Shown here piece by piece: positions 1 through 64,000 of a stretch of DNA of 64,000 nt. The notes under the pieces were generated by a model. The model saw only the letters and a list, made by a program, of their open reading frames with translations. It did no database searches and was not told the DNA's origin. Within the stretch, counting starts at the first letter, position 1, and each line of letters starts with the position of its first letter. The translations under genes were made by a program, and so were the position numbers. Source of the DNA: an uncultured virus (IMG/VR IMGVR_UViG_3300003267_000135) (lineage: Duplodnaviria; Heunggongvirae; Uroviricota; Caudoviricetes); the IMG/VR virus record IMGVR_UViG_3300003267_000135, positions 1-64,000 of that record; one strand, written 5' to 3'.

Positions 1-35
1 GACTTGGCTCCGCTGCGCCAATTTCTGAAGAAGAA

Positions 36-335
36 ATGAACCTCCCGCGTTATCGCGCAGGACCCGTTGAATACTGGCTCGCGGCGGCGGGAACTGAGTT
101 CATCAACGGCTTTATTGCCGGGTGGAAACACGGCGTAGGCACGGGGGCTGGAACTGGAGTTCTGACGGGCACAACTGACGTAGCTGTGAACCTGACGGCT
201 ATTCAGCAGATCATGGTTTCAGCCGGCGCGACGGTGTTCGCCATGCTGATGAACGGCGTCAACCAGATCACCGACTGGCACAAGACGAACCCATTTCCTA
301 ATCCGTGGCCCAAACCTCCGATTCCTCCCCAATGA
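36..335 (+). CDS. Membrane protein, possible holin
   Basis: Hydrophobic segments; first of three ATGA-coupled small membrane genes at the end of the late operon. Confidence 0.4.
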   Translation: MNLPRYRAGPVEYWLAAAGTEFINGFIAGWKHGVGTGAGTGVLTGTTDVAVNLTAIQQIMVSAGATVFAMLMNGVNQITDWHKTNPFPNPWPKPPIPPQ

Positions 336-541
336 AAATCGCCCTTGTCGTTGCCCTGCTTGTTTGCACATCCGGTTGCGTGAGCCATCAGTTTCCCAAG
401 GACGCCGCGATCATTGGGGCGTCTCAGGCTTCTGGTGTGTGGGGCCACGGCGAAATCAAGGGCACCGTGCTGACAGGCAAAGCGGCAACCCCTGAAAACG
501 TGAAAGCCGCCGCCGAGGCATTGCCGGATGTTCTCAAATGA
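332..541 (+). CDS. Small lipoprotein (possible lysis accessory/spanin)
   Basis: MKIALVVALLVCTSGC signal peptide with lipobox-like SGC; ATGA overlap with upstream stop. Confidence 0.5.
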   Translation: MKIALVVALLVCTSGCVSHQFPKDAAIIGASQASGVWGHGEIKGTVLTGKAATPENVKAAAEALPDVLK

Positions 542-900
542 GGATTCCTGCCGGATTTTTCTCTTTCGACGTGAAAGACACGATGCGCCTCATCGTGTGG
601 ATCATCATCGCGGCCTTTACGGTCGGCGTGGCGTATAACCAACGCGCTGCCGACATGGTTCAGCTAAGAGGTGTGGATGAACTGCACGCCGCTAAGCTGG
701 CCGACGAAGCCAAGATTCGAGAGCGCGATGTCGCGGAGGTGAAGTTACGTCTGGACGCGCAGGCGGTTTCGATTGCGCGAAACGATCAGACATCGGCCCA
801 GATCGCCAGTGCGCTCGATGGCATCCGCACCGAATTGCGCTACGTGAACGAGAAGATCGACGTGCTGCGGCAAGAGGTCAGGCAAAAGACGAGGGAGTGA
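538..900 (+). CDS. Single-TM coiled-coil protein (lysis-cassette type)
   Basis: N-terminal TM (LIVWIIIAAFTVGVAY) then heptad-rich region; ATGA overlap. Confidence 0.5.
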   Translation: MRIPAGFFSFDVKDTMRLIVWIIIAAFTVGVAYNQRAADMVQLRGVDELHAAKLADEAKIRERDVAEVKLRLDAQAVSIARNDQTSAQIASALDGIRTELRYVNEKIDVLRQEVRQKTRE

Positions 901-945
901 AGCAGGNNGGCGGGCAGACGGATTGGCCTCTTCTGGTTTTCATTT

Positions 946-1845
946 TCACGTTAATTCCAACCGCTCGCGCTGTTTCAACAACCGCTCCTCGGCCTGTTTC
1001 ACCGACCACACAGGGAAATCCAACTCCTCGATTTCAGCCGGCAAGCTCCACTCGCCCGTTTCGTAGCAACGCCGAAGCAATCTCAAATCCATCATCACTT
1101 CGCCGTATGCAACCGGCAATGACGCTGCGCCCAAATGGAACACGCGGCACTCGTGCGGCGGCTCCGATTCACTGACGATCCAGAACCCATCGGGCTTGGG
1201 AATGTCGCCGGTTGGTTGTTCAGCAGATTGGCAGGCGGTGATGACCTCGCGGTAAAAAACACACTGCCGCGGGTAGCCAAAGTTGATCCAGTTCTTTTTG
1301 AACTGCGCGATCGACGTGCAGGTTTTGAAGTCAACGAAGTGCGTGTGCAGTTGAAGCGGTGCGCCCGGCTTCGTAGGCAATATGATTTCACGCGGCTTGT
1401 CGCTCCATCGGTCGGCGCGACATTGCACGGTGAACTTGCCAAATGATCGTCGCCATGTGACCTCGGCCTCGGTGTTGGCGATCAGTTGCGACGCGATCGG
1501 ATGAGCCTCAACGCGCGCCTTCATCTTGCGCAGCGCCGTCAACTCATCGGCGGTCACGATCAGCTTTTGCGCTGCGGCCATTTCGTCGCGCCATTCCTTC
1601 GCCTTGTTGGTGCGAAAGTCGGGGAACTGCATCGGCACGACCGCAGATTCAAAGGCTGCGTCCGATTCCATCGCAAAATGAAACGCCGATCCCATATCTA
1701 AAGACCACGTGTTTTCCGGCCTTAAGACCTTAGTAACATAGGTCTCGAAATAGCGAAGTGGCGAAGTGTGGAACGCGTCGAGCTTTGTAGAGCTAACGGC
1801 GTCTGCCGAATGATAATCCCAAATTTTCTCGTTCAGGATTTTCAT
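946..1845 (-). CDS. RecE/exonuclease VIII-like PD-(D/E)XK nuclease (DUF3799-like)
   Basis: YHS..VSSTKL, GSAFH, EVT, CRAD, VDFKT, YPRQCVFY motifs; same operon as RecT. Confidence 0.8.
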   Translation of the reverse strand: MKILNEKIWDYHSADAVSSTKLDAFHTSPLRYFETYVTKVLRPENTWSLDMGSAFHFAMESDAAFESAVVPMQFPDFRTNKAKEWRDEMAAAQKLIVTADELTALRKMKARVEAHPIASQLIANTEAEVTWRRSFGKFTVQCRADRWSDKPREIILPTKPGAPLQLHTHFVDFKTCTSIAQFKKNWINFGYPRQCVFYREVITACQSAEQPTGDIPKPDGFWIVSESEPPHECRVFHLGAASLPVAYGEVMMDLRLLRRCYETGEWSLPAEIEELDFPVWSVKQAEERLLKQRERLELT

Positions 1846-2441
1846 ATATGCTTCCAGTTAATCCTACGAACGATTGCATAGACACAATACTTCTTGACCC
1901 CAAACATGCGCGCCAAATCGGCTTGCTTTACGCCGGACCCAAAAAGAGCGCGCATCTGCAACACCTGCCGCTCTGTGAGCTTTGAATCAGGATGATTCTC
2001 TCCCCAGCGCCGAGGATTCCTGTTAATCCTGCCCTTGGCGACGCAATCCCGCATGTTATCGGCTTGGGTGCCGCAAAAGAGATGGGCGGGATTAATACAC
2101 ATTCTATTGTCGCAATGGTGACAAACAAACATTCCAGCAGGAATCGGCCCACGAAACAGCTTATAGGAAAGAACGTGGGCTAGAATCTGCCGTCCATTCC
2201 ATGTGATGTTTCCATAACCATTGCTAAGGCACCCCATCCACTCCCAGCAACCACGGACAACCAGTGTGGATTCAATCAACACGGTTTCCATTTCCTTTTC
2301 GGTGGCGACTCCGCGTGCTGCGATTCTTTTTCCACCGCGCTTTAGCCGCCATCTTGGCGATGTTCTTTCGGAGCTTTGTGCCTTTTCCTGCGGCACCTCC
2401 CTTAGCTCCAATTGCTGCAAAATATTTTCTGACTGATTCAT
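1842..2441 (-). CDS. HNH homing endonuclease with C-terminal HTH
   Basis: CWEW..GYG..AHVLSY..GPIP..VCHHCDNRMCINPAHL..GT..DN. Confidence 0.9.
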   Translation of the reverse strand: MNQSENILQQLELREVPQEKAQSSERTSPRWRLKRGGKRIAARGVATEKEMETVLIESTLVVRGCWEWMGCLSNGYGNITWNGRQILAHVLSYKLFRGPIPAGMFVCHHCDNRMCINPAHLFCGTQADNMRDCVAKGRINRNPRRWGENHPDSKLTERQVLQMRALFGSGVKQADLARMFGVKKYCVYAIVRRINWKHI

Positions 2442-2474
2442 TCATAATTCAAATGTGCGTAGCCGCTGTGCATG

Positions 2475-2963
2475 TCAAGGGCTGAACAACAGCGGTTTCT
2501 GTGTGCCTGAAACGTAAAGCGGGTGACGTGGCGATTTGTCCTTCGCGTTCAGCCCGAGGCAAAACAGCGGCGTGAACTTCTCTAGTAGGTTGATCACGCC
2601 CACGTCGCGGCACAGGTGTTTGCCGTGCGCGCCCCAGCACGCGATCACGATTAAAGCCGCCTTCCCGTGTTCAAGTAACACGCGGTTGTTTTCCGGCCCC
2701 ACTGGCTCGGCATGGCGCAACATCGCACGCGGGTCCGTGGCCCGATAGGCAAACAGGTTGGTCATAACGAACTCGTTGAAACCCCATGCGGTCGAGAACG
2801 CGCGGATACGTCGCAACGTGGGATCAAGCTGGTTCTCATCGGCGACCGAAGGGTTGAGCCCGATCCACATGATGCGCCTCCGCTCACTCACCAGTTCATC
2901 CCACCGATGCACGAGGCTGTAGCGGTAGATGCGGCAAGGAGAGAACTGGCAGTCATTCGTCAT
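2475..2963 (-). CDS. DUF1643 family protein
   Basis: YRYSL..W, IGLNPS.AD...DPT, NLFAYRATDP, ACWG, PRHPLY. Confidence 0.9.
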   Translation of the reverse strand: MTNDCQFSPCRIYRYSLVHRWDELVSERRRIMWIGLNPSVADENQLDPTLRRIRAFSTAWGFNEFVMTNLFAYRATDPRAMLRHAEPVGPENNRVLLEHGKAALIVIACWGAHGKHLCRDVGVINLLEKFTPLFCLGLNAKDKSPRHPLYVSGTQKPLLFSP

Positions 2964-3092
2964 TAGAAAATCTTTGTGCCCACCGGACTCTCGCGGGTTT
3001 GCGCATTCCGCGCCTGATGTCGTGTCAGGACGGCTCGGCTTTCAGTTTTTGGGCGGTCAACCGGCGAACGTAGCCACGTGGAAAACAGGTTG

Positions 3093-3197
3093 TCAGGGTA
3101 GGCGTTTTAGTTCCTCAGCCAGTGCGGCGGCAAACGCGTGAAATCCGGATTCCTTGGCCCGCTGGATGGCGAGCATGAGGCGAAGTCGGTAGTTCAT
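3093..3197 (-). CDS. Small hypothetical protein (34 aa)
   Basis: MNYRLRLMLAIQRAKESGFHAFAAALAEELKRLP; ATGA-coupled to RecT stop; below ORF-track cutoff. Confidence 0.45.
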   Translation of the reverse strand: MNYRLRLMLAIQRAKESGFHAFAAALAEELKRLP

Positions 3198-4243
3198 GGC
3201 GTGGTCGCCTCCTTGGCCTTCTGTTCCAGCCACGCGCGCAGCTCTTGAAGCGTCGCGTAGGGCAGATCGGTCAGCCGTTTCGCGCTCGGGGTCTTGGCGT
3301 GCTCGAACAGCTTGGCCGGGGTGATACCCAAATTGAGCGCGTAGTTCTCCACTTCCGTCACGAGGGCTTTCAATTGCGCCTCGGTGTAGGCGACGCCGGA
3401 CGTTTGCCCGCTATGTCCGTTTCCTTCGCTTTTGGCGGCATCTGCCTTCGGATCATCGCCAAGCACCGACCCCATGCTTTCGGACGCCTCCACGTCGAAA
3501 ATACCGGCGTTGTCGTCGTGTTTAACAGGCGCATCAATGTCGTCTTGCGATCCTTGGTCGTGCTCAATCGCGCGCTGCATGTCCACGGACAGGATGCCCC
3601 ATTTGCGAAGCTCATTTGCGATGACCGTTTTCATCGCCATCGCGTCGAAGTTGTCTTGCCATGGTTGGCCCGGTTTGCGCGAGCGATACGCTTGTGAAAA
3701 CCGTTTGGCATGGTTCTCAACCTTCGCCTTCGACCAATAGCAGGTTTTTACGAAACCCGTTGTGAGCCGCCACGCGAACGCATAGCCGGCAACTGGTTTG
3801 TCGTCGTCCACGTTTTGCCAAAGAATGATCGGCTCGCCGGTCGCCTTGTCGAATCCGCCAAACGCCTCGGCGTTAATCGGCTTGGCGTTCATTACCTCGT
3901 ATTGCGCAGACCGAAGCGCGAGTTGGATGTAGCCCTTGTATCCCATTTGGAACGATGCACGTTTGGCATACGGGACGATCCAACAAAATCCTAGGTTCTT
4001 ATCCACCGGGAACCCAAGCGTCGCGGCGACAAATGCCGACGCGATCACCGTCTTGGGGTCGCACTCGGCAACCTGCTTCGACTGGTTGACGTAGTTCGTG
4101 ATACTGGCAAGGAACTGCGGAGCACGCTTGCCCATCACTTCATCGAAACGGGATTTGTAGGCCGGGAGCGCGAGAAAGTCTTTGACCGACTTAGGCTCGG
4201 ACTTGGGCTGAATTGCAGGTGCGTTGGTAGGTGTGTCGCTCAT
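3194..4243 (-). CDS. recT: RecT-family single-strand annealing recombinase
   Basis: CDPKTVI..AATLG..LG.CWIVPY..FQMGYKGYIQLALRS; W..NFDAMAMKTVI. Confidence 0.92.
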   Translation of the reverse strand: MSDTPTNAPAIQPKSEPKSVKDFLALPAYKSRFDEVMGKRAPQFLASITNYVNQSKQVAECDPKTVIASAFVAATLGFPVDKNLGFCWIVPYAKRASFQMGYKGYIQLALRSAQYEVMNAKPINAEAFGGFDKATGEPIILWQNVDDDKPVAGYAFAWRLTTGFVKTCYWSKAKVENHAKRFSQAYRSRKPGQPWQDNFDAMAMKTVIANELRKWGILSVDMQRAIEHDQGSQDDIDAPVKHDDNAGIFDVEASESMGSVLGDDPKADAAKSEGNGHSGQTSGVAYTEAQLKALVTEVENYALNLGITPAKLFEHAKTPSAKRLTDLPYATLQELRAWLEQKAKEATTP

Positions 4244-4335
4244 GAGTAAAAAAGGTGAAAAAACGAAAGAAAACGGTAAAACAAAGAGGCAGTCTTATGC
4301 GTGTTTTTGTGGAGATGCGACAAGCCCGGCGTTGC

Positions 4336-4605
4336 TTATATCGTTAAGGTGTTCCACGTCCCATCGGGATTGAGTTGGATTTGAACCGGGCAATCTTCGT
4401 CCTCCTGCATTCCATCGGGTAAATGCGCGTTGAGAAAGCCGCTGGCCTTTGCCGCCTTGAACACTTCTCGCAGGCAGCGACGACAAAACCGCGTGTTCCA
4501 GTTACCGGCGAGTATATTGAAAATCTGGCCGCGGTTGTGCCCGCAGGCTGTGCAATAGCCGTTGCTCGCGTCTTTCGGTCCGCACTGGAGACGTGCCGTG
4601 CTCAT
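4336..4605 (-). CDS. Hypothetical Cys-rich protein
   Basis: CTAC and CRRC pairs; ATGA-coupled. Confidence 0.55.
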   Translation of the reverse strand: MSTARLQCGPKDASNGYCTACGHNRGQIFNILAGNWNTRFCRRCLREVFKAAKASGFLNAHLPDGMQEDEDCPVQIQLNPDGTWNTLTI

Positions 4606-4805
4606 GGCTCCGCGTGCGCAACCACGTTGCCCTTGGCGTCGGTGATCACGAAGTTGCGCCGGTCGCCCTGCTTCCGGTATTCGCGCAGCAACGCGAGAAT
4701 GTCGGCGCTCGTGAGGTTCGCGCTGATTCCCACCAACCCGTTGCCGGTATTGTGGCGCAGCGTGAAGCGGTTCGCGAGAAGTTGAGTCGGACGATTTGTG
4801 CTCAT
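4602..4805 (-). CDS. Hypothetical protein
   Basis: ORF in leftward operon with coupled overlap. Confidence 0.5.
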   Translation of the reverse strand: MSTNRPTQLLANRFTLRHNTGNGLVGISANLTSADILALLREYRKQGDRRNFVITDAKGNVVAHAEP

Positions 4806-4809
4806 GTTG

Positions 4810-5709
4810 TCAGTTGAATTTGGAGTTTTTCGCGAAAGTCTTCAGCTCGGCTTTCATCTTATTTTCGACGGCTACGGACTTCTTCCAAACCGCATCGTCG
4901 CGAAACTGCGCGACAGCATCGCGCACCAATTTGGCGAGTGCGTTCGGCTCGATGGCGTCCAACTCCCACGAACTGTGCCCATGCTGCGCAACGTAGGCGT
5001 TCGCGCGGCTGTCGCTCATCTTCGCCGGGTTCTTCGGGGGATTGAGCTTCGCGATTTGGTCGCGGTTAAGCGCGACGCGATGCACGAATACGGCAATTTC
5101 ATCGCCTTCGGTGTGGTTGGTGAAAAGGCGCAGCCGGTCTTGCACGTCGCGCGTCATGTCGATGCCGCTCGGATCGTGATCGCCAAGGTAAATCACATGA
5201 ACGCATTTGTCGTCGCGAATGCGCTGATACATGCGGCGCGCGGCCTCATACATTGCGCTTTGCGAGCTGTAGCCCTTGTTCGCCGTGAATGGAACGTCAA
5301 GTTGCCGACACACCGGCTCAAGCACGCCTTCGAGTGCCTGCTTTTCGACCATCACCTCAACGTAGCATTTTTGGTCAGCCCACTTGTCGATTTGGTATTG
5401 GTTGGCGCACGCTTCAAGAATCTGCGCGGGGCTATCCCAATGAGAATTTGTGACAGTGTTTCGCCCGCGATCTTTAATGATGTCCCAATCGATCAAGCCG
5501 GCGAGCCGGGCATCCGACACCAAGTTGCCGATGTTTTTGTAACTGCGCTCAGTGTTCGGCACGACGTTCGCAGCAACCAACTGGTAGTAGAGCTGGCGCA
5601 AGCTCAGGTCATAGCCCTGCTGAGAATAGTTCTCCAACACGGCCTGAATCTTTTCGAGCAACGCGGTCGCGTCTGCCCCAAATCGCTTGGTGATGAATGC
5701 CTGTTTCAT
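4810..5709 (-). CDS. Winged-helix + TOPRIM protein (Topo VI-A/Spo11-like)
   Basis: LSLRQLYYQL N-terminal motif; VEVMVEK, YLGDHDPSG and WELDA TOPRIM motifs. Confidence 0.75.
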   Translation of the reverse strand: MKQAFITKRFGADATALLEKIQAVLENYSQQGYDLSLRQLYYQLVAANVVPNTERSYKNIGNLVSDARLAGLIDWDIIKDRGRNTVTNSHWDSPAQILEACANQYQIDKWADQKCYVEVMVEKQALEGVLEPVCRQLDVPFTANKGYSSQSAMYEAARRMYQRIRDDKCVHVIYLGDHDPSGIDMTRDVQDRLRLFTNHTEGDEIAVFVHRVALNRDQIAKLNPPKNPAKMSDSRANAYVAQHGHSSWELDAIEPNALAKLVRDAVAQFRDDAVWKKSVAVENKMKAELKTFAKNSKFN

Positions 5710-5736
5710 TGAAGTGGAATGCGGAAAAAATCTGGT

Positions 5737-5824
5737 GACAGGGCCGGCGCGTGGGTCTCGGGGTTCCAGCTCCCCGATCGGGTCGTGTTTCTTACCGCAC
5801 GCCTGAAACGTCGCCGGCCCTGTC
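5737..5824 (-). ncRNA. Intergenic multi-branched structured element
   Basis: 13-bp perfect closing stem GACAGGGCCGGCG/CGCCGGCCCTGTC enclosing inner hairpins; fills the intergenic gap. Confidence 0.5.
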
Positions 5825-5835
5825 GTAAGTGTGTT

Positions 5836-6294
5836 TTAGCTGTTGTCGTCGTCGTCGGTATCAGCCGGAACGGTGACAACGCCGCTTTCCGGATCGCTGT
5901 TCACCGCCGTCTTGACCGTCGTGCCGCCATCGGGATCGGCGAGCGGCAAATTCGCCTGCTTGTCGGCGTCGATCATGTCGAGTGTTTCGATGACTTCCTT
6001 CGTGTCCATGCGCACGAGCTGCTTCTTGCCGACCTCGGGCGTATCCAGCAACCATTCACAACGCACTTGATCCAGCCGGTAGCCGTTGGCGATCTGCTGC
6101 GAGAGTGTCGCGATCTTCGCTTCGGCGGCTGATTGATCGGCTTTGAACTGTGCCATCGACGCCTTCTTGTCCTCGGCGATGGTTTCCAATTTCTGCGACG
6201 ACTGAGCCAACTGACGGCCCAGCTCGATGCGCTCCTTGTCGGTCAAATTGACGCGGAGCTGACGGACGGTTTCCTGTTTCGGTGAATCACTCAT
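5836..6294 (-). CDS. Hypothetical phage protein
   Basis: Coiled-coil N-half, acidic tail; coupled overlap. Confidence 0.7.
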   Translation of the reverse strand: MSDSPKQETVRQLRVNLTDKERIELGRQLAQSSQKLETIAEDKKASMAQFKADQSAAEAKIATLSQQIANGYRLDQVRCEWLLDTPEVGKKQLVRMDTKEVIETLDMIDADKQANLPLADPDGGTTVKTAVNSDPESGVVTVPADTDDDDNS

Positions 6295-6524
6295 TTGTTA
6301 TCGGTGGATTGTTGGGTTGAGCTGACAAACTGTTGCTGACGACGCTGACGGATGAGTTGCCATTCATCGTCGGTGAGAAACTGCCGCTTGATGCCGGCGT
6401 TCCAAAGCGTGCGGCAGACCCACACAATCGACACGCCATTGTCGGCGGCGAACGTCTTGGGTGCGCCGCCGTTGAGGACGTGGGTGACAGCCGGATCGCG
6501 CAGACTGTGACGAGGACGGCTCAT
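6291..6524 (-). CDS. Hypothetical protein, possible HTH
   Basis: Start at ATG 6524 (MSRPRH) by ATGA overlap. Confidence 0.5.
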   Translation of the reverse strand: MSRPRHSLRDPAVTHVLNGGAPKTFAADNGVSIVWVCRTLWNAGIKRQFLTDDEWQLIRQRRQQQFVSSTQQSTDNK

Positions 6525-6781
6525 TCGCACTCCTTGCGCAGTCGCGCCAACTCCGCATTCAGCAGGCGGCACTTCTCGCCAATGTGTTCCTTCGGTTCGT
6601 CCGCGCTGAACCCAAGGAACATGCCAGCCGTCGCCAGCTTTTCGGCCATGTTGGTCATTCCCTTGACGGCGTGCGTAACGGCTTCGTCCATACGGCGAAC
6701 GTCGGCGCGCAGGAGTTCAATCGTGCGGCGTAGTGCATCGTTCTCACGGTTCGCGTCGGCAAGCTGTGTCGAATCGTCCAT
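6521..6781 (-). CDS. Hypothetical coiled-coil protein
   Basis: Start MDDSTQ at 6781. Confidence 0.55.
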   Translation of the reverse strand: MDDSTQLADANRENDALRRTIELLRADVRRMDEAVTHAVKGMTNMAEKLATAGMFLGFSADEPKEHIGEKCRLLNAELARLRKECE

Positions 6782-6788
6782 TGGCTGT

Positions 6789-7058
6789 TCAGTTCCCGCT
6801 TGGATTCTTCGGCGGCAATTCACCGCCCTGAAATTGCTTTTCGAGCGTGCGCACCTCTGCGTCGCCGCTGCAATTGTGCGTCCGCGCGAGTTTCTTAGCC
6901 GCCATCCCGCGAGACGCCTCGCGCAGAAAATCGCCCACCATTTTCTCGATGCAATCGGCGTAGCCTTTTTCGAGCACCGTCGCGGGCTCGCCTTGTGCAA
7001 CCATGAAAACGCCCGTGTCGCCTTTGGCGTTCGTCGAAATGGAAATGATCAGCTTCAT
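6789..7058 (-). CDS. Hypothetical protein
   Basis: ATGA-coupled ORF. Confidence 0.55.
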   Translation of the reverse strand: MKLIISISTNAKGDTGVFMVAQGEPATVLEKGYADCIEKMVGDFLREASRGMAAKKLARTHNCSGDAEVRTLEKQFQGGELPPKNPSGN

Positions 7059-7441
7059 GCGGTGGCAGCTTCGATTTCCTTGGCGCGCTTCAACAACTCG
7101 GCGGCTTCGTCGCGTAGCCGCTTGGCCTTGATCTTCCGACCGTCGGCAATCGCGGTCTCAATCTTCACGATGAGCGCGGCAACCCTCTCGGTTACTTCGC
7201 TGACGGTTCGGCCATCCATGTAAATCGTATCAGCAACCTGCGGCGTGCTGTTTTTGTTCGATTCGTAACCGCCGACAAACACGCGCACGGAAACCTGATC
7301 AACGTAGGGCGAGAAATCTACGCACACGTCTGCCACATCGCGCGGCGTTCCGATGGCGAGTCCTGCAAGCTGGAGTAGCGCCGTCTTCACCTCGAATGGG
7401 TAAGGGCGATCCGTGATTTTGGCTTCGGGTGCTGTGCTCAT
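7055..7441 (-). CDS. Hypothetical protein
   Basis: ATGA-coupled ORF. Confidence 0.6.
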   Translation of the reverse strand: MSTAPEAKITDRPYPFEVKTALLQLAGLAIGTPRDVADVCVDFSPYVDQVSVRVFVGGYESNKNSTPQVADTIYMDGRTVSEVTERVAALIVKIETAIADGRKIKAKRLRDEAAELLKRAKEIEAATA

Positions 7442-8259
7442 GTCTGGAATTGGTTTTCGGCTGGCAAGTGCGCGATGTGGCGTGGGTCTATATCGGGATC
7501 GACCTCCCGCAAAAGTTTCGTCAGCTCGCTCGCCAGTTTCACCTCTATGGGCAGATACCAGCGATCAGGATCGTTCTCCTCAATGGCGCGAGTGCGGACG
7601 CCCATCGCCAAACGGGCAATCACAGCACCGAGCGAATCAATCGGCATCCGGTATCCGCGCTGATAATACTTGAGCACGCGGAGCATTGAGCCGCCTGCGT
7701 CCTCGTTGCGAATCGGCATCGTGTAAACGAGCCGCTTCGCCGCTAGATCGGAGTAGAACCGGCTGTCGCAAATGGAGTGCCAGCCCGATCGCTCGTGATC
7801 TACCAGTGGCGTCAACGTGTCGTCGCCACTTGCGGGATCAATCTCGTGCGGCGCTTTGTAAACATTCTCCCACCAAAACGCAGCCCGCGAGATCGTGAAG
7901 TCGAATGACATGATAGCATCACGCGGCCCCGTGAACGTCCATCGGTGGATGATCTGAATCGGCGTCTGATACTTCGTGATCGTGTAAGCGTTATCCGATT
8001 CGTGGATGAACTTCCGGTTTTCGGATGCAATGGACAACTCAACGACGTATTCGGCCACCTCGCGGGCTTTGGCTTTCGATGTGGTGAAACAGTCGATGTC
8101 GTTCACCAACTCACCAGCCACACACGCGCGGACGTAGCCGCCAGCTACGATCAGCTCACAACCAAACTTCTTGCACGCGGCAAGAAGCATGACAGGAGCA
8201 CGGCGCAACGCCTGTTGCAGATCGTGACGAGCTAACGGCTGTGTTGCTGTTTCGACCAT
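7438..8259 (-). CDS. Nucleotidyltransferase of the CCA-adding/poly(A) polymerase head-domain type
   Basis: AGGYVR...G...NDID.F (motif A) and SFDFTIS (RRDFTIN-like); start placed at ATG 8259 because the TTG at 8310 lies inside the repeated regulatory motif. Confidence 0.7.
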   Translation of the reverse strand: MVETATQPLARHDLQQALRRAPVMLLAACKKFGCELIVAGGYVRACVAGELVNDIDCFTTSKAKAREVAEYVVELSIASENRKFIHESDNAYTITKYQTPIQIIHRWTFTGPRDAIMSFDFTISRAAFWWENVYKAPHEIDPASGDDTLTPLVDHERSGWHSICDSRFYSDLAAKRLVYTMPIRNEDAGGSMLRVLKYYQRGYRMPIDSLGAVIARLAMGVRTRAIEENDPDRWYLPIEVKLASELTKLLREVDPDIDPRHIAHLPAENQFQT

Positions 8260-8300
8260 CTGGAAAGTTTGACCGCCAGCACCAAAATCACTCGGGCGAG

Positions 8301-8318
8301 CTTGCGTCAAGCAAAAGT
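8301..8318 (-). promoter_or_regulatory. Repeated 18-bp motif ACTTTTGCTTGACGCAAG, copy 1
   Basis: Exact copy, upstream of the nucleotidyltransferase gene. Confidence 0.75.
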
Positions 8319-8909
8319 GAAATGATTTTTAGCAGCAGCTAGCGCCAGCCGGTCACATCGCTCATTATCCAAGTCGCCCGCGTGTCCTTTCACCCACAAG
8401 ATCGTCACGCGATGCTGGCCGGTCAGCCTGCGATAATCCGTAATTAGATTTCGGATATGCGCGTATTTCGGATTCGTGAAAAACTTCGGCTTGTTGCATA
8501 GCCGACACCATGCGGCAGCGGTCTTGCTGTCAGTGCGAATGGTCACAGCGCATGGCGATCTCAGCACGCGCAATCCTTCAACGATGGCGCGAAATTCAGC
8601 GGCGTTATTTGTTGCCCAAGGTTCGGACCCGCTTAGCTCACGCACGGCACTTCCAAAGCGAAGAATGCAAGCCCATCCTGCGGGACCGGGATTACTTCTG
8701 GGACAGCTTCCGTCTGTCGTTAATGTTACCGCTTTTAGTCCATGCGAGGCATCGCCGAGCAATGAGAGTAGTTCGTTTCGGTTCCGGGTTAGTCGCGAGC
8801 ACACTTCATCCCCACTGTGGAGGATGAAGGATGGAGAGCTATTCGCCCCGGACTCGGAAGCCTGCTTCGCATCTCCCGTCAAACCATGCTGGTTCTGCTC
8901 TGCGCCCAT
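8307..8909 (-). CDS. rnhA: Ribonuclease HI
   Basis: TDGSC..NPGPAGW, TNNAAE, TDS, WVKGHAG..NERCDRLA catalytic motifs. Confidence 0.92.
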   Translation of the reverse strand: MGAEQNQHGLTGDAKQASESGANSSPSFILHSGDEVCSRLTRNRNELLSLLGDASHGLKAVTLTTDGSCPRSNPGPAGWACILRFGSAVRELSGSEPWATNNAAEFRAIVEGLRVLRSPCAVTIRTDSKTAAAWCRLCNKPKFFTNPKYAHIRNLITDYRRLTGQHRVTILWVKGHAGDLDNERCDRLALAAAKNHFTFA

Positions 8910-9215
8910 GTTTTTTTATCGGGTTACGGACCGACAAGTTTTGACGGCATTCACCGTGGTTTGCAGTCCCACCGCGACATTAACCCCGTTCGGATGATAC
9001 GGGGGCCAGTTTCTACTTCTGGAGCACTCCAACCCTTCTCGGGTGAGTGACATTCCGGACTTATCCCGTCCCCGGCGAACGGCCCTCAAAGGCGAAACGA
9101 GGCATAGGAACGTTTCCGATACACTGGCAAGAAAAAACCCGCCGAGCCTTTGAGGGAACGCGACGGGTAAAAGTGCTGACACCTTTATTGCAGACATCAT
9201 CGGATGCAGATACGT

Positions 9216-9686
9216 TTATGTTGCGTCAAGCAAAAGTCGCTTCGATTTCTTCGCCATCTGAATCCGCGTGCTGATGCACATGGATTCCTCAATTGGCCAG
9301 TGTTCGCCCCGTGCGTGTTTCATCGGGACGCGAATGGTGACAATCCCACGCCGATCCGCGTGCTCGCGTATGCCCTTCATCATTTCCGTCTCGGCCAACC
9401 ATCCGCCAAACGGCAGCACAAACAGCACACTGCCGCGCGTGAGCCTGTCCGTCAGCCCTTCAGCCTGTCCGTTGTCCAATGCAAAGCAGTAAAATTGATC
9501 CGCGTAGTGCGTGCGAATGCTCCAGCTCCAAAGGAAACAGCCTACTTGATCGGGGCTGTATCCGATAACGCCTGACGGTTTGGGTAGCTTGCGCATCCAT
9601 TCGGGCCGATCCTTGCGCTCGTTTTTGCGGCAACCCTCTTTGATCGCAAAGTCGCCGTAGTGCTGACGCGGAAAGTGCAGGATCAT
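9216..9686 (-). CDS. Hypothetical protein
   Basis: Start MILHFP at 9686 by ATGA overlap. Confidence 0.55.
   Translation of the reverse strand: MILHFPRQHYGDFAIKEGCRKNERKDRPEWMRKLPKPSGVIGYSPDQVGCFLWSWSIRTHYADQFYCFALDNGQAEGLTDRLTRGSVLFVLPFGGWLAETEMMKGIREHADRRGIVTIRVPMKHARGEHWPIEESMCISTRIQMAKKSKRLLLDAT
9220..9237 (-). promoter_or_regulatory. Repeated 18-bp motif, copy 2 (ACTTTTGCTTGACGCAAC)
   Basis: 17/18 match; at the start of the long leader upstream of RNase H. Confidence 0.7.
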
Positions 9687-10165
9687 GGCTTGCCATTCAG
9701 CGCATCCAAGTGCCGATGCTGCGCAATCGCGATCACCGTTTCGGCCTGCATGTTTACCTCGATGGGGAAATGAGCGAAGATGATCCCGAGTTCTCGCTTT
9801 TGCGCCCGCACGGTGCATGGTGGCAATTCGATTACGGGATTGCCCTTCTCGCGCCAGAACTTGACCGGGCAGAAATCGAAAATCATTTCCCCATCTTCAC
9901 CGTCCGGCAAAACAAGCAACGGATGTGTGGGCGTTACGTTTTTAATGTCGTTCACCAGCAGAATCCGCGCGCATTCCGTGTCGTCCAATTTCCACGTCTT
10001 TTTGAAGTCAGCAAACTGGCGCTCATGCTTGGCGACTATCAGCAGCGGGCGACGAATGCGATCCAACCAGTCTGGCCGCGCCGGATTCTTTGTCCGCGTG
10101 ATCGGTCTTCCCTGCGGAACGTAGAGAGCCGGTAGCGCCTTCCCGTTGGTTTCAATCTCAGCCAT
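9683..10165 (-). CDS. Hypothetical protein
   Basis: ORF in leftward operon. Confidence 0.6.
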   Translation of the reverse strand: MAEIETNGKALPALYVPQGRPITRTKNPARPDWLDRIRRPLLIVAKHERQFADFKKTWKLDDTECARILLVNDIKNVTPTHPLLVLPDGEDGEMIFDFCPVKFWREKGNPVIELPPCTVRAQKRELGIIFAHFPIEVNMQAETVIAIAQHRHLDALNGKP

Positions 10166-10240
10166 TGTATTGCGAAAGTTATTACGCCGCTATGCGTTCG
10201 TTGTCGGCCTGTCGTGTTTCAGACAGCACACGGGCGAAAC

Positions 10241-10387
10241 TCACCGCTGCGCAAAGTGTGAAAGAATGCCCATGACAATTGAGCCAAGCCCGACACCGCC
10301 CAGCAGCGCGAGCGTGTAAATGACGAGTTGTTCGCGACGCGTTGCCGGTTCCGGCCCGCGGGGAATGGGGACGATCATGCGTTTCAT
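10241..10387 (-). CDS. Small membrane protein (48 aa)
   Basis: MKRMIVPIPRGPEPATRREQLVIYTLALLGGVGLGSIVMGILSHFAQR; one TM helix. Confidence 0.5.
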   Translation of the reverse strand: MKRMIVPIPRGPEPATRREQLVIYTLALLGGVGLGSIVMGILSHFAQR

Positions 10388-10411
10388 GGTCTCGGGTGAT
10401 AAAAAATGGTT

Positions 10412-10732
10412 TCACGCCTGCGGCTCTCTCATGACGATCTCGTTTCGGCGCACGTCCACGAGATGCCCCTTGCTGTTAGTGTAAATCTGCGGGAAGGCGT
10501 CGGGCCGCTTGCCGAGCAACCAAGGCAACACGTCGTTTGCAAATAGCAGCCTTGGCGGCGTCACGTCGTCGTCAAAAACCGTCGCGTTTTGGATTACCTT
10601 TGTGCGAGGCCGATAGATCGTCGCCTCCCCCTTGAACTCGCGAACCAATGCGAAGCCGCGATAGCAATGCACTTGATCGACCTCCAAGAAATTCCGCTTA
10701 CGCTGCCCGTTCGTTGTATAGAAGACTAGCAT
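10412..10732 (-). CDS. Unknown-family paralog 4
   Basis: MLVFY..CYRG..FDDDVTPPRL..FPQIYTNSKGHL..MREP; start overlaps upstream stop. Confidence 0.7.
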   Translation of the reverse strand: MLVFYTTNGQRKRNFLEVDQVHCYRGFALVREFKGEATIYRPRTKVIQNATVFDDDVTPPRLLFANDVLPWLLGKRPDAFPQIYTNSKGHLVDVRRNEIVMREPQA

Positions 10733-11142
10733 GGCTTCACCTCGCGCAGAGTTGCCGATGGTCCCGGCATCATTGGTGTTTTGGAATAGGAATCCGTTTC
10801 CCAAATGTCGCCGTGCTCCCCGATGTAAAACGCAGGAAACAACTGGTGCGTTCTCCGCGCATCGTGGAATGAAAAGTCCACGCCGCGAGCACGATATTTC
10901 AACGTTGGTGGCGTTGTGTTTGGATTGAAGACGGCAAAGGTGAGTGCCGGTTGTTTGTTGCCAAGCCATTCCCGCAACTCGTCCTGCGTGCCGCGAAATG
11001 AATTGAGCACGTCAAACGACGGCAGAATCTTTCCGCCAGCCCCGCTTAGGTCCCTAAAGTAGAAAATCAACATCGCTTCCGGTCGCATCGGCTGACCGTT
11101 TTGCACGGCAATCGCGTCCTGTTCAGAATGGAAAACGTTCAT
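10726..11142 (-). CDS. Unknown-family paralog 3
   Basis: MLIFY..SFRG..FNPNTTPPTL..FPAFYIGEHGDI..MPGP. Confidence 0.7.
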   Translation of the reverse strand: MNVFHSEQDAIAVQNGQPMRPEAMLIFYFRDLSGAGGKILPSFDVLNSFRGTQDELREWLGNKQPALTFAVFNPNTTPPTLKYRARGVDFSFHDARRTHQLFPAFYIGEHGDIWETDSYSKTPMMPGPSATLREVKPC

Positions 11143-11480
11143 GCGTGTTTCGGGCCTTGCATGATCACTTCGCCCTTCGCATTCACGATGTCGCCGGCAA
11201 AACTAATATAGGATTGCGGCAGTTGCGCTTTCAGCTTTCGCAAAAACTTCACCTCGTAATCTTCGCGGATCAATCGTGGCGGTGTCGTGTTGTCATCAAA
11301 CAGAGTGCATTTTTTTCGCCTGCAAAACACACTGCCATCCTCGCGCAATAGGTGGACTTGATTTCCAACAAGCGAAACGCCGCCCGTGTGGCAATGGGCG
11401 CGAGGTCTGCCACTATACCGCTCGCGGCGATGGCGCACGCGTGCTGATGTTTCCTCGTAGGTTAGAAAAAAAACAATCAT
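11139..11480 (-). CDS. Unknown-family paralog 2
   Basis: MIVFF..CHTG..FDDNTTPPRL..LPQSYISFAGDI..MQGP. Confidence 0.7.
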   Translation of the reverse strand: MIVFFLTYEETSARVRHRRERYSGRPRAHCHTGGVSLVGNQVHLLREDGSVFCRRKKCTLFDDNTTPPRLIREDYEVKFLRKLKAQLPQSYISFAGDIVNAKGEVIMQGPKHA

Positions 11481-11485
11481 CGGAA

Positions 11486-11884
11486 TCAGAACGGCAGATC
11501 AATTGCCTGTTGAAACTCGTCTTCCTTCAGCTCGTTCCACTCCGGACCCATCAGCACGAGTGTTAGCTTTTCATCGGTGCGCCGGATGTTGCCGTGTCCA
11601 TCAATATAGGTTGGCGGCAAGTGCTCGCGAGCTGTTCCGCCTGAAAACAACGTCGCCTTGGTAAGCGCCTCAACATTGCCCGTCAATCCACCAAACGGGG
11701 TGACGAGTTGCGGCGGTTGCGAGCGTTGATCGTCAAACGCAATGAAGTCCGTTAGAACCGAGCGCCGTCCGTTGCACGGGTAAATATGCAATGCGAGGTT
11801 CCGCAATTTCGCGCGGCCCTTGTAGCAGCGCCAGACATAATGCCCGTAGTCCTGCCGCTTGTGATGACGCCAGAAAACGATCAC
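11486..11884 (-). CDS. Unknown-family paralog 1
   Basis: MIVFW..CYKG..FDDQRSQPPQL..LPPTYIDGHGNI..MGP; AAGGA RBS before GTG. Confidence 0.7.
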   Translation of the reverse strand: MIVFWRHHKRQDYGHYVWRCYKGRAKLRNLALHIYPCNGRRSVLTDFIAFDDQRSQPPQLVTPFGGLTGNVEALTKATLFSGGTAREHLPPTYIDGHGNIRRTDEKLTLVLMGPEWNELKEDEFQQAIDLPF

Positions 11885-11912
11885 GTCGATCCTTTCGCTG
11901 ACTGTTCCGAAG

Positions 11913-12524
11913 TTATTCGTGCATTGAGGCTTTGGGCATTAATGCGCGTTCCAGCGGCAAACGTTTAAGCCGAGCGTGCAATCCGCCTGCGCTCCATCCA
12001 AGCAAACGCGCCCACTGTGAAAGCGTCCGCGTTTCGCCGTCGAAAGTGATTCGCCTGTTCTGTCGTGTGTTTACTCCCTGCTCTTGAGGCGTTGCCCACC
12101 GGCAATTTTGCTTGTCGTAATTTCCATTCACGTTGCGCCTTTCAAGCGTCTTGCCCGCTGGGGCGTTGCCCATATCGGCGAGGAAATTCGCAAACTTGCG
12201 CCAGCGATCACAGACGCAGATTCCGCGACCACCGTAAGCCGGCCACTTCTCATTTTTCGGGTTTGTGCATCGCTGGAGCATTGCGGCCCATGAACCATAG
12301 GTGCGCGTCCACCGTCCCGACGTGTGCCCATGGGTGAAATTAGCCGGACCGTTTATCCCCTGCCGATTCAGACAGCCGCAGCTTTTAACCTCACCGCTTC
12401 GTAGATATTTGCCCATTCTGATTACTTCCTTCCCGCAGTCACATCGGCACTTCCACATTGCGCGCTTATTGACCGTCGGGGCCGGCTCGATCACGACGAG
12501 CCGGCCTGATCGGAATCCTAGCAT
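11913..12524 (-). CDS. HNH homing endonuclease (phage CxCDCG/YGGRGI type)
   Basis: WKCRCDCG..SCGC..W..M..RC..YGGRGICVC.RW..F..F..DMG..TLER.NVNGNY...NCRWAT. Confidence 0.88.
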   Translation of the reverse strand: MLGFRSGRLVVIEPAPTVNKRAMWKCRCDCGKEVIRMGKYLRSGEVKSCGCLNRQGINGPANFTHGHTSGRWTRTYGSWAAMLQRCTNPKNEKWPAYGGRGICVCDRWRKFANFLADMGNAPAGKTLERRNVNGNYDKQNCRWATPQEQGVNTRQNRRITFDGETRTLSQWARLLGWSAGGLHARLKRLPLERALMPKASMHE

Positions 12525-13765
12525 TCCACAACGATTACGCGCCCAAATGGGGGCGGTTGGTAGGTTGGCGTCACACATAACCATAGGGTTGCGAAGTCGG
12601 GCGGTTCGCTCGCGTGGGAACCCGCCAAATCGGTCAGGTAAATAAGCCCCGCGATCCGCTCGCCTTGCTCAATCATCTCCGCAACCCGAGCGAAGACACA
12701 AGCAAAATCAGTTCCGCCTCCGCCTTTTGCCTCGCGCGGAACGACTTCACCGGGTTCTATCATGTGCTCGGCATGGATCGCCGCGTCGCAGTCCATGACG
12801 ATCGCCCGGCAGTTGCTTTCTGCCATGCAGGACTCGATTAGGCCGTTGAACTCGGCGATCACCTCGTCGCCGATGCTGCCGGACGTGTCGCGCACTGCCA
12901 CGATTAACCCCGTCTCGTCTTGCCGCTTGCGCGGGTAGATCACGGGTTGCCAAGCGTGCCGACGCGCGGACCGGCTCCAATCGTTGCGTGAACTGATTCG
13001 TTCTTTCACGAAGTCGGCCATCTCGCGACGCCAATCGACTTTCTGGTTGAGCGTGCGATCGATGATCCGTTGCAAGTCAGCCGGGCAATTGCCCTGTCCG
13101 AGTGCCTTTGCCGCTTGCGCCGCTTGAATCACGCGCTCTTTCCATTGGTCCTCAAGCGACTCATTAAGGGCGTTTCCATGCTCATTCTGCGGGTTTTGAC
13201 CGTTGGGGGGTGTCTTGGGCTGTCCTTTGCCGTTATCGGGCTGTTTACCGCCCTTTCCCGGCTCGCCTTGGCCCTCGCCATCGGGAGCGGGCTTGCAGAA
13301 GTCGCCGCAGGCAGACCCTTGGCCTTGTCCGTTGCCGTTGCCGCCCTTGGGTGGCGTTGGCGGAATGCGGTTGAGAATTTCTTCCTCTGCGAGCCCATCG
13401 AATGCGGGATTGAGCAAACCGCCCGCAGGCATTTTCAGCCCCGGCAGTTTCGAGAGCGTCGCGTTGATCGCGTAGTCGCCGGCCATGTTCCCGCGTTCGT
13501 CCGGCGGCAAGCGCCACAGATGACCATGCGCGGGGTGCATCGTTTCATGCAGGAGAACGAAGCGCGTTTCCTCGTCACAAAGTTTCGCGAGGAAGTCGCG
13601 ATCCCAGAAAATCCGCTTGCCGTCGGTGCAAGCGGTTTTCCCGTGCGGATTGCCCAGCACGTCTTGCAGGCCCATGCAGAGCGAACCGTAGAAAGGCGCA
13701 TTGCTGAGAGCCCACCACCGCGCGCGCTCGATCTTGAGCGTCAGAGCGTTGTCTTGCGCGCTCAT
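12518..13765 (-). CDS. DUF2201-like metallopeptidase + vWA domain protein
   Basis: TACTDG, LLHETMH (HExxH), DYAIN, DTSGS (MIDAS), GGGGTDF, YLTD. Confidence 0.88.
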   Translation of the reverse strand: MSAQDNALTLKIERARWWALSNAPFYGSLCMGLQDVLGNPHGKTACTDGKRIFWDRDFLAKLCDEETRFVLLHETMHPAHGHLWRLPPDERGNMAGDYAINATLSKLPGLKMPAGGLLNPAFDGLAEEEILNRIPPTPPKGGNGNGQGQGSACGDFCKPAPDGEGQGEPGKGGKQPDNGKGQPKTPPNGQNPQNEHGNALNESLEDQWKERVIQAAQAAKALGQGNCPADLQRIIDRTLNQKVDWRREMADFVKERISSRNDWSRSARRHAWQPVIYPRKRQDETGLIVAVRDTSGSIGDEVIAEFNGLIESCMAESNCRAIVMDCDAAIHAEHMIEPGEVVPREAKGGGGTDFACVFARVAEMIEQGERIAGLIYLTDLAGSHASEPPDFATLWLCVTPTYQPPPFGRVIVVEC

Positions 13766-13998
13766 TTCGCACCTCCTGTCCACTCGGTTTCAACTGTGGC
13801 TTTCGCCATGGTTTCGGCCAACGCTTCGATCTGGCGACGGACGCCGCGCAGCTTGTTGCCCGCGATCGTTTGCTTCCGCTCCCAGCGTTGCCGCTCAGCC
13901 TGCAACGCATGGAGCTTGCCGAGGTTGGTTTTCGCCAACCGGCGCTTGCTGTCGCGAATCAGGCGCGACGCGGCTTTGTCTTCAGTGGTCGTCGGCAT
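13762..13998 (-). CDS. Small coiled-coil hypothetical protein
   Basis: Coupled ORF within the module. Confidence 0.6.
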   Translation of the reverse strand: MPTTTEDKAASRLIRDSKRRLAKTNLGKLHALQAERQRWERKQTIAGNKLRGVRRQIEALAETMAKATVETEWTGGAK

Positions 13999-14001
13999 GG
14001 G

Positions 14002-14802
14002 TTATTGCGCTCCCAACGCGGCGAGGATGGAGGTTGCCCGGTTCGCCGCATCACGGCGCGCGGATTTGCTCTCGCGGATCATGTCCGCGTCCAGCTTCGC
14101 CAACTCTGCGGCTTGTTGCGCGGCTTGTGCGACCGCAACCGACTCGCCGAAATTGAAGTCCGGCACGAGCGGCAACAGCTCGGCGAGGTTGGAAAAGAGC
14201 GAATCGTAAATCTTCGGCTTTTCCTTCGCGCAGTTCTCGGCGATGCGTTGCAGGCAGTCCGTCAGCCGCTCGCGCAACTCGTCCTCAGCCGCACGCGCCG
14301 ACTCAGTGATCCAGTCGGCCCACGATCCATCGGTCGGGCAGGCCATATAGCGCGACGTAAACAGGAACTTGCCGCCGATAACGGAACGATCCGGCCATTG
14401 CCGCGCATCGTAAAGCCCGTTGAGGCGAACCGGCGCGGTGCGCTTTTCGTCGTCGTATTCGCCGAGGAACTTCGCCACTAGCGCGCGGTGCTTCGCGCCG
14501 AACTCCTGCATTTTCGCGCTGTGTTCGAACTCGCGGCCAACTGGCAGCAACCGGAAACCGTCTTGCGCGGCGGGCAGCGTCAACTTGCGGTGCGCGTCGT
14601 ATGCCTCAGCGGTCAGGCAGTTGATCGCGCGGAGCGTTTCCGAGTTGGTGAGGCGAACGTGAACCTTCGCCGCGTCGCCCGTGTGGTGATCGGCGTTCAC
14701 CTTGTCTGTCTCTTTGCGGTTTAACCGCGTAGCGCGCCACGCGCCCGTATTCAACGCGGTCAGTTTGATCCGCGATGCGATTTTCGTGATGTCTGCTTGC
14801 AT
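14002..14802 (-). CDS. DUF3150-like protein
   Basis: W.A.RL, H.KLTLP..DG.RLLP, LNGLYD..WP motifs; typical position between AAA ATPase and vWA genes. Confidence 0.6.
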   Translation of the reverse strand: MQADITKIASRIKLTALNTGAWRATRLNRKETDKVNADHHTGDAAKVHVRLTNSETLRAINCLTAEAYDAHRKLTLPAAQDGFRLLPVGREFEHSAKMQEFGAKHRALVAKFLGEYDDEKRTAPVRLNGLYDARQWPDRSVIGGKFLFTSRYMACPTDGSWADWITESARAAEDELRERLTDCLQRIAENCAKEKPKIYDSLFSNLAELLPLVPDFNFGESVAVAQAAQQAAELAKLDADMIRESKSARRDAANRATSILAALGAQ

Positions 14803-14817
14803 GGACTTTTGACCCTT
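14800..14817 (-). promoter_or_regulatory. Conserved translation leader AAGGGTCAAAAnnCCATG, copy 3
   Basis: AAGGGTCAAAAGTCCATG. Confidence 0.8.
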
Positions 14818-14821
14818 TCAC

Positions 14822-14897
14822 TAATCGTTTTTGAGTGCGTGTCTGGACTCGTCAGCGTGCGCGATTACGCACGGACCGGCTTGCGCCGGTTTCGTCC
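14822..14897 (-). ncRNA. Hammerhead ribozyme, type II, with loop-I pseudoknot
   Basis: Minus strand GGAC-GAA-ACCGGC(GCAA)GCCGGU-C-CGUGCG(UAAUCG)CGCACG-CUGACGA-GUCC; downstream CGAUUA is complementary to loop UAAUCG; GUC cleavage predicted between 14874 and 14873. Confidence 0.93.
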
Positions 14898-15953
14898 TCA
14901 CTTCGCCGAACTCGTCGCAAATAGCTCTTGGTTCTTCTGCCACCACTTGCACCACTCACGATTGCCGCTCAGCTTAGCGCCAAGTTTCCGATAGGCGTCG
15001 CGGCCAGCGAGCGCGCCAAAGACGCGCGGCATCCGGTCAATATACTGGCAGAACGCGCCCGCGTGTTTGTCCGTCACTGCCGCGGACAGCATACCTGCGG
15101 CGAGATACAGACTCGCCGGATCGTCTTGCGCCGGCACGGGTGCGCCCATCGGGTCCATCCAGACTTGCTCGGGAGTCGGCAGCTTTTCCGCGAGTCGCGC
15201 ATACGCCATAAACTCAGCCGCAGCGGGTTTGCCGATGGCCGCTCCGACGGTGGACAGGTCAGCCAAACCAGCCTTGAACACGCGGATCACCGTATGCCAC
15301 GAGCGGAAATCGGGCATCCGGATCGCCGGATCGGCGTGCGGCTTCCACTGGTACAGCGTCCGGCCTGTCGTGCTGCGATGCCACGCGACGATCGCCGGAT
15401 CGGCATCCTGATCGAATGCCCAATCGCACCACGAATCGATCTCGTCTTTCCATGAGCGGAGAAGCGTCGCGCCGTCGGGTTTTTCCTCCTGTCCGGGTGT
15501 CGCGATGGCGAAGGAAAAGTGAAACTCGGAACGCAGCGCCTCATGCAGCGAATTAACGCCGGTTTTGTCGCCGGGCCGATTGGTTGCCGCCCAAATGGTG
15601 ACGTAGGGGTGACGGTAAAACGGACCGCCGCGAGTCACGAGACCCTTGAGCGCCGCTTGAACGTCGGTCGGAGCGTTGCCGAGGTCATCCCAGAGCCACA
15701 GCGTCCGCTTTTTGGTCTCTTGTAGCCGCTTGAACTGTTCCAAGGGCAGCAAACGGCAAACGCCGTTCGCCATGTCCGGCGCGAACACGCCGCCGAAGTC
15801 CGTCCGCTCTTGAATGCCGGGAGTACTCACCTCGAACTCGAAACCGTGCGCGCGGGCGCAGTCCTCGATCCGGGACGTTTTGCCGAGTGCGGGCGGTCCA
15901 ACGAGCAACACGCGTTCGCCGGCCTGCATGAGTTGATTGAGTCTGTCTTGCAT
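14898..15953 (-). CDS. MoxR-like AAA+ ATPase
   Basis: GPPALGKT Walker A, LWLWDD Walker B, VQAAL, AATNR sensor. Confidence 0.85.
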   Translation of the reverse strand: MQDRLNQLMQAGERVLLVGPPALGKTSRIEDCARAHGFEFEVSTPGIQERTDFGGVFAPDMANGVCRLLPLEQFKRLQETKKRTLWLWDDLGNAPTDVQAALKGLVTRGGPFYRHPYVTIWAATNRPGDKTGVNSLHEALRSEFHFSFAIATPGQEEKPDGATLLRSWKDEIDSWCDWAFDQDADPAIVAWHRSTTGRTLYQWKPHADPAIRMPDFRSWHTVIRVFKAGLADLSTVGAAIGKPAAAEFMAYARLAEKLPTPEQVWMDPMGAPVPAQDDPASLYLAAGMLSAAVTDKHAGAFCQYIDRMPRVFGALAGRDAYRKLGAKLSGNREWCKWWQKNQELFATSSAK

Positions 15954-15968
15954 GGTTTTTTGACCCTT
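15951..15968 (-). promoter_or_regulatory. Conserved translation leader, copy 2
   Basis: AAGGGTCAAAAAACCATG. Confidence 0.8.
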
Positions 15969-16039
15969 CCTGATTTGGTTTTTGTTAAGCGGTAAACACC
16001 GCAACTTGCCCCCACTTTCGCAGGAGCAAGGCGCGAGGT

Positions 16040-16315
16040 TTAGCACCGGGAAAAATCGGGATAGGTCATGCGGCGAACGTTTTTGATCGTGCCGCGATTG
16101 CGCCGGCTGGCTGTGGTGGGTGTCAGGGGTGCCCACTGCCACGCGCATTCTTCACACGCCGCCGTCAGAACATTTTTCGGCAGTGAATAATTGTCGTCAG
16201 CCGATTTCAACTCGAACGCGCCTGATTTCAACGCGGCTTCACCGTAAACGCGAATCATGCGCGCCGTCTTGCGTGACAGCTCGCGATATTTCGCGCGGAA
16301 TTGTGCCTTTGTCAT
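16040..16315 (-). CDS. Hypothetical protein, first gene of the leftward operon
   Basis: 91 aa; preceded by the conserved leader. Confidence 0.7.
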   Translation of the reverse strand: MTKAQFRAKYRELSRKTARMIRVYGEAALKSGAFELKSADDNYSLPKNVLTAACEECAWQWAPLTPTTASRRNRGTIKNVRRMTYPDFSRC

Positions 16316-16330
16316 GGAATTTTGACCCTT
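16313..16330 (-). promoter_or_regulatory. Conserved translation leader, copy 1
   Basis: AAGGGTCAAAATTCCATG. Confidence 0.8.
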
Positions 16331-16405
16331 GGTTTCCCTCTGCGTTGTTCCGGGCTTGGGACCGTATCGGAAACGTGATTACGTATCCGATGCCGCATTA
16401 CAACC
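16331..16405 (-). ncRNA. Twister ribozyme (P1 type with P3 stem)
   Basis: Minus strand GGUUG-UAA-UGCG-GC-[AUCGGA..UCCGAU]-A-CGG-UCCCAAGC-CCG-GAACAA-CGCA-GAGGGA-AACC: P1, P2, P3, P4 and both pseudoknots (UCCC/GGGA, GC/GC) can form; cleavage predicted between 16400 and 16399. Confidence 0.88.
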
Positions 16406-16574
16406 GCCCGGCATTCCCACGGGAAAGACCCGCTCTGCCGTAGAGGGGACGCTTGATCCGCTCCGTCATGTTCCTGCCGTGACCCAGAGCCTACTTGCCG
16501 CCGCTCAGCTCCTTTCGGGAACCCTGACCGGCCCTCACTCGTGACAACCTGAAAACACATTGTCAACACCGAAC

Positions 16575-16592
16575 CTTGCGCCATGCAAAAGA
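16575..16592 (-). promoter_or_regulatory. Variant of the repeated motif (TCTTTTGCATGGCGCAAG)
   Basis: Same variant core as 38117-38134; followed by TTGACA toward the leftward operon. Confidence 0.6.
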
Positions 16593-16704
16593 ACTCACGA
16601 GCGACGGACGCCCAGAAAACGGCACTGACTCGGTTTGAGTCAGCACCCAGAAAACCCAACTGACAGCGGAAACCGCGCTGTCCCGGCATCGGGACCAGCC
16701 CTTT

Positions 16705-17000
16705 TCGGACCGTCAGAAATCGGACCGTCAGATCAGATCAGTTTTCTCTTAGTCCGGCATCAGGTTTTCCCCTATGATCAGACTGTCCGACAACCTTGCG
16801 CATGGCGCAAGTCAGCCGCAAAACCGAGCTTGACACCCTCTTTTTCCAGACCCCACAACGCGCGCGCTTTCTTCGTCGGAGCGGTCCCACGACCGCGCAG
16901 ACTCTGACCGTAGCGGCAGCCAAGCGAGCAATGTCGAGCGCAGGACGACGCGCCGAGGTAAGCGACAGCGCACCGAGCATCCTCTCTTCGGACCGTCAGA
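16705..17000. repeat. 13-bp repeats TCGGACCGTCAGA
   Basis: Exact at 16705-16717, 16720-16732 and 16988-17000; inverted 11/13 copy at 16778-16790. Confidence 0.75.
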
Positions 17001-17074
17001 TTTTCGCGATTGACGCTCACTCAAATTCCGCGCTTGCGTGCGCGCGTGCTCAATCGCGCGATTCCCTGACTCCC

Positions 17075-17764
17075 ATGGTTGCCAATTGCAGGCCGCGCAA
17101 ACCCTCAAAGAAGCCCCAATACGCTCTCGCGTTCTCCCTCTACTGCGACGGCGTTGACTGGCCGGAAATCGCTCGCAAAACGGGTCTGCCGCAAGAGCTG
17201 GTCGAACGTTGTGCAGCCCAGCAGAACTGGGCGAACAAACGCGGCAAACTGGCCGGTTCCGAGTCGATCGCCGCACTCGAAACACGCTTGCAGGCGCAGA
17301 ACGTGGTCGATTCAACGCTCGTCCGAGCATCGCAGGAAAGCGCCGAAACGCTCGCGCAAGCCTACGTGCGGCTCATCGGCGAGGCTTCAGCGTTGCCAAC
17401 TGAGCCTTACGCGGACGCAGAGGCCGCGAAACTCACGGAACAGGAGCGTTATCGGCATCATTGCACGATGATTGAGCGCAAAGCCGGGTTGATGCGGATC
17501 GCGACAAGCGGACTGCGCGAGCTGATCGAAACCGCGCAAAACGTTGGCTTGCTCAAGGTTGAGCGCGGAGGGAAACCATCCGACGGGAGCGACGACCGCG
17601 ACAAGCCGATCGACCTGTCGAAGCTCACGCAGCTTAACATTGCGATCGTTCAGGCGACGAGCGGCAACGGGCCGGCCAAGGTGCTCGCGCAGATTGCCAC
17701 GCCAGCCAGCGATGACTTACGCAATGTCGAGCCGATCCCGGTGGACGCGAAAATGGCAGGGTAA
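17075..17764 (+). CDS. Putative terminase small subunit (N-terminal HTH)
   Basis: AFSLY.DG..W.EIARKTGL...VER.A...NW HTH followed by helical region; start at ATG 17075. Confidence 0.55.
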   Translation: MVANCRPRKPSKKPQYALAFSLYCDGVDWPEIARKTGLPQELVERCAAQQNWANKRGKLAGSESIAALETRLQAQNVVDSTLVRASQESAETLAQAYVRLIGEASALPTEPYADAEAAKLTEQERYRHHCTMIERKAGLMRIATSGLRELIETAQNVGLLKVERGGKPSDGSDDRDKPIDLSKLTQLNIAIVQATSGNGPAKVLAQIATPASDDLRNVEPIPVDAKMAG

Positions 17765-18147
17765 ATCAACGACTTGCAGAACGGCGAGCGTTCCACCGCA
17801 CCGCATAACGTAAGCGTCCGGTGACGTGTCCGGTGATGCTCAACGCGTTAGGCGATTTCCTTCGCACTTCGCACAGAATGTTAAGTAAACGTCAAAATCT
17901 TGCGTAAGTCGATCCGGGCTGGCTGCATCCAGCATCGCACCGCGCAACGTCCGCAACGCACTGCCGCGGACCGTGTGAGAGCATACCGCGCGAGCGTCAC
18001 GCCAGCAGGGAGCAGACACGACGCGGGCCGGCACGGTGCAACCGCTCGCCACAAAATCAGGCGTGGCACCCCCCCCGCGCGCCCACCGGCCCACAAGTCT
18101 TCACCACTTCCCCTCCACAAATAAAATTTTTGCCCCCCGTTTTACAA

Positions 18148-18699
18148 TTAGGAGTGAGGATGATTTTTAATTTCTGAGAGGACGCGGGTTTTACAATTGG
18201 CGTCCGGAATGGCGGCGTGAAAAATCGAGAGGAACTTTATGGACCAAAATAGTGTGTCCCCTTTGTAATGTTTGCGAGCGAAGTGGATGACGCCGGCCAT
18301 TGAGGTTACGCGCTGGCCGGAAAAGATTCTCCACGGCAGATGACCTAAATCGAACGCCGAATTTATCTCATCTACGGGTAGGCTGAAAATCGCTGCGAGT
18401 TTGTCCGCGTTGAAAAGAACGGCGTTTTCTTCAAACCACTCGGCAAATCCTTGTTCATCGACCTTAACGACGGCGTAGCGATAGATGTTGTGCAAGGGGT
18501 GTTCGTTGCGAATGGCAATGCGTTCAGCCATGGCAGCTTCGCGCAGCGTATCAAAAACCTGAATATCAACGCGGCGAATATCGTTGAACCAGTGAGCCTC
18601 GCGCCGATGTTCAGCGAGTCGGGCGATTGCGCTCAGTGAAATGCCAACATAAAGCAATCTGCCGGTGGCGTCGAAGTGACGATAGAGGTGGTGTGCCAT
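18148..18699 (-). CDS. GIY-YIG-like nuclease domain protein
   Basis: LYRHFD..G.LLYVGIS....RL.EH...A..AE..AI..EHPLHN. Confidence 0.75.
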   Translation of the reverse strand: MAHHLYRHFDATGRLLYVGISLSAIARLAEHRREAHWFNDIRRVDIQVFDTLREAAMAERIAIRNEHPLHNIYRYAVVKVDEQGFAEWFEENAVLFNADKLAAIFSLPVDEINSAFDLGHLPWRIFSGQRVTSMAGVIHFARKHYKGDTLFWSIKFLSIFHAAIPDANCKTRVLSEIKNHPHS

Positions 18700-18824
18700 G
18701 GGTAAGAGTGCGGCCCATGGATCGCGACGCATCAAACGCGTTTTTCACCGAACAGCTTACCGAACACCAATTTGTTAGCAGAGCTAATGTGACCACATAT
18801 GGAGGGATCGCGTCGAACCTCCTA

Positions 18825-19454
18825 TCATTTCGGGTTTGCTGGGCATTTGGAGACAACCGGGATTTCTTTGGTGAGAGTGACCTTGGAGCGATCGAGGAGA
18901 AGGATTTCGTGTTCCTTGCGGCGCAGGAAAAGGCAGAGGGCGTCGGCCTTGGGGACAGTGTATTGGGCAACCTGAGACACGTTGCGTTCGCGGGCGAAAC
19001 GGGCGGCGATGGCCGGGACGAGCGTGGTCGCAAGCCAGTCGGTTTCGTTGGGACGATGAGCGCGATAAACCGTGAGGGTGTTGGGAAGGTCGGTGAACGC
19101 GGCGAGTTCGCTGGGCTTCATCAGGGAAGTTGCGCGGTTGGGGCGCGGCGAGCTGAGGAGGCGACGCCAGAGAGCGATGTCGGAATGGCCGGTGTAACTG
19201 ACCCAGAGTGTCCCGAGCGTGAACCAATAGCCGTAATCGGTCATGTCACGGTGCAGCTTGGCAAACTTGCGGATCGCGCGCGGCGTGGCCTCGTGGCGCA
19301 AAAGCATGGTGATAACACGGCGATCGATGACGCTCGGCGTGAAGTCGGGCGAAACGTCGTGGTAAACGGTTGGGTGGATGGCGGTGCCGATCTCGACGGA
19401 GTGTTGTCCGCGTCGGATGCGCCGTTCCAGCGTGATTTGCAGATTGGCGCTCAC
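18825..19454 (-). CDS. Hypothetical protein with ADP-ribosyltransferase-like motif pattern
   Basis: LTVYRA..LATT..A.RFA..EHEILL; GTG start overlaps upstream stop. Confidence 0.45.
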   Translation of the reverse strand: MSANLQITLERRIRRGQHSVEIGTAIHPTVYHDVSPDFTPSVIDRRVITMLLRHEATPRAIRKFAKLHRDMTDYGYWFTLGTLWVSYTGHSDIALWRRLLSSPRPNRATSLMKPSELAAFTDLPNTLTVYRAHRPNETDWLATTLVPAIAARFARERNVSQVAQYTVPKADALCLFLRRKEHEILLLDRSKVTLTKEIPVVSKCPANPK

Positions 19455-19615
19455 CGGATTCGAAAATTCATTTTGCGGGTCGATCGCTGGGCCTTGCGGA
19501 CCTTCCGCATGAATGCAGCCACTTCGGCATTGCCGATCATTTTGCACGTGAATTCACGCACCGGATGGCCGGTTTTGGCGGCAATGGCCTCGGCAACTTG
19601 GCGTGCTTTGCTCAC
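19451..19615 (-). CDS. Small basic hypothetical protein (54 aa)
   Basis: MSKARQVAEAIAAK...; GTGA-coupled on both sides. Confidence 0.4.
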   Translation of the reverse strand: MSKARQVAEAIAAKTGHPVREFTCKMIGNAEVAAFMRKVRKAQRSTRKMNFRIR

Positions 19616-20053
19616 GACGGATTTTCGGGTTGCGACAAGTCGGGCGGGATGGGCGACGCTTCGGCTTCGGTGATCTTGCGCTTCACGATCGCGAGTTGGT
19701 CGGTGAGGCGCTTTTCGCGCTCGGTGCAGCGCGGTTTGTTTGTGGCCTGAAGTGGTTTCACTTGTAATGCCGAACGTATCGCTTTTGCGCGTCAAAACTC
19801 GCGCAGCCAAACGCCTGCTCGATCTCCATCGCATGAACGTGCAACAACTCGCTTCGCGCGATGCACTCAATCTGCCACTCGCGACAATTCGCGCTGTTTT
19901 TAGCGGCGCGGCTCGCAAGCTCGGCGGTGTGTTCCCAATCCGCGAGGATGGGCCGCAGAATCGGCGCGGCAATAGCCCACCGCAGACGTAATACCAGTCG
20001 CTTTATCATAGCGCCCGCACACGAATCAGAAATCAGACGACACGGCAAGTCCG

Positions 20054-20071
20054 ACTTTTGCTTGACGCAAG
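20054..20071 (+). promoter_or_regulatory. Repeated 18-bp motif, copy 3
   Basis: Exact ACTTTTGCTTGACGCAAG, 27 nt before the MTase ATG. Confidence 0.75.
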
Positions 20072-20098
20072 ATCATCGTGGGCAGTAGTTGTGATGGC

Positions 20099-20773
20099 AT
20101 GTCAGCAACAGGCCGAGGGACCACGCGCGATCCGAAAGATTTTTACGCAACGCCGCGCCCGGCGTTTGCGCCCATGTTGCTTCACCTTCCGCGCTCGTCG
20201 CAGTTCTGGGAACCGTGCGCTGGTGACGGACGGCTGGTTGAGATGCTGTGTAATTCCGGACGCAACGCCTACGGCTCCGACCTGTATCCACAATCGACTG
20301 ACGGTAAGTTGTATTTGCCCCAGCCGGTCGATTACCTGAAGGACAACGCGCAACGTGATTTTGTAGTAACCAATCCGCCGTTTTCCGTGGCGTTTGAAAT
20401 GTGCCAGCACGCGATGACGCATAGCAGCGAGTTCATGTTTTTGCTGCGGCTGTCATTCCTCGAATCAGAGGAACGCGGTCCGTGGCTAGAACAGCATGAG
20501 CCCGCTGGGTTGTGGGTGCTGAAAAAGCGCCCGTCGTTCGTGATGTCGATTACGTGCAAATCTGTGCCGACCGCTGAGGAGATGGACAGGCTAAATATCG
20601 CATTGCCGATTGAATGTCGCCACAACTGGCTTTTGCCGATCGAATCCGATCGCCCGAAGGTTTGCCCGAAGTGCGGCGGCAAAACGCTGTCAATTTCCAC
20701 GTCGGACAATTCAGGATACGCGTGGTTTTATTGGGGACCGCGCGCCGAGCTGTCAGGCATTCATCACATATGA
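20099..20773 (+). CDS. Amino-DNA methyltransferase (NPPF type)
   Basis: DFYATP, WEPCAGDG (motif I), VVTNPPF (motif IV), LLRLSFLE, YAWFYW. Confidence 0.85.
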   Translation: MSATGRGTTRDPKDFYATPRPAFAPMLLHLPRSSQFWEPCAGDGRLVEMLCNSGRNAYGSDLYPQSTDGKLYLPQPVDYLKDNAQRDFVVTNPPFSVAFEMCQHAMTHSSEFMFLLRLSFLESEERGPWLEQHEPAGLWVLKKRPSFVMSITCKSVPTAEEMDRLNIALPIECRHNWLLPIESDRPKVCPKCGGKTLSISTSDNSGYAWFYWGPRAELSGIHHI

Positions 20774-21015
20774 GCCGTGATTCGACCTGCAAGCTGCGCC
20801 TGTTCTTCTACGAGAAATCCGAGAGCGGAAAGGCGCTGCGCTTCGTGGACAAGCCGACGCGGGCTGACGTGAAACGCTGGGAGTGGATTCCGGTAAGCCT
20901 GATTCTGCACACGACGAAGTTTCCCAAGGTCGCCGGCCGCGACTATCAGGAATGGGAGATCACGGTACCTGAGTTCATCGCCGAGCAGAAAAACCTTGGC
21001 GATTTCGAGGTGTGA
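20770..21015 (+). CDS. Hypothetical protein
   Basis: ATGA-coupled, MSRDSTCK... Confidence 0.6.
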   Translation: MSRDSTCKLRLFFYEKSESGKALRFVDKPTRADVKRWEWIPVSLILHTTKFPKVAGRDYQEWEITVPEFIAEQKNLGDFEV

Positions 21016-21110
21016 TCATCGCGCTCGTTATCGCCCTTGCAATTGCTGCCGCGTTTGTCGGCGGGTTGTGGGCGATCGACCGATTCTTCCGCGATGACGA
21101 TTGGGAATAA
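21012..21110 (+). CDS. Small membrane peptide (32 aa)
   Basis: MIIALVIALAIAAAFVGGLWAIDRFFRDDDWE; GTGA-coupled. Confidence 0.45.
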   Translation: MIIALVIALAIAAAFVGGLWAIDRFFRDDDWE

Positions 21111-21345
21111 TCCCGACTTAGCTCGTCGGTAAGTTGCGAATAAGTTGCGTGGGAATTTTTCCGGATTTGTCTTGCAGAACGCGGCTGAGTTGTCGTGCAT
21201 TGTGCCACGTCCACGCGACCGAGAGACCTGTAACCTCTCCTCGCACTTTCAAATTTCCAGAGGCGCGGCGCGTCTCAATTTGGAAACAAAGTCCTGAGCG
21301 TCGGAACCGGGTTACAGCGGTCCGACGCTCAGGCATTTCTATCCC

Positions 21346-21702
21346 ATGAGTTACGCCGATAAGCTACGTGATCCGCGTTGGCAAAAGAAGCGACTGCTGA
21401 TCCTTCAACGTGATCGATTTGAGTGCCGCGACTGTCGCAACTCGCACCGTGAATTGCAGGTTCATCACTGTTTTTACTCCAAGTGCGAACCGTGGGAGAT
21501 CGCCGACGAAATGCTTTTGACGCTGTGCGTTGATTGCCACGAGACGCGCCAAGCGATGCAGAATGAGGCTAAGTTTAATTTGGCTCGGCTAATGGCGCAT
21601 CTCAGTAAAAACGAGCTGCTCGCGTTTACTGAATCACTTGATGATGCAGCAAACAACGAAACGCCGTGGCCAGTCATCAGCGGACAGAAAGGGGAGTCAT
21701 GA
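21346..21702 (+). CDS. HNH-domain protein
   Basis: DPRWQKKRL.IL.RD.F.C..C....LQVHH..Y...L.TLC..CH. Confidence 0.82.
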   Translation: MSYADKLRDPRWQKKRLLILQRDRFECRDCRNSHRELQVHHCFYSKCEPWEIADEMLLTLCVDCHETRQAMQNEAKFNLARLMAHLSKNELLAFTESLDDAANNETPWPVISGQKGES

Positions 21703-22445
21703 GCGCGATCCCTTACGTCAAGTTCTTCCCATCGGATTGGCTGAGTGAGGAGAGTTTGCGACTCGTCTCATACGCTGCTCGTGGCCTTTGGATCGATATG
21801 CTTTGTCTAATGGCGAAGAACCAGCGACGCGGTTACCTTGAGGTAACGGGGGGCTTAACGGGGGGGGTTAAGCCCACCCTTGCGCAACTGGCTAAACTTA
21901 CGTGTGGAAACGAGGCTGAAATAGGGGCTCTTTTGGATGAGTTAAAAGGCGCAGGCGTGTGCTCGATTGAGCCGGAAACAGGGGTCATATACAGTAGGCG
22001 CATGGTTCGCGATACTGAGCTTTACAATCAATCAGTTGCATTCGGAAAACAGGGAGGAAATCCAGTCTTGAACAGAAGGCGGAACAAGAGGCTTAACCCC
22101 CCCGTTAAGCCAAACGGACAACCCTCTCTGGGTTCTGGATCTATGGGTTCTGGCTTTAATTCTTCCTCCGGATCGGAATCGCCGATAAATGGGCATTCGG
22201 GGCGTCCATCACTTGACCTTTGGATTGCCGAATGTGAACGCCGTCACCCTGATTGGCCGCGTAAAGATGCCCAGCGGGCTTGGGAACACTACGAAAAAGT
22301 TGGCTGGCGAACCAGCAGCAACGTCCCAATCAAAAAGTGGGAAATGTGCATCGGAACGTGTTACGGGCGCTGGGAGGAAAAGCATGGGCGGAATGGCTCC
22401 CAACTTCAGCTCACCGCTGAGGAACTGAATAGCCGCCGCGTATGA
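21699..22445 (+). CDS. Phage replication initiator (DUF1376/replisome-organiser-like)
   Basis: PYVKFFPSDWL...ARGLWIDMLCLM, IYSRRMVRD; directly upstream of the helicase; contains origin-like repeats. Confidence 0.75.
   Translation: MSAIPYVKFFPSDWLSEESLRLVSYAARGLWIDMLCLMAKNQRRGYLEVTGGLTGGVKPTLAQLAKLTCGNEAEIGALLDELKGAGVCSIEPETGVIYSRRMVRDTELYNQSVAFGKQGGNPVLNRRRNKRLNPPVKPNGQPSLGSGSMGSGFNSSSGSESPINGHSGRPSLDLWIAECERRHPDWPRKDAQRAWEHYEKVGWRTSSNVPIKKWEMCIGTCYGRWEEKHGRNGSQLQLTAEELNSRRV
21844..22111. repeat. Inverted pair of GGCTTAAC(G)7-8TTAAGCC palindromes (candidate origin iterons)
   Basis: 21852-21874 and reverse complement at 22090-22111, inside the initiator gene. Confidence 0.6.
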
Positions 22446-24319
22446 ACGCCGCCGAAGTTAAAACACGACTGGCCGACCGAGCGTTGGAGATTTGCGAAAT
22501 GCTTTTGCCGCTTGGAAAGCGCGTCGGTGCGGAGTGGTGCGTCGGCTCTCTCGGCGGGGAGGTTGGCAACTCGCTGAAAATTCATCTGACTGGCAGCAAG
22601 GCCGGCGTCTGGCAGGACTTTGCTGGAGATGCCAAAGGCGACATCATTGATCTTTGGATGGCCGTTCGCGGCCTTCAATTCCCCGAGACGCTGAAACAGG
22701 CGAAGGAATTTTTAGGCGTTGCCGACGACGCACGCGAGTTTCACAGGCCGGCACAGCGTGCGGCACAAAAGGTTTACTCGAAACCGATCACGAGCCCGGT
22801 TGAGCCGCTTCAATCTGGTGGGGCTGTTTTCGATTACCTGACCCAAGTTCGCAAACTGCACGTGCCGACATTGCACCGCTACAAAGTCGGCCAGTTCTCG
22901 CATATGCGTGTCGGCGCTTCGATGGTGTTCCCGTGTTACGATCCCGAAGGCAAGGAAATCGACCTTTTGAAATTCATGGGTGTCGAACGGCCCGAAGGCA
23001 AAAAGATGATTTGGGCGTCGCCTGACAGCAAACCGCGTTTGTTTGGCTGGCAGGGCATTGATCGCAACAAACGCGAGGTTCACATCACCGAGGGGGAGAT
23101 CGACGCCTTAACGCTGGCAGGGTGGGGCCTAAATGCCGTTTCCCTGCCACAGGGCTGCAAAAACATGGAATGGATCGAACACGATTACGAGGCGTTGGAG
23201 TATTTCGAGAAAATCCATGTTTGGACGGACATGGACGAGCCGGGCAAAAAAGCGGCGGCGGAAATCGCACAACGGTTGGGCCGCGAGCGATGCTTTCGCG
23301 TGGAATTGCCGTCTCCCTACAAAGACGCGAACGAGGCGCAGTGTGTCGGCAGCTTTGATTTTGCAGATTTTCAAGACTGCATCGACTGTGCAAAAACGCT
23401 GGACCCGGTTGAACTACGAAACCTGTCCGAGTTCTCGGCAGATGGTTGGGAGGCACTTCACCCAACGACGCAAGCGACCCTCGGAACTGAAACGCCGATA
23501 GGTTTGCCGTGGCGATGCCGCTTTGGTGAGGTTTCGATTTGGACTGGTTGGAGCGGCCACGGGAAGACCCTCGCGCTAAATAATTTTCTCATTCACGACG
23601 CGTCGCAGGGCGAACGATGCTGCGTCGCGTCGCTCGAAATGCCCGCAAACAAACTCGTGGCCGCGTTCGTAAAACTTGCGCTTGGCACGCACCCGCCAAA
23701 AGAGCGGCGAGATCGATACGATGCCGCGTTACAGTGGCTCTCCGACAAGGTTTGGATCGTCAACAAGGTTGGCGTCATGCATTGGACGAAGGTGATTCCG
23801 ATCATGGAATACGCCGCGCGCCGCTATGGTTGCACGCGGTTCGTCGTCGATTCGTTGGTGCGACTTGGAATCGGAGAAGATGACTACGATGGGCAAAAGG
23901 AAGCCGTTGGAGCCATGGCGGAATTTGCCGCTCGGTTCGGCCATGTGCATCTCGTCTGTCACTCGCGAAAGCTAGAAGATGAGAGCAAGGCACCGGGCAA
24001 ACTTGATGTGCGCGGCTCAAGCACAATCACCGACTTAGTTCACAACGGATTCACGGTATGGAGAAACAAGAAGAAGGAACAGCAGATGGAGGAATTTCAA
24101 AACGGGAGAGATGATCCCGGTAAGCGCGGAGAGATTGAAAAGCTACGCGACGCACAGATCGCGCTTTGGAAGGAGCGTGACACAGGTAATGAGCCGTGGC
24201 GCAACCTTTGGATTCACCGCCCAAGCGGGCAATACCTCAGTGCGCCCGATGCGCAACCGCGAATCTACGTGCCAGAACCGCAGATGAAAACAAGCCGAAT
24301 TAATGTCACAGGACACTGA
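22442..24319 (+). CDS. Primase-helicase (T7 gp4/Twinkle-like, TOPRIM + SF4 helicase)
   Basis: ITEGEIDAL, WTDMDEPG, KDANE; TGWSGHGKT, VVDSL, LVCHSRK, DVRGS. Confidence 0.92.
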   Translation: MNAAEVKTRLADRALEICEMLLPLGKRVGAEWCVGSLGGEVGNSLKIHLTGSKAGVWQDFAGDAKGDIIDLWMAVRGLQFPETLKQAKEFLGVADDAREFHRPAQRAAQKVYSKPITSPVEPLQSGGAVFDYLTQVRKLHVPTLHRYKVGQFSHMRVGASMVFPCYDPEGKEIDLLKFMGVERPEGKKMIWASPDSKPRLFGWQGIDRNKREVHITEGEIDALTLAGWGLNAVSLPQGCKNMEWIEHDYEALEYFEKIHVWTDMDEPGKKAAAEIAQRLGRERCFRVELPSPYKDANEAQCVGSFDFADFQDCIDCAKTLDPVELRNLSEFSADGWEALHPTTQATLGTETPIGLPWRCRFGEVSIWTGWSGHGKTLALNNFLIHDASQGERCCVASLEMPANKLVAAFVKLALGTHPPKERRDRYDAALQWLSDKVWIVNKVGVMHWTKVIPIMEYAARRYGCTRFVVDSLVRLGIGEDDYDGQKEAVGAMAEFAARFGHVHLVCHSRKLEDESKAPGKLDVRGSSTITDLVHNGFTVWRNKKKEQQMEEFQNGRDDPGKRGEIEKLRDAQIALWKERDTGNEPWRNLWIHRPSGQYLSAPDAQPRIYVPEPQMKTSRINVTGH

Positions 24320-24327
24320 ATACTAAA

Positions 24328-24783
24328 ATGACATGCCCCTCACCCGAGCCGAGCTTGAAAAGTATTTCCCCGGAAAGCCGGAAAGTTTTTACGTCCGCAA
24401 CGCCAGTGACGCTGCGCCTGCGCGGAATGAACCTGTGCAGCTACAAAAACCACAAGCGCGCGATTTACAGCCCCAAAAAGCAGCGAACTTTTCTCATAAC
24501 CGACCCCGACATAAAAAAACGGATACAGGTGATCGTGGACAGTTTCGCGTCACAATTAACTGCCGCTTCGCAAGCCGCCACCGGGTCGATCTCGACGGAA
24601 TCGCTGCGAGCATTTTTGATGCGCTCATTACCGCACGACGATTGTTGGACGGCGATCCCTGAGTTGAGGATCACCGGGCAGCTCGTCGAAAGCGAAGCGG
24701 AGGCGGGAGCGGACATAACGATTGAAAGATTGGACGCGCCTAAGCCGAGTCAGCTTTTGCTTGACGCAAGTTCCGGCGCGTAA
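24328..24783 (+). CDS. RusA-like fragment A (N- and C-terminal motifs)
   Basis: L.G.N..SYKN...FLIT and LPHDDCW..I.EL.I...GADITIE. Confidence 0.5.
   Translation: MTCPSPEPSLKSISPESRKVFTSATPVTLRLRGMNLCSYKNHKRAIYSPKKQRTFLITDPDIKKRIQVIVDSFASQLTAASQAATGSISTESLRAFLMRSLPHDDCWTAIPELRITGQLVESEAEAGADITIERLDAPKPSQLLLDASSGA
24333..24662 (+). CDS. Overlapping ORF carrying a RusA-like catalytic segment
   Basis: FRVTINCRFASRHRVDLDGIAASIFDAL resembles the RusA RRDLDN..K...DAL segment. Confidence 0.5.
   Translation: MPLTRAELEKYFPGKPESFYVRNASDAAPARNEPVQLQKPQARDLQPQKAANFSHNRPRHKKTDTGDRGQFRVTINCRFASRHRVDLDGIAASIFDALITARRLLDGDP
24753..24770 (+). promoter_or_regulatory. Repeated 18-bp motif, copy 4 (GCTTTTGCTTGACGCAAG)
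   Basis: 17/18 match; 26 nt before ATG 24797. Confidence 0.72.
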
Positions 24784-24796
24784 TAATTGGCGTGTC

Positions 24797-25312
24797 ATGG
24801 CACTCCTGAATTACACCACCGAGGTTCCGGCAAGTCGCAGCATTGCCGAGATCACGCAGATGCTCACCGACGGCGGCGCGACTCACATCATGCTCGAAAA
24901 CGGACCCGACCGCGAGATCGTCGCCATCAGCTTTATGATGGACACGACGTTTGGGGCGCGCGTCCCATTCCAGTTGCCCGCGAACGTCCCCAAGGTGATT
25001 GCGACGATCAACGCGCAGATTGCTGCCGAAACGAAACTGGTGAATCAGCGGAGCAACTACAAGCGGCGCATTCCTCGTTCGCTTTGGAACAACAAAGAAC
25101 AAGCCGAGCGCATCGCGTGGCGGATTGCTAAGGACTGGCTTGAGGCACAGATGGCACTCGCGCAAATCGGCTCGTCAAAGTTCGAGCAAATTATGATGCC
25201 GTTCGCGCAGATCGCCGGGCGCAGCTTTTACGATCATGTTGTCGAACGCGGCTCTCTCGCGCTGATGCCGCCGAACAAAGAGGAAAACGCAATTGCCGTG
25301 GAGCCCGTCTAA
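24797..25312 (+). CDS. Conserved phage hypothetical protein
   Basis: LLNYTT.V...RSI.EI..ML...GA; QAERIAWRI.KDW.EAQMA; FEQ..MPF. Confidence 0.7.
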   Translation: MALLNYTTEVPASRSIAEITQMLTDGGATHIMLENGPDREIVAISFMMDTTFGARVPFQLPANVPKVIATINAQIAAETKLVNQRSNYKRRIPRSLWNNKEQAERIAWRIAKDWLEAQMALAQIGSSKFEQIMMPFAQIAGRSFYDHVVERGSLALMPPNKEENAIAVEPV

Positions 25313-25839
25313 TGTCCCTCGCAGGAATACAACCCAAGCAGAAGATTCCCGGCGCAGTCGTCGAAGACTTGAGGAACTACGCGTCGGCACTTGGATTGCC
25401 GCACGACTGGCACGAGTTTGTTACCGTCAAAACAAGCACATCGCTCAGCGAATCGAAGTGGTTTGTTGAATACAACGGTAAGGCGCTTGCGACCTACGAG
25501 CTGGATTTGTTGCACAAGATCAAGGACGCCAAGCACCACGTTCCAATTCCCCCACCCGTCGATCCGCTCGTGGTCGCGTCCGAGCTGGCGGTATTGCAGC
25601 CGACCGATTTGAGGTTTCGGCGATTCAACGACTGCATTTTTCGCGTGGATGAAATTGCCGCCGTTGACGGAAAGTTGATTAAAGACGGCAAGATGCGATT
25701 TCGCGTGATTCTGAAAAACGGCAAAGAGTTTGAGGGTGAAAACGAAAAAAACTACGCCAACAGCGGCATGAGCACGTTCGAGTTTTTCATTGAGCACGTC
25801 CTTGGACTGACGCCGATTTCCCGTGAGCCCAATCGGTAG
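25312..25839 (+). CDS. Hypothetical protein, paralog of the next gene
   Basis: LQPTDLRFRRF..FFIEHVL. Confidence 0.65.
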   Translation: MSLAGIQPKQKIPGAVVEDLRNYASALGLPHDWHEFVTVKTSTSLSESKWFVEYNGKALATYELDLLHKIKDAKHHVPIPPPVDPLVVASELAVLQPTDLRFRRFNDCIFRVDEIAAVDGKLIKDGKMRFRVILKNGKEFEGENEKNYANSGMSTFEFFIEHVLGLTPISREPNR

Positions 25840-26290
25840 CATTTTCGGCAATGCGGCTGCGTCGTGTGCCGCGCAGGCCGCGATCAGCAATGCGCAAGCC
25901 TCTATCGGCGGCGGAACATATCCAAACGGGATGGGCGGTGCGTCAAATCAGGCAAGTTATCCCGGCTTTTCTGGTTGGTCTGGCACACCAATCGCCACGC
26001 CGGCACAGCGCGATCCGCTGGAATACGCGACGGAGACCGCGTTGAAGCAACCGGCCGACAAGCGTTGGCGTCGCTTTCAACACGCGCTGTTTTTGGCCGA
26101 GGACGTGATCGGCGTTCACGCGGAGGGCAGCGGGAGCATTTGCGTGCGGCTCCATCACTCAAATTCCGGCTCGACGATGAGCGATTATAATTACGTGTTC
26201 ACGCTGCCGTTTGATTGCGCCGATCCTGTGCAATGGTTTGCTGAGCACGTGCTGAACATGGATTTTCCCAACGCGAAACACGCGACATGA
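25823..26290 (+). CDS. Hypothetical protein, paralog of the previous gene
   Basis: KQPADKRWRRF..WFAEHVL. Confidence 0.65.
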   Translation: MSPIGSIFGNAAASCAAQAAISNAQASIGGGTYPNGMGGASNQASYPGFSGWSGTPIATPAQRDPLEYATETALKQPADKRWRRFQHALFLAEDVIGVHAEGSGSICVRLHHSNSGSTMSDYNYVFTLPFDCADPVQWFAEHVLNMDFPNAKHAT

Positions 26291-26706
26291 TCACGCTTTC
26301 CGACATCGAAGTATTTGCCGTGGTATGCGCGCGAAATGATGGGCGCTTGTTGGCGATCAGCGTCACGGACGATGATCGAGTGACATTCGTTTTCACAACC
26401 GGCGAGCTTTGGGGCAAAGCACGAAAGGCGCTGGTCATCTGTGGCGTGGTTTTCAGTGTTATTTCGTTGGGATTCATTATACCGGCAATCCACACGATAA
26501 CTCCGATCTTTGATGTTTTCGGATGGCTGGCGACGGTGTTGATGTGGATGTGCATTGGGTGCCACTACTACCTCACGAAATACCAGCAGCCAAAAACGGC
26601 TGATGAAATTCGCGAAGAGTGGGTGCGGGAATTGCGCGCCTATCACGAGGGGGACGTAGGTGTTCATTGCGAGGACGGTGTTGTTTTTATTGCCCGCAAA
26701 TCGTGA
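26287..26706 (+). CDS. Two-TM membrane protein
   Basis: Two hydrophobic stretches; ATGA-coupled. Confidence 0.55.
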   Translation: MITLSDIEVFAVVCARNDGRLLAISVTDDDRVTFVFTTGELWGKARKALVICGVVFSVISLGFIIPAIHTITPIFDVFGWLATVLMWMCIGCHYYLTKYQQPKTADEIREEWVRELRAYHEGDVGVHCEDGVVFIARKS

Positions 26707-27215
26707 GCAAGTTCCCATTTCCAACCGATCACGAGTTCGCGGCAATGACCGCTGATGAGTTCGTCGCATTTTGGGACGCGTTTGAAAAACTCGGCATCGC
26801 GCAAACCGAGCCGTTCGTGGGTCGGTGGTATATTTCGCGAAACGACATTCGCGACATCAACACGCTGAAGCGCGCTGGATGGACGCCTGAGTTTCCGTCA
26901 AAGATGCCGCAGCCGATGTCGTGGTATTGGCGGCGCGCATTGAGGCCGGGAACGCGCGACAAAAAGGGAAAACGATTTCTGTCCACGAGTCAGGCGCTCT
27001 CAGATTTGCGCAGACAGCAAGCGGCGCGGGCGGACGTGCCAATAACGCAATGGACGGTGGAGTTGACGATCGCGGGCGAAAAGCACCGCGGCAGTTTGCC
27101 AGCAAAAGGATTTCTCAACGCGCAGCAATTGGCCGACTCCATCGGCGCAAAGGTGATTGACAACGAGAGCGCGTCGCCCACGTTCCTCGCCATCCCCTCG
27201 ATGGGGAAAAGTTGA
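26703..27215 (+). CDS. Hypothetical protein
   Basis: GTGA-coupled start MSKFPF. Confidence 0.55.
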   Translation: MSKFPFPTDHEFAAMTADEFVAFWDAFEKLGIAQTEPFVGRWYISRNDIRDINTLKRAGWTPEFPSKMPQPMSWYWRRALRPGTRDKKGKRFLSTSQALSDLRRQQAARADVPITQWTVELTIAGEKHRGSLPAKGFLNAQQLADSIGAKVIDNESASPTFLAIPSMGKS

Positions 27216-27235
27216 AGCTGGCTGCGCCGCCGCCG

Positions 27236-27448
27236 TTAATTCGACGGCGGCGTTTGCTTTCGGACCATGCGACGCAGCTTGCGTTCGATGATAGGGAGTC
27301 GCCGCAGGGCAAAGTCGTCCCCGTCTCGCGCCAAGTGGGCCATGCCAGTGTAAATCGAAACCGCGTTGCGAATATCGTGTGAACGCTCGGGGGTGATCGA
27401 AGCCATCAATGATTTCACGAGCGGGCCGTCGTAGTAGATTTCAGGCAT
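27236..27448 (-). CDS. Small protein with HisKA/H-box-like helix
   Basis: SHDIRNAVSIYTGMAHL. Confidence 0.45.
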   Translation of the reverse strand: MPEIYYDGPLVKSLMASITPERSHDIRNAVSIYTGMAHLARDGDDFALRRLPIIERKLRRMVRKQTPPSN

Positions 27449-27560
27449 ATTCGTCCGCAGACCATAGCCGCTAACGGGCACATTGTCACCGGGGCCGATT
27501 CCTTGCGATTTGGCGGGCGATCTCCCGGTCGCAGCCATCAGGACACTTACCGACCAAATA

Positions 27561-27764
27561 TCAGGGCGCGTTGGCGGCGCGATGGCCCAAGGCAACGGCA
27601 GTCTGGAGATCAACCAGCGAGATCGTGCCCCATCCGTCGCATATTTCAATGAACGGAGCGTTACACATGAGCACGTTTTCACGCTCTCGCGCCTGCCGGT
27701 AAACCTCGGCAATCGAGGCGTCGGACGAAACCTGTTGGCCGATGTTATCCGGAATCCCGCTCAT
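27561..27764 (-). CDS. Hypothetical protein
   Basis: ATGA-coupled, MSGIPD. Confidence 0.45.
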   Translation of the reverse strand: MSGIPDNIGQQVSSDASIAEVYRQARERENVLMCNAPFIEICDGWGTISLVDLQTAVALGHRAANAP

Positions 27765-28009
27765 TTTGACGCCGCCTGCACAACCGCTTTCGCCAGCTTG
27801 TCCAAAAACTCGTTCCCGGCGCGGATGATTTCGCTTTTCAACTGCGGCTGCGCGTCGGCCATATTCTGCATATCCACTCCCACAATACGCACAGCCTGAT
27901 CGATGTTCTTCACGCGAAGCAACTCCTCGCGCGCCAGCCTCGACCAACGCGTGCGCCATTCCAAACGGCGAGCTTCGGCGGCGGCTTTCCGGTCGGCTCT
28001 TGCGCTCAT
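27761..28009 (-). CDS. Hypothetical protein
   Basis: MSARAD; downstream of motif copy 5. Confidence 0.55.
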   Translation of the reverse strand: MSARADRKAAAEARRLEWRTRWSRLAREELLRVKNIDQAVRIVGVDMQNMADAQPQLKSEIIRAGNEFLDKLAKAVVQAASK

Positions 28010-28038
28010 GCAAAGCCACTTCTCCAACCAACACGCAC

Positions 28039-28056
28039 CTTGCGTCAAGCAAAAGT
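28039..28056 (-). promoter_or_regulatory. Repeated 18-bp motif, copy 5
   Basis: Exact copy in the divergent region beside the XRE gene. Confidence 0.75.
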
Positions 28057-28098
28057 AAGGCTTGACCCGTCGGCGAAGCGCATACATTTCGCCAATCC

Positions 28099-28326
28099 AT
28101 GCCCAATAGCGGTCACACCGTCAAAGAACTGCCTCACGTCGGAAAACGCATCGCACAACGGCGCGAACAATTGAGGATGACCAAGACCGAGGCCGCAAAA
28201 GCGGTCGGCATGTCGCTAGGTGGTTATGCCAACATCGAAGCCGCGAAATATCTCCCCGGACTTCCGCTTTACCGCAACATTTGCAGGGTCCTGAAAGTCT
28301 CACCCGGCAAGTTGCTGGAGAAATGA
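28099..28326 (+). CDS. XRE/Cro-family HTH transcriptional regulator
   Basis: GKRI..RRE.L.MT..E.AKAVGMS...YANIE.....P.L.....I..VLKVS...LL. Confidence 0.88.
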   Translation: MPNSGHTVKELPHVGKRIAQRREQLRMTKTEAAKAVGMSLGGYANIEAAKYLPGLPLYRNICRVLKVSPGKLLEK

Positions 28327-28481
28327 AAACGCACGCGATGATCGGCGCGCACAAGCGAATCGTTCCCGGTGGGTTCCTGATTCGGCGTAAGCGCAAGATT
28401 CCATCGCCGAAGGAAGTCGCGGCGGCGGCAACACGGTTTCTCGCGTCACGCATCGCGCGAGGCAAAGAGGTTCACCCATGA
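28323..28481 (+). CDS. Small basic hypothetical protein
   Basis: ATGA-coupled. Confidence 0.45.
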   Translation: MKTHAMIGAHKRIVPGGFLIRRKRKIPSPKEVAAAATRFLASRIARGKEVHP

Positions 28482-28786
28482 AAAACGAAATGCCCGCACA
28501 GCCGTCCGAGCTGCGCCAATATCTCGACGTTCTCGGCACGCAGTTCGACGCGGACAACGCGGATCGAGACGTGGTGTTCAAAACCTGCCAACTCATCGCC
28601 ATGTGGGCGGCAGACGAAAAGAAGGAGATGCCGGATGACGTTTTTCCCGCGGGCATGAACAAGCGTGTTGCCCGGCTCATGCTTAGTTCGGCCTGTGTCA
28701 TGGCGGTGCGGATAGCGTCAGCTCCACAAGTTCCGCCGCAGGGGAAAGGGCCGCGGGTTCTTGGCGCAAACGGCAGGCCGGCGTGA
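28478..28786 (+). CDS. Hypothetical protein
   Basis: ATGA-coupled. Confidence 0.6.
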   Translation: MKNEMPAQPSELRQYLDVLGTQFDADNADRDVVFKTCQLIAMWAADEKKEMPDDVFPAGMNKRVARLMLSSACVMAVRIASAPQVPPQGKGPRVLGANGRPA

Positions 28787-28957
28787 TTCCCGAAAACCTG
28801 ACCGCGCGCGAGGTGTTGTGTTGGATCGATGCGGTGNNCCGTCGGCTACGCGCGCATGAGCCTGCATCGCAAACTTGGATGCGGCCCGATGCGGGGAACG
28901 GGAAATGTTGCTTCCCTTGTCAGAGCCGCCTACGCGGTGATTCGTGACCGCTTGTAG
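28783..28957 (+). CDS. Stand-alone LuxR/GerE-type HTH protein, interrupted by an nn gap
   Basis: MIPENLTAREVL before the gap; VGYARMSLHRKLG..NVASLVRAA after it; GTGA-coupled start. Confidence 0.55.
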
Positions 28958-29404
28958 GCTGGTCCCATTTTGCGCGGAGGCTCGGTAATTGCGCGAACCG
29001 GATTCCACCCGCGCTTAAGGCGCATTAGTATGGTGACGCGAGGAACGTTAGTTATTTTGGACCAATGTGCGACGCACTTCGTTTGACCGCGATAGGTGAT
29101 GAATCTTGTTATCGATCGATTAACGGCCTGTTGAGTAGTAGTGCCCCAATAGCAGTTTTGCTTGGAATAATTCCCGTTGTTATCCCTGCGCTCAATCGTG
29201 AGACGACAATTCCATGACCGAATCATGTCACAGAAAAATTCGATGAACGATGAGTTCCATGGCTCTTCTACAACAATACCGCGTCCCGCATATCTGCGAT
29301 GAAGCCCGGCAGCGATCTTTCATCCCGCACCAAATTTTGTAAAGCGGATGCTTTGAAAGTGCGTGCGTTCTGCGACCTGAACCCCTATCTCCGGTTTTAG
29401 CCAT
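28930..29404 (-). pseudogene. Frameshifted HNH homing endonuclease
   Basis: MAKT..HPLYKIWCGMKDRC in one frame; RYAGRGIVV..W..F..F..DM..TIER.DNNGNY..NC.W in the +1 frame; length 475 = 3n+1; shift near 29306. Confidence 0.72.
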
Positions 29405-29504
29405 GACGAATCAATCTTTCGTTTATTGGTCAGGGTCATTTGGCAGCGACAACTGCCCTATGGCCCGCTCCTCTTTTATCTCCTGATTGCCACGTCTTCA
29501 GTCA

Positions 29505-31475
29505 ATGACAGAAGCCGACTGCCTCAAGCTGGTTCATATTCACGCGCACCTCGATGCGGCGCGAGACAACGGACCGACCGATCGCCTAATTTCCGGAGTA
29601 AACGCAATGGGGGAATATGCAGGGTTCCCCGAATTTTTAGCGGCAAACAAAGAAAAAGTTCCGGCCCAACCGTGGCGGCGTCGCGAGTTATACGCCATAG
29701 CCTTTTTGTTTTTGATGCACCTGCTTTATAAGCGGGATTACGAGGCTGCTGCCACGGTGATTTGGGGGCCTGAGACATTCACGGTTAAACCGAAGTTTGT
29801 TCAGTTGATTTGGAATGCCCTATCCAAGCACAGGCTCATAAACATCCTCGGGTGCAGTTCTGGCGGTAAGACCTATTCCGCCGCAGCGCGATTTCTTTTA
29901 GAGTGGGTGTTAGACGTGGATCACACCCTCGTTAGGTTAATGTCCACCAAAGAGGACCACTGCCGAAAGAATCTTTTTGCCGACATGCAACGGCTTTACA
30001 TGGGCAGCGCGATCCCACTCCCCGGAAAGGCCGAGGCCGATTGTATCGCGACCGAATCGGGAAAACGAACCGGCCAAGGCATATTTATGATCGTGATACC
30101 CCGGGGACCCGATGCGGGCGGCACGATCAAGGGCAGCAAGGTTAAAGCGGTCCCAAGGCATCCTATTTTTGGGACAAGTAGCCGAACATTTCTCTTGATC
30201 GACGAGGCACAGGAGGTTCCCGAGAATGCGTTTTCCGAGATCGGAAACCTCTTTAGCTCAATGGAAGAGGGAGACGTTGAGCACACAAAAATTGTGATGG
30301 CTGCAAATCCCAAGGAAGTTCTTAGCGAATACGGCAAACGCTGTGAGCCGGTTCAAGGTTGGGCCGAGGTGCAAACGCGCGAATCGTCAATTGACGAGTG
30401 GGAGTCCACCTACGGCTGGCACTGTGTTAGGCTGAACGCTTGGAAGTGTGAGAACGTCGTTCAGAATAGAACGGTTTTCCCGCGCTTCATCACGGCCAAC
30501 GGCGTTCGGATGAAGATTAAGGATGTTGGTGGAGACCCAGATCACCCGCTCATTTGGAGTGAGGTGGCGGGCATGTTTCCGCCGTCAGGAACCATGTCGG
30601 CGATCATTCAAAAGCATTGGGTGGATCGCGCTCGCCGGGAATGGATTTTCGAGTCGGCTACGCAAACTGTCGCCGCTGAGGACGTGGCCTTGAGCGGCGA
30701 CTTGCCGACGCTTAGTTGTGGACGGATCGGCAAAGCTGTTGCATGGCGCGACTACGAGGGCACGCGACACGAACTGCCTGAGCCGCGGTGGGCACTCCAA
30801 GCCGATGTTGTCGGCTTGTTGCCAAGGACGAACGACTCGCAGGTTTTGGCTGATGAAACGATGGAGCGACTTCAACCGCTCGGCGTGAAACCGGAACTAT
30901 TCGGCATAGACCGCACTGGCGTTGGTCAAGGAACGCACGACATCATCCGCCACCAGTGGAAACATAAGGTCGATTCGTCGCAGCCAAGCCCGGTCACAAT
31001 TCACGGCATTCATTGGGGCGAGAAGCCGACACTGATTCCAATATGCGCCGAGGACACCAAGACGCCGCAACAGCTCTATTCCGACATCATCGCCGAAATG
31101 TGGTATGCGACCGCCAAGTTTTTTGAATACGAGTTCATCGCGATCGGCAAAGGCGTGGACGATTTCACGGTTTCGGAACTAGTGAACCGCTTGGGCGGTA
31201 GTCCGGTCGGCAAAGAGAAAAAGCAAGCCGTCGAGTCGAAGGATATTTTCAAACTGCGGAACAACGGAAAGTCCTGCGACCGCGCCGACGCATTTGTGCA
31301 GATGGTTCAGGTAGCGAGAACCGCCGTCAAAGAGCTTCGGCCCAAAGCGCCGGACACGAAAATTGAGAAAACACCACGCGAGCGCCCGCCAATGCAGGGC
31401 GGATTAGTCTTTGCCGACGTGGCTGGATTCGACTCGATGGCTCCCGCGTTTGAGTTGACCGGATCGGCTGATTGA
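29505..31475 (+). CDS. terL: Terminase large subunit
   Basis: GCSSGGKT Walker A, LLIDEAQE Walker B, AANP motif III; nuclease acidic residues EDVA, IDRTGVG, DRADA. Confidence 0.85.
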   Translation: MTEADCLKLVHIHAHLDAARDNGPTDRLISGVNAMGEYAGFPEFLAANKEKVPAQPWRRRELYAIAFLFLMHLLYKRDYEAAATVIWGPETFTVKPKFVQLIWNALSKHRLINILGCSSGGKTYSAAARFLLEWVLDVDHTLVRLMSTKEDHCRKNLFADMQRLYMGSAIPLPGKAEADCIATESGKRTGQGIFMIVIPRGPDAGGTIKGSKVKAVPRHPIFGTSSRTFLLIDEAQEVPENAFSEIGNLFSSMEEGDVEHTKIVMAANPKEVLSEYGKRCEPVQGWAEVQTRESSIDEWESTYGWHCVRLNAWKCENVVQNRTVFPRFITANGVRMKIKDVGGDPDHPLIWSEVAGMFPPSGTMSAIIQKHWVDRARREWIFESATQTVAAEDVALSGDLPTLSCGRIGKAVAWRDYEGTRHELPEPRWALQADVVGLLPRTNDSQVLADETMERLQPLGVKPELFGIDRTGVGQGTHDIIRHQWKHKVDSSQPSPVTIHGIHWGEKPTLIPICAEDTKTPQQLYSDIIAEMWYATAKFFEYEFIAIGKGVDDFTVSELVNRLGGSPVGKEKKQAVESKDIFKLRNNGKSCDRADAFVQMVQVARTAVKELRPKAPDTKIEKTPRERPPMQGGLVFADVAGFDSMAPAFELTGSAD

Positions 31476-31491
31476 TCTCACAAAGTCGCGC

Positions 31492-32097
31492 ATGAAGTTG
31501 AACCGAGGCCGGAAACCACCGAGCGACGACGGCAGCGGCATGTGGTTTTTTCCGGTCACGCCGACGACAACGCTGCGCGCACCGACCGAGCAGCAGTTGA
31601 TTCAGATGGTGTTTGAATTTCGGCTGCGGAACGGACTACCGAGCGGCGACATTGAGCGAGAAATCGACGAGGTGTATTGTTCGCGCTGGCCGGACGCGTG
31701 CATTTCCGAGCCGTCCGACACCGCGCCCGGTGGTCCTCGCGCACCCCATGCCGAAAAATTGCTGGACCGCATCACGCGATGGGTGACGACACTCGCCCGC
31801 GCGATGCCCCGCGGAGGATATGCACTCGCGGACAAGGACACCGCGGAGAAGCGCGCTGCGGCCTGTCACGGATGCCCGAACAACAAGAGTTGGCGCGGAG
31901 GGTGCGCCGGATGCACCACGTCGGTTGCCACAATGCTTCTTTCGCTGCGCCAGATGAGAAAGACGACTCGCGACGGAAATTTGCTCGGATGCTCCGAAAT
32001 TGGGTGGGACAACCAAACCGCCGCGCATCTGCCGAAGCCCGAGATCACCGACGAGCAAAACGCGCGATTGCCGGCGCGGTGCTGGCTCAAGCAATGA
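31492..32097 (+). CDS. Cys-rich hypothetical protein
   Basis: RAAACHGCP.N, CAGC, P..CW. Confidence 0.65.
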   Translation: MKLNRGRKPPSDDGSGMWFFPVTPTTTLRAPTEQQLIQMVFEFRLRNGLPSGDIEREIDEVYCSRWPDACISEPSDTAPGGPRAPHAEKLLDRITRWVTTLARAMPRGGYALADKDTAEKRAAACHGCPNNKSWRGGCAGCTTSVATMLLSLRQMRKTTRDGNLLGCSEIGWDNQTAAHLPKPEITDEQNARLPARCWLKQ

Positions 32098-32339
32098 CGC
32101 TCACCCAGCACAATATGTTTGGTTTCGGCGAGGAGGAGCCGCCCAAGGCCAATGCAAACACCGCAGCCGAGCTGAAGCTGATCCCGTGGGTGAACCGATG
32201 GACGCAATCTCCTCACTTCAGCCGGTTTTCCAGATCGGGAAAGCAGCTCATGGCCGAATTTCATAACCGCGAATTTTGGGTTGTGGGCCACATGAGCGAG
32301 CCCCTGTTGGAATTGCCCGAATGGGTGTCACCGCGGTGA
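32094..32339 (+). CDS. Hypothetical protein
   Basis: ATGA-coupled MTLTQH. Confidence 0.5.
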   Translation: MTLTQHNMFGFGEEEPPKANANTAAELKLIPWVNRWTQSPHFSRFSRSGKQLMAEFHNREFWVVGHMSEPLLELPEWVSPR

Positions 32340-32599
32340 TCCTGTCTTGGCGCAGTCCATTTCGCTTCGCCCGTGCCATGTGGCACGCGTGGGTTTACCT
32401 GTGGAATGGGTTGCCAGTGATCGCACCGAAGGCCATCATCGATCACCGCGTCGCAATCTGTGGAAAGTGTCGGTTCAAAGATGGTCACTTTTGCCGCAAA
32501 TGTTCGTGTTACATTGAGGCAAAAGCCTGCCTCGCGTCTGAGGAATGCCCCGATGGCAGATGGGCAAAATGCTTCACGTCGCGTCGGGGAAAAACTTGA
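32336..32599 (+). CDS. Small zinc-finger protein
   Basis: R..ICGKC..C.KC.C...AK..L..E.CP.G.W. Confidence 0.65.
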   Translation: MILSWRSPFRFARAMWHAWVYLWNGLPVIAPKAIIDHRVAICGKCRFKDGHFCRKCSCYIEAKACLASEECPDGRWAKCFTSRRGKT

Positions 32600-32637
32600 C
32601 GGGGACCATAAGGGAACGCATTGGCAAGAATCTGCCA

Positions 32638-34911
32638 ATGGAAACGGCAATTGATTCCCCCCAGACGGACAGCAGCGTAGCAACTCAATCGGACGCACTG
32701 CCGACGACGGGCCAAGCGACCATTGATGCACCGGCAACCAATCAAGCCGGAACCGAGTTGAAGCTGGAGGCGCGATCGGTGAAGTCGATTGCCCACGCCA
32801 ACAACATTTGCAAAGCGACCGAGCAAAACAACCGGACGCGTGCGGCGCGCACCGCGGACATTCAGGCGCTCCACGATGGGCAACCCCCGCACAGTGCAGC
32901 CGGACAACTCGAAAAGGCTAAATCGTGGCAGTCGAACGCGAGCACAAATTGGCTCGCCGGAATTGTTGGTCGTGTCGCACAACGGTTTGTTAGCGCGATC
33001 ATCTCGCAAACATACGCGACGAACAGTGCGCTTCCCGACAATCTGCCGGACGCCAAGACCAAAACCGATTTTTTGCGGATGAAATTCACCCAACTCGTGC
33101 GTAGTTGGGATGGTGATACAGGGTTCATCAACGCGGAATGCACCGAGACGACGTTGCAGGGCTATTGCTACGCCGTGTTTCTCGATCCCTATACGTGGAA
33201 ACCCACGTTCTTTAAGCAGGACCGGGCATTTGTGCCCGAGATGAGCGGGCAGCACGCGCGCGATCTGCAATTCTTCGTCGCAAAGATGGATTATCGCTTG
33301 GACGAGTTTATCGCGCTATTCCGCGACGAAGATGCCGCAAAAGAAGTCGGCTACGACATCGACAACTGCGTGTATGCCGCCAATCACGCGACGATGGCGG
33401 ACCCGCGCGAGGACGCGACTACGACGCAATTCCGCAAGTTCGTGGAGATGATCAACGAGGGGTCGATTGGCCTCAGCTTCACGAACACCGGAGCCCGCAT
33501 CGTCCCCTGCTGGCTGTTGTTCAATCGCGAGTATGACGGCCAAGTGAGCTTTTGGCTGATCGGACGCGACAGCGGCAAGCAACTGCGCTTTTCGTTCAAG
33601 CTGTTCCCTTCAATGCAGGACGCGATTGCGATGTTCAGCTTTGAGCCCGGCAACGGCTGCATTCACTCCTCGAAAGGTCTTGGCCGGAAGCTCGCCAATC
33701 TGGCGGTGATGAAGGAGCTTTTCCGGAACAGCATTATCGACAACGCGCGGATCAGCGGACTGACGATTATTCGGGCCGACGCCGCCGACAAGTCGAAGTT
33801 TGCGCCCGCCATCGTGGCCCCGTTCGTCATCGTCGATAAGAGCGTGGAGATTCCGCAGCAGCAGTTTTCGGCCAACGGCGAAACCTACAAAGTGATCGAT
33901 TCGATGATCGACGCTTGGGCGGAACAAGCCGTTGGCGCGTATATCACGCAGCAGATCGATGACTCGGGAAAGACGGAGAAGACCGCGACCGAGGCGACGA
34001 TCGACGCCAAGCGGGAAACCGAAGCCGCCGACATTCAAATCCGCCGCCAGTTGGATCAGTTCTCCAACATGCGTCAGATTCAGCAAAAGCGCACCTACTC
34101 CGACGACAACATTGCCGAGGCCAAAACCATTTTCGACGCGATTGTTGCTGGCGCGGCCAACGAGGACGCGATTTACGACGGGAAGCAGACTGATTCGGTA
34201 ACGCTTCGGAACATCGTCGAAATCCTTGAATTTGGCGTGAAGCCGGAAGAGTTGAAGTTGTGGCGCGCGTCGCCGTGCAGCCCGTATGCTCACGTGACCG
34301 ACGCCGCGGTTCAGCACGGTCTTTCCGCGGTTGCCACGAAATACACCGGGAATCCGAACATCGATCAGGCGGAGTTGGTTTTTCGGGATGTGGAAGCGAT
34401 GGCCGGCGCAGACCTCGCAAAGAAACTTTTCATTCCCACCGCAGATCAGACGGTTTTGGCGGAAGCGGAGCGGCAGCAGCAAATGGAATCGATCGCGATG
34501 TCCACGAGTAATCTGCCACTGCCGGTGAGCCCGCGCGACAATCACATTGTCCACGGGCAAACCATTCAAAAGATGCTCACGACGATCGCGGCCCCGTTGC
34601 TCGCGAAAACCGACACGAGCGAAGCCACGTCCAAGATTGCCGAGTTGAACCTGAATCATCTCGGCGAGCATTTGCAGATGGCGGCGGCAACCGATCTGCG
34701 AAAGACGCCGCAGTTCAAGGAACTCGAAAAGTTCTACGAAGGGTTCAAGAATCAGCTCGCGCAAGTCGTGCAGATCAATGCGGAGGCGAAGGTCGCAACG
34801 GATGCCGTGACGAGCCAGATTCGCAACGAAGGCATTGCATCGCCCGCTGCACCCGCCAGCACGTTAGACGAAAGCGCCGCCGCCCCGGCTGGTTCGCCCG
34901 TCGCCGTCTGA
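32638..34911 (+). CDS. Putative portal protein
   Basis: About 757 aa between TerL and scaffold; KTATEA motif typical of podophage portals. Confidence 0.7.
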   Translation: METAIDSPQTDSSVATQSDALPTTGQATIDAPATNQAGTELKLEARSVKSIAHANNICKATEQNNRTRAARTADIQALHDGQPPHSAAGQLEKAKSWQSNASTNWLAGIVGRVAQRFVSAIISQTYATNSALPDNLPDAKTKTDFLRMKFTQLVRSWDGDTGFINAECTETTLQGYCYAVFLDPYTWKPTFFKQDRAFVPEMSGQHARDLQFFVAKMDYRLDEFIALFRDEDAAKEVGYDIDNCVYAANHATMADPREDATTTQFRKFVEMINEGSIGLSFTNTGARIVPCWLLFNREYDGQVSFWLIGRDSGKQLRFSFKLFPSMQDAIAMFSFEPGNGCIHSSKGLGRKLANLAVMKELFRNSIIDNARISGLTIIRADAADKSKFAPAIVAPFVIVDKSVEIPQQQFSANGETYKVIDSMIDAWAEQAVGAYITQQIDDSGKTEKTATEATIDAKRETEAADIQIRRQLDQFSNMRQIQQKRTYSDDNIAEAKTIFDAIVAGAANEDAIYDGKQTDSVTLRNIVEILEFGVKPEELKLWRASPCSPYAHVTDAAVQHGLSAVATKYTGNPNIDQAELVFRDVEAMAGADLAKKLFIPTADQTVLAEAERQQQMESIAMSTSNLPLPVSPRDNHIVHGQTIQKMLTTIAAPLLAKTDTSEATSKIAELNLNHLGEHLQMAAATDLRKTPQFKELEKFYEGFKNQLAQVVQINAEAKVATDAVTSQIRNEGIASPAAPASTLDESAAAPAGSPVAV

Positions 34912-34916
34912 CCCAT

Positions 34917-35189
34917 ATGAGCGAGCAGCGTTTTATTGCGAAGGATCATCTTGCGCCCGCGCTGGCGTTCATTCGCAGCCCGCTTTGGGCCGACATGAAA
35001 CGAGCGGCGATGCAACGACGGCCCGTTGCCGCCGATCCGTCACAGCCGCCGCACGAAGCCGCTGCACGAGGTTTTCAACGCGACGCGTGGGAAAGGGCAT
35101 TCGACGAACTGGAAAAGTTGCCCTTTGAGCAACCCGAGAAACAGACCGATCCCTATGATCGCCCGGCTGTGACGAACACCGCCGACTGA
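34917..35189 (+). CDS. Hypothetical protein (portal-scaffold interval)
   Basis: Position and coding-like composition. Confidence 0.65.
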   Translation: MSEQRFIAKDHLAPALAFIRSPLWADMKRAAMQRRPVAADPSQPPHEAAARGFQRDAWERAFDELEKLPFEQPEKQTDPYDRPAVTNTAD

Positions 35190-35200
35190 GTAATTTTTCG

Positions 35201-36718
35201 ATGAATACTGCCGTAACAAAAGAGCCATTCTCCTTGGCGGGAATGGGGGACATGCTGCGCGAGACCAATGCTGATCTCGCTGCCAAAACTGGCGTTGATG
35301 AAGTTGAGCCGCCGAAGCCCGAACCGTCGCCGGACCCGGCTGATCACAAGCAGGAAGAAGATGGGACGCCAAGCGCGGACCCGAATGCCGCGTCAGCAGC
35401 GGACGGCAAAGCCGACGACGGCACGCCAACAGCCGACGAGTTGGAGACCGAACAGAAGCGCCAGCAGGAAGCGGACACCGCCGCCGCAGACCAAAAGAAA
35501 AAGGACGAGGACGCCGCCGCCGCAGCGAAGGCCAAGGAAGACGCGGCCAAGAAAGCTGGCGACGCCGCCGCAGGCAAACAGGACGATCCGCGCGACAAGC
35601 GGGACAGCGACCTGAACGTCAATCTGTCGCCGCACACGCATCCGAAAACGCGGCAGATCATCACGAGTTTCAAGGAGAACGCCCGCAAGGCGCGCGACGA
35701 GCGGGACGCCATCGCCCGCGAACGCGACGAGATCAAGCAACAGCTCGCCGCCGCCGCCGAAAAAGCCAAGGGCGTCGCACTGCCCAAGGAAACCGAGGAA
35801 GAGTTGAAGACCTTGCGTGAGCGGGTGCGCGAACTCGACATCAGCAAAGACCCGCAGATCGAGGCGAAATACGACAAGCCGATCGCCGCGAACAATAAAT
35901 CCGTCGTCGATTTGTTGAAGGGTTTCGGCGCGGATCAGATTGTCGATCCCAAGGACGACAAAAAGACGATCGCCGACCCGCGTTTTGAAGCCAACTTGCT
36001 GCGCTCGGGATTATCGCTGAAGACGCTGCAACCGTTCATCGAAAAGCTGGACAAGGCTGGCTACGTCGATGAAGCCGAACAACTGCGCGAGGCGATTCGC
36101 GAAAACGGTCGTCTGGCGAAAGCCAAGCAGCAGGAGATCGACGCGTGGAAAGGTGACTACGAAAACCGCGTCAAGACCCGCACGGCGCAATCTCAGCAAC
36201 AGACGGAGCAGGAGCAACAGGCGTTGCAGCAGGCCACGGACGCCACGCTCAAAGCTGAAATCGCTGAACTCTCCAAGGCGCTGCCATTCCTCAACGCGCC
36301 GCCTGCACCGCAAGCGAACGACTCCGAGCCGGTGCGGAAGGCGAAGCAGGCCGCGCTGGACGAATACAACGCCGCCGGGCAGCAAGTCGCCGAGGCGATG
36401 AAGGCATTCGGTGGTGCCAAAACCCCGGAAGAGGCGCGCACCGCAAACGCCAAGTTTGGTGCGGCGGCGGTCATGGGATTGATCCTGCGCCAGCACGCAT
36501 TGCCACGGCTGCAAAAAGAAGTCGCGGCCAAGGACGCGCGGATCAAAGAACTCGAAACGCAGCTTGGAAAAATCAAGGGCGCGACGAATCTTTCGCGCCA
36601 GCACGCGACGCTTGCAAGTCAGCCAAATGGGCAACAGCCGGAAATCCCGGCGAATGCGGCCACGACGGACGCCTTTGCCGCGTTTGCCAAGGCCAACGGC
36701 GTCAACATCGGCTCGTAG
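35201..36718 (+). CDS. Putative capsid scaffolding protein
   Basis: Acidic, Ala/Lys/Glu-rich coiled coil with disordered N-terminus, downstream of portal. Confidence 0.65.
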   Translation: MNTAVTKEPFSLAGMGDMLRETNADLAAKTGVDEVEPPKPEPSPDPADHKQEEDGTPSADPNAASAADGKADDGTPTADELETEQKRQQEADTAAADQKKKDEDAAAAAKAKEDAAKKAGDAAAGKQDDPRDKRDSDLNVNLSPHTHPKTRQIITSFKENARKARDERDAIARERDEIKQQLAAAAEKAKGVALPKETEEELKTLRERVRELDISKDPQIEAKYDKPIAANNKSVVDLLKGFGADQIVDPKDDKKTIADPRFEANLLRSGLSLKTLQPFIEKLDKAGYVDEAEQLREAIRENGRLAKAKQQEIDAWKGDYENRVKTRTAQSQQQTEQEQQALQQATDATLKAEIAELSKALPFLNAPPAPQANDSEPVRKAKQAALDEYNAAGQQVAEAMKAFGGAKTPEEARTANAKFGAAAVMGLILRQHALPRLQKEVAAKDARIKELETQLGKIKGATNLSRQHATLASQPNGQQPEIPANAATTDAFAAFAKANGVNIGS

Positions 36719-36723
36719 GCCCA

Positions 36724-36954
36724 ATGAGTGCCGCACAATGGCCGAAGTTCGGGGCCGAATACCGGCATCCCGACGGCGGAACCTACGTCTTTCATTTCAT
36801 CGCTCGCGATCACGACGACGCCCGCATTCGGCTTCGAGCGATTCGCGGCAACGCTGAATTGCTTGGCGAACTCAAGGCGACGATTCCCGCAACCATTCCG
36901 GGTGCGGGCTTGTGGGTGAGGCTTCGTTGCTGGTGGGGTAATCTTTTTCGTTAA
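36724..36954 (+). CDS. Hypothetical protein
   Basis: F..EY....F...A.D..DA..RL..IR.NA.L.GEL. Confidence 0.55.
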   Translation: MSAAQWPKFGAEYRHPDGGTYVFHFIARDHDDARIRLRAIRGNAELLGELKATIPATIPGAGLWVRLRCWWGNLFR

Positions 36955-36959
36955 ATCCC

Positions 36960-37892
36960 GTGCTCGATCTCACAATTTTGCCCAAACGCTATCTCGACGC
37001 GCTGGGGCGAGCGGAAATTGCCCGTCTGTGCGGGCAAACCGAGAATGTCGTCGCGATGTGGATCAAGCGGGGAAAGTTCCCGATTGATGCGCTGCAACGC
37101 CTGCTCGTTCACGACCCATCGCCGCTTCACGAGATTCAACCGCTCTACACGGTTGAACCGCTCAACAAGAAGCTGGCGATCCTGATGCCGCTCTCGACGC
37201 CGCCCAATCCGCATGTGTTGGATTGTTTCGCGCTCCTCTACGACAAGCGGGAGATGGGATACCAACGGCGGTCTTTTAACTGCCTTTCGGTCGCACGGAA
37301 CTCCCTCGCCGCATGGGCGCTTCGTCAGCCGTCGCTCGAATGGTTCTTCTGGCTGGATGGAGGCGATACGATTGTCCCTGCGGGCGATCCGCTCTGGTAT
37401 AAGCAAGCCGCCGACATGCCGAACGTTTCGGATGTGTATGCGGGCATCAACACGATCTATCGCCTGCTTTCGCACCGGCTGAAACGCGGGATCAAAGACG
37501 CGACGTTTGTCTCGTGCTCCTACGTCTCGAAAAAAGACCGTGGCGATCCGCAGTTCGGCGGAGGCCCGCAAATGCGGCAGCTCGTGCGCCAAGGTCCGCA
37601 AGACAGGTTAATCGAAGTGCCGTGGGTCGGTTTTGGTGGCGTCCTTACGCATCGCTCTGTATTCGAGGACATCATACGCACGCAAGGTGACGAAATCAAA
37701 ATGGAGCCCAATAGCGTCGGCAGTCGGTTCGGCTATCAGTGGGGATTCTTCAGCCCGCTTGATCGCCACACGCCGGGCGACGACGTGCCATTCGCCGAAC
37801 GCGCTCGCAAAGCCGGTCATAAAATCTATGTCGATCTTGCCGTTCAGGCCGGTCACTTCGGGGACCGCGTTTTCACCTTCAACAACCTTTGA
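36960..37892 (+). CDS. GT-A-like glycosyltransferase with N-terminal HTH
   Basis: ARNSL, FFWLDGGD, VGFGGVL.HR.VF, GDD..F..RA..AG.KIYVD..V..GH; N-terminal EIARLCG...VAMWIKRG.FP. Confidence 0.7.
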   Translation: MLDLTILPKRYLDALGRAEIARLCGQTENVVAMWIKRGKFPIDALQRLLVHDPSPLHEIQPLYTVEPLNKKLAILMPLSTPPNPHVLDCFALLYDKREMGYQRRSFNCLSVARNSLAAWALRQPSLEWFFWLDGGDTIVPAGDPLWYKQAADMPNVSDVYAGINTIYRLLSHRLKRGIKDATFVSCSYVSKKDRGDPQFGGGPQMRQLVRQGPQDRLIEVPWVGFGGVLTHRSVFEDIIRTQGDEIKMEPNSVGSRFGYQWGFFSPLDRHTPGDDVPFAERARKAGHKIYVDLAVQAGHFGDRVFTFNNL

Positions 37893-38116
37893 GCACAAAG
37901 CCGCTGAAACCCGCCGAGCGCGACAAGCTGCATAGCCGCATGGCCGAATACTTGGAGAACCGCGCCGCCGACCGTAAGCCGAGGTTCCAAGGCAACCGCG
38001 TGAACTACGACTTTGGCGCGAAACGTCGCGACCGGCTCAACCGTGATGAGCATAAGCCGTGCATGGTGTTCACGTCGGCGTATCGCGAGAACTACGACGC
38101 TATATTCCGTCGTTGA
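37889..38116 (+). CDS. Hypothetical protein
   Basis: C-terminal AYRENYDAIF motif. Confidence 0.5.
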   Translation: MSTKPLKPAERDKLHSRMAEYLENRAADRKPRFQGNRVNYDFGAKRRDRLNRDEHKPCMVFTSAYRENYDAIFRR

Positions 38117-38134
38117 CCTTTTGCATGGCGCAAG
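38117..38134 (+). promoter_or_regulatory. Variant of the repeated motif (CCTTTTGCATGGCGCAAG)
   Basis: 26 nt before ATG 38161; shares GCATGGCGCAAGTCAG exactly with 16800-16815. Confidence 0.62.
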
Positions 38135-38160
38135 TCAGTCAGCTTTCAAATCCGTAACGC

Positions 38161-39645
38161 ATGAACACCCAACAGCTCAGTTCGCCGCCTGCTATGGTCC
38201 GCCTTGCCAACGGCCAGATGGTCCCAGCCGCGCAAATGTCCAAATATCCGACGAAGCCGCGAAAACTTCTGATTTGTTTGCAGTATTGGGCAGGAGACAA
38301 AGACACCTGCGAAGAGTTGGCCGGCATGATCGCCGACTTGGAGCGCGTGAAGAACCACGACGCCGACATTTTGTTTTTCGGTCGCAGCGATGCCGGCGCA
38401 CCATCCCACGACATCATCAGCAAAATGTCGGGTAAGTTCGACAAGGTGATGCACGAAAAATGCCGCCGTGCCGCACCGAATCCCGGCAACTGTCACCCCT
38501 ACGCGTGCAACCAGTTGTTTTACGACATGGTGACGCTGTTTTCGCAGGTGAAGCCATGGATCAACGACTACTACGCGTTCATCAACCTCGAAACCGACTG
38601 CGTTCCGACGCGCCCCGGCTGGATTCACGAGCTGATCGCGGCGTGGAGGCTCGCCGACTCGCAGGGAAAAGCCTGCATCGGCTTCATCCATGACGACGTG
38701 AAGCGGCACATGAACGGCGTCGGCGTTTACGCGATCGATATGTGGGCGCGGGTTGGCAGCAACAAGCTGGCAGGAGGAAGCCCACAAGTGCCCTACGACA
38801 TCCGGCACGCGGACAGCATTCTCCCGCTCGCCGTCGATTCGCCGCTGTTCTATTTCGAGTATCGGCGCGCGACCATCACACCGGACGACCTGTTTGCCGA
38901 ACGCCGCGACGGGATCGCCCCGGCCATCTGGCACGGCGTCAAGGACGGCAGTGCGCGGGCGGCAGTGAAGGCCCGGCACATCACATTCACCGAGCAGCGC
39001 GAGTTGTCGCGGACGACGGTGCTGACGTTTTACGAGCCGAGTGACTACACCAGCCAGACGGAAAGCGCCGCACTGTTGGAAGTCTGGCGCGATGGTTGGA
39101 AATCCCGCGGGTGGAACCCTGTCGTGCTGTCCTCGCGCGACGCCATCAAACATGCGCGTTTCCGTGAGATCATGGCGCACGTGCAATTGCTTCCGCACAT
39201 CGGCCACGACTCCGCGCACGCCAATCGCTTCATGCGCTGGCTGGCCCTTGCGCGGTTGGGCGGCGGTCTAATGGTCGATTACGACCTGATTCCTGCCAAT
39301 TTCACGCCACATGATCTGCCGGATGGTAGCGCGGCTATCATTGACGCCGAAAGTGCCCAGCTTTGCGGCCTACGGCTCTCCCGCGAGGATGCTGCGCGCT
39401 GGCTGGACGCGATCTTGCGCTATGTCGCACGGCAGGAAGATGCCGGCAATGTCACCGACCTGACCGTTTTCCAAAACGCGATTGAGTTGGCCGAAGTGGA
39501 GAACATCGAAGCACGAGCCTACGGCATCGCGGACGGTTGGGCCGAGGCACGGCTGGTTCATTTCTCCGAATCCGCCGTCAACAAGATGAAACCGGGCACG
39601 CGCAAGAGCGTCGCGGTGGACGGGTATTTGAGGGCGAAAGTATGA
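38161..39645 (+). CDS. Two-domain putative glycosyltransferase
   Basis: LETDC.P (ExD), HMNG, HGVKD in domain 1; RW.AL..GGLMVDYD (DxD) in domain 2. Confidence 0.65.
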   Translation: MNTQQLSSPPAMVRLANGQMVPAAQMSKYPTKPRKLLICLQYWAGDKDTCEELAGMIADLERVKNHDADILFFGRSDAGAPSHDIISKMSGKFDKVMHEKCRRAAPNPGNCHPYACNQLFYDMVTLFSQVKPWINDYYAFINLETDCVPTRPGWIHELIAAWRLADSQGKACIGFIHDDVKRHMNGVGVYAIDMWARVGSNKLAGGSPQVPYDIRHADSILPLAVDSPLFYFEYRRATITPDDLFAERRDGIAPAIWHGVKDGSARAAVKARHITFTEQRELSRTTVLTFYEPSDYTSQTESAALLEVWRDGWKSRGWNPVVLSSRDAIKHARFREIMAHVQLLPHIGHDSAHANRFMRWLALARLGGGLMVDYDLIPANFTPHDLPDGSAAIIDAESAQLCGLRLSREDAARWLDAILRYVARQEDAGNVTDLTVFQNAIELAEVENIEARAYGIADGWAEARLVHFSESAVNKMKPGTRKSVAVDGYLRAKV

Positions 39646-39818
39646 AAACCATCAACATCCTGATCCTGCTGCTGTCAGGAAATCTGAAATGCCACCGGGC
39701 CGACGCCACAGGTGATCGTCGTTGGTGGGTTTATTTTTCGTCGGTCGGAAGCGCCGATAGCGGCGCGGCGGGAAAATCGCTGATCCGCGCGCTGTGGGCG
39801 CTCAGGGAAAAAACCTGA
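39642..39818 (+). CDS. Small hypothetical protein
   Basis: ATGA-coupled. Confidence 0.4.
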   Translation: MKTINILILLLSGNLKCHRADATGDRRWWVYFSSVGSADSGAAGKSLIRALWALREKT

Positions 39819-39821
39819 TCT

Positions 39822-41165
39822 GTGAAGATAACCGCCCTGACCACTGCTTGCCACCGTCCCGAGGCGTGGGCGCTTGCCGAGAGCTACATGCGGCGGCAGA
39901 CCATGCAGCCGGTGCAGTGGTTAGTTTTGGACGACGACGAGCCCAAGACGGTCTGCACAATGGGACAGGAGTATTACCACTGGCCTGAGCTGGCCGGGCG
40001 CGGGAGCCTGACCCAAAAATTCCGACGCGCACTCGAAATGGATTTGGTAAAAGGCGATGCCATCGTAGTAGCTGAGAACGATGATTTTTACGCGCCCGAC
40101 TGGATCGAGTGGTGCGCCGAACAGCTCGTGACGCGCGATCTGGTGGGTGAAGGCCGCGCGCTTTATTACAACGTGCGTGAACGCTTTTGGTTTGAACATA
40201 GCAATTTGCAGCACGCGTCGCTTTGCCAGACCGCGATCCACCGTCGCGCATTCCCCGAACTGTTGAAGCAATGTCAGGACACGCTTTGCCCCTTTCTGGA
40301 TGTGCGACTCTGGCGCGCGATTCGGCAAAACAAACAGGTGTTTGACCCCTACCGTCCCGGCAATAAACGCCGCCTCGTGGGCATCAAGGGAATGCCGGGA
40401 CGCGTCGGCTACGGCGGTGGTCACGGTGCTCGCGACAGGTCTGCCGTCGATGATCATAGCCTCACGAAGCTGCGCGGGCTGATCGGCGAAACCGATGCCG
40501 CAGCGTATGAGCCGTTTTTCAATCCATCGCCCAAACCGCTTCCGACCGAGAAAAACCTGCACATCCAACAGCAACCCCTTCGAAAAATGATCACCAAATC
40601 TGAAGCTGGACGCGTTCACGGCCCCAATTGGATAAACTGGCTAGGGCATTTGCGCGGACAACCCGGCGTTGTCGGTTTGGAAATAGGAACGTTCGAAGGC
40701 GATTCCGCCGAGTTCCTTTGTGACAACGTATTCACGCATCCCGATTCGCAGTATCACTGCGTTGACCCGTTTACCGGCTCCGTGGAGCACCACGTCGGCG
40801 GTTTCAACGTTTCCAAGCTGGAGGAAACGGCGCGGCTCAAGCTCGCACGCTTCCCAAATATCGAAATCCACAAGGGTTATTCACAGGACGTTTTGCGCAC
40901 GCTCCCGAAAAACGCCTTCGATTTCATCTACGTGGACGGATCGCACACAACGCGCGACGTGTTGCGCGACGGCGTGTTGGCATTCGACCTTTTGAAGATC
41001 GGCGGCACAATCATCTTTGATGATGTGAAGTGGGCCGTTTTCCCGAACGAGCTGGATCGGCCAAAGCTGGGAATTGATTCCTTCGTGCGCTGCTATTCAG
41101 GCAAAATCGAGCTGCTGAAACCACACGGGGGTTGGCAACTCGCACTCAGGAAGACGAAGGAATGA
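39822..41165 (+). CDS. GT2-like glycosyltransferase fused to a class I SAM methyltransferase
   Basis: WLVLDD, ENDDFY; LEIGTFEGDS, CVDPF, FDFIYVDGSH, GGTIIFDD. Confidence 0.82.
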   Translation: MKITALTTACHRPEAWALAESYMRRQTMQPVQWLVLDDDEPKTVCTMGQEYYHWPELAGRGSLTQKFRRALEMDLVKGDAIVVAENDDFYAPDWIEWCAEQLVTRDLVGEGRALYYNVRERFWFEHSNLQHASLCQTAIHRRAFPELLKQCQDTLCPFLDVRLWRAIRQNKQVFDPYRPGNKRRLVGIKGMPGRVGYGGGHGARDRSAVDDHSLTKLRGLIGETDAAAYEPFFNPSPKPLPTEKNLHIQQQPLRKMITKSEAGRVHGPNWINWLGHLRGQPGVVGLEIGTFEGDSAEFLCDNVFTHPDSQYHCVDPFTGSVEHHVGGFNVSKLEETARLKLARFPNIEIHKGYSQDVLRTLPKNAFDFIYVDGSHTTRDVLRDGVLAFDLLKIGGTIIFDDVKWAVFPNELDRPKLGIDSFVRCYSGKIELLKPHGGWQLALRKTKE

Positions 41166-41171
41166 GCAGCG

Positions 41172-41915
41172 ATGATTGAGGCGCACTTACTTTGTTACAA
41201 CGAGCGCGAGATTTTGCCCTACGCGCTGCGCCACTGGACTTCGTTTTGTGATAGGATAGTGGTTCACGACGCCTTTTCAGACGATGGCTCCAGAGACATT
41301 GCGAAGCGATTCGGAGCGGAGATAAGGGATTTCGTTACCGATGGCGTAAACGACATCCTCGCCAAGCAACTCAAGGAACGCTGCGTGATGGAGAGCAAAG
41401 CCGATTGGTGCGCCGTCGTGGACGCGGACGAGTTGATTTACTTTCCTCACGGCTGGTTTCACACACTCGCCAGCTACGAATCAAACGGCGTCGCCGTCGT
41501 GCGTCCTCACGGCTGGGAAATGTTCAGCGAGACGTTCCCAACAACCCAAGGCCAGATTTACGACGAAGTGATCAACGGCGCTCGCGATCAAAAGTGGTAT
41601 GGTAAAGCGGTCTTCGTCGCACCGCAGCGCATCAAGTCGATCGTCTTTGGGGCCGGCGCGCATCAAACTTGGGCCACGCTTAAGGATGGAACCAAGTGGG
41701 ATGACGTGAAGGAGACGACGGAACCGGAAGCATACTTGCTCCACTGCAAACACCTCGGGCCGATCGATCGCGCCATTGCTCGCTATACGCGGCAGCAACA
41801 GCGGCATTCGGCTACCAACAAGAAGAACAAATTCGGGAATTTCGAGGCTCCATCCAAACACGCCGCCGACAAGCGCGCCGCGATCATGGCACGGTTGGAG
41901 CGGGTGATTCGGTAG
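41172..41915 (+). CDS. GT2-family glycosyltransferase
   Basis: YNE..ILP, D..S.DGS, DWC.VVDADE, GAH, LLH.K. Confidence 0.82.
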   Translation: MIEAHLLCYNEREILPYALRHWTSFCDRIVVHDAFSDDGSRDIAKRFGAEIRDFVTDGVNDILAKQLKERCVMESKADWCAVVDADELIYFPHGWFHTLASYESNGVAVVRPHGWEMFSETFPTTQGQIYDEVINGARDQKWYGKAVFVAPQRIKSIVFGAGAHQTWATLKDGTKWDDVKETTEPEAYLLHCKHLGPIDRAIARYTRQQQRHSATNKKNKFGNFEAPSKHAADKRAAIMARLERVIR

Positions 41916-42051
41916 CGCGAGACATCTGCCAACGCTTGAGGGCGGCTTGGCGCATCACCTCCGAATCGCGCGCCTTGGACTTTCCGGTCCCAGCCCTTCC
42001 ACCACGGCGACCGAGTTTAACCGCAGCGGGGTCTTTACGCGGTGTGTGCAT
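41884..42051 (-). CDS. Small basic protein (KDPAAV.LGR.GG family)
   Basis: [13 protein letters not shown]...AALKRW; overlaps the intI 3' end. Confidence 0.6.
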
Positions 42052-43015
42052 GGTCGGTTGCCGGGGATTGGATGCCCGGCAATGCGAAGCGCAATGGCGA
42101 TGCATCCCGAAGCAAATCCAGCGGGCTTGGCGAAGCGGTCACTTGCTGCGGCAGCACGTGGCAGTAAATCTGCGTCGTCTCGATGCTCTCGTGTCCGAGC
42201 AATTCGCTGACGATGTTGATCGGCACTCCTGCCATGAGGAGGTGCGTCGCGAACGAGTGTCGGAGCACGTGCATGGTCACGCGCTTGCGGATCGCGGCTT
42301 GGTAGCTGGCGCGCTTCAGCGCCTTCACCATGCTATCCTCGTGAACGTGGTGACGCCGGATGATTTTCGTTACGGGATCGGTAGCGAGCTTCGCGCTGGG
42401 GAATGCCCAGAACCAGCCCCACTCGCGGCCAGCACTGGGAAACTTTCGCTCCATTCCATCTGGCAGAAATACCGGAGGAAGTCCGCGGAGTTTGTCGGCA
42501 TCCCAAAGGGCGCGCACGCGCTGCAAATGCTCGCCGAGTCGAGATACCAGCGAAACCGGGATGGGAACGCTGCGGTCCTTGTCGCGCTTGGCACCGCGAA
42601 TCNNCTCCATCAGCCGCAGGCCGCAGCCGTAGTAGAGTTCGAACATGAGCCCGCGCGTGCCGGAGGTGAGCGCGAGTAATCGCTGCATTTCCTGCGGTGA
42701 GAGCCAGACCGGCAGTCGGCGTGGAATGCGGGCACGTGACCATTGGCCCAGATCGCCGATCTCAATTTCGAGCACCTGTTTGAAGAGGAAAACAGCGGCG
42801 TTGAGTGCGAGTGCCTGAGTCTTGGCGGCAACGCGCGGGGCCATTTCTTCGAGCCATCCGCGGATGCGATCCGAGGGCTTGGTGAATTCAGGGTGTGCGA
42901 GGCAGAAGTCTAGAAACTTTCCGATTTCTGCGCGGTATCGCTGCTCGGTCTTAGGCTTGAAATGCCGTGTCTGGCATACGGCAGCGACGCGTTTGAGGAT
43001 GTCGGCTTTTTTCAT
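42035..43015 (-). CDS. intI: Integron integrase (tyrosine recombinase, IntI clade)
   Basis: [32 protein letters not shown]; integron-specific insertion V.LP..ERKFP.A..EW.WFWAFP..DP...RRHH; AGGAG RBS; nn gap at 42603. Confidence 0.93.
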
Positions 43016-43019
43016 ACTC

Positions 43020-43054
43020 TCCTAGAAAGTTGGTCGGAGAATTACTTGTTAGGC
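43020..43054 (+). other. attI: Putative attI site
   Basis: GTTAGGC core at 43048-43054 just upstream of the intI start, with no preceding attC hairpin; complementary to R'' of the first attC. Confidence 0.72.
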
Positions 43055-43354
43055 ATTAAGAGCATGGTGTGCCGTGTTGAGAATTTTCCGATAACCGTTC
43101 GGCAGCCGCGCGACCTTGGAAATCGGGTTGTATTCGAAGTGGTGCTCGGTCTCGTCCATGATGACTTGCAGCGCGTTTTCGCAAAGCGTCAGGCGGCGCG
43201 CGGCGTCACGAAGACCTTGGATTTCGCGCTGCTCTTCCTTGCGCGCGTCTTCATCGACCGCGCCGAGGGCGTGCAGCATTTCCTCTTTGTCATCCGCGAG
43301 GTGTTTTAGCCAAGCGGGGCCTCCCAGTGGGACGGTTTCAGTTTTTGTGCTCAT
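43049..43354 (-). CDS. Cassette 1 ORF, hypothetical
   Basis: MSTKTE..; stop TAA lies inside the GTTAGGC core. Confidence 0.65.
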   Translation of the reverse strand: MSTKTETVPLGGPAWLKHLADDKEEMLHALGAVDEDARKEEQREIQGLRDAARRLTLCENALQVIMDETEHHFEYNPISKVARLPNGYRKILNTAHHALNA

Positions 43355-43365
43355 AGGTAATTCGT

Positions 43366-43462
43366 GCCTAACTGTTGCTAGAGCCAACGCCGCTGGCGTC
43401 AGCCGTTGAGTGATTTCGTTGCTCCGTCCGCGCCAGCGTCGCGGCTCACCGTTTTGTTAGGC
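43366..43462 (+). other. attC: attC site 1 (97 bp)
   Basis: GCCTAAC..GCTAGAGC..GCTCACC..GTTAGGC with CGCTGGCG/CGCCAGCG inner stem. Confidence 0.85.
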
Positions 43463-43696
43463 GGAAGGCTCGCCACCCCACAGCGCGGGGGCGCGCTCAG
43501 TGGCCATTGCGGCGTCGATGGCTGCGCGGGCCGTTTGGTGTTCCGTCGTGCGCGGCGGATCGACGCGAAAATCAACGAGCAGCCACGTTTCTCCGTCATC
43601 GGCTGGCCACACGTCGACGTTCATTGAGAGAAGCGCGTCGAGACGATGCTTGTCTCTTAGCAGTTCCGAGCATTGGTGTCCTTCGTAGGCGATCAT
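43457..43696 (-). CDS. Cassette 2 ORF b, small phage-type protein
   Basis: RD..RLD.L...R.AIDAAM; stop inside the core site; ATGA-coupled to ORF a. Confidence 0.6.
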   Translation of the reverse strand: MIAYEGHQCSELLRDKHRLDALLSMNVDVWPADDGETWLLVDFRVDPPRTTEHQTARAAIDAAMATERAPALWGGEPSA

Positions 43697-43866
43697 TTGT
43701 AGTCTATGGTTTTGTTGCAGAATTGGCAGCGCCACGCGCCGTCACGACACTCGCCGCCGCAGAGTCGGACAAAGCATCGCAAACGCCTAACCACACGCCA
43801 GAGCCAACGTCCCCGCTGGGGACGTTGGGAGCGTATCACGCGGGAAAGAGCGGGGCCGTGGCTCAT
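43693..43866 (-). CDS. Cassette 2 ORF a (57 aa), reads through attC2
   Basis: MSHGPALSRVIRSQRPQRGRWLWRVVRRLRCFVRLCGGECRDGAWRCQFCNKTIDYK; ATGA overlaps at both ends. Confidence 0.5.
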   Translation of the reverse strand: MSHGPALSRVIRSQRPQRGRWLWRVVRRLRCFVRLCGGECRDGAWRCQFCNKTIDYK

Positions 43867-43881
43867 CGTGGATCGTTAGCC
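43785..43881 (+). other. attC: attC site 2 (97 bp)
   Basis: GCCTAAC-CACAC-GCCAGAGC..CCCCGCT/AGCGGGG..GCTCATC..GTTAGCC. Confidence 0.85.
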
Positions 43882-44162
43882 TCACGCAGAAATGGGCACC
43901 AATCCGGCGTCTCCTCGGTCCTGCCGATTAAGCGCCCGCCGTAGCTCTGGCGCTCGATAGCTTCGATGTGCGCGACGAGCCCTTCATGCCCAGGCACCTC
44001 TTCGCCTTTGAAGGCGTCCGGATGTGAGCACGCATAATCGCGCCACCCACTGGAGCCGCTACGTGTGCATAGGGAGCTGTGGCATTGGTGATATTCACAG
44101 ATCCCGCATCTGGTCGTGACGCGGCTAGGGATCGTGAATCGAGTTGGTCCTTTGGTGTTCAT
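43863..44162 (-). CDS. Cassette 3 ORF, Cys-rich protein
   Basis: CGICEYH..YACSHP..TPDWCP. Confidence 0.65.
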   Translation of the reverse strand: MNTKGPTRFTIPSRVTTRCGICEYHQCHSSLCTRSGSSGWRDYACSHPDAFKGEEVPGHEGLVAHIEAIERQSYGGRLIGRTEETPDWCPFLREANDPR

Positions 44163-44169
44163 AAGAAGA

Positions 44170-44284
44170 GGCTAACCAGTCGCTAGAGCACAACGCTCGG
44201 GGCTGGCCTTGTTATTCGGTTATGGGTTCAACGCTCGGAGCCGAGGGGTTATTCGCCCGAGCGTGGCTCACCTCGGTGTTGGGG
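44170..44284 (+). other. attC: attC site 3 (115 bp)
   Basis: GGCTAAC-CAGTC-GCTAGAGC..ACGCTCGGG/CCCGAGCGT..GCTCACC-TCGGT-GTTGGGG. Confidence 0.87.
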
Positions 44285-44288
44285 GCCA

Positions 44289-44579
44289 TCAGGTCGAAGA
44301 CTTGTGCCCGCAGATGGAGCATTTCAGAAAAGAAAGCCCGGCATAGAGCCAGAGACTGAACGCGCGTGCGCCGCACTTGGGGCATTTGAACGTCGTCGAG
44401 ATCAGGCCATCATTCGCCGGCGAATCCTCATCGGCCCCCAACCCCTCCCCAGTGCCAACGCGCACAGTGAGCTCGCGAGATTCGGACGTGGCTTCTGCGC
44501 TCCACCTTTTTAGGGCGCGCTGGTGGCGGCGAATGGCGCAATCGCGTTGATAAGCCGTCTGCTTTGGTGCTGTGCTCAT
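44289..44579 (-). CDS. Cassette 4 ORF, C-terminal zinc ribbon; starts within attC4
   Basis: CPKCG..CSICG. Confidence 0.55.
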   Translation of the reverse strand: MSTAPKQTAYQRDCAIRRHQRALKRWSAEATSESRELTVRVGTGEGLGADEDSPANDGLISTTFKCPKCGARAFSLWLYAGLSFLKCSICGHKSST

Positions 44580-44630
44580 TGGGCATTGTTCTCCGTTCAG
44601 GTGCGCGTCGGCACGTCTCGATTGTTAGCC
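44436..44630 (+). other. attC: attC site 4 (195 bp, long terminal loop)
   Basis: CCCCAAC-CCCTC-CCCAGTGC-CAACGCGCAC...GTGCGCGTCG-GCACGTC-TCGATT-GTTAGCC. Confidence 0.75.
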
Positions 44631-44891
44631 GACATACGCGTGTGAATACTCAACCGCTTGAGCACTGCAAGCAAATAATCATTGACGACAAGCGGAAACG
44701 GTCCGATTCCGCAAACGCCGTCAGATATGTTCGCCACAACCGGCAGGCGAGAACGGGTGAGCGCGAAAGCGACAAAGTGAGTGAGGTGCGGGGCACAGCT
44801 CGCAGGAGGAGGAAATGCCCACCTTCGGATGATGTAACGCAAATGGCGATACGTCGCCACTCAACCGAACGTTAGAAAATCTCTCACTAAA

Positions 44892-46121
44892 ATGTCGTGC
44901 TCTCCGATTCCGATCGACCTTGCGACTCAGTTTTTCAGTCGTGACCCGACGCGCCTCTATGGCCCGATCGCGAAGTCACTTTTGACCGGCGTTCCTTACA
45001 TCAGCGTTCTCCGCAGCGGCACGTTTCCGGCCGCGGTGGCGGCGACGCTCCTTTCCGTGGCGCAAGGGCGTCCGCGGATGGGCACTTCGCTGGCGAATCC
45101 GTCGTTCACGTCGATGATCGACTTGTGCGGCAGCGGTTCGCTGGTCGTGGACAAGAACGGCACGAACCAATACTCCTACGTTGCCGAGATCAACCAGGGC
45201 ATGTCGGACAAAATCTGTCTGAATCAGGGTTTCAGCGCGTTCATGGGTTCGCTCACGGCGCAGTTGGAAGCCTATCAGACGGGCGTAACGGAGGTGATCA
45301 ACGCCGACGTGCGTTATCAACTCTATCTGCGGTCCGGCGTGAAGGCCGTCGTTCAAGTCGGCGTCCAGCCGACGGCAATGATCACGGGCGGCGAGTATCA
45401 GATCGACACGCCGGTTCCGGCGATCGAGTCCGATGCGCGGCTCACGCAAAACCTGTTGCAGAGCTTCAACCGCTACATGCGGTCGGCACTGCGGGCGAAG
45501 CCGTTCGGTGCGGGGGCGCAGGCGCATTCGCGCTTGATCGCCTCGCCGGACGAGCTGGACGCCATCCGCGAAGACCTCGGCGGCGCGGCTGGTCCCGGTG
45601 GCGCAAACATCGTGCCGCTCGGTCAGGTTGCGGCCGGTGGCAACAAGATGGCGATCGACGCGCTGATCGGCTACCTGTTCGAGCCGCTTTACCGCGGCGT
45701 GCAATACGGCGAAGACCCGATTCCGCTGCGCCTGAACTGGAACGGCGCTGGCTACGACCCGGTTGACCCGAACGCCGACTACTCGGCGACGGTCGGCACG
45801 GTCGCACAGGTCAGCTCGGATTGGCTGGAAGCGAGTCACGAAGTCGCGTTCCTGTTCTTCGACGGCTCGTTTGAGCGCCAAGTTCCGGCCCCATGGACCG
45901 GCGAGGGCAAAATTCGCTTCGCCCGGCAAATGTTCGGCGGGGACATTCAGTTCCTCAATCACCCGGACATGGTGTGCAATCTGTTCAGCGACTACGGCGT
46001 GATGGCCTACCGCATTGGCCGCGCGCTGCGTCCGCTGTATCCGTGGTTCGTTCTCCCCATCATCTACAAGCGATGCTTGGACGAGGCGAACCTCGACACT
46101 TGCACGGGCGTTAGCGGCTAA
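44892..46121 (+). CDS. Putative major capsid protein
   Basis: 409 aa, strong codon bias, long leader, strong terminator after it, precedes tail genes. Confidence 0.72.
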   Translation: MSCSPIPIDLATQFFSRDPTRLYGPIAKSLLTGVPYISVLRSGTFPAAVAATLLSVAQGRPRMGTSLANPSFTSMIDLCGSGSLVVDKNGTNQYSYVAEINQGMSDKICLNQGFSAFMGSLTAQLEAYQTGVTEVINADVRYQLYLRSGVKAVVQVGVQPTAMITGGEYQIDTPVPAIESDARLTQNLLQSFNRYMRSALRAKPFGAGAQAHSRLIASPDELDAIREDLGGAAGPGGANIVPLGQVAAGGNKMAIDALIGYLFEPLYRGVQYGEDPIPLRLNWNGAGYDPVDPNADYSATVGTVAQVSSDWLEASHEVAFLFFDGSFERQVPAPWTGEGKIRFARQMFGGDIQFLNHPDMVCNLFSDYGVMAYRIGRALRPLYPWFVLPIIYKRCLDEANLDTCTGVSG

Positions 46122-46142
46122 ACGCCGCCGGCACTCACTGCT

Positions 46143-46190
46143 ATGGGAGCGGTTCCGCGCGTTACGGCAGTCGGGACCGCTCCCATTTTT
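46143..46190 (+). terminator. Rho-independent terminator
   Basis: ATGGGAGCGGT..ACCGCTCCCAT stem followed by T tract. Confidence 0.8.
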
Positions 46191-46251
46191 CTAGGTAAAG
46201 TTTTCCGAAAACGTCAGTGGATGGGGTTCTGAAAAATCCGATTATTACACC

Positions 46252-47418
46252 ATGGCAACAGGCGTTCTGATCTCGTCTTTTACGTATGTCGGAGTGCCGC
46301 CGTTGAGCGCGGTATTCGGGTTTTTCAAAACCTCGTCAGGCGTTCAAATCCAGCGGATTCAGATTTCGGCGCAAACGCCGCCCGTTGGTGGCAACATCAC
46401 CGTTCAGCTCGTTGATGAGGCTGGAAACGCCTACGTTGGCGCTACTGTGGCGCTCCCAAGTGGATCGCCATATTACGATCAGCCGCTTGCGGCCCCGATT
46501 TCGCTAGGACTTGCGAAAATCGTTCGAGCGCAGATTACGGGCGTCGATCTTGGGGTGGCATCAGACCTCACCGTCAATTTGATTGGCGCAACAGCGCAAG
46601 GCACGACGCCGCCCAGCGGATGCGGGCCGTCGAATTGCCAGCCACCGCAGGCACAACTTCTGTTTTTTCAGGGAAACGTCCAACAGCAGGTTGCCGAAGC
46701 GGCGGCGGAGGCAGCAGCGGCGGCAGCAAGTGCCACCGCGGCGAATGACTCGGCCGTTGCAGCGGCGTCTTCCGCCAGTGCTGCCGCGGGTTCTGCCAAC
46801 GCAGCGGCGGCAAGTGATACGAACGCCGCCGCACAGGTTGTCTTGGCGGCGGGCTACGCGACGAATGCCAATAACGCAGCGGCAGCAGCCAACACGTATG
46901 CCGGACAGGCGGCGACGAGCGCCACCAACGCGGCAACTAGCGCCGCCGAAGCGGCGGCAAGTGCTGCTGCCGCCAATACAAGGGCCGCGGCAACGATCGG
47001 GCTCACAGTAGGAGCCACGCACACGATTCCCGACGCGGCTGAAACCGTGGTCAATTGGGACGGGGCCAATTTCGACGATGCGGCGTTCTGGAACTCGGGG
47101 GCTCCAAGCCGGATCACGGTTCCGGCAGACGTTACGCGGGTTCGTCTCAGCGCCGGCATTCGCTGGCCGTCTGCGGCAACGGGCTCACGCAAGATCACCA
47201 TCAAGAAAAACGGCGGTGAGGCGTGGGCGACGTGTGATCTTTCCAGCGTCGATACCGGCAACGGCACGATTTTGACGCCAATCATCGAAGTGATCCCCGG
47301 CGATTACTTTGAGGTTTATGTGGAGCAGGATTCCGGAGGCCCACTCGACTTGGAAACTTCCACGGTCAACGCCAACCGCAGCAATTTCTTTTGTGTTGAG
47401 GTGATGGGGCAGTCCTGA
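46252..47418 (+). CDS. Virion fibre/decoration protein
   Basis: Ala-rich coiled-coil stalk plus beta-rich C1q-like C-terminal domain (SRITVP..GDYFEVYVEQDSG). Confidence 0.6.
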   Translation: MATGVLISSFTYVGVPPLSAVFGFFKTSSGVQIQRIQISAQTPPVGGNITVQLVDEAGNAYVGATVALPSGSPYYDQPLAAPISLGLAKIVRAQITGVDLGVASDLTVNLIGATAQGTTPPSGCGPSNCQPPQAQLLFFQGNVQQQVAEAAAEAAAAAASATAANDSAVAAASSASAAAGSANAAAASDTNAAAQVVLAAGYATNANNAAAAANTYAGQAATSATNAATSAAEAAASAAAANTRAAATIGLTVGATHTIPDAAETVVNWDGANFDDAAFWNSGAPSRITVPADVTRVRLSAGIRWPSAATGSRKITIKKNGGEAWATCDLSSVDTGNGTILTPIIEVIPGDYFEVYVEQDSGGPLDLETSTVNANRSNFFCVEVMGQS

Positions 47419-47495
47419 AGCCGATAATCACAATGACGCGGCGCGACTGGCTCGCTGCCATCCTACAAACCAAACTCGCGATACAATTCTTCCAT

Positions 47496-49430
47496 ATGAG
47501 CTGCGGATGCCAACCCTCTTCGTCGAACTGCACGCCGTTCAATCCTTGCGCGCCTGAAAACTATGGCGGCATGTTCCCGTCTCTCGTGGGGCCAATGGGT
47601 CCTCCCGGTGGTCAGGGCACATTTCTGGAAAATTACGGGCTCCTTCGCGCGATCGATGCGACGGTTTTCCAAAACGGATATTTGGCCTACGTAGCCGGAT
47701 ACGCGGTGGCGGGCGACGGTGGTGAAGGAATCTTTCAATACCTTCCCGCGAGCGTGGCGGCAGATAACGACGGGACGATCATTTCGCCCGCCAATGCAAT
47801 TGGCCGATGGCATCGCGTGTTCAGCGGATCGGTGAATGTGCGCTGGTTCGGCGCGAACAACAACGGCATAGTTGATGCCACGACCAAGGTTCAAAACGCG
47901 ATCAACTTCTGCAAGACATCCAGCAATCGCATTCTGTTCTTCCCGGTCGGAACGTATCTGGTGACGCAATCGCTCAACTGCACGTTCGATGCCGATGGGG
48001 AAGCGGCGTTTTGGATCGTCGGCGAGGACTGGAGAAAATCCATCATCAATGGGATTTTGACCGAGGCATATCCCGTTCTCGACTTCTCCGGTGACACGCG
48101 AGGCGGCATCAGAAACATCGAAGTTGTAGCGCCGACCGGATTGGCGACATGCACCGTGTTTTCGGCGAAACCAACTGCCGCCGCGAATTACGGTAACGTC
48201 TTCACGGTGGATCACTGCGCCATCGGTTTGAAAACCGGAGTGACCGGAACAATCAACGACGTTGCGTTGGTCATTTACAACACTGACCTATCAAGCGTCT
48301 TCAATTCCGAGATCAATGGTCCGACGGCCTGCACCGCGGGATTTGGGAAACGCGCTGCGATCACGTCGAAATATCAGACCACGCCAGCGTTGCAGGATAG
48401 CACGTTGATCAAGGTGCAAAATTGCATCTTCAATTCGTGGGCAGGCCCATCATTTGAATATACGGGCGGGGCCAAGCTGGTGTTGGACTTCTGCTATCTC
48501 GCGCTCGTGGGAGCCGGCTACACCTCGAACTTCAAGATCAGTGGAACGGGCGGAAAATCGGTGTATGCCCGTTCTCTTGAGATGGAAAACCAGAGCGTTC
48601 ACGCCAACGTGGATGCCATCTATTTCGAAACGCCTTCCTTGTGCGGCGAAATATCGGGCGACATTGAGGCCGGCTCTGCGGGCGGTGACAGAATGTTCAA
48701 TGCCCCGGTGTCACTCGGATCGTCGATGGCTCAATACAAGCTCATCGTTGCGAGTTCGGTTAATCCGATTTTCCGGTCCGGAACCGTTGTCAAAAACGTT
48801 CAGGTTTTCACCCAGCAGAACACGTTCGGCGGACCGCTGGACGCTACGAGTTACGGATTGGACATCGCAGAGAGCGCAGACAATTGGGGACGTGCGGCAA
48901 AAACACGATGGGCAGCTCGGATTGAGCGTCCCTTCGATGATAATGTCATCATGTCCGACGGCTCCGCAAGCGCCGATCCGCTGCTTCTGGAGCCCGATGT
49001 TCAAGTTTGGCCAACATTCCGAGACGCACGCTTGAGGGTCGCACGTTCGTCCGCCGAATGGCTGCAAATTGTTGGGTGCGCTGCCGGACACGTTGGCGGC
49101 GGTGCAAACAACATCATGGCGATTGACACGGTTGGAAATCCAAACGCTCGCCGGATCATCATTCGAAAGTCGGTCGATGCCGGCGCAACTTACACGCAGC
49201 TTGGGGCGATTTCGCTTTTGGGAGACATGGAGTTGTCGGGCACCGTTCAACCAAATGGTTATACTGTCGCCAACCTGCCGAGCGGCCTGACTCAAAGCTA
49301 CGCTATCGCATTCGTGTCGGATGCCACCACGGCACAGGGGGTCGGAAGTGGCTTGGCCCCGGTCGGCGGCGGCGCAAATAAGCGGCCCGTCTTTACCACC
49401 AACAACGGGACGAACTGGCTGCAATTTTAA
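47496..49430 (+). CDS. Tailspike with pectate-lyase-like beta-helix
   Basis: GY...GDGG.G.F, VNVRWFGA..DAT..VQNAI..FFPVGTYLV; start at ATG 47496 or 47433. Confidence 0.8.
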   Translation: MSCGCQPSSSNCTPFNPCAPENYGGMFPSLVGPMGPPGGQGTFLENYGLLRAIDATVFQNGYLAYVAGYAVAGDGGEGIFQYLPASVAADNDGTIISPANAIGRWHRVFSGSVNVRWFGANNNGIVDATTKVQNAINFCKTSSNRILFFPVGTYLVTQSLNCTFDADGEAAFWIVGEDWRKSIINGILTEAYPVLDFSGDTRGGIRNIEVVAPTGLATCTVFSAKPTAAANYGNVFTVDHCAIGLKTGVTGTINDVALVIYNTDLSSVFNSEINGPTACTAGFGKRAAITSKYQTTPALQDSTLIKVQNCIFNSWAGPSFEYTGGAKLVLDFCYLALVGAGYTSNFKISGTGGKSVYARSLEMENQSVHANVDAIYFETPSLCGEISGDIEAGSAGGDRMFNAPVSLGSSMAQYKLIVASSVNPIFRSGTVVKNVQVFTQQNTFGGPLDATSYGLDIAESADNWGRAAKTRWAARIERPFDDNVIMSDGSASADPLLLEPDVQVWPTFRDARLRVARSSAEWLQIVGCAAGHVGGGANNIMAIDTVGNPNARRIIIRKSVDAGATYTQLGAISLLGDMELSGTVQPNGYTVANLPSGLTQSYAIAFVSDATTAQGVGSGLAPVGGGANKRPVFTTNNGTNWLQF

Positions 49431-49434
49431 CGAC

Positions 49435-49836
49435 ATGAACGACTCCGCATATTCCAACGAGATCGACCTTGGCCGCAAGGAGCCGGACCTTGGCGAGATC
49501 AAGCCCGCGTCGCCGGCCGGCAAGAAAGGCAAGCCGCGCGTGTTCTATCCCTCGCTCTACATTGATAACGTCGAAGGGATTCCATCGCTGCCCAAAGAGG
49601 GACGCATGTTGGTCGAGTTCCGTCGCAAGCGGATGAGCGTCGAGGAAAACATGGACGGCAAGGAAACGGCGGGAGTGACGCTCGAAATTCGCAAGCTCTG
49701 TCTGCCGGAAGACATGGCCGAGGAGGGAGACGACATGGCAAGCGCGATGAAGGATTTTGCCAAGGGCAACGGCGTGGACACAGGAACAGCCGAAGCCAAG
49801 GACGATCGGGACGACGATGACGGCGACGAGGAATAA
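49435..49836 (+). CDS. Acidic hypothetical protein
   Basis: YPSLYI..LPKEG..VTLEIR; acidic tail. Confidence 0.6.
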   Translation: MNDSAYSNEIDLGRKEPDLGEIKPASPAGKKGKPRVFYPSLYIDNVEGIPSLPKEGRMLVEFRRKRMSVEENMDGKETAGVTLEIRKLCLPEDMAEEGDDMASAMKDFAKGNGVDTGTAEAKDDRDDDDGDEE

Positions 49837-49841
49837 TCAAC

Positions 49842-50819
49842 ATGATCGTCACGGTGCGCGACGCTTGGGAAGGTTCTAAAAATCCGGCCATACTCGGAAT
49901 CGGTAGCCGCGATCTTTTTCTTGATTACCTGAAACGCGCTGTCGAGTTGGCAGCGTTCAAGGCCAATTATCAGGTCTGGCTTGGCACGCTGGATGTGTGC
50001 AGTAATCATTGCGGCTACGTCACACTACCTTCGTTTGTGGGAACGGTGCTACAGGTGAACGTAGGCGGCGCTCCAACCATGTTCCGCAATCCGTGGTATG
50101 GCTTCCACGTCAACGGAGCTGGCGATCAGTGTTGCGGTCCAGCCGTCGGATTTTCAGACGATCTTGGCTACTCTCCTACGTTTCAGGACTTGAAGGAATG
50201 GAGCATGGTCGCAGCCATTTGCGAGGACGCGATCGACGGCAACGGCTCGCTCAAGATGATCGTCGAAGGCGAGACGATGGATGCGATGAGCAATCCAAAG
50301 GAAGCCATCACGATTCCGGCAAGCGGCCCGTCGTTGTCCGGCGTGCAAATTCCGCTGATGCTTAATTGGGCCAGCAGCGATCCGGCGTTCACGTGGTTCA
50401 AGAAGATCACTCGCGTCACGAAGCCCGTCACCCGCGGTTATGTGAAGTTGATCGGTTTTCCGCAACGCTCGATGGCAACGGCGGTGACGCTCGGCTACTA
50501 CGCTCCCAACGAGACAAATCCGATTTTCCGGCGCATTCGTGTAGGGTGCGCGTGCAGTTGGGTGCGCCTAAAATATCGCCGCGCGTCACTTGCCATGGTT
50601 AATGATTGGGATGTTGTGCCGATCGGTAGCTATCAGGCGACGCTCGAATTGCTGAAGGCTATCCGGTTGGCGGATACAAACGACGTGGCCGCAAGTGAGG
50701 CGTATTTGGCGCGTGCGGTGCGTTTGCTCAATGAAGTCGAAAGTATCCAAAATGGCAGCACATGGAGCCCGATCCAAGTTGAGCCGGGCTTTCTCTACGG
50801 GACACTCGATTGGCGCTGA
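49842..50819 (+). CDS. Putative tail adaptor/tubular protein
   Basis: Position and size before the nozzle-like gene. Confidence 0.5.
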   Translation: MIVTVRDAWEGSKNPAILGIGSRDLFLDYLKRAVELAAFKANYQVWLGTLDVCSNHCGYVTLPSFVGTVLQVNVGGAPTMFRNPWYGFHVNGAGDQCCGPAVGFSDDLGYSPTFQDLKEWSMVAAICEDAIDGNGSLKMIVEGETMDAMSNPKEAITIPASGPSLSGVQIPLMLNWASSDPAFTWFKKITRVTKPVTRGYVKLIGFPQRSMATAVTLGYYAPNETNPIFRRIRVGCACSWVRLKYRRASLAMVNDWDVVPIGSYQATLELLKAIRLADTNDVAASEAYLARAVRLLNEVESIQNGSTWSPIQVEPGFLYGTLDWR

Positions 50820-50822
50820 TCC

Positions 50823-52898
50823 ATGGAAACGCCACTGCCATCACGCATCACCGTCCAAGGTGGCAATTACAACGGGCAAGCCGTTGGATGGCCGCTTGGG
50901 GTGGATAGCTTCAGCCATCCTCTGTTTGTGGACGCGCGCCAATTGCGCTGGCTGGAAAACGCTGTGACGCAGGGCGGCTTCATGCAGGTGCGGCCGGGAT
51001 TTCTGACGCGTGGCGTGTTCGATGCCAACGTTCAGGGGAGCCTTGCAAATCTGTGGTGGATTGCAAATGAAGGCCCGTTGATGCACCCGCAAATGCTCGT
51101 GCGATTTCGACCGAGTGGAGGATCATCGGACCAGTTGGTTTTTGCCGTCGCTGGCAGCGTGTTTTACTGCGCGGTCAATCCGGATGGATCGCTGGGGCCA
51201 ATCGCGCAAATTCCGGGGCTGCGATTCAACCGTTATGCGGACGTGCTAGTAGGATGCCGGTGTGTGCAAACCGCGACGATTGAAGCTGGCATCTACAAGA
51301 ACAACGTCGCGCCACGGAACCTACTAATCATTCAGGACGGCGTTAATCGCGCCGGCATTTGGGATGGAAATGTGGGTGTTCACGCCAATCCCCAAAAGAA
51401 GATCACGAACACGGCAACGGGAGACACGCTCTATCCCGAGGCGTGGAACCAGACGCGCATTGGCCTTTGGATGGCATGGAGTGGCAACCGTCTTTTCGTG
51501 TTTGATGGTCCGAACGGCTATGCGTCCGACCTCAACGACCCAACGCATTTCACCGAGGAACTGAACTTACAGTCGTTCCCGAAATTTGTTTTTCCTGAGG
51601 ACGTGACCGGGGCGATTGACCGTGGCACGAGCGGCACAACGCGGAGCCAAGTGGTCGTCTTCACCCAGACAACGACTTGGACGCTATGGAGCGGAATCCA
51701 AAACCGCTTGCCGTCGCCGTATGGCGTGGGCTGGCAGTTCACGGACGATTTTCAGACGAAGATTTTCGATGCGGTCGGCTGCGTCGCGGGCAAGTCCGCG
51801 ATCGTCCATCGCGGGCTGCTTTATTGGAAGTCGCAGGGCGGTCTTGTGCTGTTCGATTCCGCCCAGACGGTGAACAGCTCGCAAAACCTTCCGCCGATTG
51901 ATTCGGAAATGGCGTATTCAAAAACCAAGGTATCGCCGGCAGCGGAGGGGATCGATCTGACCTGTGCGGGCCGATTCGACAACTATGTGTTTTGGTCTGT
52001 TCCCGTTGGGCGCGTGACCGATGGTCGTCGCTACTGCGCCCACACACAGGTCTTGGACCGCCAAACCACCGTTGTCCGCAGTTCGGGGGTGCAAGGCCCG
52101 TTCAGCGGCGGGAGCACGGGTTGGCAAGGCGTCTGGACGGGCATCCGTCCGGTCGAATGGGCGGGTGTGAAGGTTGGTGGACATGACCGCGCGTATGCGC
52201 TTTCCTTGGATGGTCCGGGGGCGGTCCGAATCTGGGAGGCGTTTCAGTCCAATCGAGCCGACAACGGGCGTCGCATACCGTGGCTTTTTGAAACAAGATC
52301 GCATCCGGTCCAGCCGACGATTTTTGGATATGCGCAGTTCAACCACTTTCGACTTCTGATGGATCAGATTGGCGGCAACGTGGACTTGCTCGGCTACTGG
52401 CGTGGGATCAAGGGCACGTATCACCAGTTGCTAGATACGCGCATCACGGCGACGCCGGGGACCGTTCTGCTGCCGCTTCCGCAGTTCACGCCGATCACCA
52501 ATGGCACTCAAAACGGCAGTTTGGCGCTTCAGGGGCGCACGGTGATTTCGCCGAATCACCTTGGGCCGACGGAATGCGGTTCGCAGAATGTCGAATCCGA
52601 GTGGGACGACTCAAAGGATCACGCTTTCAGCATTGCTGTTAGGGTCACGGGCCGAGCCGCAGTCTCCGCTTATATGCTGGCAGTCGATTCGCTGCGCGAC
52701 AACAGTGACGGCACCGCGCAGAAGGCAACCGGCGTAAGTGAAGAGGGGTTCAATTTAATGCCCGAAGGCGGATGCCCGTCGCACGAGGACGGAGCGACGC
52801 CAGATTATGTGGCCCAGCCGCAGCCGCCGCAGCTTGTGGCTTGCCCGTATCTGCCCGCACAAATGTTGACGGACGAATATATCGCACCCACGGCTTAA
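50823..52898 (+). CDS. Putative tail nozzle/DNA stabilisation protein
   Basis: 691-aa beta-rich protein in podophage tail order; LENA..GG..RPG, NRLFV..SD. Confidence 0.6.
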   Translation: METPLPSRITVQGGNYNGQAVGWPLGVDSFSHPLFVDARQLRWLENAVTQGGFMQVRPGFLTRGVFDANVQGSLANLWWIANEGPLMHPQMLVRFRPSGGSSDQLVFAVAGSVFYCAVNPDGSLGPIAQIPGLRFNRYADVLVGCRCVQTATIEAGIYKNNVAPRNLLIIQDGVNRAGIWDGNVGVHANPQKKITNTATGDTLYPEAWNQTRIGLWMAWSGNRLFVFDGPNGYASDLNDPTHFTEELNLQSFPKFVFPEDVTGAIDRGTSGTTRSQVVVFTQTTTWTLWSGIQNRLPSPYGVGWQFTDDFQTKIFDAVGCVAGKSAIVHRGLLYWKSQGGLVLFDSAQTVNSSQNLPPIDSEMAYSKTKVSPAAEGIDLTCAGRFDNYVFWSVPVGRVTDGRRYCAHTQVLDRQTTVVRSSGVQGPFSGGSTGWQGVWTGIRPVEWAGVKVGGHDRAYALSLDGPGAVRIWEAFQSNRADNGRRIPWLFETRSHPVQPTIFGYAQFNHFRLLMDQIGGNVDLLGYWRGIKGTYHQLLDTRITATPGTVLLPLPQFTPITNGTQNGSLALQGRTVISPNHLGPTECGSQNVESEWDDSKDHAFSIAVRVTGRAAVSAYMLAVDSLRDNSDGTAQKATGVSEEGFNLMPEGGCPSHEDGATPDYVAQPQPPQLVACPYLPAQMLTDEYIAPTA

Positions 52899-52910
52899 CC
52901 ATTCGCGACG

Positions 52911-53636
52911 ATGCCTAATCAGACTGTTCCAATCACACTGAGCTGGGGGCCGACAACGGGCGACGTGAGCGCGCTCGACATCAACCAGCTTGGCACGCTC
53001 ATCGCGCAACAGTTGTCCGGTTCGTTGCGGGCAGACATTTCCTTCATCCCAATCGTCACAAACGATCCCGCGGCTTATCAGGGTCAGTTGATTTTCAACG
53101 TCGCCCAAAACCTATTCAAGTCGTGGAGCATTGGGGCCGGTGCGTATGTGGCCATTTCTCCTTACGCCGTGGGCGATGTGAAAAACACGTTTATCGGAAA
53201 CGATTCCGTCGTGACAGGGTGGGTCATTCTGAACGGGCGTAAGATTTCCGACATCACGGGCCTTTCGGCCGCACAGATTTCCAACTTGCAAGGGCTGTTT
53301 GGCGCGAGCGTTGATCAAGCCATTCCAAGTGTATCCCCCGCCAATGTGAGTGGATTGCCGCAGGGAAATGCATTTGGGAATATCCCTTGGGGTGGAAATC
53401 TCGACCCAAGTGTTTTGCCGAATGCCGGCACGTTCGCATCAATGGCATTTACCAATCCCGTGACCGATACTGAGGCGACGGCGCTTGCCAATAATTGCGA
53501 GACACTTCGCACGTCCACCGATCAAGCATTCACGGTGACAAAACAGATTCAGGCATTGTGCCAGCAGGTTCTCACGGCACTCAACACAGCCAGCACGCCG
53601 CCGCTCTACGCTTCCGTTTTCATAGGATACCCGTGA
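52911..53636 (+). CDS. Virion structural protein
   Basis: Collar-like VGDVK..GWVILNG. Confidence 0.55.
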   Translation: MPNQTVPITLSWGPTTGDVSALDINQLGTLIAQQLSGSLRADISFIPIVTNDPAAYQGQLIFNVAQNLFKSWSIGAGAYVAISPYAVGDVKNTFIGNDSVVTGWVILNGRKISDITGLSAAQISNLQGLFGASVDQAIPSVSPANVSGLPQGNAFGNIPWGGNLDPSVLPNAGTFASMAFTNPVTDTEATALANNCETLRTSTDQAFTVTKQIQALCQQVLTALNTASTPPLYASVFIGYP

Positions 53637-54157
53637 TCACCGTCCTTCCAACTGACGACGTTGAGATCGTAAACCGGCTGGCGAACCACCCGGACATTGC
53701 TCCGCACGTTCGCGATGACAGCGTTACGGGCACGATCGATCTGTCGTCGCTGTGCAATGGCGCAAACGTCTTCCTGTTGATTCAGTTCGACGGCGAGCCC
53801 GTCGGATTCGTCATCATGGTTAAAATCGCACAAGGCATCTATGAGCAACACAGCGGGATTTTGGCCGCACACCGCGGACGCGAGGCGTTGCACGCCGGCA
53901 ACGAAGTGCTTCGGCACATGTTTCGCCGCACCGATTGCATGACGGTGGTGACATGGGCTTGGGTGACGGCTCGACACGTGCGTCTAATGGCGCGATTCCT
54001 TGGTTTTACGGAGCAGGCGCGCGAGCTGTGGCCCAACACCGTGAACGGGCTTCGTGCCGAGCGCGTAATTTTTACTCTGACTCTCGCTGAATGGGCGCAG
54101 AACCAGAAAGGAAAGGTTGAAGCATCATGCCAATCGCAGCCGCACTCCCTTATTTAG
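53633..54157 (+). CDS. GNAT-fold protein (head/tail assembly type)
   Basis: IYEQH..IL...RG; A..LGF; GTGA-coupled; precedes ejection proteins. Confidence 0.6.
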   Translation: MITVLPTDDVEIVNRLANHPDIAPHVRDDSVTGTIDLSSLCNGANVFLLIQFDGEPVGFVIMVKIAQGIYEQHSGILAAHRGREALHAGNEVLRHMFRRTDCMTVVTWAWVTARHVRLMARFLGFTEQARELWPNTVNGLRAERVIFTLTLAEWAQNQKGKVEASCQSQPHSLI

Positions 54158-54936
54158 CTACCGCCGCTACGGTCGCGGGCACAGTTAGCAGCATCAACGC
54201 GAACAAGAAACTCGCGGGCGCGGCGCAATCGGGTGTCGATGCGCAGCGCAACATTGCGGCTGATTTGAAATATCAGCCGATCGACATTGAAAAGCTGAAG
54301 TCAGACGCGACCAAGCAAGCGATCCAGAACGCGACGCAATCTCTGGCCTTGGAGCGTTCGTTGCAACCGGACGTTGCCAACACGCGGGCCAATCTTGCCA
54401 GCAGCGTGAGCGATCAGCTTGCGCAAGGTGGGAACCTACCGGCCGACATCGCAAACAAAGTCGCAATGGAAGCGCGCACCGTGGGTGCTCGCAGCGGCAC
54501 GCAGGACAACGTTGCGCCAGTCACGGCATCGCTCATCGGCCTGACTTCGCTGGACCTTCTCCGCAATCGACAGGGCGCAGCGGCCAACTTGCTTGCGGCT
54601 AATCCGCTGCAACCAACCGGCCTTGATCCCGGTGCAGTCGCGTCTGCGGAAGTTGCCCAAAATGCTGCGTTGAACGACTTCAATTTGGCGAAGGCTGGCG
54701 TGGACTCCAATATCGCGCGCGGCCAAACCGGGGCTGATGCAGCCGCCATCGGGGCCAACGCGAGCGTGATCCCTGCGATCGGGTCGGCGCTGACATCGAT
54801 CGGATCACTCTTTCGTTCGACACCGACGACGGGCGCCACGGCTGGGCTTCCGAAAACGACAACGCTGCCGGCATTCAATTACGTGTTGCCCAAGACGAAT
54901 TACTCTCTGTTGGGCGGTGCTGCGCCAGTCACCTAA
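54127..54936 (+). CDS. Putative DNA ejection/internal virion protein
   Basis: Ala/Gln-rich with hydrophobic N-terminus; position. Confidence 0.55.
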   Translation: MPIAAALPYLATAATVAGTVSSINANKKLAGAAQSGVDAQRNIAADLKYQPIDIEKLKSDATKQAIQNATQSLALERSLQPDVANTRANLASSVSDQLAQGGNLPADIANKVAMEARTVGARSGTQDNVAPVTASLIGLTSLDLLRNRQGAAANLLAANPLQPTGLDPGAVASAEVAQNAALNDFNLAKAGVDSNIARGQTGADAAAIGANASVIPAIGSALTSIGSLFRSTPTTGATAGLPKTTTLPAFNYVLPKTNYSLLGGAAPVT

Positions 54937-54941
54937 TAACA

Positions 54942-56207
54942 ATGGCTCCGACCTCTGGATTTCTCCTATCAGCCCTGCCGCGTTCGCCGGATGTTCCAGC
55001 GCGTATCGGCCAGATCGATGCGCGGGAAATCTACGACAGTGTGCGGCAATCGCTCAGCACTGCGGAACAGATGCGCAGCGCAACGGGGCGCGTGATTCTG
55101 GCCGACGAACAGATGCGCACGGGTGTTGCCGAGAACCAAGCGCGACAGGACACGCTGCCAACACTCACGCAGGCGACATTGACCGATGTCCCCTTGCGCA
55201 GCCAATTGCTCGCCCAACAGGTGGAGGCTGGCCCCGCTCATACGCGATTACTTGCAGCGCAGGCGGCAGGAGCGGAAAGCTCACTAGCGGCTAACCAGTC
55301 GCTCCGGGATCAGCAAGCCGCGTTGCGCGCCAAGGCCACGGCGGAAATGCCGTCGTTGCTGCAAGAGCGTGAGGCAGCAAACAAGCTCGCCGGCTACAAC
55401 GAAAGCGCCGCAGCACTCGGCAATCTGCGCGTCAAATATCCGTGGATCGCGCTTCCAGAATTTAAGGACACGCTGGGCAAGTCGCTCGACGAGGAACAGC
55501 AGGCCGCGCTTAAGGCGGCAAGTGCGCAGGCCGACCGCGAAAGCCGCGAGTCGATTGCAACCACGCGATCCGCGGGCACGGTGGACGCAGCTCGTGCGCG
55601 TGCGGAAGCCACCAAAACCGCGGCGGCGCTCCGCAATGGACCGCTGGCTTTGCTCAGCCGGCAAGCCGAGCTTATCGAAGCAGCCGGGTTGTTCCCGGAT
55701 GATCCGATGATCGCGCAACAACTGGAGAGCGTGAACGCAGTTTTGCGCAATCAACAGGCGTCCGAGATGAAGAATCCAAACGCAGCCAAGGTTTCACCTC
55801 CCGCGGGATTGGTGTTGTTGCAGAACAAGCAAAAGCTCATCGCGGCCAAGGACGCCGCTCAAGCGGTGCTCGATCAGGCGTTGGACGATGGCGATCCCGA
55901 GGTGATCGCGGCGGCACAAGCGGATTACAACACGGCGGCGGCGCTTGCTGCGGACGCGACAAACGAGCATCAGCTTTATCACGCCGAGCGCACAAAAAAG
56001 ATTTCCAAGGGAATCGACGCTGCGGCAATCGACGCTCTTGCCAGCAAGCTAACGGGTGGCAAAACCACACCACCTGCCGCGACCCCTGCACATCCGACGG
56101 GCGCGAAGACGCTCACACCGGAAAAAGCAGCGGAATACCTGAAGGCCGCAGGAGGCGACAAGACCAAGGCGCGCGAACTGGCGCGCAAAGACGGATGGAG
56201 CTTCTAA
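54942..56207 (+). CDS. Putative DNA ejection/internal virion protein
   Basis: Helical, Ala-rich; C-terminal YLKAAGGD..KARELA..DGW. Confidence 0.55.
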   Translation: MAPTSGFLLSALPRSPDVPARIGQIDAREIYDSVRQSLSTAEQMRSATGRVILADEQMRTGVAENQARQDTLPTLTQATLTDVPLRSQLLAQQVEAGPAHTRLLAAQAAGAESSLAANQSLRDQQAALRAKATAEMPSLLQEREAANKLAGYNESAAALGNLRVKYPWIALPEFKDTLGKSLDEEQQAALKAASAQADRESRESIATTRSAGTVDAARARAEATKTAAALRNGPLALLSRQAELIEAAGLFPDDPMIAQQLESVNAVLRNQQASEMKNPNAAKVSPPAGLVLLQNKQKLIAAKDAAQAVLDQALDDGDPEVIAAAQADYNTAAALAADATNEHQLYHAERTKKISKGIDAAAIDALASKLTGGKTTPPAATPAHPTGAKTLTPEKAAEYLKAAGGDKTKARELARKDGWSF

Positions 56208-56211
56208 GGCA

Positions 56212-59200
56212 ATGGATGTCTTTGACCAAGTTGCCACAGCCGAACCAAAGGCTGATGCCTTCGACGTAGCCGAGCAGGAGCTTTCTCGCCAACAGAAAGC
56301 CGCGGACCGTCGTGGCGAAGCAGAGAAGTTGTTGAACCGATTCAAACCCGTTGAATCGCCCTATGATGACCTTTACGCTACGCTAGGCAGTCGCGCCGGA
56401 CACGAACTAACCAAGGCTGCGCTGTTGGCTGGTGGAAAAAAAACGGACATCGCGCTCGGCGTCTTGGCTCCACTTGCGGCGACAGTGGCGTCAGCACCGA
56501 TTCCAATTCCCGGCAGCACCGCGGCGGCGGGTGCGTCTTCATCCGCAGCGGCAGATGCCTTGGTTCAGGCGCGCGAATATCTACGCGGTGAACGCGATGA
56601 CTTTTCCAAGGGGCGTCTGCTGGCAAGTGGCGTCACGGGCGCGGTTGTTCCGCCCGGCGTCAAGGCGGCATCCACCCCATTGCTTACGGCGGCGAAAACC
56701 GTCGGCATCCGCGGCGCGCAGGGCGCTGGTCTTGGGGCCGCGCACGAAGCCATTTCCGAGGCAATAGACGAGGGCAAGTTGCATGGTGGGGCCATTCTAT
56801 CGGCCGGGCTGTTGGGCACGCTCGTTGGGGCAGGATTCGGCACGCTAGAGGGCGCTGCGCCGCACATCATCAAGGCACTTCGCGGCAAGACCGTCGCGGA
56901 AGCAAAGAAGGTTATTGCCGAAGAACTGCCGAAGCTGGACGCCAACGAGGCGTTGAGCGCGGCAGAAAAGGCGGAAGTGCGCGGCGTATTGGAGGGAGCG
57001 CAAAAGCGGATCGACGATCTGCTTGGCGTGAAGCCCGACACGGTGGCTCCGACTGCCGGCGATAGCGCGCTTGCGCGGCAGGCGAATGCGGAAGCCGCCC
57101 TTGGTGGTGAAGCTCCGATCACGCGGCTGCAAAAGGCCGACGAACGCGCGGCAGCATTGGGCGCAGCTCGCGCCGAGGACGTGAAGGCATCGCTTCTTGC
57201 CCGTCAGTTGGGAGAAGGCGAATCCACGGTTTTGACCGGCGATGAGGTTCAGAACCAATTGACGAAACTGGAAACGCGTCCCGGCGAGTCGCGACGTGAA
57301 CGCGCCCGGTTGCTGGCAAAACAAGCTCAAGCCACTGCGCCCGGCGATGAGGTTGCCGCTGAATTGTCGGCACAGGCGGATCGTGTGCTGCGCGCGGAGG
57401 GAAATGAAGGCCAAGGGCCGACTCCGGTTCGCCGTCCGGCGTCAGCCGAAAAACCCGCACAATCGGAAGCGGTCCCACAAACTGAAAAGCCGCCTGTTGA
57501 GGCGGCTCCCACGGGTCAACCCGTGTCATCTGAGGTGCGGCCGGATACCGTGCCGACTCAGGCGACGGAGGCCGTTGCACCAACCAAGTCCGCGAGCAAT
57601 CGCGAAATTGCCGACCAAAAACGGCGGATTCGGGACATGGAGCGACAGGCCGAAAAGCTGGACGCCATCGATCCGACGCGCGCGAACGATGTGCGCGACA
57701 AGTTGGAGGCTGAACGCCTGAAACTGGCTGGCATGGTGGCCAACAAGAAGGAGGGTGCGCGGCCAACCGTGGGCGTCGGACCCGACGGCACGCGCGACAT
57801 TCTGACGGACATCGCCGAATACGTCGGCACGCTGCGCACAGCTGGCGACAGCGAATCGAAGGCGCGGCTCAATGTGCTCCAAGGTATCGCCCGGCGTCTG
57901 CGCGGCGGCATTGAAGGAGCCGAATGGAGCGACGCGATCGAGACGCTGAACAGCATCGGCGCGCGTTCGAACAGCGAAGCAGGAGCATACAACTTCACGA
58001 CCGCGGCAGAACTTGAGGACGCGATTTCCAACGCGCTTGCCGCACGGGAAAAGGCGCGTGGTTCGCTCAAGGTGGAGAATTACCAACAGCGCGTTGAAGA
58101 GGGGTTCATTGCTGCAAACGAGGAAGATGCTGCGCGGCTACTCGCTTCGGGCAAAGGGCGGCAGATCGAAGAGATCGGCGTGGGCGGAAAATTCAAGATC
58201 GACGGCGAGAAGTTCTCGATTGTTGGTGTCGAGGAAACAGCGAACGGCACATACGAATACATCGTCAAGGACGGGCATATGTTCCGCGTGCCCGAGGGAA
58301 CTGTTGTCACGCCGGACAAAGGGAAGGTGACGCACGCCAAGCGACTTTCAAAGGCATCGACCGATTTTCTGCCTTCCGAAGATTTGCCGCAGTCTCCCCA
58401 AGGAGGAGCTGAGATTACGCCGAACGTTTCGCCGGAAGGGGCTGCGGCATCTAAAGCCGAAGGCTTCCGGCTCGAATCTGTCACAAACGAACAGCAGGCG
58501 GCGGAAGCTGCGGCAAAGCGCGAGCGTTTACTGGCGCAGGAGCGTAAGCAGAAGATCGAAACGCTTGCCGAAAAGCCGTTGACGGGCGACAGCTCGGACG
58601 TGGGCCAAGGCACGTTGCTCGCGGGCGACGAAGATTTGTTCAGCGGGCCGAGTGCGGAAACGTTGGCGAAGAAAGATCAGCGCGGCTCCATCGGCACCGG
58701 CCTACTCTTCAGCACTCCATTGCAGTCCGCGTTGGGCGGCGTCGCTGGTGGCGTTTACGGATCAACGCAGGGCGCAACGCCGGATGAGCGTCGCCAAAAC
58801 ATGCTGCTAGGTGCGGCGGCTGGCGCGGCTGGTGGCGCGGGGCTACGCATCGCGGGAAAAGCTGTGCTCAGTCGCATGGGCGCGAAACCCGTTTACGAGA
58901 TCGACAAGCATCTTGCGCCGCCACCGTTGCCCAAGATCACTGAACAACTCGACAAAGTGCCGAGCACGATCAAGGCGGCGACGCTCTCGATTTATGCGCC
59001 GTTGGACAAACTCGTTGAGGACGTGCGCAAGGCGGCATCGTGGCTGTATGTTATTCCAAAGCGCGAGTTGCCGTTGAGCCGTGAGTTTGAACAGGTCGCA
59101 GGCGCAGCGGGCAAAGCCGGTCAGGATGTGAAGGATTACGTGCGCAACGTGCTCGATGCCGTGGGCGCGGATGATCGCCAGAACTTTGATCGGCTGGTGG

Positions 59201-61680
59201 CGCTCAAACGCATTGAACAGCGGTTGGCGTGGAACGACGCCAACGCCAGTGATCGCAAGGTTGTCGGCGACTGGACGCACGCCAAGGTTGCCGCGGATTT
59301 GGCGAAACTTGAAGCTGAGATCGGCGCACCACGCGTTGCCGAGTTGGACAAGATCGCGAGCGGCATCATGCAGACCGAGGCCGACGACGCGTTGCGGTTG
59401 CAGGTTCAAAGCGGCCGACTGTCACAGGAGTCCTACAACCGCATCAAGTCGGAGAACGATTTCTACGCGCCGTTCAAAGTGCTCGATCACTTGGAAGGAT
59501 TCGACACGGGCGCGTCGCGCGCGGTCGATACGCGGGACCAACTGGCAAAGGTCATCGAAGGCATCCACAGCACGGATTTCCATATTGAGAATCCGTCGGT
59601 TGCTCTGGCGCAGCACATTTTCAAAGGCCGCATTCTCGCCGAGAAAAACCTGAAAATGCTGGAGCTGGCAAAGCTCGCCGACAACGACGTATCGGGAACG
59701 TTGATTCGTAAACTGCAACCTCACGACGAGCCGCGCCGTGGTTACGAGACGGTGAACTATTTCGACAACGGGACGCCGATGCGTCTTGAGGTGAAACCCG
59801 ATGTTGCCGAAGCCGTGAAGGGGTTGAACGCCACGCAAGCGGGATGGGTCGCCAACTTCGCGCGCAAGGCGGCAGGCGTCTTCCGATTTGGAGCGACTAC
59901 CGGCAACGTCGCGTTTCAGCCGGTCAACTTCACGCTGGCCGATCAGCCGAACGTCTGGCTCGTCAGCAAATACGGCCTGAAAGGCGCACAGGACATTTGG
60001 CGCGCACCGATTGATTTTATCCACGGCGGTTACGCGTCGATTTTCTCAAACCTGCTCGGCGGCGAGGGCGGGGCGTTCGCCAAGGTCGGCGCGCACGTGC
60101 CCGGCGTGAAACAGGCCAATGACGCAGCGGCAAAGCTCGCCCGCGAGTTCTATGAGAGCGGTGCGGCTGGCTCCAACTGGCAGGAGTTAATCGACACGAT
60201 GGGCGGAACCGTGGACGAAAAGCGTTTGCTCGGATCGCTCAAGCTGGGTGAACACAGCCTGCTTGATTCAATCGGCTCCATCAACAAGGCGATCGAGGAG
60301 TCGTCAAAGATGATGGGATTCAAACGCGGTCTGCGCATTGAGGGCATCGACAAGATGACGCCGGCACAGGCCGAGGAGGCGTTGAAGAAAGTCGTCGCCG
60401 AGGTGCGCAATTTCGCGGGCTCGCCGGACTTCTTCCGCAGCGGTTGGGCAGTGCGCGATCTGAACAACCTTGCGCAAATGTTCCTGAATGCGCGCGTGCA
60501 GGGCATCACCAACCTGACGGGACGACTGGCCGGCGCGGACGGCGTTGGACCGGCACGCGACGCTTGGTTGCGCATCGCCGGCACGATCGGCACAGGCGCG
60601 GCGTATCTATGGTATCGCAATCACGCGCCGGAAAACGAAGCGGATTACAACGCGCGCAGCGAAGCCGAGCGGAAGAACTACTTCCTTTTCCCACGCTATG
60701 ACGAGTCGGGCAAGCCGCTGTATAGCACCAACGAGTTTGGGCAGAGCGTGCGGGAATACTGGCGTTTGCCGAAGCGCGAAGTGCTGCAATACATGGGCAA
60801 CACCGTGGAATCGGCGCTCGACTTCGCGCACGACAAAGACCCGGATGCGGTGAAGAACTACGGCGTTCAGATGCTCGAAAACTTGAGCCCAGTGAACGTC
60901 GGCGGGCGCAACGCACGGGAGCGATTTGAGAGCGTGATCGGCGGCGCAAACCCGTTGGTCAAAGTGCCGTTTGAGCAAGTGAGCGGGCGCGACACATTTC
61001 GGCATCGCGACATTCTCCCGACCGATGATTTCAAGCGCGCGTCGCCCGAGAACCAATTCACCGAGACAACGCCAAAACTGATGGTGAGGGCGGCGCACGC
61101 GATGCCGTCATTTGCGCCGGACAATCTGCGCAGTCCGATGATGCTGCAAAACCTCGTCGAAGGCGCGAGCGGGCGTGTGCTCACGCAGTTCTTGCCGAAG
61201 AATCAACCGGAGGGACGCGATCCCACAGCGGCGGCGGTTGCCGGCAATCCACTGACCGCACGCATGGCCGGTTCGCTTTACGTGGACCGCAGCAAGGAGC
61301 AGGAGCAGATCGATACGCTGAAGCGTGCGGAAGCCGACACGCGCGTTGAAAAGAAGCGGGGCGCGAAGGAGACGATTTCCGAGTTGAAAACCCTGTCGGC
61401 TCCGGAGGTTTCACAGCGGCTCAAGGACATTGCGACCAATCGCCCCGAGCTGTTTGAGCAGATCATCACGGAGATGAACAAGTCCGAGCGCGACGTGATT
61501 GATCGGCAGTTGCTTGGTCTTGGCGTGAAGAACGGCGCACGGGCGCAATTCATCGTCGGCCAACTGCGCACCATGCAGCCGGACAAGATCGCGGATTATC
61601 TGAAGCGATTGAGCCAAGGCGATGAGGCTCCGCTGACGCCTGAAGTGTTTGAGCAAGTGACGGCGCTACTTGGGAAATGA
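56212..61680 (+). CDS. Large internal virion protein with LPD38-like C-terminal region
   Basis: 1822 aa; NYFLFP..YWRLPK..P.VK.P.E..SGRD.FR.RDI. Confidence 0.65.
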   Translation: MDVFDQVATAEPKADAFDVAEQELSRQQKAADRRGEAEKLLNRFKPVESPYDDLYATLGSRAGHELTKAALLAGGKKTDIALGVLAPLAATVASAPIPIPGSTAAAGASSSAAADALVQAREYLRGERDDFSKGRLLASGVTGAVVPPGVKAASTPLLTAAKTVGIRGAQGAGLGAAHEAISEAIDEGKLHGGAILSAGLLGTLVGAGFGTLEGAAPHIIKALRGKTVAEAKKVIAEELPKLDANEALSAAEKAEVRGVLEGAQKRIDDLLGVKPDTVAPTAGDSALARQANAEAALGGEAPITRLQKADERAAALGAARAEDVKASLLARQLGEGESTVLTGDEVQNQLTKLETRPGESRRERARLLAKQAQATAPGDEVAAELSAQADRVLRAEGNEGQGPTPVRRPASAEKPAQSEAVPQTEKPPVEAAPTGQPVSSEVRPDTVPTQATEAVAPTKSASNREIADQKRRIRDMERQAEKLDAIDPTRANDVRDKLEAERLKLAGMVANKKEGARPTVGVGPDGTRDILTDIAEYVGTLRTAGDSESKARLNVLQGIARRLRGGIEGAEWSDAIETLNSIGARSNSEAGAYNFTTAAELEDAISNALAAREKARGSLKVENYQQRVEEGFIAANEEDAARLLASGKGRQIEEIGVGGKFKIDGEKFSIVGVEETANGTYEYIVKDGHMFRVPEGTVVTPDKGKVTHAKRLSKASTDFLPSEDLPQSPQGGAEITPNVSPEGAAASKAEGFRLESVTNEQQAAEAAAKRERLLAQERKQKIETLAEKPLTGDSSDVGQGTLLAGDEDLFSGPSAETLAKKDQRGSIGTGLLFSTPLQSALGGVAGGVYGSTQGATPDERRQNMLLGAAAGAAGGAGLRIAGKAVLSRMGAKPVYEIDKHLAPPPLPKITEQLDKVPSTIKAATLSIYAPLDKLVEDVRKAASWLYVIPKRELPLSREFEQVAGAAGKAGQDVKDYVRNVLDAVGADDRQNFDRLVALKRIEQRLAWNDANASDRKVVGDWTHAKVAADLAKLEAEIGAPRVAELDKIASGIMQTEADDALRLQVQSGRLSQESYNRIKSENDFYAPFKVLDHLEGFDTGASRAVDTRDQLAKVIEGIHSTDFHIENPSVALAQHIFKGRILAEKNLKMLELAKLADNDVSGTLIRKLQPHDEPRRGYETVNYFDNGTPMRLEVKPDVAEAVKGLNATQAGWVANFARKAAGVFRFGATTGNVAFQPVNFTLADQPNVWLVSKYGLKGAQDIWRAPIDFIHGGYASIFSNLLGGEGGAFAKVGAHVPGVKQANDAAAKLAREFYESGAAGSNWQELIDTMGGTVDEKRLLGSLKLGEHSLLDSIGSINKAIEESSKMMGFKRGLRIEGIDKMTPAQAEEALKKVVAEVRNFAGSPDFFRSGWAVRDLNNLAQMFLNARVQGITNLTGRLAGADGVGPARDAWLRIAGTIGTGAAYLWYRNHAPENEADYNARSEAERKNYFLFPRYDESGKPLYSTNEFGQSVREYWRLPKREVLQYMGNTVESALDFAHDKDPDAVKNYGVQMLENLSPVNVGGRNARERFESVIGGANPLVKVPFEQVSGRDTFRHRDILPTDDFKRASPENQFTETTPKLMVRAAHAMPSFAPDNLRSPMMLQNLVEGASGRVLTQFLPKNQPEGRDPTAAAVAGNPLTARMAGSLYVDRSKEQEQIDTLKRAEADTRVEKKRGAKETISELKTLSAPEVSQRLKDIATNRPELFEQIITEMNKSERDVIDRQLLGLGVKNGARAQFIVGQLRTMQPDKIADYLKRLSQGDEAPLTPEVFEQVTALLGK

Positions 61681-64000
61681 GCACAACCACCGATTTTTGC
61701 CTGACGACGATCGGCGTTGCTCCCGTGCCGCCCGCGTCGGGAACAACGCTGGTTCTAGCCAGCGGAGTAGCGACATTCCCGCCCGCTCCATTTGACGCCG
61801 CGATCTGGCCCAACGGCGTGCTGCCCAATCGCAGCAATATCGAAGTCGTCCGGGTCACAGAGGTCAATTTGCTGACAGGCCAATTCCGGATCATTCGTGC
61901 GCAGAATCAAACCACGGCTAAATCCGTGTTGGCCGGCTGGCAGATCGCCACCGTGATCGCGGAATTGGCGCTCGCCAGCGATGGCGTCGGGTTTGCCAAT
62001 CCGATGACGGCGATTGGCGATATGATCTATGGGCGCAATGCGGGAGTCGCGACACGCCTGCCGGGGAACACAACCCTACGCCGCAAGTTTCTCGCTCAAG
62101 CCGGGACGCTTCCGGTCAGTGCGCTGCCGCCAGTGTGGACGGATGGGCCGCGGTTCAACGTCCGCGATTTCGGCGCGGTGGGCAACGGCACCACGGACGA
62201 CACGGCGGCAATCAACGCCGCTCGGGACGCGCTCGTAGCGGCTGGCGGCGGTGCGTTGTATTTTCCGGGTGGCAGCTACCGCACGGACGGGATTACGGCG
62301 ATTACGAGTTGCCCGGTGCATTTCGTCGGCGATGGCTTTTCGACTGCGACGATCATCAACTCGCACCTGACCAATCCCACGATTCAGGTGACAGGTCAGT
62401 TCATGTCGATTGCGTGGCTCAAGTTCACTTGCACGCAAGACAGGATGAACGGCAATCCGTTGTTCAACATTGATGGCAACGGAACGGACGCGCTGGTGTA
62501 TGTCTCCAATTGCCAGATACGCGCCAATGCGGACTGCTTCAAAGCATATCGCTGCCTCGCCAATTTCTCGCAAGTCACAATCAAGTGTCTGCGGCAAGGC
62601 GGCTATGCCCTATGGTGCAAGTCGGCTGGGTTAACGGCGGTAAATTGTCTGTTCTTCACGGGGGGAACCAATCAGCCGCCGCTTTGGTTGCAGGGAACGG
62701 CCACGTCGATTTCGATTGCAAACTGTGGCATCGCTGGGGCCGGTCCGCGCGCGTCCTACGTGCCGTCGTCCATCACAAGCACGGCGGGAAATTTCACGGT
62801 CAATTTCTCGGTGAATCACACGTTCGCCGTGGGCGACTGGATCAACATTTCGGGAGTCACGCCGAGCGCGTATCGCGGCTTTTGGCGGATCGCGTCCAAG
62901 ACCGCTACGAGCGTGACAATCACGTCGCCGATCAATCCCGGCAACGCCACGATCTCAATCGCAGCAACGGCATTGGTGGCGGATCAACGCTATGTCATCG
63001 GTGCGTTGGGAACAACCAACTGGACGACGGTGGGCGCAGCGGTCAACGCGGTCGGAATCCCGTTCAAGGCGAACGGGGCCGGCACTGGCAGCGGCACGGC
63101 AAACGGGACGGTCTATTCGGTTTCATGCTCGGCGCTGATCGACAATGAGCTTGGGCCAATCAACGAATCCCAGATCACCGGCTCTCAATTCGGCGCGTCC
63201 GGATACCCCAAAGACCCCCTTTCCGTTGGTTTATACGTGGACGGACGGCGCGGGGATGGCGCGATAGAGGGGTGGCAACTCACCGCGTCCTACGTGGACA
63301 TTGGCCGCGTTGGCGTGCTTCTGACAGGGAAAGGTCCCGCAGGCGCGGGCACAACCGGACGTTGGCTCATTGACTCGTGTTTTTTCGAGGGCAATGCGGG
63401 CGATGGGGATTCCACCATGCTTGGACAGGTCTGGGTGGAGCAGTGTCCCGGCGTGACGCTGCGCGGCTTGAAGGGCAGCGACGCGGCAAAAGACTCGGAC
63501 TGCAAGGCGCTCTATGTTTATTCCGACGGCGCGGCTCCGCTCTGTGATGGATTGAAGGTCACGGATTCGGAGCTGGGGACGTGTGAGAACTGGACAAGCG
63601 TGGGAGCGACCAACCTTGCCAAATACGGAGCGGCATTCGAGGGCCGGATCAATTACCTGACGTTCGCCAATAATACGGTCTGGGGAAAGACATCCCCGGT
63701 GCTGAACACAGGACCGGCAATTGATGCCACAACCGTAGTTAAGAGTTCCAATAATACATTTTTCACGGGCACCGTGTTTCCAACCACGCCGATTTATGTG
63801 CCGTTTTTCTCGAATGACGGCGGTGTTCCGGTCGGTGGGATCGTGCCATACTCGGGAGCTTTTGCGGATATTCCCTCCAATTGGGCATTGTGCGATGGTT
63901 CTGGCGGAACCGTTGATCTCCGAGATCGATTCATCCTTGGCACCGCTACCGAGGCCGACGTTGGCACCACGGGTGGAACCGCCCAACACAAACATGCCGC
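61677..64000 (+). CDS. Tail fibre/tailspike (3' partial): beta-helix and collar domain
   Basis: ATGA-coupled MSTTTDF..; FNVRDFGAVGNGTTDDTAAINAA..LYFPGG.Y; near the window end PVGGIVPYSG..IP.NWALCDG..DLRDRFILG; absent from the ORF track because no stop lies in the window. Confidence 0.8.
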   Translation, partial: MSTTTDFCLTTIGVAPVPPASGTTLVLASGVATFPPAPFDAAIWPNGVLPNRSNIEVVRVTEVNLLTGQFRIIRAQNQTTAKSVLAGWQIATVIAELALASDGVGFANPMTAIGDMIYGRNAGVATRLPGNTTLRRKFLAQAGTLPVSALPPVWTDGPRFNVRDFGAVGNGTTDDTAAINAARDALVAAGGGALYFPGGSYRTDGITAITSCPVHFVGDGFSTATIINSHLTNPTIQVTGQFMSIAWLKFTCTQDRMNGNPLFNIDGNGTDALVYVSNCQIRANADCFKAYRCLANFSQVTIKCLRQGGYALWCKSAGLTAVNCLFFTGGTNQPPLWLQGTATSISIANCGIAGAGPRASYVPSSITSTAGNFTVNFSVNHTFAVGDWINISGVTPSAYRGFWRIASKTATSVTITSPINPGNATISIAATALVADQRYVIGALGTTNWTTVGAAVNAVGIPFKANGAGTGSGTANGTVYSVSCSALIDNELGPINESQITGSQFGASGYPKDPLSVGLYVDGRRGDGAIEGWQLTASYVDIGRVGVLLTGKGPAGAGTTGRWLIDSCFFEGNAGDGDSTMLGQVWVEQCPGVTLRGLKGSDAAKDSDCKALYVYSDGAAPLCDGLKVTDSELGTCENWTSVGATNLAKYGAAFEGRINYLTFANNTVWGKTSPVLNTGPAIDATTVVKSSNNTFFTGTVFPTTPIYVPFFSNDGGVPVGGIVPYSGAFADIPSNWALCDGSGGTVDLRDRFILGTATEADVGTTGGTAQHKHA

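Follow-up and report, generated by a model that had tools for sequence, protein, structure and literature searches.

Introduction

Type II hammerhead ribozymes are found between prophage genes, with cleavage shown both in vitro and inside E. coli, and the splitting of polycistronic RNA was proposed as their role in 2011 (PMC3088659); a 2019 review still described the purpose of self-cleaving RNAs associated with phage genes as open (PMC6765202). Most type II hammerheads reported in PMC3088659 carry a pseudoknot that pairs loop I with the bases immediately after stem II and is strongly sensitive to spacing. Another described tertiary contact is a reverse-Hoogsteen pair that joins the 5′ U of loop 1 to the 3′ A of loop 2, with UN3YN hexaloops as the most frequent loop (PMC2632901), and a related rule states that a U lying 7 nt after the cut pairs with the A of GUGA (PMC9217987).

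Here we analyse a 64,000-nt stretch of DNA (hereafter, the window; positions 1 to 64,000 of IMG/VR record IMGVR_UViG_3300003267_000135, an uncultured Caudoviricetes virus), which is phage-like as judged by its PHROG matches and by relatives in viral contigs. On its minus strand, a type II hammerhead likely cuts the message of an AAA ATPase, DUF3150-like and vWA-like gene module 24 bases past the UGA of the ATPase gene; a U·A contact between loop I and the last base of that stop codon probably stabilises the active fold. The element type is already well known, and the window copy is an ordinary further example; it also provides a clean, single-ribozyme test case for the question of why phages put self-cleaving RNAs between genes.

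A type II hammerhead motif follows the ATPase stop codon

Motif reading, a structural descriptor and a covariance model all place the hammerhead core at 14897-14845 (minus strand). Along that strand, it comprises the 3′ strand of stem II (GGAC, 14897-14894), the GAAA core segment (14893-14890), stem III (CCGGC, 14889-14885, and GCCGG, 14880-14876, plus the pair A15.1-U16.1) with its GCAA loop (14884-14881), the GUC triplet (14876-14874), stem I (CGUGCG, 14873-14868, and CGCACG, 14861-14856) closed by loop I (UAAUCG, 14867-14862), the CUGACGA core segment (14855-14849), and the 5′ strand of stem II (GUCC, 14848-14845). The core bases listed under CL00010 (C3 U4 G5 A6 N7 G8 A9, G12 A13 A14 A15, and U16 H17) are all found here, as are the core bases and junction pairs required by Perreault et al. 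(PMC3088659). Beside the core stand six Watson-Crick pairs in stem I, four in stem II, and five plus one in stem III, with no mismatch in either stems or core, and the loops close stems I and III while stem II is open, which is the type II permutation. The element is a type II hammerhead ribozyme motif, with self-cleavage predicted, in agreement with a sequence-only reading of the window that had described an intact core, three stems, and a GNRA loop. That reading had also placed the cut between 14874 and 14873, and the hammerhead consensus predicts the same site, 3′ of C17 (14874) and 24 nt past the ATPase stop codon. Its observation that the ribozyme starts directly after this stop codon is likewise correct, with UGA at 14900-14898 and the first ribozyme base at 14897 (+0).

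Immediately upstream, the flank GUGA (14901-14898, minus strand) consists of the last base of a Lys codon and the UGA stop. Downstream of the core, on the same strand, a 17-nt linker (14844-14828) contains ACUC, which is predicted either to pair with core GAGU or to extend stem II with the last codons of the ATPase gene. The linker leads into CGAUUA (14827-14822), a perfect complement of loop I and a possible pseudoknot partner for which comparative support is absent, as detailed below.

A descriptor covering the three hammerhead permutations matched the 66,462-nt genome only once, at this site, and 60 dinucleotide shuffles of the genome yielded one loose and no strict match. The Rfam model RF02276 (Hammerhead_II) gave the site 27.1 bits (E 0.0022 when 501 nt were searched), short of its gathering score of 37, and mis-seats stem II of the window ribozyme; an Rfam scan of the window returned nothing at gathering score. 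A covariance model derived from 58 further phage copies, with the window copy excluded, gave 66.3 bits (E about 1e-16). No second ribozyme was found by the descriptor in the whole genome, or by the 58-copy model or Rfam in the window. Among related loci, the ribozyme of locus L159 was missed by the descriptor, owing to a mismatch at 15.2-16.2, and was recovered by the covariance model. In isolation, the 76-mer that spans the hammerhead has it as its minimum-energy structure (z -2.2); the isolated fold reaches a probability of 0.81-0.84 under a nearest-neighbour model.

The ribozyme lies within a conserved three-gene module

The upstream AAA ATPase gene (351 aa; 14898-15953, minus strand) is read from an ATG at 15953, within a listed ORF that opens at 16148, and matches phrog_1297 (E 1.8e-35); its homologs carry PF00004/PF07728, and a Pfam search with the window protein itself gave no match. 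The DUF3150-like gene (266 aa; 14002-14802, minus strand) starts 42 bases past stem II. PF11348 was detected in 5 of 44 aligned homologs (best E 1.5e-6), with no PF11348 match for the window protein of its own, and a literature search on DUF3150 returned nothing relevant. A 78-aa ORF follows, and then the third module member, a DUF2201 metallopeptidase/vWA-like gene (12518-13783, minus strand; PF13203, PF09967), a homolog of which lies downstream in all 71 related loci with enough flank. The module as a whole (12518-15953) is kept in 71/71 of these loci. The run of minus-strand genes extends over 7438-12584, where it encodes an HNH endonuclease, several unknown ORFs, an RNase H, and a nucleotidyltransferase-like gene.

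A ribosome-site-like motif, AAGGGUCAA, is located at 14809-14817 (minus strand) and recurs ahead of three consecutive genes (16330, 15968, and 14817), with one further match at 40350. The ATPase through the vWA gene would be carried on one transcript, given the spacing, the lack of a terminator-like site between the ATPase and the downstream gene, and the leader motif shared by three consecutive genes. No sigma-70-like promoter was found in 11800-17000.

A loop U and a flanking A are conserved together

Two comparison sets were assembled from viral contigs. A first pattern scan, covering 22 of 64 parts of the contigs, recovered at least 143 loci (62 of 143 with short flanks) and 168 distinct ribozymes including that of the window. 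Without the window copy and redundant sequences, 146 of these remained, drawn from 112 loci that overlap in part. A second scan, with the UAAUCG loop fixed and stem II left free, gave 18 matches (13 distinct, two of them shared with the first set). Both sets are pattern-selected and hold several sequences per contig, and the statistics drawn from them ignore kinship. Pair counts on A3 were high but biased by row selection, and were given little weight.

In the first set, 140 of the 146 ribozymes have both U(+7), counted from the cut, and A(-1), the base that precedes stem II, whereas six have neither and no case is discordant; the six exceptions have a different stem I geometry. Stem I and its loop together span 17 or 18 nt in 139/146, and the UN3YN pattern fits 35 of 39 hexaloops. 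All 18 members of the second set have A(-1), and 17 of them have a fully paired stem II, in six sequence versions. The window conforms to this pattern: loop I is a UN3YN hexaloop whose first base, U14867, lies at +7 from the predicted cut, and the GUGA flank ends in A14898, its likely partner. The loop features described by Dufour et al., namely UNmYN in loop 1 and, on the side of loop 2, a 3′ A, are found here as UAAUCG and A14898. The tertiary contact is therefore probably a reverse-Hoogsteen pair U14867·A14898, in which the A is the third base of the UGA stop codon. A loop U that travels with a flanking A, the latter often within a stop codon, explains why members of this subgroup score below the Rfam threshold. 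The literature searched contained no account of a stop codon supplying the contact A, and the supplement to Perreault 2011 may already show the subgroup.

The ATPase-downstream slot holds exchangeable RNA elements

Searches for viral-contig loci with single proteins returned nothing, and loci were retrieved through alignments instead. Among 98 related loci and the window, 56 distinct junctions show both gene ends. Sorted by eye, these include three intact hammerheads (the window, L159, and L187), one half-deleted hammerhead (L228), 16 and three junctions with two recurring hairpin motifs, 14 with other hairpins, 14 short spacers, four inserted genes, and one other. The L187 junction carries a classic pseudoknotted hammerhead (42.8 bits). 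On a tree of 52 of these junctions (four short fragments were left out), the four hammerhead rows are scattered over four separate places, and the three rows nearest to the window lack a hammerhead at the junction. Several relatives have a hammerhead on the upstream side of the ATPase gene instead. The slot evidently gains and loses RNA cassettes, since hammerheads are patchy, scattered on the tree, and sometimes found upstream of the ATPase. Because an intact hammerhead occupies only 3 of 56 junctions and the nearest sampled relatives are without one, the module does not need the ribozyme.

At L228:3921-3960, the 5′ half of a hammerhead sits flush with the ATPase UAA and the 3′ half is gone, leaving a decayed cassette. 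The more frequent of the two hairpin motifs, with a GAGA-CU-CAUC internal loop beneath a variable stem, occupies the same slot between ATPase stop and next start in 16 of 56 junctions by eye (e.g., L146:3905-3975 and L152:3903-3965, and in L153, L154, L157, L202, L204-L206, and L238). Its base is conserved and its upper stem covaries, and it had no Rfam match in the loci scanned. The other motif consists of invariant GAAGGGAGGCAGUC and GCAGCCAAAUCGG flanking a variable hairpin (L164:3895-3988, L191:1358-1452, and L192:3875-3976), and is a candidate structured RNA interchangeable with the hammerhead; it also had no Rfam match in the loci scanned, and a pattern search located it in one viral contig only.

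Tail pairing after the core

Pairing of the tail on the freed core strand amounts to 5.09 expected pairs in the group, compared with 4.40 in shuffled sequences and 4.21 in 89 control leaders; the window value is 4.79. Such back-pairing would favour product release. Across loci L001-L143 (e.g., L005, L085, and L125), tails with AUCAG accompany a CUGAUGA core and tails with GUCAG a CUGACGA core (21/0/1/6, Fisher p 2e-5, a value that ignores kinship). These core-matching tails form a 6-bp hairpin on the core, by which products might be freed or the anti-ribosome-site UCC hidden.

Alternative readings of the fold and its placement

The sequence-only reading had described a 6-bp pseudoknot between loop I and CGAUUA, and had suggested that folding might be coupled to upstream termination or downstream initiation. 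The match itself is present, with six of six positions complementary; it lies behind the 17-nt linker and ends 4 nt short of the AAGGG ribosome-site motif. A complement this complete has a chance of 0.75% by composition or 1.3% by loop-tail swapping, none of 146 foreign tails matches the UAAUCG loop at 6 bp, and a pseudoknot of this type is present in the majority of the type II hammerheads of PMC3088659, as well as in L187 at this same junction. Relatives, however, do not bear out the contact: CGATTA occurs within 60 nt in 0/18 ribozymes with a UAAUCG loop (GATTA in 1/18), loop-tail matches of at least 5 bp within 40 nt number 6 in 139, compared with 7.1 after permutation, and so show no excess, and tail matches to the whole loop were found in 0/39 hexaloops and 3/100 pentaloops against 4.8 expected. 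This comparison covers the two pattern-selected sets, among them ribozymes with the same loop, rather than the closest protein relatives (74-89% identity), and contigs of three sequencing runs yielded no relative covering the ribozyme. The nearest loop I complement starts 18 nt after stem II, whereas the spacing-sensitive pairing of PMC3088659 adjoins it; the duplex is modelled at only -3.5 kcal/mol, and GAUUAG resembles AAUCAG, found at the corresponding position of the ATPase leader. A full pseudoknot would need the same U as the U·A contact, so the two would exclude each other at that base. We accordingly regard it as quite unlikely that pairing of CGAUUA with loop I supplies the functional tertiary contact, or that it acts as a switch, in competition with the U·A pair and displaced when a 30S subunit binds at the next gene. 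On these comparative counts, the U·A contact is much better supported, and under it the 6-bp complement, rarer than 1 in 75, must be coincidence or accessory. The suggested link to downstream initiation also found no support, as modelled accessibility of the ribosome site is 0.61 uncut, 0.60 ribosome-covered, and 0.56 cut; a switch at this site was rejected because accessibility is essentially unchanged across the three states.

Placement at the stop codon bears on a possible link to termination. Of the 146 relatives, 79 have their first base at -1, 0, or +2 relative to a stop that closes an ORF of at least 50 aa; the contact A belongs to such a stop in 59, and in 20 more the stop lies 2 nt upstream. 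Stop triplets at these places end ORFs of at least 50 aa in 79 of 100 cases, compared with 12% of 8,876 background triplets (53/100 vs. 7% at an 80-aa cut-off), UAA or UGA make up 29 of 49 N-purine-A flanks, and the downstream leader has a median of 24 nt in the group. As the flush start is seen across much of the group, the placement in the window is typical. These figures might point to a translation-gated cutter, in which the frequency of cutting would depend on ribosome traffic, or on slow termination at the UGA, with ribosomes blocking the fold while on the stop and clearing a rival upstream helix in passing. A ribosome with UGA in its A site would cover A14898 and several bases beyond it, as well as stem II, which would make termination and the active fold mutually exclusive. 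The last codons of the window ATPase gene also form a predicted rival helix, which imposes a modelled folding penalty of 4.5 kcal/mol and is mostly preferred when 30-60 nt of upstream coding sequence are included, lowering the hammerhead probability to 0.001-0.35 under the nearest-neighbour model. However, 24% of 200 synonymous randomisations equal this helix, and selection for it was rejected on that count. The group even avoids such helices, as native upstream flanks cost a mean of 1.37 kcal/mol vs. 1.81 for shuffled ones (n = 146, p 6e-6), which is as expected for unregulated cutting. In addition, 67 of 146 relatives lie elsewhere than -1, 0, or +2, and the short time that a ribosome spends on the stop would, as estimated from typical rates, alter the rate by only about two-fold. 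The remaining RNA motifs of the slot lie similarly close, beginning within about 10 nt of the stop, so compaction explains the closeness. Genome compaction, together with reuse of the stop codon's A, is the most likely reason for the flush position. Gating of the window ribozyme by translation is therefore unlikely. It is similarly improbable that the large phage type II subgroup acts as termination sensors, holding the stop codon in the tertiary contact and cutting only without a ribosome on the stop; if true, upstream translation or release-factor supply would set operon processing. The link between loop U and flanking A gives a precise handle on whether translation gates cleavage. The predicted misfolding with native flanks, the patchy presence at the junction, and the half-deleted copy in L228 could alternatively indicate an inserted cassette, trapped by its flanks and inactive or neutral in the native setting. 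We consider this very improbable, given that every stem and core base is matched, that the isolated element folds readily in the model, that the model takes no account of Mg2+, tertiary contacts, the order of co-transcriptional folding, or ribosomes, and that 14 of 18 consensus hammerheads assayed in PMC3088659 were active.

Discussion

The most likely role of the hammerhead is the splitting of a polycistronic phage mRNA. In the mechanism that we propose, the RNA would fold while transcribed and cleavage would be largely constitutive. The upstream mRNA would keep its stop codon intact and gain the stem III hairpin at its new 3′ end, while the downstream mRNA would begin with a 5′-OH and carry the stem I hairpin, followed by a ribosome site of its own. 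As the cut pieces would be joined only by the 4-bp stem II, they would be expected to separate, and the genes would thereby acquire separate stability and translation. While terminating, a ribosome would unfold the ribozyme for a short time, which is probably a modest side effect.

The window element has the same permutation, with stem II open, as the type II hammerheads of RF02276 and Perreault 2011 (PMC3088659), and shares with them a perfect core, a location between phage genes on one strand, and the proposed role. It differs from the RF02276 consensus, which has a short stem II and an adjacent pseudoknot, in its 4-bp stem II, 6-bp stem I, and UN3YN loop, and from the clusters of Perreault 2011 in being single-copy in its genome. 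Loop I shares the UN3YN form with the viroid and satellite hammerheads CChMVd and sTRSV (Dufour et al., PMC2632901). Unlike these, the window ribozyme has no loop II, and the A of the contact, inferred here from co-conservation, is a dangling 5′ flank contributed by the upstream stop codon. The minimal U·A motif of PMC9217987 provides a close parallel, with U at +7, an A immediately 5′ of stem II (4 bp), the GUGA context, and a purine on the other flank. As in the phage ribozyme neighbourhoods described in PMC6765202, a self-cleaving RNA lies near phage genes in a position where such RNAs are interchangeable; the neighbours in the window are those of an AAA ATPase-DUF3150-DUF2201/vWA module.
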